A DNA stretch of 62,461 nucleotides, filler included. It is 8 parts of 8 records of this genome, joined end to end, with 100 filler letters (N's around TTAATTAATTAA, not from the genome) between each part and the next. Parts side by side here need not be neighbours in the genome. Positions count along the whole stretch, not along the records: positions 56,791 to 62,461 come from SRR31147125_64591; 7 more parts are not named here. One strand, given 5' to 3'. Shown piece after piece: positions 1 to 62,461 of this stretch. Position numbers and translations under genes: made by a program. The notes beneath the pieces are model-generated. The model saw only the letters and a program-made list of their open reading frames with translations, ran no database searches and was not told the DNA's origin. The first letter of the stretch is position 1. Each line of letters starts with the position of its first letter.

Positions 1-383
1 GATATGCAATTATCTGCAGTCTTAACAAAGAGCAGGGTTCTCCCATCAAACTCATCTATTCTGTTAAATTCAACGATACAATTCTTATACTTTAACTTCT
101 GCCCCTTTTTAAATGTATAAGGATCATAGCAATTACCAATGCGCCCGCTATCAATATCTCCCATAGTTTTTGACAACGCAAACATTAAACGCGTTAAATT
201 ATTCTCTGGAAAGACGAATACTAACCGTTTGTTGCCTTTGTATAAATATCGGTTAAGAATGTCAGAACTGATCCTTACTATTGGCGGCACTTTAATTGCA
301 GGATTATTGTTTAGCGAAATTCTGAGACCGCTTAAACAATCATCTTTTTCAAGTTGGTTTGAAACGTATTCATCCCAATTCAT
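1..383 (-). CDS. DrmE-like protein (DISARM class II), N-terminal fragment truncated by the window edge; not in the ORF track
   Basis: Open minus-strand frame from ATG at 383 with AGGAG RBS (389-393): MNWDEYVSNQLEKDDCLSGLRISL...YDPYTFKKGQKLKYKNCIVEFNRIDEFDGRTLLFVKTAD. Lies 16 nt after the AIPR stop. Family call is from recalled similarity and context. Confidence 0.5.
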   Translation of the reverse strand, partial: MNWDEYVSNQLEKDDCLSGLRISLNNNPAIKVPPIVRISSDILNRYLYKGNKRLVFVFPENNLTRLMFALSKTMGDIDSGRIGNCYDPYTFKKGQKLKYKNCIVEFNRIDEFDGRTLLFVKTADNCI

Positions 384-399
384 AGTTTCTCCTACTGGA

Positions 400-2436
400 T
401 TACTTGAACCCTTTATTTAAGGCTTCCTTGTAAACCTTTAACGACTGCTTCGCTTGTTTAAAAGAAGGTTCTCTATTTCGTCCTACAATTGTTCCAACCG
501 AAAACAGCAGGCTCCGTTGCCATGTTTGAAAATTGTTTGTTTCTTTCGCCCAACGCGATAGAGCAAACCACGTTTCAGCAGGAACACAGCTTGCTTCCTC
601 TATTAGCTTCTGTTCATCGTCCGTAATTGTATTGATCCCCATATTATTGCTTTTACTTGAATCCGAAGTGCTCGGTTTTTGTACAGATATCAACTCTTTT
701 TGAAGTTCTTTTGTAACCGAATACTCAGTCTGAACAAAAGCGCTCCATGAACGTACATTCTTACACCATTCTCCAATGTTTCTGCCTCCAGGAGGATTAA
801 CAATATGTGCATGAGCTAACTTTGAAATCTCAACAATCTCAGATTCAAGCGCAGGCGACAGTTTTTGCTCTTTCCATATTTGATTGAGATTAATCCGCTG
901 CGATGTTTTGTGTGATAAAAATGCTAGTGTATATGTAACAATATTGGCTCTATAGCCACCATAGTTTTGTGCTTGTACAAGTTTCTCCGTACTCTTAAAC
1001 ATAATAGCTTTCGCTATTAAATGCTCATAGTATTGTACATCTATTTTTATATTCCCTCTTTCGTTTACTCTTATCATGAATTTCTTAAAGTTCTTTTGAG
1101 CGCCCTCGCTGACTTGATGCGGGAGCTGATCCCAAGTATTCTCATATTTCGCCAAATCAGTTTTCGTGAACATCGGGTGTTCTTCTCTAAACTGCCTTCT
1201 ACGCAATGCCGTAGTTTGCTTTGACACTTCATCCGCATACTGCCCTCTGGCCCGCTCATAAAACCAATTGCGCGGTTTCATGCCATTTTGGGCAGGTGCC
1301 CAAACCACCCTGGATATCTCTTCAATCTTTCTGTGAAATGGATCATTTGCAGAAAAATCTGCAATTTGCACTCGATTTTGAGTGTTCGCATATGCCGATA
1401 TTTTCGGAACTATTTCATCCATATTTTCAGCATCATCAATAACAGAAAGTTTCATTTGAATAAACACATTGGATAAATCGGCTTGGATTCTTTTGTCATT
1501 CTTGGCATTGAACAGCGACGCTGTAGTTTGTCCGCCATTTACGATTTGTATGTCCCGAATCTTCTTTATCGCTGGCTTGCCATTTTCATCTCTGATGATA
1601 TCGACACTTTCAGCCGTAACGGATATCCCATTGTTATATGCAAGAAACATATCAGGCTCATCTGCTATTGTATCCCTTATGCCTTTATTCACCTTTCCTC
1701 TTGCTTGTAAGAATGACCTGACGTTTCTTTCAAGGAGTCGTGCCCCGTACTCAGCATAAACCGCTGCTAAATAATCTCCAGGCAGAATAGCCATGTAGAC
1801 ACTGTACTTATCACTACTCTTATTCTCGATACACTCAATTGAAGAACCGAATAATTCAATAAAATCCAACTCAATTGTTTCCCGCATTTTACCCGAATTT
1901 ACACATCGGTATAAACGGTCAACGTCCCATACCGAAAAAGAAATAGTAGCTCCACCTATTGAAATATCGTGAAACTTTATAGGCTTAACAACACCATTTG
2001 TTAAAGCAATCAATCGTACATTTTTAATGCTTTTCCGATTCTTAAATACTATATGGGCGAAACCATATGTATCACTGTCACGTTTAAATGACTCATACAA
2101 ATCATTCGTGGCTTTCCTAAAAAGCTGTATCCCTCTTTTCAGACAAGCATCGATCTCTGTTCTTGAAACACTTTTAGGTTCTGTATCATCAATGAATAAG
2201 CTTACATAAATATCTACAGTCTCAAAATCCTCAGAAATCGAATACCCGTTCATTTGAAGTCCATGTGCGCGATACGGACATAAAACTGGATCAAGGACTT
2301 CTCCTGCCTCCTCCAAATACTCCAGAATGATTGTAGTAAAAATATCGTCAGCTTTATGGCAAAAAGCATCCGCTTCTTTTGCCTGTGCTACTTCCTGATG
2401 TAAACTTCGCGAGAACTCCTTTAAGTTTTGTTTCAC
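400..2436 (-). CDS. AIPR family protein (abortive infection phage resistance)
   Basis: Motifs LLERNVRSFLQ, FLAYNNGIS, QIVNGGQTTASL, YANTQN, WFYERARGQY; GTG start with AGGAG RBS. Confidence 0.9.
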   Translation of the reverse strand: MKQNLKEFSRSLHQEVAQAKEADAFCHKADDIFTTIILEYLEEAGEVLDPVLCPYRAHGLQMNGYSISEDFETVDIYVSLFIDDTEPKSVSRTEIDACLKRGIQLFRKATNDLYESFKRDSDTYGFAHIVFKNRKSIKNVRLIALTNGVVKPIKFHDISIGGATISFSVWDVDRLYRCVNSGKMRETIELDFIELFGSSIECIENKSSDKYSVYMAILPGDYLAAVYAEYGARLLERNVRSFLQARGKVNKGIRDTIADEPDMFLAYNNGISVTAESVDIIRDENGKPAIKKIRDIQIVNGGQTTASLFNAKNDKRIQADLSNVFIQMKLSVIDDAENMDEIVPKISAYANTQNRVQIADFSANDPFHRKIEEISRVVWAPAQNGMKPRNWFYERARGQYADEVSKQTTALRRRQFREEHPMFTKTDLAKYENTWDQLPHQVSEGAQKNFKKFMIRVNERGNIKIDVQYYEHLIAKAIMFKSTEKLVQAQNYGGYRANIVTYTLAFLSHKTSQRINLNQIWKEQKLSPALESEIVEISKLAHAHIVNPPGGRNIGEWCKNVRSWSAFVQTEYSVTKELQKELISVQKPSTSDSSKSNNMGINTITDDEQKLIEEASCVPAETWFALSRWAKETNNFQTWQRSLLFSVGTIVGRNREPSFKQAKQSLKVYKEALNKGFK

Positions 2437-2449
2437 TATCCCCTTCTCC

Positions 2450-3763
2450 TCACTTTAACATTTCCTTAATCGCCTTGGCTATTGCTTGAGCCATAAGTGG
2501 CGGAACTGCATTGCCAACTTGTACATACTGTGATGTACGTGGCCCTTCGAACTTATAGTTATCGGGAAAGCTCTGTATCCTTGCTGCTTCTCGAACAGTT
2601 AATGATCTGCATTGTTCTATATCTGGGTGAATATTATAGTGCCCGTCTTTCGAGATGTGCGCCATAATTGTATGAGGTGTTTTGTCCCAAAAATGCACCC
2701 TGAAACGGTCTTGAAAAGTTGTTTGATTCTTGTGAGTTTTCAGAGACTCGGGTAAATCAATATAATTTTTAAACTCTCCACTTATACGCCTTTTATATAT
2801 TTCAAGATCCCTTGGTTGGTTGGGACGTGCTTTGTGATTAATTACACCGCAGCTGTTTTCTCTCATGATCTTATGAAAAGCGTTTCCAGGCTTACAATCA
2901 GGATATGGTAACACTATAGTATCGTCACCTTCTCCCGCTTTGATGCAAGGCAAATCACCTATTGCAGTTCTTGTTGTCAAATCCGCTTTATCATATATGC
3001 TATATTTATCAAAGTCAGGATAAGTTGCTTTCAGGGTTTTTTTAACACCAATTAGTATTATCCTCTTTCTGCTCTGACAAACTCCGAATTCCGTAGCATT
3101 ATAAATCCCGCCGCTACCAACATCATTTTTATTCTTTGCCACTAATAATCTATAGCCCGCACGGTTAAACTCACTGCAAATCTTATCGAAAATAGCTCCG
3201 CCTGCCATAGTTTTGATACCAAGCACATTCTCAAACACAAAAACTTCTGGTTGAAAATGATTTAGCACTTGCATATAATACTTGTAAAGATTCAGTTTTA
3301 TATCGTCCTGTGTTTTATTCTGAAAATGTCTTGCAATAAGCGAAAATGCTTGGCAAGGTGGACCCCCAATTACGACATCAACATTTGTTGCTTCAAGGTT
3401 CTCAAGCGCTTTATCTATATCCTGTATTATTTCATCTGTAGCAAAGACGCCCTCTTCCTTTTCAGGATCTCCGAAGGCTTTGCAAATTATGCTTTCATTG
3501 ATTTTTTCCTCTAATCCTGAGTACGAACTAAATAGTATATCCCTTCTTTTATCATCAAAATTTCGGTATGTAGCACCACTTCTAAGATAATCAAAATATC
3601 GCTCCAAGTCTCCACGCGAAAACATATGTCTGTATGCTTCTCTCGTTTTGAGCGTTTCACACATCCAGCGTTCTTTTTCCACATGAGCCGCAATAAGAAA
3701 CCCTTCTCTTGCAAACCCTTCAGAAAGCCCCCCAGCTCCCGAAAACAAATCAACAACTATCAT
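2450..3763 (-). CDS. DNA (cytosine-5)-methyltransferase (Dcm/DrmMII-like)
   Basis: Motif I DLFSGAGG, catalytic GGPPCQ, ENV, QSRKR, R.LTVREAARIQSFPD, GNAVPP. Confidence 0.95.
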   Translation of the reverse strand: MIVVDLFSGAGGLSEGFAREGFLIAAHVEKERWMCETLKTREAYRHMFSRGDLERYFDYLRSGATYRNFDDKRRDILFSSYSGLEEKINESIICKAFGDPEKEEGVFATDEIIQDIDKALENLEATNVDVVIGGPPCQAFSLIARHFQNKTQDDIKLNLYKYYMQVLNHFQPEVFVFENVLGIKTMAGGAIFDKICSEFNRAGYRLLVAKNKNDVGSGGIYNATEFGVCQSRKRIILIGVKKTLKATYPDFDKYSIYDKADLTTRTAIGDLPCIKAGEGDDTIVLPYPDCKPGNAFHKIMRENSCGVINHKARPNQPRDLEIYKRRISGEFKNYIDLPESLKTHKNQTTFQDRFRVHFWDKTPHTIMAHISKDGHYNIHPDIEQCRSLTVREAARIQSFPDNYKFEGPRTSQYVQVGNAVPPLMAQAIAKAIKEMLK

Positions 3764-4286
3764 ATACTTTTCTGCCCCTAATATCTATTAATGCTATTAT
3801 GTACTTAGTGCCACCTATCAAGAATCCGAATGCTTTTCCTAACAAGTATATGCTTTTTATTATAGCATATATTGTGTAGCTATGTAATCATATACATTAT
3901 CAGTGCCAACGCGAAAACCGTGTGGCAACTTTGATACATAATCCACGTTTGAACGCTTTCCTACACTAATACCATTTGGAAGAATACAATGATCAATAGA
4001 TTTCTTTGTGCTTTACTCCGGGTTGTTCAGCAAGAAATAATGATCTAATCGCAGAAGACCGAGTCACGAAGATAGCAGCGTCCCTTTCCTTAAGTCACTA
4101 CATCTTTATAATACTCCATCCACTATCCAAAAAGCGGGACAGCGCTATAGAGTAAATCGAAATAGTAAATCGAAATCAGTATATCAGACATCGCTTATAT
4201 TTTCCATTACTGTTAACATGGTTATATCTACGTTGTTATGGCTGGCAATCAGAAAAGCATTACCAGCCACAACTGATTTCGTACAT

Positions 4287-4715
4287 TCAGCCTATAATGC
4301 CTATCTTCAATTGCCTTAATACATTATCCCTCCGATACCTCACCGTCCCCTCATTCACACCGAGCCTCTTTGCAACCATCCGACAAGAAACCCCATCAAA
4401 AAAGAGCAGCCGGATCAGCATCTTATCCGCTGCATCCAACTGCTCTATCGCCGTATGCATTTTCTCGATCATTATGTTCTCCGCCGCCGCTTCTTCCACC
4501 ATGTCATGCGGCGTTGCCCCAAGCATTGCATACATCCCATCCTCAACCAATCTTTCATACGACTCCATTCGGTCCTTCTCAATCCGTTTGATATACTTCC
4601 ATCGCTCCATCTCCGCATAGTATGCAGCATATTCCTCTCCCGAAACAGTAAACATCTCGTCTCCGATTCTGATCGTTCCTTCTTCGCGTTGCTTCTTAAA
4701 CTGATTACCTTTCAT
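4287..4715 (-). CDS. Sigma70 region-4 HTH protein (ICE regulatory, Tn916 Orf7-like)
   Basis: C-terminal HTH (LIRLLFFDGVSCRMVAKRLGVNEGTVRYR); ATG at 4715 with GGAGGTG RBS. Confidence 0.7.
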   Translation of the reverse strand: MKGNQFKKQREEGTIRIGDEMFTVSGEEYAAYYAEMERWKYIKRIEKDRMESYERLVEDGMYAMLGATPHDMVEEAAAENIMIEKMHTAIEQLDAADKMLIRLLFFDGVSCRMVAKRLGVNEGTVRYRRDNVLRQLKIGIIG

Positions 4716-4812
4716 ATTGCACCTCCGATTTGATTCGTTTTGAGTAGCCAAATCAGAGGTAGGCGGATCCCGATTGTTCACGCAAAGCCTTTCCCCACAC
4801 TGCAGTTGAAAG

Positions 4813-4902
4813 TAAAAAAGGCCGCCGGATTTTCATCCGACGACCTTCGTTATGGTCCGTTATTTGGGTAAAGCAAAAGCCTCGGCGTTTCCACCAAGGC
4901 TT
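4813..4902 (-). terminator. Two tandem intrinsic terminator-like hairpins upstream of the sigma70-r4 gene
   Basis: aaaaaaggccgccgga-ttttca-tccgacgacctt and aaaagcctcgg-cgtttcca-ccaaggctt, with U tails on the minus strand. Confidence 0.5.
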
Positions 4903-4932
4903 ACTTCTCCCAGCATGACCATTCTATTGTGT

Positions 4933-5532
4933 TTAAAGTACGCTTACAATTTGCTTTACGTCCGGCTTTCGTTGATATCGCGTCCGTCTTTGGTTCGCAG
5001 AGGGTTCACTCCTTGACTGCTCTTTCAAAGGCGGCAATGTATACCCCCACAACACAACACCAAACAGGTTGATCGCTTCCTTTTTGCGCTTGTAATATTG
5101 CGTCCGCTCGATCTCCAACATCTCGATCAGCCGCGCGTCTGTATACCGCGTTTTCCCGATAAACTTCTTTGTCAGTATGCTGAAAAATAACTCTCCATAC
5201 TCCGGATACGCTTTGATCCGAAGCAACGTCCTATCCACGAGCTCGATCATGAGTTTGCTCTCCGCGATATTGAGCAGCTTCTCCTCCGCTCTGTCCTTGT
5301 CGATATCGCCCTCAAAGTCGAACGCGAGGTAATCCGCTAGTTGCGCGATGCGCCGTCCGCCAAACTCATATGCTGCAGTGTCCGCTTCACACATGGATTC
5401 CTGCGTTCTCCATACAACGTCTCTATAAATCTTCAACAACAGCTTCGCCTTATGAAACAACTTGTCATTGTACTGCTTGTCGCGATCGATCACCGCTGTG
5501 ATTTGCTTTATATAGTTCGTATCTGTTTTCAA
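4933..5532 (-). CDS. Hypothetical ICE/phage regulatory protein (possible RinA/ArpU-like C-terminal HTH)
   Basis: 199-aa ORF, TTG start with AGGAGG RBS, divergent from Xre; ERTQYYKRKKEAI motif. Confidence 0.5.
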   Translation of the reverse strand: MKTDTNYIKQITAVIDRDKQYNDKLFHKAKLLLKIYRDVVWRTQESMCEADTAAYEFGGRRIAQLADYLAFDFEGDIDKDRAEEKLLNIAESKLMIELVDRTLLRIKAYPEYGELFFSILTKKFIGKTRYTDARLIEMLEIERTQYYKRKKEAINLFGVVLWGYTLPPLKEQSRSEPSANQRRTRYQRKPDVKQIVSVL

Positions 5533-5575
5533 TGATAATTCCTCCTGATCGTATATTCGCTTGATCCGCCAGGGC

Positions 5576-5604
5576 TTGACAGATGAAGCCGTGCGAAGTA
5601 GAAT
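5576..5604 (+). promoter_or_regulatory. sigmaA promoter for xre-immA (TTGACA-17-TAGAAT)
   Basis: TTGACA 5576-5581, 17-nt spacer, TAGAAT 5599-5604. Confidence 0.75.
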
Positions 5605-5631
5605 GTACTTAAGTTCATTAACTTCATCAAT

Positions 5632-5660
5632 ATTCTAATCGTATGATGAATCTTTGTCAA
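5632..5660 (-). promoter_or_regulatory. sigmaA promoter for the leftward operon (TTGACA-17-TAGAAT)
   Basis: Minus strand TTGACA 5660-5655, 17-nt spacer, TAGAAT 5637-5632. Confidence 0.75.
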
Positions 5661-5707
5661 TATATAAAATGAACTTTATGAAGTTATAATGCAGTTTGGA
5701 GGATCTC

Positions 5708-6133
5708 ATGAAGACTTTCTCAGACAAAGTAAGAGAAGCGCGCAACTTACTTCATCTCAACCAGCAGGAGCTCGGCGATCTCGTCGGCGTGTCCAAGCGT
5801 TCGATCGCGGCATACGAGACAGACGGCGTCAAACCGCGCCCAAGCACAATCCGCAAGCTGGCGGAAGCGCTGCAGGTTTCCGTTGACTATTTGGATAACG
5901 ACGATATCGATGATCCGATGAACGGAATCGAAAAGAAAGAGTACGTTGAGGAAACCCGCGCTCGGTTCGGTGATCAGGCCGCAAAGGAGATGGACTTTTT
6001 GCTCGAGCGCAACGCTGCGCTTTTTGCCGGCGGCTCGATTGACCAGGAATCGAAGGATGCTTTCTTTGAGGCTGTCATGAAAGCATATTTGACGTGCAAG
6101 GAAGAGGCACGGAAAAATACTCCCTCAAAATAA
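5708..6133 (+). CDS. Xre/ImmR-like HTH repressor
   Basis: LNQQELGDLVGVSKRSIAAYETDGVKP HTH_3 pattern; GGAGG RBS. Confidence 0.9.
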   Translation: MKTFSDKVREARNLLHLNQQELGDLVGVSKRSIAAYETDGVKPRPSTIRKLAEALQVSVDYLDNDDIDDPMNGIEKKEYVEETRARFGDQAAKEMDFLLERNAALFAGGSIDQESKDAFFEAVMKAYLTCKEEARKNTPSK

Positions 6134-6231
6134 TCAATACCGGTCGCGCCCCGACAAAGCCATGTCCGTATTTTCGGACTACATCTACGATATTATTTAT
6201 ATTAGTTTATACACTACACAGGCAGGTTAAA

Positions 6232-6753
6232 ATGACAACAGACTATATCATCCAGCAAACCCACCAAATCAAGAATAAACATCAAACCAACGACCCGTTC
6301 GCCCTATGCCACGACTTAGGAATTAATTTATTGCCTCAAGCCCTCGGTAAAAAGTCTACATCAATCAAAGGCTTCTACTTGACTTTCGACGGCGTCCGCA
6401 CCATTACGCTCAACACGGACATCTCCGATGAGTTGCAGCGTGTTGTATTAATGCACGAAATCGGCCATGATACACTACACCGTGATGAAGCGATGATCCG
6501 AACTTTCCACGACATCTCTCCCTTTGACATGACTTCCAAATATGAGTATGAAGCAAACTTATTCACTGCCGAGTACTTATTGGATGACACGGCCGTGCTA
6601 GAGCTGTTCGATCAGCGCTTTTCCTTCTTCGAAACAGCGGCACGTCTGCACATCCCCGCCGATTTGCTGACCTTCAAGGTCCATCTTCTGCAGCACAAGG
6701 GATACGAACTGAATGATTCACCTATACAAATCAACAGCTGCTATCTTAGATAA
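6232..6753 (+). CDS. ImmA/IrrE family metallo-endopeptidase (anti-repressor)
   Basis: HEIGH zinc motif and EYEANLF; adjacent to Xre. Confidence 0.88.
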   Translation: MTTDYIIQQTHQIKNKHQTNDPFALCHDLGINLLPQALGKKSTSIKGFYLTFDGVRTITLNTDISDELQRVVLMHEIGHDTLHRDEAMIRTFHDISPFDMTSKYEYEANLFTAEYLLDDTAVLELFDQRFSFFETAARLHIPADLLTFKVHLLQHKGYELNDSPIQINSCYLR

Positions 6754-6787
6754 GATGGACCTGTGTTTCGTTTTACAGCTATGGCCC

Positions 6788-7525
6788 TTACAGCAGCGAC
6801 ACCACAAACACCAGCTCATGCCGCACCGTATAGCTCCCGTCAAACGCCAGCCCATGCCTGCCACACAATCGCAACGCCGCTCCACAGCCCTTCGCCAACG
6901 CGCCGATATACGTATCGTCTATCTCCACAGCATACACCGGTTCTTCCATCTCCGACTGCGACATCAACCACTGCGAAGCATCCGTATACTGCAACCCCAG
7001 CGCGATATAACGCTTCGTACCTTCACGGTTCAACCCTGTCCAATCTACACTGTCCGGCAGCACGTCCTCAAACACCAAATCGCGATCCGCGCTAGCCGCA
7101 AACGTCTCGATAGTAACCTTCACCGGCACTTTGGAATTATTGCTGATTGCAATATCCGGACAGCAGAAACCATCCGCACTGTTCGGATCGATGGTGTACG
7201 ATATGTTCGCGGGATGCGTAAACGAAATCTCCAGTGCATCGATCGTACCAACGACCGGCACCGTGCTGTCGACATTCCCAGTCCCCATCGCGGTAATCAT
7301 TTGATTTGTCGAAATCACATTCGGCTGTAACACATCCTCTCTCGATTCGCTGTCCGACTGATAATAGCCGTTATCACCCCATCCGCAAATCGCTCCGTCA
7401 TCTGTCATTGCATATACGCTGCGGTCAACATTCTCAATACCCACAACCCCATTCAAATCAGGAATCAACGACGGCGCTGCAGGCGCTGCAATTGCAGACT
7501 TCACACCGATACCGGCTTGTCCTCT
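6788..7525 (-). CDS. C-terminal part of an RCC1-repeat-containing surface protein (5' truncated at contig end)
   Basis: YAMTDDGAICGWGDNGYYQ resembles an RCC1 repeat; the frame runs to the linker. Confidence 0.45.
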   Translation of the reverse strand, partial: RGQAGIGVKSAIAAPAAPSLIPDLNGVVGIENVDRSVYAMTDDGAICGWGDNGYYQSDSESREDVLQPNVISTNQMITAMGTGNVDSTVPVVGTIDALEISFTHPANISYTIDPNSADGFCCPDIAISNNSKVPVKVTIETFAASADRDLVFEDVLPDSVDWTGLNREGTKRYIALGLQYTDASQWLMSQSEMEEPVYAVEIDDTYIGALAKGCGAALRLCGRHGLAFDGSYTVRHELVFVVSLL

Positions 7526-7625
7526 NNNNNNNNNNNNNNNNNNNNNNNNNNNNNNNNNNNNNNNNNNNNTTAATTAATTAANNNNNNNNNNNNNNNNNNN
7601 NNNNNNNNNNNNNNNNNNNNNNNNN
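7526..7625. other. Artificial contig linker (N-TTAATTAATTAA-N)
   Basis: 100-nt N run with six-frame-stop core. Confidence 0.99.
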
Positions 7626-7699
7626 GCAAGTACGCCTGCATCGCGCGTCACTGTGTTCGCCCTGATCTGACACACACTTGCCGATTTCGCGACAAAGCC

Positions 7700-9448
7700 T
7701 CATGAACAAACCGAGCTGGGAGCTGTGATTTTTTCGTCTACCTGGCCCACCAGACGGATGACTTCCGCCAGGCTGGTGGTTCCATCAAAGGCACGCTTCA
7801 TTCCGCCCTGCAGAAGGGACTGATAGCCGGGGCGGTTTTTCACCTCGCGGCTGAAAAGAGCGCTGTCGTTTTTTCTCAATGCGTCGGCAAGCACTTCGTC
7901 CATCTCAAGGATTTCAAAGATGCCGACTCGCCCCCGGTAGCCTGTATTGTTGCATTGGGAGCAACCATCACCCATCTGAAACTGATGTTTTTGCGCGGCC
8001 TCTTCTCCCATAACGGATTTCAACCAGATCAGTTCGGAGCCCGCGGGCGAGACGGGGCCGGCGCAGTTCCGGCAGACCTTTCTGACCAGGCGCTGGGCAA
8101 TGACCCCACGCAGCGAACTCGCCACAATATACCCTTCGGCTCCCATATCGAGAAAACGGATCGCGGTGCTGACAACGTTGTTGGTATGCATGGTGGAAAG
8201 GACCAGATGTCCTGTCATGGCGGCACGAAGACCGATCTCCACGGTTTCCTCGTCACGCATTTCTCCCACCATGATGACGTCGGGATCATGCCGCAGCGCG
8301 GTCCGCAGAACACCGGCAAAAGTCAGCTCTATGCGGGAATTCACCTGGACCTGGTTGATTCTCGGCAGGCAGTATTCAATCGGGTCTTCGACTGTGATTA
8401 TCTTGCGCTCCGAACGATTCAGTTTATCCAGCGCGGCATACAGAGTGGTGGTTTTTCCACTCCCGGTGGGCCCGGTAACCAGAATCATCCCCTGGGGGGC
8501 ATTGATCAGATTGCTGAAACTTCGGAGATCGGATTCGGTCATGCCCAGGTGCTCCATCCCAAAGCGCGAAGTCGAATGATCCAGAAGCCGCATGACCACC
8601 GCTTCACCGTGATACAGGGGCATGGTGGAGAGCCTGACATCGATGCTTTTTCCCTGCACCTTGACATTGAAACGGCCGTCCTGGGGAAGCCGTTTTTCAG
8701 AAATATCGAGCCCGCTCATCAGCTTGAGCCTGGAGATCAAAGCGCTGACAATGCGTTTTTCATTCATAACCTGTTCATGGAGGATACCGTCGACCCGCTG
8801 GCGGATACGGAGAACGCTTTCATCCGGTTCGATATGAATATCCGAAGCCCCGGCCATGACCGCGTCCTCGAACAAACTTCTCAGCAGCCTGACCACCGGG
8901 GCGTTTTCCATCTCGGAATCGACCTGCAGGTCCGAAAGATCGACACCGCCGACGGCCAGCTCTTCATTGAGCTCGGAGGCAAGATTGACAATCTCATCGG
9001 TGCGCCGGTAGTAATTATCGATGGTCCGCAACAAATCCGTCTCGCGGACAACCGCCAGCTCAACAGGTTTTTTGAGGATTTTTGTCAGGGCATCATAGGC
9101 AAAAAGGTTGTTGGGATCCGCCATGCCGACAAGTAACTTTTCCGGGTATTCCTTAAGCACAATCGCGCGAAAACGGCGCGCATAGGTCTCCGGGAGGAGA
9201 TGCACCGCCTCATTATTGAACTGATAATGATTGAGATCCACGTAGGTTATGTGAAGCTGTTTCGCCAGGAACTCCAGAAAATCCTTGGAGCTCAGGTAAC
9301 CGAGTTCAATCAGGGTATCGCCAAGCTTGGAGCCGGTTTCCAACTGCGTTTTAAGCGCCGTCTGCAGCTGCTTGTCGGTAATGATATTGTGCTGAACCAG
9401 TAACTCGCCAATCCGTATTTTTTTCGTGCTATCATTTTTTGCTATCAC
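7700..9448 (-). CDS. mshE: MSHA pilus assembly ATPase with N-terminal MshEN c-di-GMP-binding domain
   Basis: RIGELLVQHNIIT..QLQTALKTQ...KLGDTLIELG tandem MshEN motif; Walker A GPTGSGKT; GEMRD; Zn-binding CxxC pairs; start uncertain. Confidence 0.9.
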   Translation of the reverse strand: MIAKNDSTKKIRIGELLVQHNIITDKQLQTALKTQLETGSKLGDTLIELGYLSSKDFLEFLAKQLHITYVDLNHYQFNNEAVHLLPETYARRFRAIVLKEYPEKLLVGMADPNNLFAYDALTKILKKPVELAVVRETDLLRTIDNYYRRTDEIVNLASELNEELAVGGVDLSDLQVDSEMENAPVVRLLRSLFEDAVMAGASDIHIEPDESVLRIRQRVDGILHEQVMNEKRIVSALISRLKLMSGLDISEKRLPQDGRFNVKVQGKSIDVRLSTMPLYHGEAVVMRLLDHSTSRFGMEHLGMTESDLRSFSNLINAPQGMILVTGPTGSGKTTTLYAALDKLNRSERKIITVEDPIEYCLPRINQVQVNSRIELTFAGVLRTALRHDPDVIMVGEMRDEETVEIGLRAAMTGHLVLSTMHTNNVVSTAIRFLDMGAEGYIVASSLRGVIAQRLVRKVCRNCAGPVSPAGSELIWLKSVMGEEAAQKHQFQMGDGCSQCNNTGYRGRVGIFEILEMDEVLADALRKNDSALFSREVKNRPGYQSLLQGGMKRAFDGTTSLAEVIRLVGQVDEKITAPSSVCS

Positions 9449-9554
9449 TCCATTAAATTCCGCGGCAGAGCATTCCCCAAACCCGAGCTCAAAACATCTC
9501 AACCCCCAACAGTTTCACATGGTCAGTACTAATTTAAAGTCAGATTCCACCGTC

Positions 9555-11204
9555 TTACCAGCCTTGAGGCAATTGGGAATCCATGCGTTCAAACCGGTTT
9601 CTGGACGGCTCCAGGGCTCTCTGCCAATCCTCATCCTGGGTAAGCACCATGGGACGCAACAATATAACCAGCTCGCTTTTCTTGGAAACCATCTGGGTGT
9701 GACGGAACGCTTTACCGAGCACGGGGAGCTCCCCAAGGAACGGCACCGAAGCTGTTTTTTCCCGGACCACATCTTTCATTAAACCGCCGATGACCACGAC
9801 CTGACCGCTCTTGGCTTTCACTACGCTGTCCGATTCCCGCACCGTACTGAAAGCCAGGGGGATATTCACCTCTTCACCATCCACGCTGATGAGCTTGTTC
9901 TGATCGGTGACATCGCTGATTGTGGGGTGAATATGAAGGGTGACATTCTTCAGCGAATCGATCTGCGGGGTTACATCCAGTGCGATCCCGGAAAAGAACG
10001 GGGTCAGAGTTATATCCGATGAGGTTGTGGCAGCAGTTCCGGTAACCGTATCACTGGAGATATCCGTAACGAAAAACTCGTCCGATCCGACCTTAATCAC
10101 CGCCTTCTGGTTATTGATCGTCGAGATTCGCGGGCTGGAGAGGACCTGCACATCCCCTTGGGTCTGGAGCAGGTCGATGAACGCCTTGAAATCGTTCATG
10201 TCGAGGGCCAGGCTGAAAATCCCGCCGCTGATATCGCCGGCAATCTCAGAAGCCGCGTCATCAAAAATGCTGCGGCCACCACTCTGAGAAAAAACCGCTT
10301 CTTTGTCCCCTCCCAATCCAACCGTCAATTCCCAGTCAATACCACTCTGGAAGCCATCGTTCAACTGGACCTCGAGAATCTTGGCCTCAAGAATAACCTG
10401 GCGGCCCAGATGGTTCTGAACTGCGTGCAGATATTCAGCGACCTCTTTCAGTTCTTTGGGAAAGGCGCGGACCACCACCAGACCGGCCTGAGGCTGGACA
10501 AAGAAAGTGCGCCCCGCATCCGCAGGAAGGATAGTTCTCAATCCCACTTCCAACTCCTTCCAGAAGTCGGCCAGGGATTCGGTATCAATGCGGCTTCCCG
10601 ATACCATTTGCGTTTTTTCCTCGCCGTCATCATTCCCGGAAGTCTTCTCTGTCTCGCTGACCTGTCCGGAACTGACACGGGTTTGAGAAACGCCCTTGCG
10701 GGTGAGGTTCAAATAATCGACCTCAAAAATGCAAGTGCTTAGGCCGGCGGGCATAATCTGATAACCGATGGGTGTACGGCGATAATCGAATCCGTAATTG
10801 CGGCTGACCACCTCAAGAACTTCCGGGACTGTTACATTTTTGAGGATCAGTGATACTTCGCCTTTGACATCTGGGTGGACCACCATGTTGTGGGCTGTCC
10901 CTTGCACCAGGCTCATGAAAAATTCTCTTGCCGCAGCGCGGTTCGCCGTGACTTCGAATCTTTCCTCTACAACTTGGGGCTTTTTTAGAGATAGAAGTGC
11001 GGCCTTTGGCTTTTCCACGTCAGGGTATTTGACTTTTTCAGCCTCTTCCGATTCGGGCACAGATGTCTCGAAGGCCTGGTCAATCGTCTCCTTGGATGAA
11101 ATCCCCCGGGGGTTCGGCGCACAGGACACGTTAAGAAGCAAAGGAATGATTATCAGACTGAAGAAAAAAATGTTTTTCATTTTCATCGCTTGAACTTTCA
11201 TCAA
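9555..11204 (-). CDS. mshL: MSHA secretin (lipoprotein)
   Basis: Lipobox-like LNVSC; LEAKILEVQL; NNQKAVIKVGSDEFFVT; TPFFSGIALDVTPQI. Confidence 0.92.
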   Translation of the reverse strand: MMKVQAMKMKNIFFFSLIIIPLLLNVSCAPNPRGISSKETIDQAFETSVPESEEAEKVKYPDVEKPKAALLSLKKPQVVEERFEVTANRAAAREFFMSLVQGTAHNMVVHPDVKGEVSLILKNVTVPEVLEVVSRNYGFDYRRTPIGYQIMPAGLSTCIFEVDYLNLTRKGVSQTRVSSGQVSETEKTSGNDDGEEKTQMVSGSRIDTESLADFWKELEVGLRTILPADAGRTFFVQPQAGLVVVRAFPKELKEVAEYLHAVQNHLGRQVILEAKILEVQLNDGFQSGIDWELTVGLGGDKEAVFSQSGGRSIFDDAASEIAGDISGGIFSLALDMNDFKAFIDLLQTQGDVQVLSSPRISTINNQKAVIKVGSDEFFVTDISSDTVTGTAATTSSDITLTPFFSGIALDVTPQIDSLKNVTLHIHPTISDVTDQNKLISVDGEEVNIPLAFSTVRESDSVVKAKSGQVVVIGGLMKDVVREKTASVPFLGELPVLGKAFRHTQMVSKKSELVILLRPMVLTQDEDWQRALEPSRNRFERMDSQLPQGW

Positions 11205-11605
11205 TGAAATTCCTGTAGCGCGGTCTCTTGACTGGGAGCTTGTTCTTTCTTTCGGATCTCGTTGGTCACTCGAAGCCAGAACGAATCCTCGCCATACCGC
11301 AATTCAACCGCACCCTGTTTAATGGTCACAATTTCCACCCCTGCCAAGACCTGCCCCTTTTGAATAATGCGACCGTTAATAATAGCAATGGAGCGGCGAG
11401 GAGAGATCAAGGTTGAAGTCAGCGTCCAGTCCTGGAAACGGGGGGACTGAGAATTTCTAAACGAGGTGTTGGGATCTACAGGCGGGCGGGTCGGATCCTG
11501 AACATTGGCAACATCACAAAAGGCCTGTTGGGCGCTCCACTCAGGTGCGAGGAGAAAAAGGACCAGACAACTCAAGATAAAAAACTTTTTCAAAGACCTA
11601 GGCAT
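11201..11605 (-). CDS. mshK: MSHA biogenesis protein MshK-like
   Basis: DPTRPP motif, AIING; lies between mshJ and mshL with overlapping stop/start. Confidence 0.75.
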   Translation of the reverse strand: MPRSLKKFFILSCLVLFLLAPEWSAQQAFCDVANVQDPTRPPVDPNTSFRNSQSPRFQDWTLTSTLISPRRSIAIINGRIIQKGQVLAGVEIVTIKQGAVELRYGEDSFWLRVTNEIRKKEQAPSQETALQEFH

Positions 11606-12263
11606 CCGGACTCTCCTTTGCCAGGGACAGGGTATGAATTTTAAGGGTAATGCGGTTCATGGGGTATTTTTCAACTTGCAGTTCCAGGTCATCCCAGAAC
11701 AGTTTTAAAGAGGATTGTTCAATAGCCTTAATATAATTGAGAAAAGCTATATAGCTCCCCTCGAGTTCAATCTCGAAAGACTGACTGACGAGGTTGCTGC
11801 TTTCGGCTTCCGGTTCACTTCCGGGGAATTGGAATGGCACGGCCTCGCCTTTTTTAACTTCAATCACCCGGAGACCGGAGTCTTCCCTGAGAAAGTCCTG
11901 GAGTATAAAAGTCGGCTCCTGCTGAACTGTAAACCCGTTCTTCATCCCCTGCAGCTGCCGATCCATTTCCTGCGCTTGCAGCCGCAGCTTGCCGAGCTTC
12001 TTTCGGGCGGCCAAAGCCGGATCCTGCAAAGATTCGGAAATCAGGATGTTGAAATCCGCCTGGTATTGCATTATCTGAGAAAAAACATTATCGGATTCCG
12101 TGTGCAGAGCCTGCTTTTTTCTTTCCAGAGGAGCAAACAGCAGAACTTGCCCAAGATAAAAAAGAACCGCAAGCATGACTACCGTTCCCAAGATCCGTTC
12201 CCGAACCGATATTGCAGTCAGGCGGGCATTCAGTTTTTCCAGGTTTTCTTTAAGAGAACTCAT
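11598..12263 (-). CDS. mshJ: MSHA biogenesis protein MshJ-like (PilO/GspM-like)
   Basis: SVRER plus one TM; LEGSY..FLNYI..IE...LFWD; operon position. Confidence 0.8.
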   Translation of the reverse strand: MSSLKENLEKLNARLTAISVRERILGTVVMLAVLFYLGQVLLFAPLERKKQALHTESDNVFSQIMQYQADFNILISESLQDPALAARKKLGKLRLQAQEMDRQLQGMKNGFTVQQEPTFILQDFLREDSGLRVIEVKKGEAVPFQFPGSEPEAESSNLVSQSFEIELEGSYIAFLNYIKAIEQSSLKLFWDDLELQVEKYPMNRITLKIHTLSLAKESPDA

Positions 12264-12865
12264 TGGGCCTTTCCGGGCTCCGTTTCAAGTATAAAATCAA
12301 CCGAATTCCTGCCGTTTTCCGTATTCTGGATCCACAGTTTTGCAGTGGTTAAGCCGGTAAATCGCTCTTGGCGAGCCAACTCTTCCGTAAACTTGGAAAC
12401 CAGCCAGGGTTGCTGGGCGCTGCCTGCAAGTGTTATCCGCTTTCCCGCCTCCCGGACCTCGATCCGAGTCAACCATAGCCCGTTCTGGCCATGGCGACCG
12501 ATAGTTTCCAGATAACCTGAAAACCCCAGTAGGTTGTTCCGGTTTAAAGTTTCCATATTTTTCAGAAGTTCAGCTTTGGCATTGACCTCGGTTTGCACCC
12601 TGGCAAGTTCTTCCTGCAACAGAGTGTCTCCGGTATATGGCTTGGCATAATCCTCCGCTTTTTTGAAAGCCTCCAGGATTTCCGCTTTGCGTTGATGCAG
12701 ATCGTGTAATCTTGCGTCCAGGGCTGATATTTTCCCTTGGGCAAGTCCGAAAATCATGAGCAGCCCCAAAAGTCCGATCCCCAGAACCCATCCAATGGCA
12801 GCGGGAGGGAAAACAACCTTTTTTTCTTTCAGGCAGTCCTGGTAAAGATTGATCTGTTGAATCAC
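12260..12865 (-). CDS. PilN-like MSHA biogenesis protein (MshI1 type)
   Basis: QQINLY start, one TM, coiled coil, GLWLTRI motif. Confidence 0.75.
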   Translation of the reverse strand: MIQQINLYQDCLKEKKVVFPPAAIGWVLGIGLLGLLMIFGLAQGKISALDARLHDLHQRKAEILEAFKKAEDYAKPYTGDTLLQEELARVQTEVNAKAELLKNMETLNRNNLLGFSGYLETIGRHGQNGLWLTRIEVREAGKRITLAGSAQQPWLVSKFTEELARQERFTGLTTAKLWIQNTENGRNSVDFILETEPGKAQ

Positions 12866-13842
12866 GCGGTCCCCACAATGTCTCTTAAGGCTCCACCCAT
12901 GGCGGTCAGACAGCGCGCCTGTAGAGAGGAAGAAAGCGGTGTATGGCCTTCGAATATCTCTGCCATATCCAAAATTCTGGCGTTAATACCAAGATTTTTT
13001 TCGAAGCAGGAGAGGAGTTCCGGATACTCTCCTTCAAAAGGTGCGACAATCAGATGAGTCATGGATGGAAGATTGAAGCTGCTTTCGAAAAAATCAAGGG
13101 ATCTCTGAATTTCCAGGACCAGATTCTCCAGATGCTGGTTACCCAGCCCTTCCGCTTCAAGGTTCTCCTCCGCACCCGACTCCGCTTGCTCCTCAAGACC
13201 AAATATTTCATGGGTCCCGAAGTTTATTCGCCGGACCAGATAGACTGTCGATTCCCGAATCAGCAGTATCAGGCCATTGTTCTTCTGGAGATACAGAAAC
13301 ACCAGGCCTTCCTTTGCTTCAAGTCTGGAGCCGACATTCCTCAAGACCATTTCCGGAACATCCATGGCACTGATTTCCAGCTTTGCTTCCTGGAGTAGCC
13401 CAACCCGCTCGAGAACCGTTTCTTTGGGGGCAGCCACAACAAAAGCGATCCGGTTCCTGTTTCTGAAACTTTCCTTTGGGACTAGAAAAACATCCAGGAC
13501 CGCCTCATCCACTGAATAGTTGAGTAAATCCTTGACCTGCCAGCGAACTGCCGAGGGGATCTCTTTCTGCGGGATATCCGGTGGTTCAACCTGCAGAAGC
13601 TGGTAGCTTCCGGCATCCAGAATAGCCACACAATCTTTTGTGGGAAAGCCATGGCGGCGAACCACGGTTTTCAAAACATCCAAAGCCTCTCCCTGGTTCT
13701 GGAATGGGAAAAAATCTGCATAATGAAGACTCAAAGATGCATTTTTTAATTTTTCAACATGAGCGATACTCACACCATCCGCTTGCAATGAGATGCCTAC
13801 CGTACCCTTTGAAAATTTCAGGGACTTTTTAAAAAAATCCAC
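12862..13842 (-). CDS. mshI: MSHA biogenesis protein MshI (PilM-like)
   Basis: YQLLQVEPP, AVRWQVKDL, LEIQRSLDFFES; GTG start. Confidence 0.8.
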   Translation of the reverse strand: MDFFKKSLKFSKGTVGISLQADGVSIAHVEKLKNASLSLHYADFFPFQNQGEALDVLKTVVRRHGFPTKDCVAILDAGSYQLLQVEPPDIPQKEIPSAVRWQVKDLLNYSVDEAVLDVFLVPKESFRNRNRIAFVVAAPKETVLERVGLLQEAKLEISAMDVPEMVLRNVGSRLEAKEGLVFLYLQKNNGLILLIRESTVYLVRRINFGTHEIFGLEEQAESGAEENLEAEGLGNQHLENLVLEIQRSLDFFESSFNLPSMTHLIVAPFEGEYPELLSCFEKNLGINARILDMAEIFEGHTPLSSSLQARCLTAMGGALRDIVGTA

Positions 13843-14183
13843 AACGACCTCAGTTCTTGTGAATATTTTGCTAGCTGGGAATCTGTCGAGGGGTCAATTT
13901 TTTGAAAACCACCCCGGTGTGGTATAGAGCAATAAGGGAGCCAAACCGGCTGATTTCAAAGGAGAGTTCTGCTGCTAAAAGGATAGGAGGTCAAGAAAAA
14001 CAGGAGGATAAGGAGAGAAAAACTACCAAAAGAATTAATAAAAACTTACATAAAAAGGATTTTCAACGGAAAAGAAGGATGCTTGTGGTCAGAATTTTGA
14101 CTTATGTATCAGAACTTACAGAGAATTCCCAAATGTCAAGCTTCGTCGGAATCGACCCCCAAAATCTGTAACTGCACCGTACG

Positions 14184-14283
14184 NNNNNNNNNNNNNNNNN
14201 NNNNNNNNNNNNNNNNNNNNNNNNNNNTTAATTAATTAANNNNNNNNNNNNNNNNNNNNNNNNNNNNNNNNNNNNNNNNNNNN
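14184..14283. other. Artificial contig linker
   Basis: N run with TTAATTAATTAA. Confidence 0.99.
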
Positions 14284-15046
14284 TTTACTCAGTAGAAACT
14301 GGGAAGCGCTTTCGAAGGACATTGATTCTTTGCAAGATTCCTGCATCACCGTCACGATGGTAACGGACCCTTTTGGACCGCAAAAGGAGGCTGACCTCAA
14401 AGCGGTGTTTCGTGATCACCTTATCCGATTTAAGCGGCATCACGTCATCGAACTTTCGAAACACATGGAAAGCTATGTGTGCAGACATCACCGTCGAAAT
14501 GCTTTGAAGGCGCTTACGAACGTGTCCGTTGAACTTTGTGATCGCCCCGAGCTATTTGTCGACAGATGGCAGCGGCTATATGGGCATTTAATACAAAAGC
14601 ATGCCATTAAAGGAATGCTGACCTTTTCAAAAAACTCCTTTATGAAAATGCTGCGCGTACCTGGTGTCACAATGTTTCGTGCGATCGCCGGGCAACAGAC
14701 CGTATGTATGCAGATATGGTATGAGCAAGATGATATCGCCTATTATCATTTGGGGGCATCCGATGCTTGCGGCTACAAACTCAAGTCGGCTTTTGCCATG
14801 TTTTGGACGGCCATAAACCACTTTTCAGATAAAGGTCTAAAATGGATCGGCTTGGGAAGCGGCGCCGGATTGAGTGACGCCCAAGAGGACGGATTGAGTC
14901 GTTTTAAAAAGGGATGGGCAAACGCCTACCGCTATACTTATTTGGGTGGTCGGGTCCTTAACCCGGATTTGTATCAGCGGATGTGTCGGATCAGGGGCGG
15001 GGAGCAATCCAATTACTTTCCATCATATCGGCAGGGTGAGTTTTGA
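14284..15046 (+). CDS. GNAT/FemAB-like acetyltransferase (5' truncated)
   Basis: AYYHLGAS...LGSGAG...DGLSRFKKGW motif of polysaccharide-cluster GNATs. Confidence 0.75.
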
Positions 15047-15711
15047 ATCGGACAGCGAAAAGATCGGTGAAGTCCTATAATGACATTGTAGCGCACTACG
15101 AAAGTTGCCTGCAACAGTACGGGGATAACCACAAGGGGGTCGATTGGCCCAATAGGGAAGATGCATTGGTACGTTATCAGGTGATGCTGGATATCATACC
15201 TGTAAAGTCTGATCGACCCTTTGACGTATTGGATTTTGGATGTGGTCTTTCGCATCTTTATGAGTACATCCAGTCTCAAAATATATCGAATATACAGTAT
15301 GCCGGATTAGATTTATCCGACAAATTCATCGATCGCGCCAAGATTAAATATCCTGAAAACACATATTACTGTCTCGATATCTTGGAAAGGCCGCATCGCC
15401 TCCCAGACTTCGATTACATTTTGCTCAATGGCGTCCTTACGGAAAAATGCAGGCTCAGTTACGATCAGATGCTTGAATATGCCAAGCGTTTGATTAAAGC
15501 TGTTTTCTCCAAAGCATCCATCGGTGTTGCCTTCAATGTTATGAGCGCGGATGTGGATTGGGAGCGAGACGATCTCTTCCATCTCCCATTCGATGTGCTC
15601 AGCGCCTTTTTGGTAAATGACCTGAAGGCCGGTTTTATTTTCAGAAAAGATTATGGCCTATATGAATATACGGTATACCTTTTTAAAGGTGGGAACAGAT
15701 GGCTAAGGTGA
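15043..15711 (+). CDS. Class I SAM-dependent methyltransferase
   Basis: VLDFGCG, YAGLDLS. Confidence 0.85.
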   Translation: MNRTAKRSVKSYNDIVAHYESCLQQYGDNHKGVDWPNREDALVRYQVMLDIIPVKSDRPFDVLDFGCGLSHLYEYIQSQNISNIQYAGLDLSDKFIDRAKIKYPENTYYCLDILERPHRLPDFDYILLNGVLTEKCRLSYDQMLEYAKRLIKAVFSKASIGVAFNVMSADVDWERDDLFHLPFDVLSAFLVNDLKAGFIFRKDYGLYEYTVYLFKGGNRWLR

Positions 15712-16358
15712 TCATTTTCGGTCAACAGGATTTTGCCTCTTTGGCCCGTTTTTATCTGGACAATGACAGCGATCACGACGTGGTTGGATTCAGTGTTCAC
15801 GAGCATTACCGATCAGACCGTGACAGTTTCGAGGGGTTGCCTCTGGTTGCTTTTGAAAGTGTCGAAGAGAAGTTTCCACCGGGGAAGTTCAAGTTTTTTG
15901 CGCCTATGTCACACAGTCGGATGAACAGAGCACGGGAAGCTGTTTTCTCTCAAATTGTCGCTAAAGGTTATGATTGTGTCACCTATATCAGCTCAAAAGC
16001 TACAGTATTTCAAAAAGAGACCATTGGTCGAAACTGTTTTATCCTTGAAGACAATACCATACAGCCTTTTACAACCATTGGCGACAATGTAGTACTGTGG
16101 AGCGGAAACCATATCGGACACCATAGCCGTATAGGCGATCACGTGTTCTTTGCATCCCATGTCGTTCTCTCCGGCCACTGCACTGTGGCGCCTTATTGTT
16201 TTTTTGGCGTCAATGCGACCATTCGAGATGGGCTAAAGATTAATGAGGGGTCGATGATCGGTATGTCTGCCTGTGTGACACGCGATACGAAAGCGTGGCG
16301 CACCTATACCGGCATGCCGGCCAGAGAGATCGGCAGTTCAATAAGGGATAACGATTGA
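15699..16358 (+). CDS. NeuD/PglD-like hexapeptide-repeat sugar acetyltransferase
   Basis: Left-handed beta-helix hexapeptide repeats, IGHHSRIGDH. Confidence 0.88.
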   Translation: MAKVIIFGQQDFASLARFYLDNDSDHDVVGFSVHEHYRSDRDSFEGLPLVAFESVEEKFPPGKFKFFAPMSHSRMNRAREAVFSQIVAKGYDCVTYISSKATVFQKETIGRNCFILEDNTIQPFTTIGDNVVLWSGNHIGHHSRIGDHVFFASHVVLSGHCTVAPYCFFGVNATIRDGLKINEGSMIGMSACVTRDTKAWRTYTGMPAREIGSSIRDND

Positions 16359-17314
16359 ACAATTTTACGAAATATGTCGAATGGGAAAAAAAGGGTATAC
16401 TTTACTGCCCCGACGGCCATGACCCGCAGATGCTCACCCATGCGCAAGTTCCCACGGCAGAATCGTTATCATCCAATATCATCCGCGTTTACTTCGGCAC
16501 CCGGGATAAATATCAAAGGACCGTGACGGGAGTCGTTGATCTTCAGGCAGAACAGGTTCTCAAAGTGGCCAGACAATATGACGAGCCGGCCTTGGGCTTA
16601 GGAGAGATCGGAACTTTTGACGACAGTGGTGCAATGCCTTCCTGGATAGTGACCCACGAAGGGAAAAAGTATCTGTACTACACCGGATGGAACAGGAGCA
16701 CTTCGGTACCTTATCGAAACGCTATCGGGCTGGCGGTGAGCGAAGATGGCGGCCTCACATTCAGCAGGTTGTACACCGGCCCCGTTCTGGACCGCTCGAT
16801 CTTGGAACCCTATTTTTGCTCTCAACCGTGCGTCATGAACGATCGGGGCTGTTGGCGCATGTGGTACATCTCATGCGTTGCATGGCATGAAATCAACGGC
16901 AAGCCCGAACCGCGATATAACATCAAGTACGCTGAATCCAAAGACGGTGTTCTCTGGTCTCCCCAGCAAATCACCTGTATCGATTTTGCCTCCGACGATG
17001 AGGGCGGCATTGCGCGACCGTGCGTTATCAAAAGCAATAATGACTATATCATGTGGTATTCGTATCGAAAGATTGCGGAATACCGTACCCATCGGGACAA
17101 CAGTTATCGAATCGGGTATGCCGTCTCCGGCGATGGCCTCTCCTGGCGGCGCCTGGACGACCATGCGGGCATCGATGTTTCCGAAGACGGATGGGATTCA
17201 CAAATGGTTGCCTACCCCTTTGTGCTGAATCACGAGAATTGCCATTACCTTTTTTATAACGGCAATGGCTTCGGTTCGGGTGGATTCGGGTACGCGCAAT
17301 TGCCCGAAAAATGA
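16355..17314 (+). CDS. Five-bladed beta-propeller glycoside-hydrolase-like protein
   Basis: Repeated IGLAVSEDG / YAESKDG / IGYAVSGDG..W blades; ends YNGNGFG..GFGYA. Confidence 0.7.
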   Translation: MNNFTKYVEWEKKGILYCPDGHDPQMLTHAQVPTAESLSSNIIRVYFGTRDKYQRTVTGVVDLQAEQVLKVARQYDEPALGLGEIGTFDDSGAMPSWIVTHEGKKYLYYTGWNRSTSVPYRNAIGLAVSEDGGLTFSRLYTGPVLDRSILEPYFCSQPCVMNDRGCWRMWYISCVAWHEINGKPEPRYNIKYAESKDGVLWSPQQITCIDFASDDEGGIARPCVIKSNNDYIMWYSYRKIAEYRTHRDNSYRIGYAVSGDGLSWRRLDDHAGIDVSEDGWDSQMVAYPFVLNHENCHYLFYNGNGFGSGGFGYAQLPEK

Positions 17315-17392
17315 TTCTCACCATCCGATCTTTCCAATCCATCTGAAGGATGAACAGCCAACTGCGGATCACTGATATCCGGTGTATATGTT

Positions 17393-18439
17393 ATGAAAAT
17401 CTTCATACGGGCTGACGGACATAAGAGGATTGGTATGGGTCATCTATACCGCATGCTGAACTTGGCGCGCCATTTTCGCAGGATCTATGATGCAGATGTC
17501 ACCATTATTACCCGGAACAACAAAAGCGCGCTGGATCTTATCAATAGATTCGAAATGCGCGTTTACCCAATAGATTACAATACTTCATATCGTGACGAAA
17601 TAGAGAAGATCGGTGAAATCCTATCGAAGCATAAGCCGAATGTGATCTGCATTGATCTTCTGAAGCGATGCGAAGATCGACACTATATGATGGAATTGCG
17701 CAAACTTGGCCATGCTTGCGTAGTAGCGTTTAGCGATACCCACCAACGTTGTGAAATCGATGCCGACCTGGTTTTCAACGCCAGTATTTTTCAGCAAACC
17801 GGATATTATCAGCACGTGAAAGGCTGTCGATACTTTCTGGGGCTGGATTATGTCATGCTTCCGGAAGGTTATGCCGGGCTATCCAAAAAGGAAACCTCAG
17901 TCCGACCGGTGCCGGAGCGAATTCTGGTCTGTATGGGCGGAGCCGATCACCACGATCTCACCTACCGTGTCATAAAGGCGATTGACAGAAGTAGATTGGA
18001 ATTTGAGGTCGATGTCGCTGTCAGCGCGTCCTTTTTCCCCACGCATCGCATGGAGCCATTTATTAGCGCTCTCTCACACACAACCCGAGTGGTCTATGAC
18101 GCTGACGGGCTGTCGGCGCTGTTTGCGAACGCTGATATAGCCGTGACGGCCGGTGGCACCTTATTGATTGAGCGAATGTGCTCCGGGGTCCCCGGCATCA
18201 CCATCAATCAACTCCGTCACCAAGCGGATTTGGCAGCGGAGGTTATGCGACAGGGCGCCAATCTGGATTTGGGCATACATTCAGCGGTCAATATGAATCA
18301 TCTGACGAAACGATTCGAATCTCTTTTTTCAAACGTATCCTTGCGGCAAGCGATGGCCGCGAAGGGTCGGAAAATGGTCGACGGCAATGGTTTGCCGCGT
18401 GTGGCCAAGTCGATAGTCGAAACCGTCAAAGCATGCTGA
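17393..18439 (+). CDS. PseG/SpsG-family nucleotide-sugar hydrolase (GT-B fold)
   Basis: IFIRADG...IGMGHLYR, MGGAD, TAGG. Confidence 0.8.
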   Translation: MKIFIRADGHKRIGMGHLYRMLNLARHFRRIYDADVTIITRNNKSALDLINRFEMRVYPIDYNTSYRDEIEKIGEILSKHKPNVICIDLLKRCEDRHYMMELRKLGHACVVAFSDTHQRCEIDADLVFNASIFQQTGYYQHVKGCRYFLGLDYVMLPEGYAGLSKKETSVRPVPERILVCMGGADHHDLTYRVIKAIDRSRLEFEVDVAVSASFFPTHRMEPFISALSHTTRVVYDADGLSALFANADIAVTAGGTLLIERMCSGVPGITINQLRHQADLAAEVMRQGANLDLGIHSAVNMNHLTKRFESLFSNVSLRQAMAAKGRKMVDGNGLPRVAKSIVETVKAC

Positions 18440-18510
18440 CTGCAAATGTGTCCCAATGCTTTGTCGGCTCAAATTCTTAAATCCATTCTTCCTTTCCGCA
18501 TCTTAAAGAC

Positions 18511-19559
18511 ATGAACAGAAAACAATTCGATCCTCTGGACATTGTCCGGATAGTAGGCAAACGCAAACGGCCGGTGGAAAAGCTGTTGCAACATAAGGGG
18601 CAAGCCTACCGCGACTACCGCAGCCTTTGGGACAAGTCAAATCATGGTCAGCTTGTTCAGTCCTATCCTTTGCATCTTGACATTGAGATCAGCGCCGGGT
18701 GCAATCTCCGGTGCGGATCGTGTGTACGTTCCCTGCCCGGAAAACTCAAACCTTTCATCGACGACAAGAAAAAGTTTATCTCCCTGGAGACGTTTCATGC
18801 GCTCGTAACGCAAGGGGAGGAAAAAGGTTTACGCGCAATTACATTGAATGGCAATAACGAGCCACTGCTGAAAAACGATATCGCGGAATATATCCGGATA
18901 GCTGATAAAGCGGGGCTTATGGATATTATGCTGCATACTAACGGGAACTTGTTGACCCGCGATATCACGGATCAGCTTTTAGGATCCGGCTTAACAGCTA
19001 TATATTTTTCAATCGATGCCATTGATCCGGAGACCTACTCGCGTGTAAGGCCTGAGGTGATTTCAGCCGTGTGATGGAAAATATCGCATACTTTTTGGAG
19101 CAAAAGAGATTGCGAGGCCTTGATTTTCCAATTACACGCGTTTCTTTTGTGGAATCCAGGTTAAATTCTCATGAGCTGAAGCCTTTCGTCGACTATTGGG
19201 AAGATAGAGTTGATTTTGTCGTCTATCAAAACTTTGTAACGCCTTTTGTCGACATGCCCATGTACGACGAGATGGAGCGAACGTACAGAATCCCGGGCAA
19301 AAATCATCCCGGCCCGAAACCGTGCCCTTATCCTTTTCAGCGATTATTAATCCGAAACAACGGAGATATCACCTTTTGCTGCAGCTGGTATAGCTATGGA
19401 TCTGTCCTGGGAAACATATATACGATGACGATTGAAGAGATCTGGATGGGAGCAGGCATGCAAGCGCTTCGAAACCGAGTGAATGGACCAAAGCAGGACT
19501 GGCCAACAAGCTGCAGGAGATGCAGACAGGCAATGGTTGGAGGCAACGGTGAACGATAA
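18511..19559 (+). CDS. Radical SAM/SPASM protein, split by a frameshift near 19050
   Basis: CNLRCGSC in 18511-19074; SPASM cysteines (CPYP, CC, CRRC) in 19071-19559. Confidence 0.8.
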
Positions 19560-20247
19560 CACGATACTGTTTGACTGCGATTTAACCAATCGATCGGACG
19601 GCAGCGCCTGCATTATAGCAGAGGCTGGGATTAATCACGATGGCTCTATCGAAAAGGCAAAAGCGTTGATCGTTGCAGCGGCAAAAGCCGGGGCCACTTG
19701 CGTCAAGTTTCAGGCTTTTCGCACCGAACATGTCTCTTCCAGGTATTCAACCAGCAGTTCGTACATGATTGATGGCAGCAAAGAGGGCGAGTCTGCATAC
19801 GAGTTGTCGAAGCGGCTGGAGTTGAACGAGGCTGCCATGAGAGAGCTGCATCACTTCTCCTATGCGATGGGGCTGCCTTGGATTGCCAGTTTTTTCGACG
19901 AATATTCGCTCGAGATGTTGGTCTCTCTCGACATACCGGTGCTTAAAATTGCTTCAGCCTTGATTACAGACCTGCCCCTTTTGAAAAAAGCGGCCCAAAC
20001 TTCCATTCCGCTTATCGTTTCCACCGGAATGGCGACCATTGAAGAGATCGACGAAGCGGTAACAGTGTTACGAAACAATGGAGATCAACCGATTTTCTTG
20101 ATGCATTGCGTCTCATGGTACCCAGCTAAAGCGGAAGATATGAATATCAGGAGCATTGACCAACTGGAGAGGCGATATGGTGTTCCGGTGGGGTTGTCGG
20201 ATCACACCATGGGATCTCATGTGGCCTGCGGCGCACGTGCAAGGGGG
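19549..20247 (+). CDS. NeuB-family nonulosonic acid synthase (3' truncated)
   Basis: IIAEAGINHDG, VKFQ, STGMA, HCVS.YP, GLSDHT; GTG start with GGAGG RBS. Confidence 0.9.
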
Positions 20248-20347
20248 NNNNNNNNNNNNNNNNNNNNNNNNNNNNNNNNNNNNNNNNNNNNTTAATTAAT
20301 TAANNNNNNNNNNNNNNNNNNNNNNNNNNNNNNNNNNNNNNNNNNNN
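20248..20347. other. Artificial contig linker
   Basis: N run with TTAATTAATTAA. Confidence 0.99.
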
Positions 20348-20495
20348 GCCATTTATCCGGAACATTAAATCCATCGATTGTGCCGTTTCGTTTTTCGCCT
20401 CGCCAGCCAGAAGAATTTTGTGCATAAAGGCCGTTTACACTAACTGTTAGTACTAAACTGAAAATAATTAACGTAATCAATTTTATTCTTTTCAT
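20348..20495 (-). CDS. Secreted PQQ-like beta-propeller protein, N-terminal fragment
   Basis: Signal peptide followed by WRG..RNG motif; truncated at the linker. Confidence 0.5.
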
Positions 20496-20531
20496 AGTTT
20501 CGATTTTTGGTTTATGTAATTTTTATTCAGG

Positions 20532-21647
20532 TTATTTTTTTAATAAGCCAGCTTTTATTTCTGCTGCCAGACTACCCTCGACCGGATGTAAGTAGTTTCG
20601 TTTGGTTTCATCCATTTCGAGTTCAATCGGTTTATCTGTAAGTGTTGTATTTATAAGTTCAAGAATAGTTGGCTCAATATCCTTAAAATTAAGTGCAGGA
20701 CCGCCGCCTGTTCCTGTAAATTTTTTGTTTCCGGCAAACAGACTGTTATAAACTTTGTAATGAATAGGTTCCGATTTAGTAACCTCACCAAGAACCTGCT
20801 GGCCTCTGTCTCTAGTGAGCTGGCTAATCCAAATGTAATTACCATTAGCAATTACATTATTTCTGAAATCAAAGTCATTGGCAATGCCTGAGGTCCAGAT
20901 TCCGCATCCATAATTTCCTACAATCAGGCAGTTTCGCATCGCATGTCCTGTACTGTTTCGTGACCAGTATACAATGCCTTGTTTTACTTGATAAAACAGA
21001 CAGTGGTCGAGAACAATACCGTTTCCGTTGGCAATTATTGGCAGGTGATTGGGCAAAGTAACTTCATCGCCAGCAAAAAAACACTGTGTTATTTCCAAAT
21101 CATCAAGTCCGGGATTCAGACGGGCTATTGGATACACACGTTGAATATACCCTTCTTTTGGATGTTCCACCACAGGAATTCCCAATATTTTAAGTCCCTG
21201 GATAGTTACATGGCTGGTTTCTATCATCATTCCGTATGCAGTTCCGCCAAATGGATCTTTTTCTCCCTGCCACCAATCCGATAAAGGCAAAGTATGAATT
21301 AAGGTTGGCATGCTTCCGGTATTCCAGTTTTCATCATCGGGTAAAATCTCAGCTCTGATGGTCAGCCTGGCTGTTTTTGTTAATGTACGTTTGGCAGGTT
21401 GAAAAGTTGCTGTTTCATTTATGGCATAAATTCCTTCTGAAAGTATAATGGTAATCGCACCATCACTTGTATCCTCATTGACAATGTGTGAAGCAGCCAC
21501 TATTGTTTTTAATGGTTTCTCTTTGGTTCCTGCATTTTCATCGTTCCCTATATTAGGATTTACATAAATAGAAATGCCATTTTGTGCAAATCCATATCCA
21601 AAACTTAGTAAACTCCATAAAATCAAATAAATGATTTTTGCTTTCAT
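20532..21647 (-). CDS. Secreted right-handed beta-helix protein (DUF1565-like N-terminus)
   Basis: Signal peptide; IYVNP..GND.N.GT...PLKTI motif; pectate-lyase-like repeats. Confidence 0.65.
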   Translation of the reverse strand: MKAKIIYLILWSLLSFGYGFAQNGISIYVNPNIGNDENAGTKEKPLKTIVAASHIVNEDTSDGAITIILSEGIYAINETATFQPAKRTLTKTARLTIRAEILPDDENWNTGSMPTLIHTLPLSDWWQGEKDPFGGTAYGMMIETSHVTIQGLKILGIPVVEHPKEGYIQRVYPIARLNPGLDDLEITQCFFAGDEVTLPNHLPIIANGNGIVLDHCLFYQVKQGIVYWSRNSTGHAMRNCLIVGNYGCGIWTSGIANDFDFRNNVIANGNYIWISQLTRDRGQQVLGEVTKSEPIHYKVYNSLFAGNKKFTGTGGGPALNFKDIEPTILELINTTLTDKPIELEMDETKRNYLHPVEGSLAAEIKAGLLKK

Positions 21648-21676
21648 AATTAATTGTTTTCGTTTCTTAAACGTAA

Positions 21677-22327
21677 CTAGTATCCAATAGTAAAACGCTC
21701 CTGGTGGTGAGCTTCCTTTTCAACTTCATCAATCATGGCAAGGGCATAATCTTCTACCGAAATATTGCTGTTTCCATCTTTATCAACGATTAAATCGTTT
21801 TTTCCTAAACGGAATGTGCCGGTGCGTTCGCCCGGTGCTAAATTTCCGGCTGGTGAAAAGAATACCCAATCAATTTCTTTTTCATTACTGAGTATGTCGA
21901 GATAAAATTTCCCCAACGATTTTACAGCAGGCAGAAAATCCTCAGGAATTACTCCTGAATCTACCACACGCAAATTCGGTGCACAAAATAATGTTCCCGC
22001 TCCGCCAACGCAAAGAAGCCTTTTTACTCCTGCCAACTTTACACCCTCCAAAATTGCAGGATAAACGGTAAGTGTGTCGTTATAAATATTTGGATTAGTC
22101 CATCCGGGATTGTACGCACTAATTACTGTGTCGAAACCAGTGCAAAATATTGCAACAGTTTGTGCAGACGAAACATCTGCTTTTACGATGGATAGATTTT
22201 CACTTTTAAGCGTAATTTTTTCGGGATTTCGAACTACTGCGCTTACCTTATAACCCCGCTGTATGGCTTCTTTTAAAATTGCCGAACCTACAAAACCACT
22301 CGCTCCAATAAGTAATATCTTTTTCAT
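21677..22327 (-). CDS. NAD(P)H-binding oxidoreductase (YwnB/BVR-B-like)
   Basis: GASGFVG Rossmann motif, VGGAGTL, ISVEDYA. Confidence 0.88.
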   Translation of the reverse strand: MKKILLIGASGFVGSAILKEAIQRGYKVSAVVRNPEKITLKSENLSIVKADVSSAQTVAIFCTGFDTVISAYNPGWTNPNIYNDTLTVYPAILEGVKLAGVKRLLCVGGAGTLFCAPNLRVVDSGVIPEDFLPAVKSLGKFYLDILSNEKEIDWVFFSPAGNLAPGERTGTFRLGKNDLIVDKDGNSNISVEDYALAMIDEVEKEAHHQERFTIGY

Positions 22328-22464
22328 TTTTAATATATTTTTATAATTCTGGTTATTTAAATTGTTCCCAAAACTATTATATTTGTTCTGTATGTGCAAG
22401 TAGTCATTCTATTTTGACATAGTATATTTTTATAGACTAATGCTGATAATGAAATACTTAGAAG

Positions 22465-22821
22465 ATGGAAGAAAATGAATTAACACTGGATAAGATTATA
22501 AACGATATTGATAACTGCCCGATCAATTTTGCCATGAGTAAAATAGGAGGAAAGTGGAAACCCATTATTTTACATCGTATACAAGTGGGTGTAAATCGTT
22601 TTGGTGTGCTGAAGAGAGCCATTCCGGCAATTAGCAAACAAATGCTGACCTCGCAATTAAGAGAACTGGAAGAAGATGGATTTATAGAAAGGAAAATATT
22701 TGCTGAAATTCCGCCCAGAGTGGAATATTCAATATCGAGGAATGGTGAAACTATTTTCCCTTTATTGGAAATTATTGAAAAGTGGGGTAAAAATCAGATG
22801 AATAAAAATGTTGCTGATTGA
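22465..22821 (+). CDS. HxlR-family winged-helix regulator
   Basis: CP...IGGKWK...LRELEEDG...PPRVEYS; divergent from the oxidoreductase. Confidence 0.93.
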   Translation: MEENELTLDKIINDIDNCPINFAMSKIGGKWKPIILHRIQVGVNRFGVLKRAIPAISKQMLTSQLRELEEDGFIERKIFAEIPPRVEYSISRNGETIFPLLEIIEKWGKNQMNKNVAD

Positions 22822-22876
22822 ACTTTACGTGTACTCGATGCTAAATTCTGCATGGTTTGAAATCAGGCTTTTTAAA

Positions 22877-22920
22877 ATAAAAATACCGGGGTGCTGTTAA
22901 CAAATCCCCGGTATTTTATT
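22877..22920. terminator. Bidirectional intrinsic terminator
   Basis: aataaaaataccgggg...ccccggtattttatt between convergent genes. Confidence 0.75.
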
Positions 22921-22944
22921 TATTCGCGTATCTTAATAAAAGAT

Positions 22945-23322
22945 TTAATTTTTTAGCCGTTCGCCTGTTCCTCCGGCCATTCCACCCATTACACTTACAG
23001 TAATCGAATTTTCATTTTTAACAGATAAGGTCATATCAACGGCGCCCTGGCTTCCGTTAAAATTTAATGTTGCCTGTTTCTCTTTAACAGAAGTACTGTT
23101 TACTTTGAACAATTCTTTTCCTTCAGCGTCATTAATCGTTCCAATAACTTTATCACCATCCATTTCTATAGCAATCACCATTTCCTGGTTGCCGTAAGAA
23201 CTGTTCACTGTAACATTCCATTTTCCTTCAAAATAATCGAAACCTGTTTTGGTTTGAGCTTGTACTCCCAACGAAATTAGAATGATGAACATTCCTGTAA
23301 AAAATAATTTTGTAGTTTTCAT
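22945..23322 (-). CDS. Secreted hypothetical protein
   Basis: Signal peptide (..VQAQ); 125 aa. Confidence 0.7.
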   Translation of the reverse strand: MKTTKLFFTGMFIILISLGVQAQTKTGFDYFEGKWNVTVNSSYGNQEMVIAIEMDGDKVIGTINDAEGKELFKVNSTSVKEKQATLNFNGSQGAVDMTLSVKNENSITVSVMGGMAGGTGERLKN

Positions 23323-23407
23323 GTTTTAAAAATTAATTGTTATTAATTGTAATTCAGCTGTTTAGTTTGTTTTGTAAATTAGAAATATCTTGTTGGAACA
23401 GGATGTT

Positions 23408-25680
23408 TTACCGGATAACTTCAATCTTTATTTCTCCTGCAATCAATTTGTCCGATTCTGCTCTAACTAATATTGTTCCCGGATTTTTATATGGACGAAC
23501 AATTGCCTGTGCTTTCCCTTTCCAGGAATTCACGATTGAATTATTTACACTCTCCATGTCTCCAGGATTTGCATTCCCGGAAGCTGCCAGTTCTCCAGAA
23601 CCACTGATTGTAAGTCGAATCGGAATTGAATCAGTTGGAACCACTGTTCCGTTTTCATCCACGATTTCAACTTTCACAAATGAAAGATCGTTACGACTGG
23701 CAGTAATTTGGGTGCGGTCGGCGGTCAATCTTATTGATGTTGGTTCACCGGCAGTTTTTAATATTTTGCTGGTAATTTCATTTCCGTTTTTCAGAGCAAC
23801 AGCTTTTAATTCTCCGGGCTGATAAGGCACTTCAAATTCTGCAATATATTTATCTTTTTCAGTTAGATTTTTCTCGCCAACTATTTTCCCATTTAGTTCC
23901 AGTCTAACTTGTTGTGCTTTTGAAAAAATTCTAACATTTAAAGGTTTTCCTTCTTCGCCTTTCCAGCTCCAGCTTTGGTATTCTTTTGGCCAACCCCAGC
24001 CACCGATGTTTTCTGCAAATCCTTCAGGGATAGGTTCATGTACACTGACTTCCAGGCTGCTGTTGTTCCAAAGTACATTACGGTAATATAGTTGTGCTCT
24101 TTTTCTCCGGTTATATCAATATCACCGCATTCAGCTATAAAGTGCGGCCATGCTGAAGGTCTTCTTTGCTGCATGTCAAAAATGTTTACTCCTTTAGGCA
24201 ATTTGAATCCGGCAAAGTTTCCTGAAACGGTTTCCCCGGTTGTAGACGGAACATAACTGGAACTCCCGATTGATGTTTCACCCAGGTAATCCATGGCTGT
24301 CCACACAAAGTCTCCAATTACATAGGGATATTTCTCTACTTTTTCCCAGTAATCAAAAGCATCTTTTGCGTAAGATTCAGATGTGTAAATAATTCTATTG
24401 GGATACAATTCGTGGTCTGCTTCAATATTGTCGAGCATATAATTGTATCCGCAAACATCCATTAATTCAAAAACAGGTGTGGTTGTTTCCCAACCATCGG
24501 GATAGAAAAAACCTGTAATAGCCAATGTTACCGCCCTTGAATTATCGAGTTCTTTTACTTTGTTGGTTAGTTGTTTGGCAATCCGCAGCCGTGTAGAATC
24601 CTCAGGTTCGTAAATTTCATTTCCAATGCTCCACATAATAATACTCGGGTGGTTTCGGTTACTTGTCATCCAATCGGTTAAATCTTTTTCCCACCACTCT
24701 TTAAAGAAAATAGAATAGTCTTGCGGGCTTTTATAATATTCCCACATGTCGGTAAATTCATCGATAACCAACATTCCAAGCCGATCGCAGGTCTGGTAAA
24801 AAGTCTCTGAAAATGGATTATGTGAAGCACGGATGGTATTAAACCCGTTGGCCTTTAAAAGTTCTACTTTTCTTTCTTCGTACTCGGTTGAATGCGGCGG
24901 AACCCAGTAATCCGTTATCGTGGTGAATACAAGCTCCTTTTAGTAAAACTGATTTTCCGTTTAGCAGGAATCCTTTTTCAGCTGAAAATTCGATGGAACG
25001 TATTCCAAAACTTTGATTGTACTTGTCGAGTGTTTTATTTCCTTCTTTAATACTAATTTCAGCAGAATACAGATTAGGAGATTCCAACGACCACAACTCC
25101 GGATTTTCGACCCTGATTTGGTTTTTAATCGTTATATCAGATTGAGATTCTACTGTTATTTGTTTGGCAGCAGCACCCACAATATTTCCTTCTTTATCTT
25201 TAATATTGATTGTAATTTGAGGTGCTGTTTCTTTTTGGCCATCGTTTTGAACAGTAAGTTCTAAATTTACCAAAGCTGAATTATTATTAATTTCGGGCGT
25301 TGTAATTTTTACACCCCAAACAGCGGTATGAACGGGATTTGTTAATGAGAGATGCACATTTCTGTATATTCCTGAGCCGGTATACCAACGTGAGTTTCTT
25401 CCCTTGTTTTCAACTTTTACGGCAATTACATTTGTTTTACCGGGTTCGTTTAAAAACTCAGTTATATCGAACCAGAAAGGAGTATAACCATTTTTATGAA
25501 TACCGGCTTTTTTACCATTTATCCACACTTCTGATTCCATATAAATACCATCAAAGTTTAAAATGGCGGTTTTACCTTTGTCTGCTTTGTCGATTGTGAA
25601 AGATTTACGATACCAGCCAGTTCCGCCAATAACCTGCCCTGTAGAATTTCCGTTACCCGGCGAATTTTTGGAAAATGGCT
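23408..25680 (-). CDS. GH2 beta-galactosidase, 5' truncated, with about two frameshifts (near 24100 and 24880)
   Basis: RWYTGSGIYR, GACIHHDNG, NHPSIIMWSIGNE, GDFVWTAMDYLGE and PYQPGELKA pieces in three frames. Confidence 0.85.
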
Positions 25681-25780
25681 NNNNNNNNNNNNNNNNNNNN
25701 NNNNNNNNNNNNNNNNNNNNNNNNTTAATTAATTAANNNNNNNNNNNNNNNNNNNNNNNNNNNNNNNNNNNNNNNNNNNN
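25681..25780. other. Artificial contig linker
   Basis: N run with TTAATTAATTAA. Confidence 0.99.
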
Positions 25781-25835
25781 CGTTTAACCAAGGCTTTCGA
25801 TGGTCGTTGTAAGGCACTCATCATGGGTGTTCAGG

Positions 25836-26438
25836 TCAATTCAGCGCTACTTTGTCGATTAGTTTGAAATAGCCGTGACCGGCGCAGATGGGGCACAACA
25901 CTTTGCCCTCAATTTCATACTCTTTTCCATCTCTCACCATCTGCCCACATGTTTCACAAACCGCATGTTTTCGAGGTGGTCCGGGCATATCGTGATCCGA
26001 TAGATCGACGTCGACTTCCTGAACATCAAAGAGCTCACTGTCGGGCATTCGCATATACCCTTTCATCTGTTGTTGATATCGTGATGTCTCTTCCGGTGCA
26101 TATTTTTGGACAAGATCCCGCGATCTTTCCGTTGAGATAATACGAAATGCGCGCCCGGTCTCAATATTGACGAATGTAGCGGCGTTGGTGCCGAAATCTT
26201 TGAATTTCAATGTCCGTTTCCCCAGCTTGCATCCGGTGACGCTTTCAATGGCATCGGTCGCACAGCGGTCGATCTCCACATAGACCAGCATCTTTTTTCG
26301 TTGGGCATCCGACTTGGGCGCTTCAATCCCCACCAGTCGACATCCCAGCATGGACATACGGACACCGATGACTTGCCCGGCGCAGAGATGACCGTGTTTT
26401 TCAACGGATTCCGCTAATAGTGTATCAAAGTCTTTCAT
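25836..26438 (-). CDS. FmdE-family protein with C-terminal zinc finger
   Basis: HGHLCAGQ, EIDRCATDA, CxxC...CxxC. Confidence 0.88.
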   Translation of the reverse strand: MKDFDTLLAESVEKHGHLCAGQVIGVRMSMLGCRLVGIEAPKSDAQRKKMLVYVEIDRCATDAIESVTGCKLGKRTLKFKDFGTNAATFVNIETGRAFRIISTERSRDLVQKYAPEETSRYQQQMKGYMRMPDSELFDVQEVDVDLSDHDMPGPPRKHAVCETCGQMVRDGKEYEIEGKVLCPICAGHGYFKLIDKVALN

Positions 26439-26444
26439 TTTATC

Positions 26445-26860
26445 TCACTCCTTTGATATGGAACGGCAAATTTTGCCATTCGGTGATATATCAAAATTCG
26501 GCGCAGGGTTCAGCACCTCATCCGCCATGTGGTGAAAGGGTTTTGCCGTATCAATATAGGACGCGATCAACGCATGTGCGTTGGAGGTCAATCGGGCACC
26601 GCCCCCTTCCCCCCGCCGCGATAGGACAATACCAGGGGCTGATCCATCTGCATCTCCATGTCCCGAATGGCCCCTCTGATTTTTCGATAGGAAATCCCGA
26701 GAGCAGTGGCGGCATGACGAATGGATCCGTTTTCATGGATGGCCTGCAGCATTTTTACCCTTCCTTCACCGATGACAGGCTTTCCATCGATCTCAAGCCA
26801 CACTTTCAATCGGATGGTAATTGCTTTTTTTGTTTTTGTTTGAGAGCCATGATCTTCTGG
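26445..26860 (-). CDS. ModE-like winged-helix regulator (frameshift in a G run near 26610; start uncertain)
   Basis: KVWLE..G..VIGEGR..ML.AI.E.GSI..AA..LGISY, then GGGARLT continuing in another frame to a TGA at 26445. Confidence 0.7.
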
Positions 26861-27082
26861 AATGCCGTAATTTATCGATTTGATGGAATCGAGTTGTTCA
26901 ATCGGTTTGTAGGGTGCAAAATATATATTACATGCACTGTTGAACGAAATATTGCATGTAATTTGTGATGTGTCAATTCTTTTTTTATCCCAATTTATTT
27001 TTTGTTTGGGTGGCAGGTTCGACAATTTCAATCGGCAGTCATTAGGGAGTCAACGATTATTGATTTACGACGTACAACCAAC

Positions 27083-27120
27083 CCCACCCCTCATCCCCTC
27101 TCCATAATGGAGAGGGGATG
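27083..27120. repeat. Palindromic REP-like element
   Basis: catcccctctccat-a-atggagaggggatg hairpin; related partial copy at 56658-56690. Confidence 0.6.
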
Positions 27121-27330
27121 TTCAGTTGTGGTAAATCAAAAGCAGCTGAGTCCCTTATCACTTTGACGTGACCACAGGTGAATCGTGTCGATCAGGTATA
27201 GAATCTTGCATTTCATCCCTCACCATGCTAATCAGTATTGGGTATTGAATAAGGCTGTAAATAACGATAATTGTAGTGAGAATCAGTGCTGTTTTCATGA
27301 CTCCTGATTGAGGGCGACTGAGCATTAGCC

Positions 27331-28011
27331 GTGCCCGAATATGAAAGAGATACGGAATTGAAACAAGAAGCAAGAAATTTGACGTTAAAGGCTTATGAAA
27401 GCATCAAAGGCATGATGTTGAACTATGAAATTGTGCCTGGACAACGACTGGTGTTTGTCGATCTGGCTAAGAGACTGGGGGTCAGCCGAACGCCTGTGAA
27501 CAACGCTCTGAGTATTTTAGCCAAGGAAGGATATCTGGACTTTGTCCCCAATCAAGGGTATTGGGTGCATAAGTTGACGCGCCGGGAAGCGGAGTCCCTG
27601 TATGAAATCAGGCAGATTCTTGAACTCGGCATCATCGGAAAGGCGGTTCGGAGTATGACTGACGAAGATTTGGAGCGGATCTCCGAAGCCAAGTCCAACT
27701 ATGAAAATTCCATTAGAAATCGGGTCCTCAGAAAACAATTTGTTCTGGATACGGAATTTCACGGCAGTATCGTGGATGTGGTGAAAAATTCTTATGTATC
27801 GGAACAATACAGAGAAGTCTGCCAGAAAATGTTTCTTCGATTTCGTATTGAGGATTTAGAACTGGAACGGCTCAATCATATTATCAAAGAACACGCTGAT
27901 CTTTATGAGGCCCTCTCCATGAGAGATGTCTCCCGAACCAAGGAGCTGATAAGAGCCCATTACACCCTCTCGCAAAAAAATCTTTTTAAAGCTATTTTTA
28001 AAGATGAGTAA
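27331..28011 (+). CDS. GntR-family (FCD) transcriptional regulator
   Basis: PGQRL...LA..LGVSRTPV HTH; FCD D.EFH...EH. Confidence 0.9.
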   Translation: MPEYERDTELKQEARNLTLKAYESIKGMMLNYEIVPGQRLVFVDLAKRLGVSRTPVNNALSILAKEGYLDFVPNQGYWVHKLTRREAESLYEIRQILELGIIGKAVRSMTDEDLERISEAKSNYENSIRNRVLRKQFVLDTEFHGSIVDVVKNSYVSEQYREVCQKMFLRFRIEDLELERLNHIIKEHADLYEALSMRDVSRTKELIRAHYTLSQKNLFKAIFKDE

Positions 28012-28204
28012 ACCGTTGCAGTGTTCCAAAGTGGGGTGATTTTATCTATGGCACCTGATCTCCTATTCTTAGTTGTCGTCATTATGAATGGAAAAAAAGG
28101 GGGGGAAGAAAGTCTCCCTCTTTCATCCTGCGGTAAAAATGGACTTGCTTTTTTCAATTTTTACATGTAATTTAGCATGAAATAAAAAGAGTGTCTAACT
28201 TAAT

Positions 28205-28881
28205 ATGAAGCATCAAGTTCATAAGGAGCCCGCTTTGGCCGAACAGAAAAACCTGACCCTGCGTGTCTACGACAAGATAAAAGAGATGATGTTCAATTAC
28301 GAGATTGTTCCGGGACAGCGACTGGTATTTGTGGATCTGGCCAAAGCCCTTGGGGTCAGCCGGACACCTGTGAATAACGCGTTGAGTATTTTAGCAAAGG
28401 AAGGCTATTTGGACTTTGTTCCGAATCAGGGCTATTCGGTGCACAAACTGACCCTTGAAGAGGCGCAAGCCCTGTATGACATGAAAAATATTCTTGAGTC
28501 CGGTTCCATATCAAAAGCGATCCGAAATGTCTCCCCGGAGCAGCTGGCCGTTATCGAAGAGAAAAAAATGCATTTGAGAGATCTGCAAAAAAACGGGTCA
28601 CACGATCGCTTTTTATCATGGACATGGAGTTCCATGCCACCATTTGTCAAATGGCGGGAAATCCCCTGTTGGTGGAAAAATACAAGGATATTTATCAGCA
28701 CATATTTTTAAGACTCAGAACTGAAATGCTTCTGGTGGAACGAAGCTTTGAGATCATCAAAGAGCACAATCAAATTTACGAATCCATCCGAATTTCCGAT
28801 GTGTCATGGGCAAAAAGCATGATTAAACAACATAATACAGAATCGGTCAGCAACCTGACCCGGTCGGTTTTTTCCAATTGA
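28205..28881 (+). CDS. GntR-family regulator paralogue, frameshifted in or near an A run around 28560-28595
   Basis: HTH nearly identical to the upstream GntR; FCD half continues in ORF 28618-28881. Confidence 0.85.
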
Positions 28882-28929
28882 GTTCAACCGGAGCGCAGCT
28901 CTTTTTTGCCACTCCCATGGAAATAGTCA

Positions 28930-30795
28930 TTATGTTTCAAAGGGCATCCGGATTTCAATTTCATTGCCGATTTTTTTATAGGTCAGATCGGGGTAGTGCT
29001 TTTTAAAGAGATGAATCATGGGATAATTCTCATTGAGAACCGATGCACAAAACCCGATATACCCGTTTCCTTTTGCGATTTTTTCCAGCTCATCGAGCAG
29101 ATACCCTGCAATCCCCTGCCCCTGAAAATCTTCCCTTACAACAAAGGCCACCTCGGCCCACTTGGGTTGATCCACCTCTGCATAGGTGGCAATGGCCATC
29201 ATCTCCTGGTTGGCTTTATTGCGTACCAGCCCGATCAAAGAGATGAAATTTCGATAATCCATGTTGGCCCAATGTTCCTGAGCCATTTTCCGTGAAAAAA
29301 TGGTGATGGAGTGGAAAAATCGAAGGAAGATGGTCTCCTCTTTCAGTGAATAGAAAAAGTTGCGATAGGCAATTTCATCGGATGGCAAAAGAGGTCGAAC
29401 CGCCATGGTTTTTCCGGTTTTAAGGACTTTCCGGCTTTTGTATGATTCTAAAAAGAGCAGATCTTCCGCCGGTAACGGCATTTGATCTTTAAAGATATAT
29501 CGATGGGTTTTGGCCGCTTCGATCAATCCGGCTCTGAAATTGGGATGGGCAATTTGTGAAAGCTCGATGACCCGCTGGTAGATGCTTTTTCCTTTGAGTT
29601 GGGCAATGCCGTACTCTGTGACGACAAAATTGACATCCGCCCGAAGCGTGGCCACCCCGGCACCGGGGCTCAACACCGGGACAATGCGGGAGGCCCGGCC
29701 GTTTTTTGTCTCAACAGTTGAGGGAAGCGCAATAATGGAAATGCCTCCTTTGGACAAGGTCGCTCCCCGGATAAAATTGGCCTGATCGCCGGTGCCGCTG
29801 AAAAAAAGCCTTCCCACGGAATCGGAACAGACCTGACCGGAAAGATCCACCTCCAAGGCCGAGCTGATGGAGACAAAGTTATCGTTCCGGCCGATGATCC
29901 CGGGGGTGTTCACAAAATCCGCCGTACCGAAATAGAACTGAATGTTGTTATCGATGTAGTCATAGATCGTTCGGGATCCCATGCAAAATGTTGTCACGGC
30001 ACGTCCGGTCATGAAGTTTTTTGCTTTATTGGTGATGATACCCTTTTCAAAAAGAGGGACGAACTCATCTGCCACCATATGGGTGTGAACCCCGAGATCG
30101 TTTTTGTCATCGATATATTTCAACAGGGCATAGGGCAGATATCCGTATCCCACCTGAAGGGTACTGCCGTCGTCGATGAGTTCCTTGACATACTGGGCGA
30201 TCCGTTGGGTCACGTCATCGTTGACCCGTTGCTGGGGATTCTCCAGAAGCTCCTCTTCAAATGGGACCAGGATATCGATGTCATCCACTTGGATGAATCC
30301 GTCTCCATGGGTCCGGGGCATGCGGGGGTTGATCTGGGCAATGACGGTTTTGGCATGTTTGATCGCCTCCAGCGTCACATCCACGGAAACCCCGAGGCTC
30401 GCAACCCCGAATCGATCCGGCGGACTGATCTGGATCAGAGCGGTGTCTATGCACATCTGATTGTTTCTGAAAAAGTTGGGGATTTGGGAGAGATAGGTCG
30501 GGATGTAATCGATCTTTCCGTCATAGGCGGCCTGCTGCATGGGGTGGGTGACAAAAAAGAGCTTGAGGGAAAAGCGTCTGAAAAAATCACGCTCATCAAA
30601 ATAGTCCGCCAGGGTATATGAAAGCATCTGGTAGATCATCACATCCTGGATATTGACGTCTTTGACCAGCGCGTGGATCAAATGCTGGGGCTCCCCACAT
30701 CCGGATCCGATGAAGATTCTGCTGCCGTTTTTGATTGTTGCAATGGCTTCTTTTGCGGAAAGTTCTTTGCTGCCAAAGGGGTTACTGAGTTCCAT
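28930..30795 (-). CDS. Acetyl-CoA hydrolase/CoA-transferase fused to a C-terminal GNAT domain
   Basis: GSGCGEP, GSTLQVG.G, LGVHT, EVDLSGQVC, VVTEYGIA; GNAT AEVAFVVREDFQGQGIA. Confidence 0.9.
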   Translation of the reverse strand: MELSNPFGSKELSAKEAIATIKNGSRIFIGSGCGEPQHLIHALVKDVNIQDVMIYQMLSYTLADYFDERDFFRRFSLKLFFVTHPMQQAAYDGKIDYIPTYLSQIPNFFRNNQMCIDTALIQISPPDRFGVASLGVSVDVTLEAIKHAKTVIAQINPRMPRTHGDGFIQVDDIDILVPFEEELLENPQQRVNDDVTQRIAQYVKELIDDGSTLQVGYGYLPYALLKYIDDKNDLGVHTHMVADEFVPLFEKGIITNKAKNFMTGRAVTTFCMGSRTIYDYIDNNIQFYFGTADFVNTPGIIGRNDNFVSISSALEVDLSGQVCSDSVGRLFFSGTGDQANFIRGATLSKGGISIIALPSTVETKNGRASRIVPVLSPGAGVATLRADVNFVVTEYGIAQLKGKSIYQRVIELSQIAHPNFRAGLIEAAKTHRYIFKDQMPLPAEDLLFLESYKSRKVLKTGKTMAVRPLLPSDEIAYRNFFYSLKEETIFLRFFHSITIFSRKMAQEHWANMDYRNFISLIGLVRNKANQEMMAIATYAEVDQPKWAEVAFVVREDFQGQGIAGYLLDELEKIAKGNGYIGFCASVLNENYPMIHLFKKHYPDLTYKKIGNEIEIRMPFET

Positions 30796-30808
30796 CCATG
30801 CCTCCATC

Positions 30809-31273
30809 TTATCTTATCTTTTCAACACCCACGCGTCTTTCTTTGATATTTCTAATGACATATTGACCGGTGCCGAGTAATCGACGATTCCAGGTACATC
30901 GGAAACTGACCCGATTCCCGACTTTGAGCCTGCCGGACCTTGCCAAGTCAATGGGGACATCTATGCCGATACCGGTTGCAGATATATCGACGAGATTGAC
31001 CTCAAGCTCTTTGCTGCCCAACGTGGAAAGAAATAGCTTTCCACATTGGGTCTCCCTACGGCTGATTCTTTTATTGAGGATGCATTTGGTGGTTTTCTTG
31101 CATTTATGGCAAAGTACTTTTTTTGTGCGTAATCTTGGAGGAACGGTAATAATTCTTTTTGTTCCGCAATTGGCACATCTAAATTGCATCCTTTTGTTTC
31201 GGACTCGGAAGATTTTTGTCCGACTGATTTTTTCTTTATCATGGTAGTTGCGGCGAAGAAATTCCCTATCCAT
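30809..31273 (-). CDS. Zn-ribbon plus PilZ domain protein
   Basis: CANC...CHKC; RxxxR and DISATG PilZ motifs. Confidence 0.7.
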   Translation of the reverse strand: MDREFLRRNYHDKEKISRTKIFRVRNKRMQFRCANCGTKRIITVPPRLRTKKVLCHKCKKTTKCILNKRISRRETQCGKLFLSTLGSKELEVNLVDISATGIGIDVPIDLARSGRLKVGNRVSFRCTWNRRLLGTGQYVIRNIKERRVGVEKIR

Positions 31274-31547
31274 AATCTTACCCTCGGTTGGTAGCGATTT
31301 TTTCCGACTCGGATCAACTGATTCCATAGGAGCTTGTTTAAAAATTCAAAGGCTCTAAGGAAAAACATCGAGTTTAATTTGCTCATTTACTGATCAACAA
31401 AATTTTTCGACGCATATCATATTACCGATCTCAATACTGGTTTCATTTTTTTTCAATACACTGCGGTCCCTTTCAAGCATCGCGGCTTAAGTGGTTTCTT
31501 ACATTATTATAATAAAAATCAAGAAGGGGCAAGTTGCGAAAAGTCAG

Positions 31548-33495
31548 CTATGTTTTTTCTGCATTATAGATGACAATCAGGGTTTTCCTGACCTGCTTTG
31601 CAACGGAATCCACAAGGGATCCAAAGAGAAACCGTTCCATTCTGCTGATCCGGGGGGCACCCATGACGATCAGGTCGGCATGCTCGGACGCCTCTTTGAT
31701 CATTTCCAATCGGGAGGCCGTGGGGATGGCATTGAGGGGGGCATAAAGCGTTGGGTCTTGTTCTTTGAGCCAGGCCGCCACCTCTTCTTTTTGTTTCAAA
31801 ACATCATCCATGCCTGCAGTGGAAGACATCATGTAAAGCAGCTCCAAGCGATGCTCGCCAACCGCATTCAATGCCGGGAGAACCGGATAGATGTTCATTA
31901 GATCTTCCATACCGGTAAGAGGAACCAGGATGCGTTCCGTATGCACTTCTCCCAGAAAGCGGATCACCGCCACCGGACAATGAACAGTGGCGGCAATGGT
32001 GTTCAATCGAATGCGAAAATCATTGACTCGGCCCTCGGCCGGATAGGCCAGCACCACCATCCGGGCGTCATTGTACTCCACGGCGGTAATCAGTCCATCG
32101 GTTAAATCCGAATCCGGCACCAGCTCCGTCGCCAGGGTATATCCCATGAGATGTACCTCTTCGTGTTCCTGTTGAAACAGATTTTTGGGCAGGGTTTCAC
32201 CCGGAGCCATGACTCTGACCGACATGGGCAGGGCCTGATAATGGTAAGCAAGGATGGTGGCTGTTCTGGCAAGTCCCCGGGCTGTGAGCGGATCTATGGC
32301 ATGGAAAACAATATAGCCCCGGGGATGTTTGGGAGAGCGTAGTTTCTGCCATGTCCACGGGACGAGTTGAAACGTGCTCTTATGAGAGGCGTTTTTTGAT
32401 GCGAACTGCTTTGAAGATGAAAGCGCCATACCAAAAGCGTGAAACGGGAGGGAGAAAGCGGATCTCGAAACGGTAGACTCTTGTGCTTTTGTCACAGCAA
32501 ACCGAGCGCTTACCGGACCGATCAGTTCAGAGAGAAAAACCCCGGCAAGCACCACCGGCGTGATGATGGATGTGTAGAGACTCAACGCCGGATCGGATGA
32601 GAGCAGAAAAATGAGTCCGATGGCGACCCCGGCCTGGGGGAGCAGTGCAAATCCGAGATAGTGCCGAACCGCCGGAGGTGAGTTGGCGAGCCGTGCACCC
32701 AGGGTAACGCCCACGATTTTTCCGAAAATGCGGGCCAGAAAATAGACGATTCCGATCATCCCGGCCGCTTTCATGGACGCCATATCGAGATGGGTGCCGG
32801 CCAGAGTGAAAAACAGGACGTAAATGGGCGGCTCAAACCGGTTGAGCGCCCTGAAAAGCCGAACGTCCCGCTCCACTTTGTTGATCAGGGTAAACCCGGC
32901 GGCCATACCTGCCAATAGCGGTGAAAAGTTCAGATAGAGCGCCCCTTCCCCGCATAAAAGCAGAATCGCAAGGCCGGCCGTAACGAGCTCCCCCGCTTCT
33001 TTCAGGATGCCCACCACAAAAAGCAGGATGATTCCGGTGAGAAATCCAAAGGCAAGGGAGCCTCCGATTTCCATCATCCCCACAAGAATGGAGTGGAAGA
33101 ATGAGGTATCGCTTTGACTCAGGAGTTGATGGGCGAAGCTCACGGCCAGCCCGAAAATCATGATGGCCAGACCGTCATCGATGGCCACAAGTGCCATCAG
33201 CGTTGAGGTGAGAGGGCCTCTGGCCTTCAGCTCTCGAATGACCATCAACGTTGCAGCCGGTGCCGTGGCAACACCGACTGCGCCGAGAAGCAGTGACAGG
33301 GCGATATAATCGCGCGTCTCCCAGCCAGCCACCTCGAATCCGACCAAACCAATGGTGCAGTAAACGGAAAGGCTTACCGCAACAAAAGCGCCCGTGGTCT
33401 CCAATACACCAATCCACATGAGGCTGCGGGTGTGGCTTTTCAACTTTTTCAGTTCAATGTGCTCTCCAATGCCGAAGGCGATCAGCATCAGGGCG
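31548..33495 (-). CDS. CPA2 cation:proton antiporter with C-terminal universal stress domains (5' truncated)
   Basis: ATAPAAT, AIDD, PQAGVAIG TM motifs; ADLIVMG...FLFGS USP motif. Confidence 0.85.
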
Positions 33496-33595
33496 NNNNN
33501 NNNNNNNNNNNNNNNNNNNNNNNNNNNNNNNNNNNNNNNTTAATTAATTAANNNNNNNNNNNNNNNNNNNNNNNNNNNNNNNNNNNNNNNNNNNN
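33496..33595. other. Artificial contig linker
   Basis: N run with TTAATTAATTAA. Confidence 0.99.
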
Positions 33596-33608
33596 TACAG
33601 CCATACTG

Positions 33609-34754
33609 ATGACGACCATTTATCTCATCCGGCACGCCGAGGCGGAGGGTAATCTCTACCGCCGCATACACGGCATTTATGACAGCCTGATTACAAAACG
33701 CGGATACAAACAAATTGCCGCACTGAAAAAACGCTTCGACACGATTAAAATAGACGCCGTGTACGCCAGCAATCTGCTCAGGACGATCAAGACAGCCGGC
33801 GCTATTTACTTAAGTCACAAGCTGCCGCTCATTGTGTCCCCAAGACTGCGCGAGGTTTGTATGGGCGTCTGGGAAGACCGGACATGGGGAGAAGTCGAAC
33901 GCTTTGAACCCGAGCAGCTGGAAAATTTCAATAACGCCCCGGCGCTTTGGAAGGTGGACGGCGGTGAGGATTATTTTGAGCTCCAGAATCGCGTAACACA
34001 AGCGGTGCTGGATATCGCAGCCAAGCACGACAGTGAGACGGTCGCCATCTTTTCCCACGGTCAGGCCACGCGGACGTTTTTGGCCGGCGCGCTCGGTATC
34101 ACGCCGGAAGAAATCGTGCGCATTAAGCACAGCGATAATACGGCTGTGGCGCTTTTACGCGTTGACAACGGAAAAATTGACGTGGACTGGTACGGGGATA
34201 ACTCGCATCTGACGGATGACATCAGTACGTTCGCGCATCAGAAATGGTGGCGTGAGAACACAACGTATGACTCGACGAATCTGCGTTTTACATCTTTTGA
34301 CTTCACAAGCGACGGCGAGCTGTATCTGGACTACCGCCGCGAGGCGCACGTCTCGGTTTACGGGGCGGAGTTGCCGGCGGACGAAAGCGTATTGGAAGGT
34401 GCACAGGCACATGCCCAGGCGCATCCGCGCGCCGTTTCACTGGCGCTGATTTATGACACGCCGGTGGGCGTAATTGAACTAAACACGCAAGAGGGTGAAG
34501 CTGAAAAGGTCGGTGTGATTGAATTCTTTTACATGATACAAAAGCACCGCCATATGGGCATCGCCGTGCAGCTTCTAGGCCAGGCTGTCTCCGTTTTCCG
34601 ATCACTTGGCCGTGAGAAGCTACGCATGACGGTCAGCGAAAAAAACGAACGGGCGCTGCGCTTTTGTGAAAAGTACGGATTTGAGCTGGCCGGCGTATTC
34701 GAAAACAGGTTTGGGAAACACTTGATACTGGAAATGAATATTGCCCTGCAATGA
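33609..34754 (+). CDS. Histidine phosphatase-GNAT fusion protein
   Basis: LIRHAE, SHG; C-terminal RHMGIA...N.RAL.FCEKYGF. Confidence 0.85.
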   Translation: MTTIYLIRHAEAEGNLYRRIHGIYDSLITKRGYKQIAALKKRFDTIKIDAVYASNLLRTIKTAGAIYLSHKLPLIVSPRLREVCMGVWEDRTWGEVERFEPEQLENFNNAPALWKVDGGEDYFELQNRVTQAVLDIAAKHDSETVAIFSHGQATRTFLAGALGITPEEIVRIKHSDNTAVALLRVDNGKIDVDWYGDNSHLTDDISTFAHQKWWRENTTYDSTNLRFTSFDFTSDGELYLDYRREAHVSVYGAELPADESVLEGAQAHAQAHPRAVSLALIYDTPVGVIELNTQEGEAEKVGVIEFFYMIQKHRHMGIAVQLLGQAVSVFRSLGREKLRMTVSEKNERALRFCEKYGFELAGVFENRFGKHLILEMNIALQ

Positions 34755-34771
34755 GGGTGTGGCTAGGATGA

Positions 34772-34845
34772 GTAGGGGCGGATTCCATATCCGCCCATTA
34801 CCAAAAATTGCGGACGTGCAGGGCGGATATGAAATCCGCCCCTAC
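34772..34845. repeat. GTAG-type REP pair in inverted orientation (REPIN)
   Basis: gtaggggcggattccatatccgccc ... gggcggatatgaaatccgcccctac. Confidence 0.7.
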
Positions 34846-34946
34846 GAATAGCGGATTATCATTAATTATCATCGGATTATCACATTAATGTTTTGATTCT
34901 CACTGGATTATTACAAATTATCAAAAACCGGATTGTTGAGGTTTAA

Positions 34947-36839
34947 ATGACGTCAAGCGAATTTTTGCCGGTTTCCCGGGCCGATATGCTCGCCCGGGAC
35001 TGGTATTATTATGACTTTCTTCTTATCACGGGTGACGCGTACATCGATCATCCGAGCTTCGGCACGGCCGTCATCGGCCGAGTCTTGGAGGCCGACGGCT
35101 TTCGCGTGGCCGTTTTAGCGCAGCCGGACTGGAAGAGTACCGATGATTTTCTGGCCATGGGCCGTCCGCGATACGGCGCGCTCGTCGGGGCGGGAAACCT
35201 CGATTCAATGGTCGCGCATTATACGGCTGCAAAAAAGCCGCGCCATGACGACGCGTATTCGCCCGGCCGCAAGGCTGGACGCCGTCCGGACCGGGCAACG
35301 ATTGTCTATTCTAACCGTGTACGCGAAGCGTTTCCGGGGCTGCCGGTCATTATCGGCGGGCTGGAAGCGTCACTGCGGCGGTTTGCCCATTACGACTACT
35401 GGGAGGACAAGGTCCGTCGGGCGATTTTGTTGGACGCCGGGGCGGACCTTCTTGTTTACGGGATGGGGGAGTCCGCCACCCGCGAAATCGCCGCACGCTT
35501 AAAGCGAGGAGACGCTGTCGAGACGATAAACGATATCAGAGGCACGGCTTATATTTCATCAGAGCAATCCATCGGCCCGGCTGACGCTGTCGAATGTGCA
35601 TCCTATGAGGCGGTATCATCGGACAAGCGGCGTTATGCCGAGGCGGCGATGATCCAGTATGACGAGCACGACCCCGTGCGCGGACGCACCGTTATCCAGC
35701 GCTGCGCCGGACGGCTTTTAGTGGTTAATCCGCCGCAGCTGCCGCTGACCACGAAGGAATTCGATCGCATAAGCGAGCTGCCGTATACCCGCGAGGTCCA
35801 CCCAATGTACGACAAGGACGGCGGCGTGCCGGCCATTGAGGAGGTGCGCTTTTCGGTTATTCACAACAGGGGATGCTTCGGCGCGTGTTCCTTCTGTTCG
35901 CTGGCGTTTCACCAAGGGCGTATGGTCACCGCCCGCAGCCATGAATCCATCCTGCGCGAGGTCGAAGGATTTGTAACGCATCCGGAATTCAAGGGGTACG
36001 TTCACGACGTCGGTGGTCCGACGGCCAATTTCCGGCGTCCGTCGTGTAAGCAGCAACTGAAAAACGGATTGTGCCGCGATAAAACGTGTCTCGGTCCGTC
36101 GCCGTGCAAGAATGTGGACGCTGACCATTCAGACTATTTGAAGCTGCTCCGGAAGATTGAAAGCATACCCGGTGTTAAAAAGGTCTTTATCCGCTCCGGC
36201 ATCCGGTTTGATTACCTGCTGGCCGATAAAAACGGTGAGTTTTTTGCCGAGCTCGTTAAAAATCACGTCTCCGGCCAGCTCAAGGTCGCCCCGGAGCACT
36301 GTGTGGACAGCGTGCTGGAATACATGGGAAAGCCGCGACACAGCGTTTATGAGCGGTTTGAGGAGAAATACAAGCGGCTCAACGAGCGATACGGCAAAAA
36401 GCAGTTCCTCGTGCCGTATTTTATCTCGTCACATCCCGGCTCGACGCTTCTAAATGCCGTGGAACTGGCGGAATACCTCAATAGGCGCGGCGTCCAGCCG
36501 GAACAGGTGCAGGACTTTTATCCCACGCCGGGGACGCTGGCGACCTGCATGTATTATACGGAACTGGATCCACGCACCATGAAGCCCGTCTATGTGCCGA
36601 AAACGCCGCATGAGAAAGCATTGCAGCGCGCGCTGCTGCAGTGGAAGCGGCCTCAAAATAAAAGACTCGTGCTGGAAGCGCTGAAAAAAGCCGGCAGGGA
36701 AGACCTCATCGGTTTTAGCAAGCACTGCCTTGTCCGTCCAATGCGGACCGATGGAAGGCAGACAGCAAAACAGCCGGCAAAGCAGACGCCAGGAAATACC
36801 ACAAAAAAATCGTCCAACAGAAAGCTGCGAAAAAAATAA
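34947..36839 (+). CDS. YgiQ/UPF0313-family radical SAM protein
   Basis: TGDAYIDHPSFG, RGCFGACSFC, HVSGQLKVAPEH, QVQDFYPTP. Confidence 0.93.
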   Translation: MTSSEFLPVSRADMLARDWYYYDFLLITGDAYIDHPSFGTAVIGRVLEADGFRVAVLAQPDWKSTDDFLAMGRPRYGALVGAGNLDSMVAHYTAAKKPRHDDAYSPGRKAGRRPDRATIVYSNRVREAFPGLPVIIGGLEASLRRFAHYDYWEDKVRRAILLDAGADLLVYGMGESATREIAARLKRGDAVETINDIRGTAYISSEQSIGPADAVECASYEAVSSDKRRYAEAAMIQYDEHDPVRGRTVIQRCAGRLLVVNPPQLPLTTKEFDRISELPYTREVHPMYDKDGGVPAIEEVRFSVIHNRGCFGACSFCSLAFHQGRMVTARSHESILREVEGFVTHPEFKGYVHDVGGPTANFRRPSCKQQLKNGLCRDKTCLGPSPCKNVDADHSDYLKLLRKIESIPGVKKVFIRSGIRFDYLLADKNGEFFAELVKNHVSGQLKVAPEHCVDSVLEYMGKPRHSVYERFEEKYKRLNERYGKKQFLVPYFISSHPGSTLLNAVELAEYLNRRGVQPEQVQDFYPTPGTLATCMYYTELDPRTMKPVYVPKTPHEKALQRALLQWKRPQNKRLVLEALKKAGREDLIGFSKHCLVRPMRTDGRQTAKQPAKQTPGNTTKKSSNRKLRKK

Positions 36840-36867
36840 GACCACTCAAATCGTACAAACAAAAAGT

Positions 36868-36911
36868 AAAAAGCACCGCCGGACGCAGTCAGCGTCCGGC
36901 GGTGCTTTTTT
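36868..36911 (+). terminator. Intrinsic terminator
   Basis: gcaccgccggacgc-agtca-gcgtccggcggtgc followed by T6. Confidence 0.85.
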
Positions 36912-37132
36912 ACGGCTTTAATTTCATTGCATTAGTGATTAGTTTCTTATTCTTCATTCTGTCTTTGTTTACAGATTCATAAAAAATATTTCAGCCTGTT
37001 TTCAGCAGGTGTTTTTATACTTTGAACAGACGGAAATGTTAAACGGCTGTATGAATAATGTTAACGAAAGGTAAAGTGAGAATCATTCCCGGCCGGTCCG
37101 TCAAAACGAACGAACAATCGGAGGTGACCGAA

Positions 37133-37966
37133 ATGGGCGCGATTCAACACGTCTTCAACCGCCGTGAGATGAAATATCTCATCGACGCCGGTCAATTTAA
37201 GGCTTTGACGGAATTTCTTCAGGAATACGCACGGGAAGACGAATACGGACGTTACACGGTCGGCAATACGTATTTTGACACGCCGGAAAGTGAGCTGATC
37301 CGTCGCTCACTGGAAAAACCGGTGTATAAGGAAAAGCTTCGCACACGCTGCTACACGGTGCCGGACGGAGATACAAAGGTTTTTGTTGAGCTCAAGAAAA
37401 AATATAAAGGCGTTGTCTTTAAGCGGCGCGCCGTCATGACGATGGATGAGGCACGGTCATACTTGCTGGACGGACGGCGTCCGGACTCATCGGACCAGAT
37501 ACTAAGTGAGATAAACTGGTTTTTAAATATGTATCATCCGTCGCCGAAAATGTATGTGGCCTACGATCGGCTGGCCATGACAGGTTTAGACGACCCGGCG
37601 CTGCGCATCACGTTTGACGGCAATATACGCTGGCGAACGCATGAAACAGACCTTTCAAACGGCACATGGGGCAAGCAGCTTCTGCCGGACGGTTTTTATG
37701 TTTTGGAGATTAAAACAAGCGGCGCGGTTCCGGTCTGGCTGGCCGACGAGCTGTCATGGCTGGGAATTTACAAAACGTCGTTTTCAAAATACGGACGGTG
37801 CTTTATAGAAGAGATGGCAAAAAACGCGCCGAATAATCCAGACTGCCAATGTGATAAAATCATCGATATCAGCGGCGTACGCGATGGCGATATGTTTGAA
37901 AAAGACGACGATTATTGGAGGAGTGAAATCGATGCTCGACAGTATTTTGCAGCTAATGGGCGATAA
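37133..37966 (+). CDS. VTC/polyphosphate polymerase domain protein
   Basis: R.E.KY, YFDT, KEKLR.R.Y, FVELKKK, LRITFD, LEIK, FSKY. Confidence 0.88.
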   Translation: MGAIQHVFNRREMKYLIDAGQFKALTEFLQEYAREDEYGRYTVGNTYFDTPESELIRRSLEKPVYKEKLRTRCYTVPDGDTKVFVELKKKYKGVVFKRRAVMTMDEARSYLLDGRRPDSSDQILSEINWFLNMYHPSPKMYVAYDRLAMTGLDDPALRITFDGNIRWRTHETDLSNGTWGKQLLPDGFYVLEIKTSGAVPVWLADELSWLGIYKTSFSKYGRCFIEEMAKNAPNNPDCQCDKIIDISGVRDGDMFEKDDDYWRSEIDARQYFAANGR

Positions 37967-38612
37967 GGCGTCCATATCGCTGAGTGAATTTTTAATTTGT
38001 ACGGTGGCGTCTCTGGTCTTTGGTTTTGTTATCTCGCTGGTCTATATGTACAGGAACTCCTATTCAAAAAGCATTGCACTCTCGCTCGTCCTGCTGCCGT
38101 CCATCGTACAGCTCGTCATTATGATGATCAACGGCAATATCGGCGTCGGCATCGCCGTAGCCGGTGCGTTTTCTCTTATTCGCTTCCGGTCGGTGCCCGG
38201 CAGCGCGCGGGATATCAGCAGTATCTTTATCGCAATGGCGGTGGGGCTGGCAACGGCTTCAGGCTATCTGCTGTTGGCGGCGGCGTTTATGGCGGTGGTT
38301 TCAGCTGTCGGCGTGCTGCTGGTCCGGTTTAAATACGCCGACTATAAAAAGGGACTGCAGGAGCTGAAGATTACAATCCCTGAAAGTCTTGATTATACAG
38401 GCGTTTTCGATGATCTGTTTGACAAATACTTGTCAAGCGCCGAACTCACACGCGTTAAAACGACCGATATGGGCAGCCTGTACCAGCTGCACTACCGGAT
38501 CACGATGAAAGATATCGGCCAGCAGAAGCCGTTCATGGATGAGCTGCGCTGCCGGAACGGAAATCTGACAATTATCTGCGGAAGGCCGACGGCTGAACGC
38601 GACGAATTATAA
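37932..38612 (+). CDS. DUF4956 membrane protein
   Basis: NGNIG.GIAVAGAFSLIRFRS...DELRCRNGNL. Confidence 0.88.
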   Translation: MLDSILQLMGDKASISLSEFLICTVASLVFGFVISLVYMYRNSYSKSIALSLVLLPSIVQLVIMMINGNIGVGIAVAGAFSLIRFRSVPGSARDISSIFIAMAVGLATASGYLLLAAAFMAVVSAVGVLLVRFKYADYKKGLQELKITIPESLDYTGVFDDLFDKYLSSAELTRVKTTDMGSLYQLHYRITMKDIGQQKPFMDELRCRNGNLTIICGRPTAERDEL

Positions 38613-38614
38613 GG

Positions 38615-40480
38615 ATGGATACGATGTATAAATACTTAAAACGAACCATGATTGTACTGGCCTCGTTGGCGCTTTTGTTATCATTGGCCGCCTGCGGCGG
38701 AGCGGTCTCAGATTCAGATGGCGACACGCAGACCAGTGATACCAATACGGCCCAAACGAATGTTGCCGCCGACAGCGCGGCTAATGAAATTATTATGGAA
38801 GTTCCCGCCGCCAACTATGACGACGAGGACCTTGACGCAAGCTGGGACGCCGGCAATGCCGTCTCGGTTCAGCTGAACGAAACGTATGAGATTACGACGG
38901 AAGGCGTCTATGTGTTATCGGGTACAATTGACAACGGCCAGATCATTGTAGATGCCGGAGACGACGATACAGTTCGATTAGTACTGGACGGCGTGAGCAT
39001 CACGTGCGGCGACGGACCGGCTGTCACAGTCGTAAACGCGGACAAGGTAATCCTGACGCTGGCAGACGGTACGGTGAATACGCTGACGGACGGCTCGTCT
39101 TATACGGAAACAGGCGATGACGCGCCGGACGGCGCTTTATACAGTACAGCTGACCTGACGATTAACGGCAACGGAACGCTGGACGTTACGGCAAATTTTC
39201 TGGACGGCATCGTTACCAAGGATGACTTGATTATCACAGGCGGAAATATATCGGTGACAGCTGCGGACGACGCCTTACGCGGTACGGACAGCGTCGCGGT
39301 TTGCGGCGGCACAATAGAATTAACGGCAGGCGGCGACGGCCTCAAGTCTACAAAGGACGACGACGCCGAAAAGGGCTGGGTCGAGCTGGACGGCGGAGAA
39401 ATTACGATCAGCGCCGCGACGGACGGCATCGAGGCGGCAACTGTAGCCACGGTTACGGACGGGACGGTAACGATTGCCGCCGGCGACGACGGCATACATG
39501 CCGACAGCGCGCTTTATGTAACCGGCGGAACCATTGACGTCACGGAAAGCTATGAAGGCCTCAAAGCCGCCGTGATTGAAATTGCCGGCGGAAACATCCG
39601 GGTTGTTTCCTCAGACGACGGATTTAACGCGTCTGACGGCAGCGGCAGCACGATGGGCGGCGGACCGATGGGCGGCAACCGGACCGATAATCAAATAGAT
39701 GGCAGCTGGGGAAATAATCAATCTGGCGACGGGCAGACAGAGGGTCAGACGGCGGATCAGACTGCCGTACAGACCGTTACCGGCACAACGGGAAGCACGC
39801 TGACTATTGTTATCAGCGGCGGCACGATCTATATCGATGCCGGCGGTGACGGTGTCGATTCCAACGGCAGCCTGACTATCACAGGCGGCACACTTCTTGT
39901 GAACGGCCCGACGAACAGCGCCAACGGCGCACTGGACCATCAAAGCGGCAATATCAGCGTTTTAGGCGGTATTGTGGCTGCGGCCGGCGCTTCGGGCATG
40001 GCCGAGACCTTTGACAGCGCGTCGGAGCAGCCAAGCCTATTGGTTAATTTCGATAATACGCTGGAAGCGGGTACGGCCGTTACCCTGTGCGATGCCGACG
40101 GAAATGTCGTCATCTCGTTTACACCGGCCAAATCGTTCGGCAGTATCGTGTTCAGTTCTCCGGAACTGATACAGGGTGAGACGTACACAATCTATACGGG
40201 CGGTACGCTCTCGGGCGACGCCACAAATACCCTTTACGGTACGGGCGCTGCTTTGACAGGCGGCACGACGTACGACAGCGTAACGCTGACGGATATCTCA
40301 ACAACAGTCGGCAGCGGCGGCATGGGCGGCTTTAATCAAGGCGGAATGAATCATGGCGGCTTCAACCAGGACACAACGGGACAGGATGGCTTTAACCCGG
40401 GCGGTATGAAGCCCGGCAATATGAATCCCGGTTCGGATAACACGTTGACGGACAGCTCCGGCGATACCCAATCAGCATAA
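38615..40480 (+). CDS. Cthe_2159-like carbohydrate-binding beta-helix lipoprotein
   Basis: Lipobox LAAC; GGxIxI..DDG repeats, GDGVDSNG; Gly/Met-rich tail. Confidence 0.85.
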   Translation: MDTMYKYLKRTMIVLASLALLLSLAACGGAVSDSDGDTQTSDTNTAQTNVAADSAANEIIMEVPAANYDDEDLDASWDAGNAVSVQLNETYEITTEGVYVLSGTIDNGQIIVDAGDDDTVRLVLDGVSITCGDGPAVTVVNADKVILTLADGTVNTLTDGSSYTETGDDAPDGALYSTADLTINGNGTLDVTANFLDGIVTKDDLIITGGNISVTAADDALRGTDSVAVCGGTIELTAGGDGLKSTKDDDAEKGWVELDGGEITISAATDGIEAATVATVTDGTVTIAAGDDGIHADSALYVTGGTIDVTESYEGLKAAVIEIAGGNIRVVSSDDGFNASDGSGSTMGGGPMGGNRTDNQIDGSWGNNQSGDGQTEGQTADQTAVQTVTGTTGSTLTIVISGGTIYIDAGGDGVDSNGSLTITGGTLLVNGPTNSANGALDHQSGNISVLGGIVAAAGASGMAETFDSASEQPSLLVNFDNTLEAGTAVTLCDADGNVVISFTPAKSFGSIVFSSPELIQGETYTIYTGGTLSGDATNTLYGTGAALTGGTTYDSVTLTDISTTVGSGGMGGFNQGGMNHGGFNQDTTGQDGFNPGGMKPGNMNPGSDNTLTDSSGDTQSA

Positions 40481-40516
40481 AAGCAAAAGCGGCGCGAATG
40501 CGCCGCTTTTGCTTTT
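40479..40516. terminator. Bidirectional intrinsic terminator
   Basis: aaaagcaaaagcggcgc-gaat-gcgccgcttttgctttt between convergent genes. Confidence 0.85.
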
Positions 40517-40527
40517 CAAGAGGGAAT

Positions 40528-41556
40528 CTATGAAATCGCGTTGTAGAGCGACTTCCGATAGTAAAAGGCTTCCGTCGTCTTCATGAACATATGGACGTTG
40601 TCCAGGTCGACGTCGGGCGACAGGTCGCAGCCGGAGGAGATCACAAAATTGTTGTATTTACCGCACGTGTTTAAAAGCTTCAGCGTTTCAAGACGGACAT
40701 GCTCGGTGGAATTACCGTTAAAAACGTTGGCCGGGCTGATGTTACCCATGACGAGATAGTTGCGCGGAACCTTTTCAAGCATCGCGAGCATATCAACGCT
40801 GTTTCCGAAGTGGAACCCATAGCAGCCCGTGTCCACGATGGAATCGAGCAGGTGCGGAACGGCGTTGCCGCAGTTGTGATATATAAAGATAAAATTCTTG
40901 TCTTGAAGCGTATGGACAATTTCACGGACATAGTCACTGGAGAACTCGTCCACCAGCTGGGGAGATAAAAGACCCGCCAGCGGTTCGGACATTATGATAC
41001 CGTCCGCGCCGATTTTTTGCAGAGCGGCTGCGTAATCCATAATGAACGCCGTCGCCTTCTTAAGGATTGTATGGACCAGCTCCGGTTCTTCATAGCACTG
41101 CAGCATAATGTCATTGACGTTCATTAAGCGTCCGGCCAGCGAGAACGGGCCGATGCACTGGGCGATAACAGGCCGGTCTGTGATGAGCTTTTGTGCTTTG
41201 TGAATGGATTCTACGACCTCGCCGGTGCGTCCGTCGCCGACTTTGGGGATCTGGAGGGCCTCAGCGTCTTCCTCATTAGCCACGAGCTTACCAATGATTG
41301 TCGGGACCTCATCGGCCTTGTATACCGTATGCGCGCCAAACGCTTCCGCTTCGACGGACAGATCCATGTACGCCAGCGCGGCCGGCATGTCGAAGTGATC
41401 GGCAATCAGCCGCATACCGACGGATTGATGGTTGCTGTCAGCAACGAGCTCCCTGACGGTGAGATACAGGTACTGCACGGCGGGGAACGTCAGTATGGGA
41501 AGCGCTTTTTTGCGCTCCGTATAGATGATCTGTTCGATCCAGTTATACATATTCAT
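40528..41556 (-). CDS. Uroporphyrinogen decarboxylase family protein (MtaA/CmuA-like methyltransferase)
   Basis: DLSVEAEAFG, GPFSLA, HNCG, SSGCD. Confidence 0.85.
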   Translation of the reverse strand: MNMYNWIEQIIYTERKKALPILTFPAVQYLYLTVRELVADSNHQSVGMRLIADHFDMPAALAYMDLSVEAEAFGAHTVYKADEVPTIIGKLVANEEDAEALQIPKVGDGRTGEVVESIHKAQKLITDRPVIAQCIGPFSLAGRLMNVNDIMLQCYEEPELVHTILKKATAFIMDYAAALQKIGADGIIMSEPLAGLLSPQLVDEFSSDYVREIVHTLQDKNFIFIYHNCGNAVPHLLDSIVDTGCYGFHFGNSVDMLAMLEKVPRNYLVMGNISPANVFNGNSTEHVRLETLKLLNTCGKYNNFVISSGCDLSPDVDLDNVHMFMKTTEAFYYRKSLYNAIS

Positions 41557-41732
41557 ACGTATACCTCCCAATGATAAATCGATAAATAAGTATCGATAAA
41601 CTAGAACTGATACCATTATCAGCCATTGTCGCTTCTGTGTAAATAGATTTAGTAGATTATAGTTATATAATACAAATTAATAGGTAAATATCAATAAAAC
41701 ACTACCTAATAAATATTACATTATGTATAAGA

Positions 41733-41758
41733 AGGGACTTGCTTAATAGCAAGTCCCT
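41733..41758 (-). terminator. Probable terminator hairpin
   Basis: agggacttgct-taat-agcaagtccct downstream of the 41798-42934 gene. Confidence 0.5.
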
Positions 41759-41797
41759 CAAAACTCATGTAATACTGCAATTATGACAAGCAGCTCA

Positions 41798-42934
41798 TTA
41801 ATCAGGCGTCGAAATTAATACTTTGTTTCTCTCGTTATCGTAAAATTCCCGGCTGTAGGCATAAATTTCTGTGACCATGTTCCAGGCTTTTTCGGGGTCG
41901 AATTCAAAGATGTTTATGTAGGATCCGCCGCCCTGGCCGTATAGGTCTACTGTTTTTCGCAGCTTTTCGTCAAGGTCTTCCTTCGAGTAGGTGTGGCCGA
42001 ACATGAAATCTTCGATAAAAACATTAAAGCCAATTTTGTCTTGATACTTCTTTTTTAAGGACGGCAGGTCGTTGGCGCGGCGCTGGAGCTGCAGAAAGTC
42101 CATGTTAAGCTCAATCATGTAGGGGATAAAACGCTCTACATTGCCGCAGCAGTGAAATTCAAACAGGACGTTTTTGGACTTGATGTGGTCGAGGATGCGT
42201 TTCGTTGGCTCGAAAACGATCTCCTCCATCATTTTTTCGCTGAAGAACGTATCGCGTTCCGTGCCCCAGTCGTCATGATAGGTCACCATGTCGACGGGGT
42301 ACAGGCTGCAGATGAGGTCGAAATACTGAATGGTGAAATCGGCGAAGCGGTTGAGAAAATCGCGGACAGCCTCCGGCTCGACGGCAAGCGCCAGCATGCC
42401 CTCCGTATAACCGCCGACGATGGAAATAAGCCGTTCCGTCGCGCCCTGTCCGATATTGATATGCATAAGCTTTGTGGGGTCGTATACGTTTTTCATAAAA
42501 GAATCGGCCACCGTCGTGAAATCCCATTCGCTCAGGTCGGGGAAGACGACGTCCCGCTCCCATTTCGTGATATCCTCGCACAGGCATGTCCCGGGGGTTA
42601 ACATCGGGCCGCCGGCGGACACAACCCATGTCCAGTTAGTGTTAAACCAGTCGTTAAAGGTGTAGCGCTCCGTGACAATACGCGATATGTCCGCGCTGGA
42701 CTGCATCCCGCGCACGTTGCCGGTAACGAGGTCCTGTGCCATGAGCATCTGATCGTCAATCAGGGAAATGGGCATCCAGTATGGTGTTTTGCGGGCGGCT
42801 GCCAGGAGGAAATTTTCTTTGGGCGTAACGGGATAATCAAATTTGGGAAACGCCAGCTCCGGTCCGGGACGAAGGGATTTTCTGCGCACGGTTTCAACGC
42901 CTGAAGCTCCATACGGCGGTCGTTCGTATTTCAT
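41798..42934 (-). CDS. Uroporphyrinogen decarboxylase family protein (O-demethylase methyltransferase-like)
   Basis: HDDWGT..., FHCCG motifs. Confidence 0.75.
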   Translation of the reverse strand: MKYERPPYGASGVETVRRKSLRPGPELAFPKFDYPVTPKENFLLAAARKTPYWMPISLIDDQMLMAQDLVTGNVRGMQSSADISRIVTERYTFNDWFNTNWTWVVSAGGPMLTPGTCLCEDITKWERDVVFPDLSEWDFTTVADSFMKNVYDPTKLMHINIGQGATERLISIVGGYTEGMLALAVEPEAVRDFLNRFADFTIQYFDLICSLYPVDMVTYHDDWGTERDTFFSEKMMEEIVFEPTKRILDHIKSKNVLFEFHCCGNVERFIPYMIELNMDFLQLQRRANDLPSLKKKYQDKIGFNVFIEDFMFGHTYSKEDLDEKLRKTVDLYGQGGGSYINIFEFDPEKAWNMVTEIYAYSREFYDNERNKVLISTPD

Positions 42935-43088
42935 GCTGCGTGTCTCCTTTCGATGTGCTGTTCTCTTTCCTAAATTCTAGCATGGCTGGAGTCGGTGTCA
43001 ATATTTGCCGGTGCCCAAAATGGCTGATGAATAATTTTAATACTGGATGGACGATAAAACGGGCTAAAACCTATGCTCCTGACATAAG

Positions 43089-43125
43089 AAAGCGGCATTC
43101 CGACCTTTACCGGAATGCCGCCTTT
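43089..43125 (-). terminator. Terminator of spoIIID
   Basis: gcggcattccg...cggaatgccgc hairpin just after the stop. Confidence 0.65.
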
Positions 43126-43132
43126 ATCTGGT

Positions 43133-43381
43133 TTAGACGCCTTTATACTTCATTCTTGTTGCCAATCCGCCTCGTATATGCCGTTCGGCCTTGTTGAATT
43201 CCAGAACCTCCTTGACCTGCAGGTACAAGGGCCTGTTAATGTGTTCAAGCCGTTCTGATAAATCCTTATGTACGGTAGATTTGCTGATGCCGAATTTCTT
43301 TGCTGCCGATCGCACCGTCGCCTTGCTCTCTATGATGTATGCCGCCAAATCACAGGCGCGTTCCTCGATGTTGGATTTCAA
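43133..43381 (-). CDS. spoIIID: Sporulation transcriptional regulator SpoIIID
   Basis: IEERA...TVR.AAK.FGISKSTVHKD...NKAERHIRGGLAT..KY; TTG start with GGGAG RBS. Confidence 0.95.
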   Translation of the reverse strand: MKSNIEERACDLAAYIIESKATVRSAAKKFGISKSTVHKDLSERLEHINRPLYLQVKEVLEFNKAERHIRGGLATRMKYKGV

Positions 43382-43602
43382 AAACATCACTCCCGGCAAT
43401 AGTCATGCTAGACTATATGCGGAAAATTCCTAATATATGAGAGTGAGTTGGCGGTGATTGGTATGGTTCTGACGATTGACTGAATTCCCGAAAATATGAT
43501 ACGATGACGCAATGTGGTATATACTGTAAAAAAAGCAAGTAAAACAGTGAAGATGAGATTAAGTTAGCGGATTGGGCGGTAAGGACTAGCATTAAGGGAA
43601 GG

Positions 43603-44220
43603 ATGATTGAAATCGGAAGACGCGTTGTAATAATAATATTTGGTGTTTTCTGTATGATTGGGATTGCTCATTTCCTGCGGGTCTCAGATATCATACCAAA
43701 TGCAATTTACCCAACAAAAAGCTCGCCGCATAAGATATCAATTGTCAGTTATGATGTAGTTTTCCCGAATAGACCAATGATCACATTGAAGCACTATGTG
43801 AACGGACTACATATAAGTGATTATGTTATGGTGATAAAAAACGGAGTTCACATCCAGGAGCCGCAGACGTATAAGTTACCGAAATTTGAAAAAGGAACAG
43901 TCGAGGTTAACGTGGAATTAGGGGATGAAATGAATAGCAGTTTTACACTGAGTTATAATGATGCTAAAGATTTATACCAAAAAGGGCTGCTGATTTATTT
44001 GGATTTAGCCAATCATTACCGTAATTATGATCAATTTGTGTTTTTTGCTTCAGGAAAAGAAATTACATGTTATAGCAGAACAACAAAATATGACGATTGG
44101 GCGGTCGAAAAAGAGTTACCGTCACTAGTAGCAATTCCGCCTAAAGAAAATGTGGGTTATGCATCAATTTACTCTGGATGGAAAGAAAACGAATGGGTGA
44201 TTGAGGACATAGAAGGGTAG
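43603..44220 (+). CDS. Hypothetical protein with N-terminal TM/signal (AT-rich island)
   Basis: 205-aa ORF with RBS-like upstream sequence; no family recognised. Confidence 0.55.
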   Translation: MIEIGRRVVIIIFGVFCMIGIAHFLRVSDIIPNAIYPTKSSPHKISIVSYDVVFPNRPMITLKHYVNGLHISDYVMVIKNGVHIQEPQTYKLPKFEKGTVEVNVELGDEMNSSFTLSYNDAKDLYQKGLLIYLDLANHYRNYDQFVFFASGKEITCYSRTTKYDDWAVEKELPSLVAIPPKENVGYASIYSGWKENEWVIEDIEG

Positions 44221-44271
44221 TTGCAATAATCTAAAATATACGATAGCAATCGTAACCTTGTGGGGGAGTTT

Positions 44272-44898
44272 ATGAGTTTAGAGTTATTTGTTGTAATTAC
44301 TTTGGTTGGTTCATTTATTGGTATTGTGCTAGTGCGCAGCAGGCTTAACGTGAAATTTATTAGTATACTTTTAGGCTTAGCCATTATTGCATCGTTTCCA
44401 ATAATTTATTTTTTGGGTTTTCCAATATTATTCCTTAAAATTTGGCTTAGCGGACAATTGCTGGTTCTTTATTATTTGATTTATGATTTACTTAATAAAT
44501 ATAGATCGGTGAGGCGGTATCCGGGGGTGTTAAGTAAGTATAAGAAAAATCCGGATTTGAGAAAATGGAGTACAGAAGAAGTACAAAATTATCAATCAAC
44601 ATATTTAGCGGGCACAGACGAATCAAATAAAGCGCTTCTTGAGCTAGTATTTGCTGATATGAAAGCTGTACGTAAAATATTTCTGCCATACGTTACTGGT
44701 GCGAAAGGAGGAAGTAGAGTAGCACTATATGTAGTGCCGAATGAAGGCTGCCTTTGGGACATCGAAGATAAAGAGGGTAATTGGATACGTCTGCATAAAA
44801 ACACTGGAGCTTTTGCCAAAGCAACGTCAACAGAGCCCCAAAGCGATGATTATGAGGACGAACAGAAAGTTCTAGTTGGGTATTATCATGTAAAGTAA
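44272..44898 (+). CDS. Hypothetical membrane protein (AT-rich island)
   Basis: Three N-terminal hydrophobic segments; GGGAG RBS. Confidence 0.55.
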   Translation: MSLELFVVITLVGSFIGIVLVRSRLNVKFISILLGLAIIASFPIIYFLGFPILFLKIWLSGQLLVLYYLIYDLLNKYRSVRRYPGVLSKYKKNPDLRKWSTEEVQNYQSTYLAGTDESNKALLELVFADMKAVRKIFLPYVTGAKGGSRVALYVVPNEGCLWDIEDKEGNWIRLHKNTGAFAKATSTEPQSDDYEDEQKVLVGYYHVK

Positions 44899-45072
44899 GT
44901 ATTGTGAAAAAAACAGATAATCATGAAAAGTTAGATGATATTTGGACGCTATAGCACACCAGGACGGAAAATATATCTTGTTTATTATTTAAGTTATCTC
45001 ACGAAGCTTTAAGCCGGTTAAGAAGCATTACAGTTGGATTTCGTTAACCGCAAGAAAAGTAAAGGAATTATT

Positions 45073-45429
45073 ATGTCGTTCATGTTAACATTAGGTATCA
45101 TCTGCGGGGCAGCTGGAGTTGTATTAGCAATAAAATCTACTTCATTGACGATTGTTATTATTAAAGATAATAAAAAAATGGCTAAGACAGTGCTTAAGAA
45201 AAAGCTTGTGCAATCATTAATCATATTTCCAGTCACAATTGTTTTGTTTACATTGGGACTAGTGTTTTTTAGAATGGATTATTATGACTATGGAACAATA
45301 AGTCAATTTATTGTTGTTGCAAAAAACATCTTAATAAAAAGGACATTACGAGTATTTGTATTATATTTTATTGCATTCTTTTTTATAACGCGCTGGATTA
45401 AGAAACTCAACATAACGGAAAATGCTTGA
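45073..45429 (+). CDS. Small hypothetical membrane protein
   Basis: Three hydrophobic segments; AAGGA RBS. Confidence 0.5.
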   Translation: MSFMLTLGIICGAAGVVLAIKSTSLTIVIIKDNKKMAKTVLKKKLVQSLIIFPVTIVLFTLGLVFFRMDYYDYGTISQFIVVAKNILIKRTLRVFVLYFIAFFFITRWIKKLNITENA

Positions 45430-45571
45430 TTACAATTAGTTGGAAATTCTATAAAACAATTAAGAATAAACAATCTGCTTAATATTATTTAAGACAATGG
45501 CAATCTGTATTATGCGTATATTACGTCAATTACAATAAAGCTGGACTAGAAATATAAGAGTGAGGAAGCCT

Positions 45572-46104
45572 ATGAAAAAAGGACCTTGATTGTCTTAGTC
45601 GCCTCAATCACAATGGTTAATTGTTTGATAGCTTTCTTTATTGTGAGGGCTGACCTAATTGTGAGGGCTGACCTAGAAAAAGTGGAATTGGGAGAAAGAT
45701 ATGACAGTGACCAAATATCTATGAGCGAAGATGGCAGATCAATCGGTCAAGACGGCTTCGCCGGGTTGTTTGACACATATAGTCAAGCTGCAAGCGAAAC
45801 ACAGTTAGTCGTTCACGAGGAGACGGCCATTGCGATTGCCGAGGCTGTAATGAGAGAGCTATACCCAAACGATTATTATGGTGTAATCCGTTTACCAACT
45901 TATTTTCGACCATTATATTATAAATCGGAAAATTGTTGGGAGGTCCAGTTACATAAAAACGGTCTCGATCCAAGCCTGAGCTATAGTGAACAAATTCAAG
46001 CTGAAGCTATGTTTGTCTATGTAGATGTCAACTCTGGCGCGGTCAAAGCCATTATTCCGGCAGATGAGTTTTCAGTACACAACCCAGCTAATTCTGACAA
46101 TTAG
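45572..46104 (+). CDS. NTF2-fold immunity-like protein (probable 1-nt deletion in the A run after the ATG)
   Basis: EETAIAIAEAV..E.YP...W.V pattern recalls the YbbC/YhhH/Imm-NTF2 family; RBS GAGG before ATG 45572; internal 18-bp tandem duplication (IVRADL x2). Confidence 0.45.
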
Positions 46105-46163
46105 TTTTATAAAGCAAGTGATGTTATACGGCTAGCGGATTGACCTTTATAGAAAGGCTGAAT

Positions 46164-46475
46164 ATGTTGACATATGTATCTGCAAAATCTAAAGAAGAGA
46201 TTATCCAGTTGATAAGAAGTAATACAAGACCTTATTCACTTTTTGATGTGGGGGGCGGATTTTATACGTCTTGGAGGAAGGAAAACTATTTTGAATTGAC
46301 TTATCCAATTTTCTCTGGCCAAGCATCATTCTGTGGCGACATTATTGAACATGGCAAGGATACAGTCATTAAAGGTAAGTTTGGGATTAATCATGCAGGT
46401 AAAATATTCTTCATTATAGATAATATTTTTCGGTTTCAACGCACTTACATTATCGGCCAGTCAACGAGGAAATGA
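46164..46475 (+). CDS. Hypothetical protein, possibly degraded
   Basis: ORF with AAAGG RBS in the AT-rich island. Confidence 0.35.
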   Translation: MLTYVSAKSKEEIIQLIRSNTRPYSLFDVGGGFYTSWRKENYFELTYPIFSGQASFCGDIIEHGKDTVIKGKFGINHAGKIFFIIDNIFRFQRTYIIGQSTRK

Positions 46476-46729
46476 GATGATAATGCAATTTATCGAGGAA
46501 TATTTGTTGTAACCAGAAAAGATTCTTGTGGAAATCCATTGGGAGGGCAATATAAAAGAAGCTTTGTAATGGTTTAATCGCTATAAGAATAATGATAAGT
46601 TTGTTGACGTAAATGGATGCGATTAATAATGAAACTTTTTGAAAGAAGCTGGAGTTGTTTTTGTATCTAAAAATCGAATAATTAGAGAAAATGCTATAAA
46701 ATAATTAACTATAGACAAATATAGCTGTC

Positions 46730-46788
46730 AAACAACCGGAGGGCCTGTTGTCTGCGCAATGCAGGCGGCAAGCCCTCCGGTTGTTTTT
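46730..46788. terminator. GC-rich hairpin at the island boundary
   Basis: aaacaaccggagggc...gccctccggttgttttt. Confidence 0.6.
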
Positions 46789-46973
46789 GCACCTTTAAGC
46801 GATCAAAGATGGCCGCCGGGCTTGTCCATTGTACTGTAAATACAGTGAGAGGCATGGAATACCATGCTGGGGAAATATATCCGGCACAAATAAACCATGC
46901 TAACATGTTATACAAAGTGATTGCCCGTATCTGTTTAGGCTCCGGGTAAAACATAAAAGCTGGGAGGAACAGT

Positions 46974-48974
46974 ATGGAATACAGAAAATACATCGCCGCA
47001 AAGCTGCCGCTCGATTGGCCGTATCCCGTCGCCTACGAGAAAGAGACGCGGGTCGAATGCGACGTGCTGATCGTTGGCGGGGGACTGGCCGGCGCGTTTG
47101 CCGCCATCAATGCCGCCAAGAAAGGCGCGCGCGTGGCTGTAACAGATAAAGCGCCCATCGTCCGCAGCGGCTGCGCAGGCGTCGGTATCGACCATTGGGG
47201 GCTTGTACATACTGCGCCGTGCTCAAAATATTCGCCCGACGATATGGTGGAGCGCAGCATGATGTCACGCTCCAAGGGCGACCCGTACTCAGCCGAGGTT
47301 GCGCATTATATAACCATGCATGAAAGCTACGAGGCGCTTTTGGAGCTGGAGGAATACGGCATCGATATCCGCGACAGCGAGGACGAATTTGCCGGCGCGC
47401 CGTTCCGCGACGAGGAAACGAAGCTCATGTTCGCCTACGATTATATCAACAAGCATACGCTGCGCCTCAAGGGCGCCGACTTAAAGCCGGCTTTGTATAA
47501 GGAAATGAAGCGGCTGGGCATTGAGATGTACGACAGGGTCATGACGACGTCGCTTTTGACGGAGGACGGGAAGCAGGGCAGCCGTGTCATCGGTGCGACC
47601 GGCGTCAACACGCGCACGGGCGAGTTTTACGTCTTCAACGCCAAGGCGACGATCCTGTCCACCGGCAAGCCGCTGCGGCTGTGGGAGTTTGCAACCGACC
47701 TCGTCGGCTCCAACGCACATCACGATGACCCTAACAGCGCCGGTGACGGCGATGTAATGGCCTGGCGGGCCGGGGCCAAGCTGATGCTGATGGAAAAAAG
47801 CCACTCAACCTCGGGTGGTCGGCGCTATCCCGCCTATGGGACCGGCAATATGGACAATACCTGGCGGCCGTGCTCCATCGTGGACGCGACCGGCAAGGAA
47901 ATCCCATGGCAGGACCGGGACGGCAATATCCTCACAAACCCGGAGGACCGCATGAAGCCGACGCCCGGCCAGACGTATATGTCGGCCGGCGGCAGCCAGG
48001 TGCCCTACGAAATGAGAAGCCCGACCCTTATCTATGATCTCGCCGACCGGATTCGCTCCGGTGAGTATAAGCTGCCGTTTTACGCCGACATGACGAATCT
48101 CCCGGAGTACGAGCGCCGCGCTATTTTTGGACTGATGCTCGGCAACGAGGGCAAAACAAAGGTGCCGGTGCTGGATATGCTGAAAAACGCGGGCTTTGAC
48201 CCGGAAAAAGATATGCTCCAGGCCAATGTTCTGTCCCCGGAGTACATGGGTACCGACCAGCCGTGGTGGGACGTCAAGACACCCGGCATCGGCGGCCCGA
48301 ATATTCGTGACACGGCGTTTATGGGCGGCGGCGGCCTTCTTGTGGATTGGTCGATGAAAAGCTCGCTGGACGGCCTGTATGCCGCCGGGAATCAGATCGC
48401 CGGCCTGTCCGGCGCGTCGTCAGCCGCCGCAACGGGACGCTTTGCCGGGCGAAACGCGGCCGTTTACGCACGGGACGCCCAGAACATACAGCCGTCCGAG
48501 GCGCAGATTGCCGCCGAAAAAGAGCGCGTATACGCCTTCGTCCAGCGCGAGGAAGGGTATGGCTGGAAAGAGGTCCAGCTGGGGCTGTGCCGCATCATGC
48601 AGGATTACTGCGGCGATTACCGGAGCAGGGAAGTCATGGAAATGGGCCTGTGGTGGTTCAATTCCATTCGCGAAAACGAGCTGGCCGCCGCTGTGGCTGC
48701 CAACCCGCATGATCTGGGAAAAGTGCTTGACTGTGATAACCGCCTGACAATTGGCGAGATCATGCTGCACCAGTGCCTGACCCGGGACGCCAGCAGCCCG
48801 AGGCTCGGCGTCAACCGGCTGGATTATCCGGAAAACGGAGATGACTGCGGGTATTACAACGTCATTTCGCTGAAGGACGGCGCGGTATCTGTGGATCACG
48901 TCCCGTACTTTTATTGGCGCGAGGAAGGGTCTCTGGCCGACTGTTATAAAAAGCACAGCTGCAAAGGAGAGTGA
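46974..48974 (+). CDS. FAD-dependent oxidoreductase, SdhA/FrdA/AprA family (AprA-like)
   Basis: DVLIVGGGLAG, RSG, AKATILSTG, GDG..MA.RAGA, GLYAAG, R.DYP. Confidence 0.85.
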   Translation: MEYRKYIAAKLPLDWPYPVAYEKETRVECDVLIVGGGLAGAFAAINAAKKGARVAVTDKAPIVRSGCAGVGIDHWGLVHTAPCSKYSPDDMVERSMMSRSKGDPYSAEVAHYITMHESYEALLELEEYGIDIRDSEDEFAGAPFRDEETKLMFAYDYINKHTLRLKGADLKPALYKEMKRLGIEMYDRVMTTSLLTEDGKQGSRVIGATGVNTRTGEFYVFNAKATILSTGKPLRLWEFATDLVGSNAHHDDPNSAGDGDVMAWRAGAKLMLMEKSHSTSGGRRYPAYGTGNMDNTWRPCSIVDATGKEIPWQDRDGNILTNPEDRMKPTPGQTYMSAGGSQVPYEMRSPTLIYDLADRIRSGEYKLPFYADMTNLPEYERRAIFGLMLGNEGKTKVPVLDMLKNAGFDPEKDMLQANVLSPEYMGTDQPWWDVKTPGIGGPNIRDTAFMGGGGLLVDWSMKSSLDGLYAAGNQIAGLSGASSAAATGRFAGRNAAVYARDAQNIQPSEAQIAAEKERVYAFVQREEGYGWKEVQLGLCRIMQDYCGDYRSREVMEMGLWWFNSIRENELAAAVAANPHDLGKVLDCDNRLTIGEIMLHQCLTRDASSPRLGVNRLDYPENGDDCGYYNVISLKDGAVSVDHVPYFYWREEGSLADCYKKHSCKGE

Positions 48975-48978
48975 CCAC

Positions 48979-49287
48979 ATGTATAATGCTTATTTTCTGC
49001 CGAATCCCGCCGCGCCGAACGAGTGCGTCACCTTTGACGAAGCCAAATGCATCGGCTGTAATACATGCGTCGATGTCTGCCGCTGCGACGTTATGCTACC
49101 CAACCCGGAAAAAGGCAAGCCTCCCATTGTTACATACCCGGACGAATGCTGGTACTGCGGAGCCTGCATATCCGACTGTCCGGTAGAGGGGGCCAACCGC
49201 CTCAACCACCCTCTAAATCAGCGTATCGCCTGGAAGCGTAAGGATACCGGCGAAATATTCCGCGTTAAATACAGCTATATGAAATAA
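48979..49287 (+). CDS. AprB-like 2x[4Fe-4S] ferredoxin
   Basis: CIGCNTCVDVC and ECWYCGACISDCP; C-terminal WKRK tail. Confidence 0.85.
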   Translation: MYNAYFLPNPAAPNECVTFDEAKCIGCNTCVDVCRCDVMLPNPEKGKPPIVTYPDECWYCGACISDCPVEGANRLNHPLNQRIAWKRKDTGEIFRVKYSYMK

Positions 49288-49330
49288 AAAACCGGCTGAC
49301 CCGGGCCTTAGACGGGCGCGGGTCAGCCGG
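49286..49330. terminator. Hairpin terminator after the ferredoxin gene
   Basis: ccggctgacccg...cgggtcagccgg. Confidence 0.6.
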
Positions 49331-49399
49331 ATTACGTCGATATGGATGCCGGTGTTCAGGAAAAGGTTTTGCTTTACTTTGGCGGTTCGTGTACGGGGG

Positions 49400-49499
49400 N
49401 NNNNNNNNNNNNNNNNNNNNNNNNNNNNNNNNNNNNNNNNNNNTTAATTAATTAANNNNNNNNNNNNNNNNNNNNNNNNNNNNNNNNNNNNNNNNNNNN
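49400..49499. other. Artificial contig linker
   Basis: N run with TTAATTAATTAA. Confidence 0.99.
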
Positions 49500-50146
49500 T
49501 TTTCATGGCCGAACAGTTCGCTCTCCAAGAGGTTTTCAGGAAGGGCCGCACAGTTGATGATCACCAGCGGCATGTCGTAACGGGGACCGGCATGGTGAAT
49601 GGCCTGGGCAATCACCTCCTTACCGGTACCGCTCTCACCGGTCAGAAGCACATTGGCCCCCTCATGCCGGGCCACCTCCCGGACTTGATCCAAGATCGCC
49701 CGCATTTGGGGGCTTTTGGCCACTACATCCAGTTTATCCGGCAGGTTGAGGCTCTTTTTCAGGATCCCCACTTGATTTTTGAGTTGTCTGGTCTCTAAGG
49801 CGAGGCGTAAAATCAATTTGATGGCATCGGCTTTGAACGGCTTTTTGATGTAATCGTAGGCCCCCAGCTTCAATGCTTCAACCGCCGATTCAATGGAGGC
49901 GTATCCCGTGATGATGATCACCAGAAGCTCCGGCTCCATCTCCCGGGCCTGCTTCAAGACATCGATGCCGTGAATGTCGGGAAGGTTGAGGTCCAGAAGC
50001 ACCACATCCACATCATTTTGCTCGATAAAGCTCAGGCCGGCCTGTCCGGTGGAGACCGTTGAGACGTCATAGGACTCTTCGGTGAGAATTCGATGTAGAT
50101 TTTCCCGGATGATCTCCTCATCATCTACAACCAGAATATTTTTCAT
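49500..50146 (-). CDS. Sigma54-dependent NtrC/AtoC-family response regulator (3' truncated)
   Basis: REC domain (VVDDE, LLD, KP); GESGTGKE; NCAA...ESELFGHE. Confidence 0.92.
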
Positions 50147-50159
50147 AATCCTTCCTCGT

Positions 50160-52812
50160 TTACGCCGCGGTTTCAAAATCCGATTTTACCGGTAGATAGA
50201 GATGAAAGGTCGCTCCCTTACCCGGCTCACTCTCTACAACGATGCGTCCGCCATGCTCTTCCACGATCGTGTGGGTAATGGAGAGCCCCAAGCCGAATCC
50301 ATCGGGATTCTGGCTGAAAAACGGGTCAAAAATGGCATCGATATCCTCTTTCGCAATACCCGGTCCATTATCACTGACGGAAAGACGAACCATTGATTCC
50401 ATTGCTTCCAGCTCTTCTCCCTTCGCTTCCCATGCTCCGCCATCTTTTTCCTCTTCATCCATTGAGACGAGAATCGTGGAGATCACGATTCTATGCGGTT
50501 TCATCCCGTCACCTCCCCCCACCCCCAGTCCCTGAAGACGGCTCACGACCGCTCGCTTTGACACCACGTATCTCATCTTTCTCCCGCTCCATCACATTCA
50601 GCGCATTGAGTACGATATTGAGAATCGCCTGCCGGATTCGCTCCCGGTCAATGTAAATCCGCGGCAGATCCGGTGTGATTTCCGTCTCAAGGCCCACCCC
50701 TTTTTGCTTGCACTGCTTTTTGACGAAAAAGAGGGTATCGGTCACCACGCGATTGATATCTTCCAGCACCGGAGCATGGGCCGGTTTTGAGGCAAACTCC
50801 AGCAATCGAGTCACGATGTTCTCAAGCTTTTCAATCTCTTCCAAGGCCCGCTGAATGAGCAGTCGGTCGCTGGTGCGATTGGCGATCCGATCGTGAAGAT
50901 CGTCCAGCATCAAAGTGATGCCGGTCAAAGGATTTCGAATTTCATGGGCAATGCCTGCCGCCAGAATCCCCAAAGAGACCAACTTGTCCGAACGGCTGAT
51001 ATGCTTTTCCATATTTTTACGGCGTGTCACATCCCTGAAAATGAGAAGGGTGGACGAATCGCCCTTGGCCCACGCCCCGCTGATGGTGGAGATGGACGTT
51101 TCCAGGTAAATTCGTTTTCCGCCGGCCAGCTCCATCTCAATGGAATAGGCATGGGGAGAGACATCTTTTCGCTCATTTTTTGTCACGCCCATCAACTCCG
51201 GATAGGGAGCCAGAAGCTGTTGGATGTCACAGCTCACCGTCTCTTCCTGGGATTTTCCGAAAAAGGCGGCCGCCCTTGGATTGGCAGAGAGCACTTTTCC
51301 CTCCCGATTGAACACCAGAAGACTGCTGAGCATTCCGCCGTGGATACTTCGAAGCAGATCGACATGCTGTTTCAGCTCATTCACAGAGCGCACCAGGTTT
51401 TGCTCATGGGCTTGGAGACGCAGCCCCATCTCCGTAAATTGTCGCCCCAGGATCTCCAACTCATCCCCGCTATGGATCTCAACATTCACATCATAGTATC
51501 CGGAGCGAATCTGGTTGACCTTTTGCGTCAGCTTTACAATGGGCCGGGTAAAGGTGCCGGCCAGAAACAGGGCGATCATTCCCACCACAACCGCAGTGAC
51601 GCCAATCAGCATAATGGCCTGTCCGGACAATCTTTTGATCATTTCATCAATCTCGGCCGAGGTCTGGGTGACGGATCGATGGAACTCATCGGTTTGTGCT
51701 CCGAGAGTGACACCGCCAAAGCAGCCGGTGTCACGGTAGACGCCGTGATGAAACGCCACCGGTGCATAGGCCAGCACTCTGGAAATGCCCTTGACGCTGG
51801 AGGTCTGGGTGACCCCTGAATTTCCGGCAATCACCTGCCGGGCAATCAGGCGATAATTTTCATGAACAAAGGGCACATGGAGCAAATTGAAGGGAAGGAA
51901 TCCCGTCTTGATGTTCTCAGCACTGTACGCATCCGATGAGGGATCCACCATGTGGCCGGATGCATCACTTCCCCTTATATCCCACGCTTTGGGGTGGGTG
52001 ATCATCCACCCCTGATTATCGAACATAAAGGCGTAGTTGCCGCTTTCATAGCTGGGGGCCAATATTTCCCGACTGCCGAAAGGAAGCACATGCTGCGTAA
52101 ACTCCATCAGATGACGATGATCCAGAGCCAGTGACACCACCCCCTGACAGATACCACGCACCTTCTTTTGCCGCGCAAACCGAATGATCCCTTTAAACGG
52201 TTTACAGCCGCCCTTTTCCCCGATCTCGGTTTCATCATTTTCAATGTCAGGGCACCCGCTCTCACGGTTGAGATGATATCCGGTCAAATGGGATACATAG
52301 AGGGCATCTCCTTCGAGGGCAAGGGCTTTACGAAAATAGTCCTCACGACCAAAATCACTCAGGAATCCTCGGCTGACATCCCTTCCTTCCCGGGCAAACT
52401 CCCCATTTTGTATCAGGATTTCCTCTTTCCCCTGCACATTGGTAAATGAGAGTTCCATATAGAGGGGAAGGTCGTATCGCACCTCTTTTCCGTTCCCATC
52501 TCGATACCAGACCGTACGCTTGTGAACGGTTTCAAAATTAAGATAAACGGCAGGATCCACAGGGAGTGTGGCGAGCATATTCAAATCATCGACACAAGCA
52601 GAGAGAAGCTCTTCAACCTGGGCGGCAATGGATTGCGCCCGCGCCTCCAGAAGGGACATCGTGTTTTCAGTAAGCGCACTGCGACTTCGATCCACCAGGG
52701 TTGTGAGTACCGCGTCCATTCGAACGCGCGTGTAAAAACTCAAACAGATCAACGGAAGAAGAGAGAGTAATAAAAAACCCGTCAAAAACTTTTTCCGAAT
52801 CCCGAATTTCAT
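50160..52812 (-). CDS. Sensor histidine kinase (periplasmic sensor-HAMP-PAS-HisKA-HATPase), frameshift near 50520-50550
   Basis: AHEIRNPL, NIVLNA; G-boxes DNGPGI/GFGLGL in ORF 50160-50576. Confidence 0.88.
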
Positions 52813-53333
52813 CTCAATTTCCTTTCCATACTATTTTTATAAAAAAGAGCCCACAGCCTTGATTCAAAGACTTGCAAATCTTGTTATTGCCGCTGACCGG
52901 CCATGGCAATTTTCCGAATATGCCCGAATGCTTCAGTATTGAACCGGACGTTCATTTCATAAAACAAATCGCTGCCAAATCGACCCACTCTTTTTTGAAA
53001 CCAAGCTTCTTTAATATTCGAGAAGAAGCAAATCCGTCAAGACAAAAGCCGTTGTAACCATTGATATTGCAGACGAACCGACGTGAAATCGGAAAGACGG
53101 AAATGGACGGCGAAAATTCGCCGCTCACCGGTGAATTTTGGTCTTTGATTCAAAGAAGAAAATACACTGATTTTCCCGGAACCGGTTGGATCATCTGAAT
53201 TTGATTTTTTTATCCTGATGAACAAAAAATTGTAAAGCGGTATATTTTTAAGGCCTATCCGTAAGATTTCACCATTCCACATTTGATCTTTATCCTCACA
53301 TATCCTCCATTGAAGTGTTCAAAATCATGACAA

Positions 53334-53349
53334 TGGAACAGCATTTGCT
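53334..53349 (+). promoter_or_regulatory. Sigma54 -24/-12 promoter for the DASS transporter
   Basis: TGGAACAGCATTTGCT: GG-N10-GC, matching TGGCAC-N5-TTGC. Confidence 0.7.
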
Positions 53350-53530
53350 CATATGGAAGTCCGCAACGATAAAATAAGTTGTAAACGCCGATGCCTAACC
53401 TAAGTACATGAGCAGGTTTAATTCTGTGTTTTCCCTGAAAAAGTTTATCGAATTATTGATGGGCGGGTACTTCCCCCGCTATTTATCAACGTGATTCATT
53501 AACCATTGAGGAAAAATTGAGGAGCCTCCC

Positions 53531-55075
53531 ATGACATCCCCAGCCGCACCCAACAAACGAAGCAAAATGCAACTCACCGGCCTGATTTTAGGTCCCATTC
53601 TTTTTGCCGCCATCTGGATGATGGATTTAACCCCGGATAAACCCGAAGTGACCCGGATGGCGGCCATTGCCGCTTTAATGGCTGTGATGTGGGTGACGGA
53701 AGCCATCCCCATGGCCGCCACCTCTCTCATTCCCATCGTACTCTACCCGCTCATGGGCATTATGAAGGGAAAGGCTGCGGCAACCGTCTATTTTAACAGT
53801 ACCATCTTCTTATTCATGGGCGGCTTTCTCATTGCCCTTGCCATGGAAAAATGGAATTTACATAAACGGATCGCTCTGTTAACGGTGAAAACCATCGGTG
53901 GCGGCCCTTCCCGTATTGTCTTGGGATTTATGGCGGCATCCGCATTTCTCTCCATGTGGATCTCCAATACGGCCACGGCAGTCATGATGCTGCCCATCGC
54001 GCTCTCCATTGTCTTTAAGATGGAAGAACAATTTTCTGCCGAAGACACCCGATCTTTTACCCTTCCGTTACTTCTGGGTATTGCTTATGCTGCCTCCATG
54101 GGCGGCGCAGCCACGCTTGTGGGAACACCGCCCAACCTGGTATTGACACGAACATTTGAGCAACTGTTCCCCACAGCACCTCCCATTTCCTTTGGAACCT
54201 GGATGCTCATGTCCCTTCCTCTCTCTCTGGCCATGCTCAGTGTCATCTGGTTCCTTCTGACTCAAGTGTTTTACAGGACCCCTGCCCATGTGAAAGTGGA
54301 TCACTCGGTTGTGGAAAACGAATATCGAAATCTCGGCCCCATCACCTCTGAAGAGCGAAAAATACTGATCGTCTTCATCGCAACGGCAGTTTTGTGGATA
54401 TTCAGAAAAGATCTCAACCTCGGGGTTGCCGTCATCCCCGGCTGGGCGTCCTTGCTGCCCTTCCCCAAACTGATCGATGACGGTACCGTTGCCATCACCA
54501 TGGCCATGTTCCTTTTCTTCCTGCCCACATCAAGAAAAGATGCCGAAAGTGCCACCATTCTGGACAGTACGGTATTTTCCAAACTTCCCTGGGGCATCAT
54601 CCTGCTGTTCGGCGGTGGATTTGCGCTGGCCAAAGGGTTCCAGGCATCCGGACTTTCGGAATTCATCGGTTCCAAACTTCAGATTCTGGAAGGTACCAGC
54701 TCCGTTGCCATGATATCCGGTATCTGTACCACACTGACATTCCTGACGGAACTCACCTCCAATACCGCAACCACCCAAATGATTCTGCCCATTCTTTCAT
54801 CCATCGCTGTGGCCATGAAGATCAACCCCTTGATGTTGCTGATTCCGGCGACGCTTTCCGCATCCTGCGCATTCATGATGCCCATCGCCACACCGCCCAA
54901 TGCCATTGTGTTCGGTAGCGGGCGCATCAAAATCTATGAGATGGTTAAAGCGGGTGTTTTGATCAACTTCATCGGCGTGGCTCTGATCACCGGACTCTTC
55001 CTGGTTGTCGGAACCGTCATATTCTCCATCGATCCGGCTGCCATCCCCCAGTGGGCACTGGCTACCGCCAAATAA
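53531..55075 (+). CDS. SLC13/DASS sodium:dicarboxylate symporter
   Basis: SMWISNTAT, GTPPN, TSNTAT, ATPPNAIVFGSG. Confidence 0.93.
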   Translation: MTSPAAPNKRSKMQLTGLILGPILFAAIWMMDLTPDKPEVTRMAAIAALMAVMWVTEAIPMAATSLIPIVLYPLMGIMKGKAAATVYFNSTIFLFMGGFLIALAMEKWNLHKRIALLTVKTIGGGPSRIVLGFMAASAFLSMWISNTATAVMMLPIALSIVFKMEEQFSAEDTRSFTLPLLLGIAYAASMGGAATLVGTPPNLVLTRTFEQLFPTAPPISFGTWMLMSLPLSLAMLSVIWFLLTQVFYRTPAHVKVDHSVVENEYRNLGPITSEERKILIVFIATAVLWIFRKDLNLGVAVIPGWASLLPFPKLIDDGTVAITMAMFLFFLPTSRKDAESATILDSTVFSKLPWGIILLFGGGFALAKGFQASGLSEFIGSKLQILEGTSSVAMISGICTTLTFLTELTSNTATTQMILPILSSIAVAMKINPLMLLIPATLSASCAFMMPIATPPNAIVFGSGRIKIYEMVKAGVLINFIGVALITGLFLVVGTVIFSIDPAAIPQWALATAK

Positions 55076-55083
55076 AAATGAAT

Positions 55084-55112
55084 GCAGGGGCGGATTCCAT
55101 ATCCGCTCTTAC
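55084..55112. repeat. REP-like palindrome related to 34772-34845
   Basis: gcaggggcggattccatatccgctcttac. Confidence 0.55.
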
Positions 55113-55290
55113 GAATTTCAAACAGAGCGGATAAACATAATTCAATATGAACATGTCAATTCATTTATTTTCTATAATTCTATTTTTTAAACTCTATATA
55201 TTGAATTTGTCGAGTCAATCATCTATATAAACTTGACACTCTGACAGATCAGAATGGCAAACTTTTAACCACATTAAGGATTATTTCAAG

Positions 55291-56601
55291 ATGGAAAAAT
55301 TTAAACAGGATGTACTGAATTATCACTGTTACCCCGTTGCAGGAAAAATCGAAGTCATGCCGACCAAACCGTGTCAGACCGCAGCCGAACTCTCCATGGC
55401 CTACACCCCCGGTGTAGCGTTGCCTGTAAAGGAAATTGCGGCCGACCCGAACAATGCAAGACTCCACACCAGTCGTCAGAATCTGGTGGCGGTGGTATCC
55501 AATGGAACTGCCATTCTGGGATTGGGAAATCTGGGAGCGTTGGCCAGTAAACCGGTGATGGAAGGAAAAGGCGTCCTGTTCAAACGATTTGCCGATGTGG
55601 ATGTTTTCGACATCGAGCTGGATACCGAAGATCCCAAAAAGATCATCGATATCGTAAAAACCATGGAACCCACCTTTGGTGGGATCAATCTCGAAGACAT
55701 CAAAGCGCCTGAGTGTTTCGAGATTGAAGAGACGCTCATCGATATCTGCAATATTCCCGTATTTCATGACGATCAGCATGGGACTGCCATCATCAGTGCG
55801 GCCGGACTCATCAATGCATTGGAAATTGCCGACAAAAAAGCCGAAGATATCAAGGTGGTATTCAACGGTGCCGGAGCCGCCGGTATCTCATGCGCCAAGC
55901 TTTTTATCTCTCTGGGTGTGAAATATGAGAACCTGGTGATGTGTGACTCCAGAGGTGTGATCTACAAAGGCCGCACAGAAGGAATGAACAAATACAAAGA
56001 GCTGTTTGCCCTGGATACCGACATGAGAACCCTGGAAGACGCCATGAAAGGGGCGGACGTATTTATCGGTGTTTCTCAAAAAGATGCCGTATCCGCCGAG
56101 ATGCTGAAATCCATGGCCAAAGATCCCATCGTATTTGCCATGGCAAACCCAGATCCCGAGATCACTTATGAGCTGGCAACTGAAACAAGAGATGACGTAA
56201 TCATGGCCACCGGTCGATCCGATTATCCCAACCAGATCAACAATGTTCTGGGCTTTCCGTTCATCTTCCGTGGTGCACTGGATGTGGGTGCAACCAAAAT
56301 CTCCGAAGGGATGAAACTGGCCGCTGCCAAGGCTCTGGCTGCCTTGGCAAAAGAGCCGGTCCCACAGATTGTAAAAGATGCTTACGATGGAAAGGAGTTT
56401 GCATTCGGCAAAGATTACATTGTCCCCAAACCCTTTGATCCCAGAGTCATCGAATGGGAAGCGGCTGCTGTCGCCAAAGCGGCCATTGATGAAGGCCTTG
56501 CCACCGTTCCCATTGAAGATTGGGATGCCTACAAGGCCGGGCTCAATAAGAGAATGGAAAAATTCTGGTGCGAATGCACTCTGGATGAAGAAGAAAAGTA
56601 A
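55291..56601 (+). CDS. Malic enzyme (MaeB-type NAD(P)-dependent, no PTA domain)
   Basis: [46 protein letters not shown]. Confidence 0.93.
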
Positions 56602-56690
56602 GTACGACCAGAAAAAACGCTTAAGGAGTCAGCGATTACCGATTTAGTACGTATGATCCCACCTCACCCCCATCCCCCTCTCCATAAATG

Positions 56691-56790
56691 NNNNNNNNNN
56701 NNNNNNNNNNNNNNNNNNNNNNNNNNNNNNNNNNTTAATTAATTAANNNNNNNNNNNNNNNNNNNNNNNNNNNNNNNNNNNNNNNNNNNN
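56691..56790. other. Artificial contig linker
   Basis: N run with TTAATTAATTAA. Confidence 0.99.
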
Positions 56791-57387
56791 TTGATCTTTT
56801 TTTGGAACAGAAATTCCGTAACCATTATCCTGCACAACAAAAATAACCGGTAATTCTTCTTTGTCGGCACCGGTAATTGCTTCGTAAACGTAACCCTCGC
56901 TAACCGACGATTCCCCCTGCCCGCTTATGGCTACTGTTTTTTCGCCATAGTATTTAATGGCACGTGCAGTTCCAACCGCATGTAAAGTATGATTTCCGGT
57001 AGCCGACGAAACACTGTGAATATTCCATTCGGGCTTGGCCAGGTGATTCGACATGTGCCGACCGCCACTGGAGGGATCTGTAGCTTTTGAAATACCGTTT
57101 AATATTATTTCTTCGGCTGTCATTCCGCCTGCCAATGCCGTTAACATATCGCGGTAATACAAATAAATGTGGTCTTCATTTTTTCTGAAATGCTGACCAA
57201 CAGCCAGTTGAATACCGTCATGTCCGGCATAAGGTGCATGATACGACCACCCGATTGCCTGTTTCAGATAATTTGGAGCTTTATCGTCTATGGCACGGCC
57301 AATTGTCATTAATCTATACCACTTTTCCAGAGTTTCTTTAGGCGTGCCTTTAATGGTATATATTTTTGGAATATTTAAATCTTTCAT
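56791..57387 (-). CDS. 2-oxoacid dehydrogenase E1 (alpha/beta fusion type), 3' truncated
   Basis: YYRD, GGRHMSNH, GESSVSEG...QDNGYGISVP TPP-binding motif. Confidence 0.85.
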
Positions 57388-57393
57388 GGCTTA

Positions 57394-58684
57394 TTATATT
57401 GTGCGTTTTGAATCAAATTGTTCTAAAATATCGGCTATTCGGCGTAAGAAAGCACCGCCCAAAGCGCCGTCGATAATACGATGATCGTAAGAAAGCGACA
57501 GGTACATTTTATGCCTGATTGCAATTACATCTCCGCTTGGAGTTTCAAGTACTGCCGGCTTTTTCTCAATTATTCCGGTAGCCAGAATTGCCACCTGAGG
57601 TTGATTAATAATTGGTGTGCCAATTATATTTCCGAAAGAGCCAAAATTTGTAATGGTAAAAGTACCTCCTTCAATTTCCGATGGATCAAGCTTATTCGAG
57701 CGTGCCGCAGTTGCCAGTCGGTTAAGCTCTTTTGTTAAACCAACCAGATTGCGCTGCTCTGCATTTTTTATAACCGGAACAATAAGGTTTCCATCGGGTT
57801 TGGCAACGGCAATTCCAACATTTATATCTTTTTTAAGGATGATTTTATCGCCATTAACCGACGAATTTACCATCGGAAATTCAGAAAGTGCAGAAGCTAC
57901 AGCCTCAGTAAATATTGGCATAAACGTAATCTTATCGCCATGTTTTTCCTAAAGAAGCTTTGTGTTTATTTCGCCAAAGTACCAATTCGGTAACATCGGC
58001 CTCAACAACAGCCGTTACATGTGGCGAAACCTGTTTCGACATTACCATGTGTCCGGCAATTAATTTGCGAACCCTGTCCATTTCTATAACCGTATCGTTT
58101 GCTCCAGCCGAAACAGTTGGTTGAGGAGCCGTTTTAATCACCTTGTTAACAGGCAATTCCTGCGTGTTCTCAACAGTTGCTTTTGCTGAAGCTTTATTTT
58201 CGATATAATCAAGAATATCCTTTTTCTGAACTCGTCCTCCTGCTCCGGAACCTTCAATGGTTTCCAGTTCTTCCAGCAATATATTTTCCTGTTTTGCAAT
58301 GTTCTTTACAAGAGGAGAATAAAACCTGTTCGATAAAGTCTTTGTATTTTCTGCTTTGTTCTCGTTTAAACTTTCGGCGGGAGCTTCACTTTTTGTAGTT
58401 TCCTTTTCTGTTGAAGTTTCTGAATCCGATTCCTCAGCTTCGCCATCAAGGTTAATAACTGCCAGTACTTCGCCAACGGCTACCAGGCTATCCTCTTCAA
58501 ACAAAATTTTACTTACCACACCATCAACCGGAGACGGAATTTCAGAGTCCACTTTATCTGTGGCTACTTCAAAAAGCATATCATCCTCTTCAACAGAATC
58601 CCCTACTTTTATAAACCACTTGGTAATTGTTCCTTCCTGAATACTTTCTCCCAGCTTAGGCATTACGATATTAAAAGTTGCCAT
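57394..58684 (-). CDS. Dihydrolipoamide acyltransferase E2, frameshift near 57950
   Basis: Lipoyl ATDKVDSE, peripheral-subunit domain SPLVK, catalytic DHRIIDG in a second frame. Confidence 0.9.
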
Positions 58685-58894
58685 ATTTTGTCTTTTTTAT
58701 TTTTGCTATTTGCATATTATACAACATCGTCAAAATTGAAATGTTCAGATTACAATTTCAATATCACAAAAATAGAATAAAAAGACATTTTATTCTTTTA
58801 ATAGTATAATTTTTATATTAGATTGTTTTTATTGCTAATAAGTTTTATCGAATTTGTTTTCTATTGAAAAATACGAATTTAAGAGAATGAATAG

Positions 58895-59806
58895 TTACAC
58901 CTGAAGTGCGCCAATTAGTTCTGTAATATCCTGAACATTATGACGTTTCATATAATCTTCAATCCCATTTACGATTTCAACAGGTAACAATGGATTTTTA
59001 AATAAGGCAGTACCAACCTGCACAACCGATGCACCAGCAAGAATAAATTCGATAGCATCGGCAGCATTTTGAATTCCACCGATACCAACAACCGGAATTT
59101 TTACAGCATTAGCAACTTGCCAAACCATTCTTAAAGCAATAGGTTTTATAGCAGGTCCCGACAATCCGCCTGTAATAGTAGAAAGTTTTGGTGTGCGGCT
59201 TTCTGCGTCAACTGCCATTCCCAAAAAAGTGTTTACAAGCGAAACAGCATCAGCCCCCTGCCCTTCTACAGCTTTTGCAATCTCGGTTATGTCGGTTACA
59301 TTTGGCGACAACTTAACAATCATTGTTTTATCGTATACTTTTCGCACTTCACGTGTAACCATTTCCGCTCCCGGACAACTCACCCCAAAGGCCATTCCTC
59401 CTTCTTTTACATTGGGGCACGAAATATTTAATTCAATTGCCTTAATCTTATCGAGTTCGTTTACCTTTTCAGTTAATGCAATGTAATCTTCTACAGTAGA
59501 ACCGTTTACATTTATAATCAACTGGGTATCGTAATCAACTATTTCAGGATAAATATTCTCAATAAAATGATCGATACCTTTGTTTTGTAGTCCAACAGCA
59601 TTTAACATTCCCGATGCTGTTTCTGCCATCCTGGGATAAAGATTTCCATCGCGGTTTTTAAGTGTAGTACCTTTTAGAAAAAAGCCTCCTACTTTCTCCG
59701 GATTATAGAATTCAGCAATTTCACGGGCAAATCCGCAGGTTCCTGAAGCTAAAGTGACAGGATTTTTAAACTCTAAATCGTGTAATTTTACTTTTAAGTC
59801 TACCAT
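58895..59806 (-). CDS. pyrD: Dihydroorotate dehydrogenase class 1B, catalytic subunit
   Basis: [33 protein letters not shown]. Confidence 0.95.
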
Positions 59807-60576
59807 TTTAATTCATTAATGTTAAAAACCGGTCCGTCAGTACAAACACATTTATTTCCTTCTTTAGTTGGCTCAATACAGCAAAGGCACACTCCTATTC
59901 CGCAAGCCATAAGGTTTTCGAGCGAAACCTCGCAAAAAATACCGGCCGCTTTTGCTTCTTTGGCAATTGCGCGCATCATAGCATCGGGGCCACATGCATA
60001 AATTTTATCGTAGCCAGCCAGTTTTTCTGTAAAAACAGAATGCTGGGTTACAAATCCCTTATCACCTAAGCTTCCGTCTTCTGTTGCAAAATGTAAACCA
60101 GCATATTTATTGTAACGTTGTACATCAAAATGGTCGTCTTTTGAACGGGCTCCCAAAAGAATATCAACATTTTCTACCGGTAATTTAGACTCTTTTGCTA
60201 AGAATAACATAGGCGCAACTCCACTACCACCACCAATAAGCAATATTTTATCAGATTCAGCAGGGCGCGTAAAACTTTTACCAAGCGGATAAACCAGGCT
60301 TAATTGAGCACCTGTTTCAATTTCAGTTAGTTTCTTCGAGCCTTTGCCTAAAACTTTAACCAGCAGCGTAATTGTATTTTCGGTACTATCAACCTCAAAA
60401 ATTGAAAAAGGGCGTCTAAGATATACATCTTCAGCTCCTTTAACCTCAACGTTTACAAACTGTCCGGGTAATATTTCGGGTAAATCAACGCTCGACCTAA
60501 CTTTAATCTGGTGAGTTGATGAATTAAGTGCTTTGTTTTCGACAACTTCGAAATCGGTAACAAATTTTTTACACAT
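59800..60576 (-). CDS. pyrK: Dihydroorotate dehydrogenase electron transfer subunit
   Basis: [27 protein letters not shown]...C.DGPVF. Confidence 0.95.
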
Positions 60577-60640
60577 AAAAATGAATTTGCGTGCAAATAT
60601 AGTAGAAATATTTCTTCAGTGAGATCTTAATATATTAAAC

Positions 60641-60718
60641 AAAAAAAAGACCGCAGGGAACGGTCTTAGATAAGAAATTTATAATCGGATTAAAAAATAA
60701 AGGGTCTTTGTTTAAATA
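60641..60718 (-). ncRNA. Candidate sRNA 1 (about 80 nt)
   Basis: Bacteroidota promoter TTTG(60755-52)-20nt-TACATTTG(60731-24); terminator aagaccg/cggtctt plus U8; no ORF. Confidence 0.55.
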
Positions 60719-60812
60719 TGAAACAAATGTAATTGCAATATTTCACATATGCAAAATATTTATTCATTTTTTTTACATTTTTAGTAGGGTAAAAAGTTCT
60801 TATTTATATAAA

Positions 60813-60936
60813 CCAGAAAAGGCCACTAAAATTAGTGGCCAAGCGACTTCTGGAATTATCACATTCAAATTGGGTTTGTAAAAAAATCTATCTTGTTTTA
60901 TCTATTTTGTTTATCTCAACTTTTCCTTAATTGTTA
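60813..60936 (-). ncRNA. Candidate sRNA 2 (about 120 nt)
   Basis: TTTG(60973-70)-20nt-TACATTTG(60949-42); terminator ggccactaa/ttagtggcc plus U tract; no ORF. Confidence 0.55.
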
Positions 60937-61062
60937 CACTACAAATGTAATATACATTTTTTACATGTGCAAACTTTTTTGAAAATAATTTTACATTTTT
61001 AATCGAAGGTGTGATTAACGCTTGTTACATATGTGCCGTAGCTGTTTTACATTTATACATTA

Positions 61063-61265
61063 GAAAAAATAAAACCAGAAGAATGCTATCTTAAACGATA
61101 AACATTATCTCCTGGTTTTAATATTGGAAAGACTTATATTACAAATAAATTTACTTAATCACCTTTATTTATTAAGCAAGAACTAATAATCATGATTGAA
61201 TTATTAAACTTATATAGTCCTTAATAATTGTAATAACAGTCTCAACAAAACATACAACGTATACA
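61063..61265 (-). ncRNA. Candidate sRNA 3 (about 200 nt; contains only a 12-codon ORF)
   Basis: TTTG(61302-299)-20nt-TACATTTG(61278-71); long hairpin 61070-61120 plus U tract. Confidence 0.45.
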
Positions 61266-61299
61266 CAACACAAATGTAAATACATTTAATTACAAATGC

Positions 61300-61329
61300 A
61301 AAAAAAGACTGTTAACAATGGAACAGTCT
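61300..61329 (-). terminator. Terminator of the HTH gene, overlapping the -33 box of unit 3
   Basis: agactgtt-N8-aacagtct with U7 on the minus strand. Confidence 0.7.
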
Positions 61330-61362
61330 CTTTCAAAATAATATTGGTAATAACGAAATTGA

Positions 61363-61809
61363 TTACTTACTTCTGTTGTTATACGAAGCAAAGGAGCCAT
61401 CTTTGTATAGCAGAACTACCTTTTCAACATTATCGTCGAATATATTGGCAACTTTTATTTGTTTCGGCTGTTCTTCCGTAGCCTTATGAACTTGTTCTTT
61501 TGCTACAGGTTCAGGTGTCTCTACTTTAGAATTAATAAAAGGCAGTTCTTCCTGCTTTTCTGACTTACTAACAGTAATAGTAGTTGAAATATTTTGTTGC
61601 TGGTATAACATCTCTCCCTGACCGGTTAACAGCCAACGAGCGTTTAAATCAGGGTATCTGATCAACATTCTCTCTATAAAAGCAGCACCAGGCTTATTTC
61701 GTCCGTTAAGGATATGCGAGATATTAGAACGCTGAACTCCTATATCAATAGCTAGTTCACCGGCACTTTTACCTTTATTATCCATATACTCTTTAATTCT
61801 CTCTTTCAT
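61363..61809 (-). CDS. Xre/cI-type HTH transcriptional regulator (Bacteroidota type)
   Basis: LAIDIGVQRSNISHILNGRNKP...WLLTGQGEM; C-terminal EKVVLLYKDGSF. Confidence 0.88.
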   Translation of the reverse strand: MKERIKEYMDNKGKSAGELAIDIGVQRSNISHILNGRNKPGAAFIERMLIRYPDLNARWLLTGQGEMLYQQQNISTTITVSKSEKQEELPFINSKVETPEPVAKEQVHKATEEQPKQIKVANIFDDNVEKVVLLYKDGSFASYNNRSK

Positions 61810-61886
61810 CGTGACGGATTTAATGACTTACAAAAATGTAAACCAACCATAATGTGTGCTTAAACATCAAAACTTCAACAGTAAGT

Positions 61887-61918
61887 ACAAATGTAACAAA
61901 CATTTTACCCTTTAGCAA
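61887..61918 (-). promoter_or_regulatory. HTH gene promoter with the same ACAAATGTAA box
   Basis: TTG(61918-16)-20nt-TACATTTG(61895-88); extra TTACA-N4-TGTAA palindrome at 61828-61841 in the leader. Confidence 0.6.
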
Positions 61919-62461
61919 CTATTTCTTATTTATTCCCAGATATATTAATGTCAAGAAAATGGCTGTTTATCATTCTAAACAGCTTAAGGCAAACCACATA
62001 AAGCACTGATTAATAGCGGATTTATATACACATGCGAAGCCAAAATACTATCAAAAGTCGAGCATGTTACACTAAAGAATGAAATGCGCTTTAGATAAAA
62101 CCTACAAACAGTTGATATAGTGAGAAATATGATGATTTTTAGATGGCTGTTATGAACTGTTTTTTTAATATTAAATTTGTTAACTCCCCTACTCTATCAT
62201 TGTATAATGAATTTTTAGTTGTAATAATTATTGATACATATTTGTACACTAACTGGAAATCGAAATTAATTTCAATCTTGTTAGCTGTGTACAATTGTAA
62301 TATTTGTGATTTTGCTCGTTTTAACAAATGTATAATCACATTATTTGGAAATAGAACAAGCTTATTTATTTAAAATAAGCAATTCCAAAAGGTTTGGTGC
62401 TCTTTCCTATTCTGGTAAGAATAAATTAATTGTAATTTTTTTAACGAAGATTTCTTTTTTT

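Follow-up and report, generated by a model that had tools for sequence, protein, structure and literature searches.

An Xre-type regulator gene followed by three predicted small RNA genes with a common palindromic promoter element in Bacteroidota

Introduction

What fills the long spacer between a gene for a small helix-turn-helix (HTH) protein and pyrK in a genome of the Bacteroidota, and could the protein control it? The locus lies in a stretch of DNA of 62,461 nt (the window), for which an earlier note had proposed an autoregulated repressor governing a cluster of three distinct small RNAs (sRNAs). The structural part of this proposal stands: discrete conserved units with a promoter, an unpaired box and a terminator were found, having neither a conserved ORF nor an Rfam match. 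Expression, repression and autoregulation are treated here as predictions.

The study of sRNAs in the Bacteroidota is young; regulators or targets are known for few of them, and the phylum lacks the classical RNA chaperones (PMC7366714). According to the same source, intergenic trans-acting sRNAs of Bacteroides thetaiotaomicron, for instance GibS, have their own sigma-A promoter, a Rho-independent terminator, a low G+C content, a mostly unfolded body and a conserved single-stranded seed (PMC7366714). Literature searches on Prolixibacteraceae sRNAs and on Bacteroides sRNAs with XRE repressors returned nothing relevant among the papers listed.

Anatomy of the locus

The HTH-pyrK region of the window comprises the following features:

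59800-60576, minus strand: pyrK coding sequence (ORF and Pfam)
60594-60601, minus strand: pyrK -7 box TATATTTG, without palindrome (sequence)
60639-60719, minus strand: predicted unit 1 RNA, about 81 nt (promoter and terminator 60647-60667)
60691-60706, minus strand: unit 1 motif GACCCUUUAUUUUUUA (comparison with relatives)
60724-60755, minus strand: unit 1 promoter TTTG-N20-TACATTTG (pattern scan)
60722-60731 and 60774-60783, minus strand: unit 1 box TACATTTGTT and upstream box-like TAAAAATGTA, 52 nt apart (box scan)
60810-60937, minus strand: predicted unit 2 RNA, about 128 nt (promoter, terminator, model R1)
60813-60853, minus strand: unit 2 terminator, inner hairpin 60821-60840 (scan and fold)
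60872-60882, minus strand: invariant unpaired box UUUACAAACCC of unit 2 (alignment)
60940-60973, minus strand: unit 2 promoter TTTG-N20-TACATTTG with box TACATTTGTA at 60940-60949 (pattern and box scan)
61064-61266, minus strand: predicted unit 3 RNA, about 203 nt, with GU-rich 5' end, long internal helix and terminator 61070-61120 (fold)
61269-61302, minus strand: unit 3 promoter TTTG-N20-TACATTTG (61271-61302) with boxes TGCATTTGTA (61291-61300) and TACATTTGTG (61269-61278)
61299-61329, minus strand: HTH gene terminator, AGACTGTT/AACAGTCT and T tract (hairpin 61306-61329 read by eye, not in the terminator scan)
61363-61809, minus strand: Xre-type HTH gene, 148 aa (ORF, Pfam HTH_19/HTH_31/HTH_3, homologues)
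61886-61895, minus strand: box TACATTTGTA at the HTH promoter, with -7 element TACATTTG at 61888-61895 (box and pattern scan)

The gap between the HTH gene and pyrK, described before as some 780 nt free of ORFs, measures 786 nt and holds no ORF of at least 60 aa; the description fails for short ORFs (31-57 aa), which are present, none of them conserved. Three minus-strand units of one architecture had been recognised in it, and TTTG-N20-TACATTTG indeed occurs at 60724-60755, 60942-60973 and 61271-61302, which are three of the only four matches to TTTG-N19-21-TAnnTTTG on both strands of the window. The 10-mer ACAAATGTAA, reported as identical at the three units and the HTH promoter, was found again at 60723, 60941, 61270 and 61887, with a fifth copy on the other strand at 25426; five copies compare with 0.16 expected, and none of 100 dinucleotide shuffles reached that number. 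The predicted RNA lengths of 81, 128 and 203 nt agree with the 80, 120 and 200 nt first suggested. The hairpin and U tract claimed for each unit were located by the terminator scan at 60647-60667 and 60821-60840 and, for the third, in the fold at 61070-61120, and all three predicted units end in Rho-independent terminators. The T tract of the HTH terminator extends into the -33 TTTG of unit 3. The units are alike in their promoter elements only and differ in their transcribed sequences; units 1 and 2 have in common a 61-nt promoter segment of 74% identity.

The pyrK promoter had been set apart as lacking the shared box, and its -7 box is free of the 10-mer, at a site 2 nt off the coordinates given earlier. 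Relatives show a conserved TATCTTTG-N4-CAAA ahead of pyrK. The form TTTG-N4-CAAA was considered as a special operator at this promoter and rejected, as 2-6 copies per genome, against 0-1 in controls, point to a general promoter-plus-start-site form. A conserved -7 box that belongs to pyrK itself stands beyond the last terminator in all clades.

The HTH protein

The identification of an Xre-HTH gene was borne out by Pfam, the product of the ORF at 61363-61809 matching HTH_31 (score 30.5, cut-off 27), HTH_19 (30.2, cut-off 30.2) and HTH_3 (23.7, cut-off 23). Profiles and predicted fold place the protein among the Xre/Cro-CI-type HTH proteins; a search of NCBIfam profiles gave nothing over the cut-offs. 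In the AF2 model a five-helix HTH domain occupies residues 1-67 (helices 2-12, 16-23, 27-34, 42-51 and 57-62; residues 1-70 have a pLDDT of about 95) and is joined through a disordered linker to a beta-hairpin at the C-terminus, with strands at 130-134 and 140-144. The homodimer prediction scored 0.28, against a mark of 0.32, and carries no weight either way. Homologues are 44-55% identical, and the recognition helix VQRSNISH is invariant. The gene was found in 143 of 151 family genomes, with a single match in all but one. The exchange K39M was seen only together with a TTCG variant of the box (13/22 versus 0/53), a co-occurrence that probably reflects shared ancestry.

Conservation and origin of the units

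The HTH gene is followed by a co-oriented pyrK in 72 of 80 related loci, at distances of 70-1587 nt. The gaps contain 52 forward matches to TTTG-N19-21-TAnnTTTG and one reverse match, in 38 of the 72 loci. Loci L002, L007 and L043 have three promoters at offsets of about 65, 390 and 600, compared with 60, 389 and 607 in the window. The earlier note had asked whether homologous loci would lack the promoter-terminator repeats; relatives, among them Maribellus, Draconibacterium and Mariniphaga, keep the same units at matching offsets; the units are not a product of chance.

Regulator and predicted sRNAs are no cassette across the family as a whole: pyrK directly follows the HTH gene, without an sRNA, in all 20 distant family genomes sampled. 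The comparison shows the HTH-pyrK pair to be ancestral and the predicted sRNA units to be a later insertion in one sub-lineage. Since most of the family has no sRNA beside the HTH gene, control of sRNAs cannot be the primary role of the HTH protein.

The unit 2 family

Across 40 aligned unit 2 sequences the box UUUACAAACCC varies hardly or not at all and is part of no consensus helix, as would be expected of a conserved single-stranded seed. The terminator is the sole consensus helix, with compensatory changes in 6 of its 8 pairs, and the body outside it is nearly unstructured. The box is present in 61 of the 72 HTH-pyrK gaps. The covariance model R1 of unit 2 found one copy per genome, at the HTH-pyrK locus, in each of five genomes; in the family sample 25 of 151 genomes were positive, 23 of them with a match co-oriented with the HTH gene and less than 1 kb downstream of it. 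By these two counts (61/72 loci; 23/25 genomes) the family is found only downstream of the HTH gene, and the regulator gene is conserved next to a predicted sRNA gene. In a search at the order level, in which 23 candidates per genome were scored, 4 of 151 genomes gave matches; the three outside G001 were rejected as family members, their weak scores and the absence of HTH gene, pyrK and box nearby marking them as false positives.

Coding potential was assessed by ORF statistics for unit 2 and by eye only for units 1 and 3. No conserved ORF was detected in the 40 unit 2 sequences, where the longest ATG-ORF has a median of 5 aa. In 7 of the 40, including that of the window, no ATG precedes the box; in 10 an ORF reads through it, 7 of these ending in ...DLQTR(F/N/I). 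Unit 2 hence appears devoid of conserved coding potential. The question whether the units would prove to be known cis-elements was answered by Rfam 15, which includes the PyrR-binding site and known Bacteroidota motifs: no match was obtained in the units of the window at E up to 10, nor, with E up to 1, in HTH-pyrK gaps from six loci. Judged from its sequence and distribution, unit 2 is a new single-copy family of predicted sRNAs absent from Rfam. The 11-mer complementary to its box, GGGTTTGTAAA, occurs at chance level (9-12 sites per genome, controls 5-12), and predicted pairing of unit 2 with the start regions of pyrK or the HTH gene was no better than background (means -15.1, -12.1, -14.6 kcal/mol); these searches yielded no target.

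Units 1 and 3

Next to the conserved box of unit 2, a second conserved motif was recognised in unit 1, GACCCUU(U)AUUUUUUA; the predicted RNA folds with a z of -2.81. The predicted unit 3 RNA is structured and evolves faster. Its MFE is -45.8 kcal/mol (z -4.13; none of 200 shuffles as good), and in the window it occupies the same position as the unit 3 of about 100 nt in Maribellus and Draconibacterium, with a loose likeness of sequence. A motif search with unit 3 gave results near chance.

The palindromic box

The shared box had been called operator-like. It is common to the three units and the HTH promoter and tied to the HTH gene family-wide; the element itself is better described as a 10-bp palindrome, TACAWWTGTA, coinciding with the sigma-A -7 element. 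Further sites of this kind in the window are:

60992-61057, minus strand: three box-like sites between units 3 and 2 (61048-61057, 61026-61035, 60992-61001; spacing 22 and 34 nt)
61828-61841, minus strand: box-like palindrome TTACA-TTTT-TGTAA in the HTH 5' leader, with a centre of 4 nt, not 2 (by eye)
62290-62332, minus strand: boxes TACATTTGTT (62323-62332) and TACAATTGTA (62290-62299), 33 nt apart, about 500 nt upstream of the HTH gene (box scan)

With at most one mismatch, TACAWWTGTA has 11 sites in the non-coding DNA of the window, against 0.94 in shuffles, and 0 of 1000 shuffles reached 11; exact sites number 3, with 0.03 expected. Speaking against the HTH protein as its binder, a palindrome of 10 bp is a short site for a classical HTH dimer. 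In relatives, box clusters lie at a similar distance (about 500 nt) upstream of the HTH gene, and a box was seen by eye 42-57 nt downstream of the HTH -7 box. The six spacings between neighbouring boxes in the window are 22 (among them the two boxes of the unit 3 promoter), 22, 33, 34, 52 and 52 nt. Over 73 regions the spacings peak at 22, 32-33, 42, 52-55 and 63-66 nt, with a resultant length of 0.51 at a period of 10.5 bp (n=35; 22 clusters with one representative each). This phase does not accommodate 8 of the 24 spacings from the 20 distant genomes, which measure 55-58 nt.

All 75 loci have the element TACATT[TC]G in the 200 nt ahead of the HTH start. Counted over the 260 nt ahead of the HTH gene, the 20 distant genomes together have 43 boxes, compared with 3.2 expected, and 16 of the 20 have at least two. 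In pairs, the boxes are specific to the locus. In genome-wide counts, which refer to the genomes of relatives, the composite TTTGCAnATGTrAA-N8-14-TACATTTG gave 6 matches in three of five genomes (5.6-6.1 Mb), all at the HTH-pyrK locus, and none in controls. Paired boxes of the form ACAWWTGTA-N8-38-TACAWWTGT stand at the HTH promoter in four of five genomes, the fifth having none, with no match in controls; the sole other place in the five genomes is within a coding region. Stricter paired-box patterns gave nothing at the HTH locus when sought in five genomes, drawn from the window's own clade and relatives. Other TTTGCAAATGTAAA sites in relatives were rejected as boxes, being -7 boxes read from the opposite strand. 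In 13 short-gap loci a palindrome ATGTT-N4-AACAT, missing from the window, lies 57-59 nt upstream of the -7 box.

Proposed model and alternatives

The best reading of the locus, held with belief and doubt in about equal measure, is an autoregulated Xre-type regulator that also controls three inserted sRNA genes. Each predicted sRNA gene has TTTG at -33 and TACATTTG at -7, close to the sigma-A promoter consensus of the Bacteroidota, and closes with an intrinsic terminator; from these predicted promoters and ends the three units are probably transcribed. Their promoters appear to be built on TACAWWTGTA, placed over the -7 element, again at -33 and further upstream, and present also at the HTH promoter. 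This palindrome would be the operator of the HTH protein, the putative binder of the box. Bound to the -7 and -33 elements, the protein would repress its own gene and the three sRNA genes; the position of the boxes over these elements suggests repression rather than activation, which some signal would lift. The sRNAs may then act in trans on their targets, unit 2 most likely by base pairing through UUUACAAACCC.

The sRNA genes could be real and yet independent of the HTH protein, the box being either the form of strong sigma-A -7 element that this lineage prefers or a site at which another factor binds, the HTH protein acting on pyrKD or elsewhere, and the sRNAs having landed in a permissive spacer. 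We regard this as quite possible, if not expected. The 10-mer alone proves little, because TACATTTG is itself a common -7 variant: nn is CA in 114 of 648 background TAnnTTTG sites (17.6%). It is likewise CA in 21 of the 96 promoter candidates from the flanks, 11 of those 21 carrying the full 11-mer TTACATTTGTA, whose genome-wide numbers (8, 10 and 17 sites; controls 5, 16 and 12) are at chance level. The rpoD promoter and a further sRNA-like unit have the box as well in two genera, and it could therefore be simply a form that strong promoters take, or be bound by a different factor. A canonical promoter precedes 76% of the intergenic sRNA candidates of B. thetaiotaomicron (PMC7366714). The adjacency of HTH gene and pyrK without an sRNA, the rule in distant relatives (20/20), also fits an HTH protein with another task. 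Left unexplained in this way are the copies that do not serve as -7 elements, namely those in TACAAATGTA orientation (found also at HTH promoters of distant genomes, and incapable of being -7 elements), the -33 copy TGCAWATGTA and copies 30-65 nt upstream, as well as the near restriction of paired boxes to the HTH promoter genome-wide and the composite sRNA promoter pattern unique to the HTH-pyrK locus. It is on the extra copies and the paired boxes that the case for an operator rests.

A cis-acting role is improbable. The units, above all unit 1, would here be leaders or attenuators whose terminator read-through tunes pyrKD to pyrimidine nucleotides. Unit 1 is always the last ahead of pyrK and has a long U-rich stretch before its terminator, and in L004, L005 and L033 it directly follows unit 2 without a visible promoter of its own. 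The sequence AAUCCAGAAG is present in units 2 of the window, Maribellus and Draconibacterium, and presumably resembles part of the PyrR-binding loop, a lead only. Against such a role, Rfam gave no match, the PyrR site included, at the thresholds stated above; pyrK has its own -7 box beyond the last terminator and, for the greater part of the family, does without units; the terminator helix is alone in being conserved, no alternative antiterminator helix having been kept; and the unit 1 motif is also found at sites with no relation to this locus, 3' ends of other genes among them. Very improbable indeed is that the units have no function as RNAs and are either copies of the HTH promoter in decay, with hairpins that arose by chance, or genes for tiny proteins. 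The common promoter segment of units 1 and 2 suggests duplication, unit 3 of the window is poorly conserved, and the ORF through the unit 2 box might encode a peptide in the sequences that carry it. Across genera, however, with HTH proteins at about 50% identity and with varying flanks, the invariant RNA boxes persist; compensatory changes maintain the terminators, the promoter matches have a 52:1 strand bias, and most members, that of the window included, have the ORF cut short or not at all.

It is tempting to extend the reading of an autoregulated regulator with inserted sRNA genes, in a speculation that we consider rather unlikely as a whole. The HTH protein would be a family-wide single-copy regulator, tied to pyrKD since before the radiation of the family and sensing pyrimidine nucleotide or redox status, and its operator-bearing promoter would have been copied three times before new RNA genes in one sub-lineage, adding a post-transcriptional arm made up of three unrelated sRNAs. 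If so, the Bacteroidota, a phylum without Hfq or ProQ, would have their first defined module of a transcription factor and sRNAs, and the birth of sRNA genes through duplication of promoter and operator would have been caught in the act.

Relation to known systems

In enterobacteria, OxyR-OxyS, GcvA-GcvB and SgrR-SgrS are pairs in which the gene of an autoregulated factor adjoins an sRNA gene with the factor's site in its promoter. The present locus resembles them in that a factor gene adjoins predicted sRNA genes with a candidate site of the factor, the link being a prediction, and may be regarded as a new variation on this theme. The known pairs are divergent, with one sRNA and LysR-type or other activators, whereas here three predicted sRNA genes lie downstream on the same strand and the factor is of the small Xre type. 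Tandem sRNA genes, each with its own terminator and its own promoter bearing a regulator site, are known as PrrF1/PrrF2 with Fur and OmrA/OmrB with OmpR. The three units likewise stand in a row, each with its own box-bearing promoter and terminator, but PrrF1/PrrF2 and OmrA/OmrB are near-identical duplicates, in contrast to the likeness confined to promoter elements observed here.

The closest solved relative of the HTH domain is SinR of Bacillus subtilis (1b0n, 3qq6, 5tn0; E about 2e-3), likewise a small Xre-type HTH protein with a separate C-terminal part. Across promoters, SinR occupies arrays of short sites that differ in orientation and spacing. The likeness is weak and confined to the HTH domain (profile match to residues 3-60), and in place of the helical multimerisation domain of SinR a beta-hairpin is predicted after a disordered linker of about 55 residues; membership in the SinR family was rejected in the lack of a SinR-type C-terminal multimerisation domain.

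With GibS and its like in B. thetaiotaomicron (PMC7366714) the units share a TTTG/TAnnTTTG promoter, here a predicted one, the Rho-independent terminator, the low G+C content, a largely unfolded body and a conserved single-stranded stretch. They differ in having no sequence relation to those sRNAs and no Rfam match, in the tandem order of three unrelated units behind a regulator gene and in the extra palindromic promoter element, and they are known here as predictions.

The locus offers a conserved family of predicted sRNAs not in Rfam and a candidate dedicated regulator with a clear, short candidate operator, and it would illustrate how new sRNA genes can join an existing regulon. The genomes form a natural series with 0, 1, 2 or 3 sRNA units behind the same regulator gene. 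Carriers include cultured isolates of Maribellus, Draconibacterium, Mariniphaga and Tangfeifania, which makes the proposed regulation directly testable.

The HTH-pyrK locus and its predicted RNAs

Three predicted sRNA genes (units 1, 2 and 3) lie in the 786-nt spacer between pyrK and the gene of an Xre-type regulator (HTH gene):

59800-60576, minus strand: pyrK (ORF and profile match), with pyrD next after it
60639-60719, minus strand: unit 1 RNA, predicted 81 nt (start rule and terminator)
60724-60755, minus strand: TTTG-N20-TACATTTG promoter of unit 1 (pattern search)
60810-60937, minus strand: unit 2 RNA, predicted 128 nt (start rule and terminator)
60942-60973, minus strand: TTTG-N20-TACATTTG promoter of unit 2 (pattern search)
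61064-61266, minus strand: unit 3 RNA, predicted 203 nt (start rule and terminator)
61271-61302, minus strand: TTTG-N20-TACATTTG promoter of unit 3 (pattern search)
61363-61809, minus strand: HTH gene, encoding a 148-aa Xre-type protein (ORF and profile match)

The promoter consensus quoted in the earlier note agrees with the published one, TTTG near -33 and TAnnTTTG at -7 (PMC7366714). The pattern TTTG-N19-21-TAnnTTTG was matched four times on both strands of the whole 62.5-kb window, and three of the matches are the unit promoters. Downstream of each there is unrelated sequence and then a hairpin with a U tract, so that pattern search and folds confirmed the three minus-strand units claimed at first. 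The transcription start was set 5 nt past the -7 G, since the -7 box of Flavobacterium psychrophilum covers -12 to -5 (PMC9723704); the predicted lengths stand beside earlier estimates of 80, 120 and 200 nt.

Maribellus, Draconibacterium and numerous metagenome bins encode homologues 44-55% identical to the HTH protein. In the family sample 143 of 151 genomes contain it, all but one with a single copy. The predicted structure places an HTH domain of five helices, modelled with confidence, at residues 1-67; about 55 disordered residues link it to a C-terminal beta-hairpin, which is conserved. VQRSNISH, the recognition helix, does not vary, and the closest solved relative, by a weak match, is the SinR HTH domain. 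Of 80 loci taken from reference genomes by a profile of this protein, 72 have pyrK next on the same strand, separated from the HTH gene by 70-1587 nt of AT-rich sequence (median 709), and in seven of the other eight a contig end cuts the locus.

The start of pyrK is located about 20 nt past its own -7 box (60577-60601), and in distant relatives (loci L113-L132) this box begins no more than about 10-20 nt from the HTH stop codon. The palindromic look of TATCTTTG-N4-CAAA at pyrK was dismissed as a general promoter-plus-start-site form, present at 2-6 places per genome.

Conservation of the units

The strict promoter pattern gave 52 forward matches and 1 reverse match in the HTH-pyrK gaps, and three loci (L002, L007, L043) have three promoters each at offsets matching those in the window. 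Comparison of the gaps side by side shows the predicted transcribed parts to be orthologous among relatives and, judged on sequence, the units are conserved genes. The presence of units at homologous loci, on which the earlier note had staked its claim, held in part: the promoter pattern occurs in 38 of the 72 gaps, and 20 of 20 distant genomes are without an sRNA unit.

Unit 2 is marked by the RNA motif TT[AG]CA..CC, mostly GAUUUACAAACCC, found in 61 of 72 gaps, five loci having two copies in tandem. An alignment of 40 sequences revealed also GACAAGAUGAU and, ahead of the terminator, ACAGAAG. RNAalifold returned the terminator helix only, with compensatory changes keeping 6 of 8 pairs, and the fold of the unit in the window, terminator apart, was no better than that of shuffles (z -1.21). 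A covariance model of unit 2 (R1), run on five whole genomes, found a single copy in each, at the HTH-pyrK locus every time. In the family sample at least 25 of 151 genomes were matched (23 candidates per genome were scored, and a miss is no proof of absence); in 23 of these the HTH gene precedes the match by less than 1 kb in the same orientation, and in two the match and the gene each sit at the end of a small contig of their own. With a predicted promoter, an unstructured body bearing an invariant motif and a terminator, unit 2 has the build expected of an sRNA that pairs with targets in trans, such as GibS (PMC7366714).

In seven of the 40 sequences (L003, L010, L022, L037, L038, L050, L074) the AUG of GACAAGAUGAU opens a frame of 13-24 codons that runs through the TT[AG]CA..CC motif as ...DLQTR(F/N/I); in most members, window included, this frame is missing or ended after 1-7 codons.

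Unit 1, of about 75-85 nt, contains GACCCUU(U)AUUUUUUA followed by the terminator, and occurs in 19 of the 72 gaps, always as the final unit ahead of pyrK. The motif, GACCCUU(U)AUUUUUUAUC in relatives, is not private to the locus, with 2-5 places per genome against 0-1 in controls, and every copy has a terminator 20-60 nt later (window 60691-60706; L133-L141). The copies may together be one sRNA or 3'-UTR element family with a common seed or protein site. Three are shared between genera as orthologues; some lie directly past stop codons of unrelated genes.

In Maribellus and Draconibacterium unit 3 measures about 100-110 nt and has GUUGUUGUAGAGAA towards its 5' end. Its counterpart in the window has the same position and also a GU-rich 5' end, is twice as long with loose similarity, and folds well (z -4.13).

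The shared palindromic box

The 10-mer ACAAATGTAA, reported earlier at the units and at the HTH promoter, was indeed found there: the window contains five copies, four within 60723-61896, against 0.16 expected from shuffles. It belongs to a 10-bp palindrome, TACAWWTGTA (the box), a candidate operator. With at most one mismatch, non-coding DNA at 60577-61362 and 61810-62461 contains 11 sites, compared with 0.94 in dinucleotide shuffles, a number reached by none of 1000 shuffles; exact boxes number three against 0.03 expected, and the remainder of the window has eight sites. The palindrome scan placed the boxes as follows:

-7 elements of the HTH gene and all three units: one box each
-33 element of unit 3: one box
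between units 3 and 2: three boxes
upstream of unit 1: one box
about 500 nt upstream of the HTH gene: two boxes

Neighbouring boxes in the window are spaced by 22, 22, 33, 34, 52 and 52 nt. Over 73 regions the spacings peak at 22, 32-33, 42, 52-55 and 63-66 nt, and the resultant length has its maximum, 0.51, at a 10.5-bp period (n=35, each of 22 sequence clusters being represented once). The sRNA promoters of relatives carry a second near-box, TGCAWATGTA, on the -33 element. The composite promoter pattern gave six matches in three of five genomes (5.6-6.1 Mb), all at this locus, and none elsewhere in the five genomes or in controls.

The box is tied to the HTH gene itself. Every one of 75 loci has TACATT[TC]G no more than 200 nt ahead of the HTH start. 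In a distant set of 20 genomes (HTH protein 29-55% identical) pyrK follows in all 20 after just 31-188 nt, and neither an sRNA unit nor the unit 2 motif was found in any of these gaps. Their HTH upstream regions contain 43 boxes versus 3.2 expected, with two or more in 16 of 20, including TACAAATGTA copies, which cannot be -7 elements because they have no TTTG. Paired boxes (ACAWWTGTA-N8-38-TACAWWTGT), searched in five distant genomes of 3.4-7.6 Mb, occur at the HTH promoter in four, with a single other place within a lipoprotein coding region; the fifth genome and the controls gave none. Two results count against the link: stricter pair patterns had no match at the HTH locus in five other genomes, and of 24 spacings in the distant set 8 measure 55-58 nt, out of helical phase.

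Interpretation

An ancestral pair, pyrKD and an HTH gene with box arrays at its own promoter, gained in one sub-lineage one to three predicted sRNA genes, whose promoters have the same boxes on the -7 and -33 elements. In the simplest account, to which we give about an even chance, the HTH protein would bind the boxes, repress its own gene, and keep the sRNA genes repressed until some signal releases it. The main rival, in which the sRNAs are real and the box either belongs to a different factor or is just the form that strong promoters take, is possible but doubtful. TACATTTG is a common -7 variant in these genomes (114 of 648 background TAnnTTTG), and appears in 21 of 96 candidate flank promoters, 11 of them with the full 11-mer. 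TTACATTTGTA has a chance-level frequency genome-wide, and is also present at a tandem sRNA-like unit elsewhere and, in full, in the promoter of an rpoD-like primary sigma factor gene (protein start MRQLKITKQVTNRD) in two genera (L088, L092). For these reasons the 10-mer alone is weak operator evidence, and the argument for an operator depends on the additional copies and the box pairs.

That the units are a cis-acting pyr leader is improbable and fits the data poorly; Rfam 15 covariance models, the check named in the earlier note, gave no match in the window (E up to 10) or in six relatives' loci (E up to 1), and assign the units to no known family. Still harder to credit are non-functional or peptide-coding units, also a poor fit. 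The 40 unit 2 sequences have no conserved ORF.

Proteobacteria offer precedents both for a regulator gene beside the sRNA it controls and for tandem sRNAs governed by a single operator. New here are the families of sRNAs, a family of small Xre-type regulators tied to pyrKD, the array of three unrelated sRNAs and the Bacteroidota setting; searches of open-access papers and preprints yielded no report of such a regulator-sRNA array.

Other elements at the locus

A 14-bp palindrome, ATGTT-N4-AACAT, absent from the window, precedes the -7 box of unit 2 by 57-59 nt at 13 short-gap loci with a single unit (L015, L038, L041, L074 and others). In Maribellus and Draconibacterium (L087, L091) it stands about 56 nt ahead of the -7 box of another sRNA-like unit, which is tandemly repeated and about 100 nt long. 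A second regulator probably binds it.

A fourth transcription unit, about 360 nt long, could precede the HTH gene (61955-62332, minus strand): a -7-like box TACATTTG lies at 62325-62332, another box at 62290-62299, and a hairpin weakly resembling a terminator at 61962-61983; the gene upstream of it is not visible, since the window stops at 62461. The G+C content of the window is 0.49-0.55 at 50-56 kb and falls to 0.25-0.44 from 56.4 kb on.
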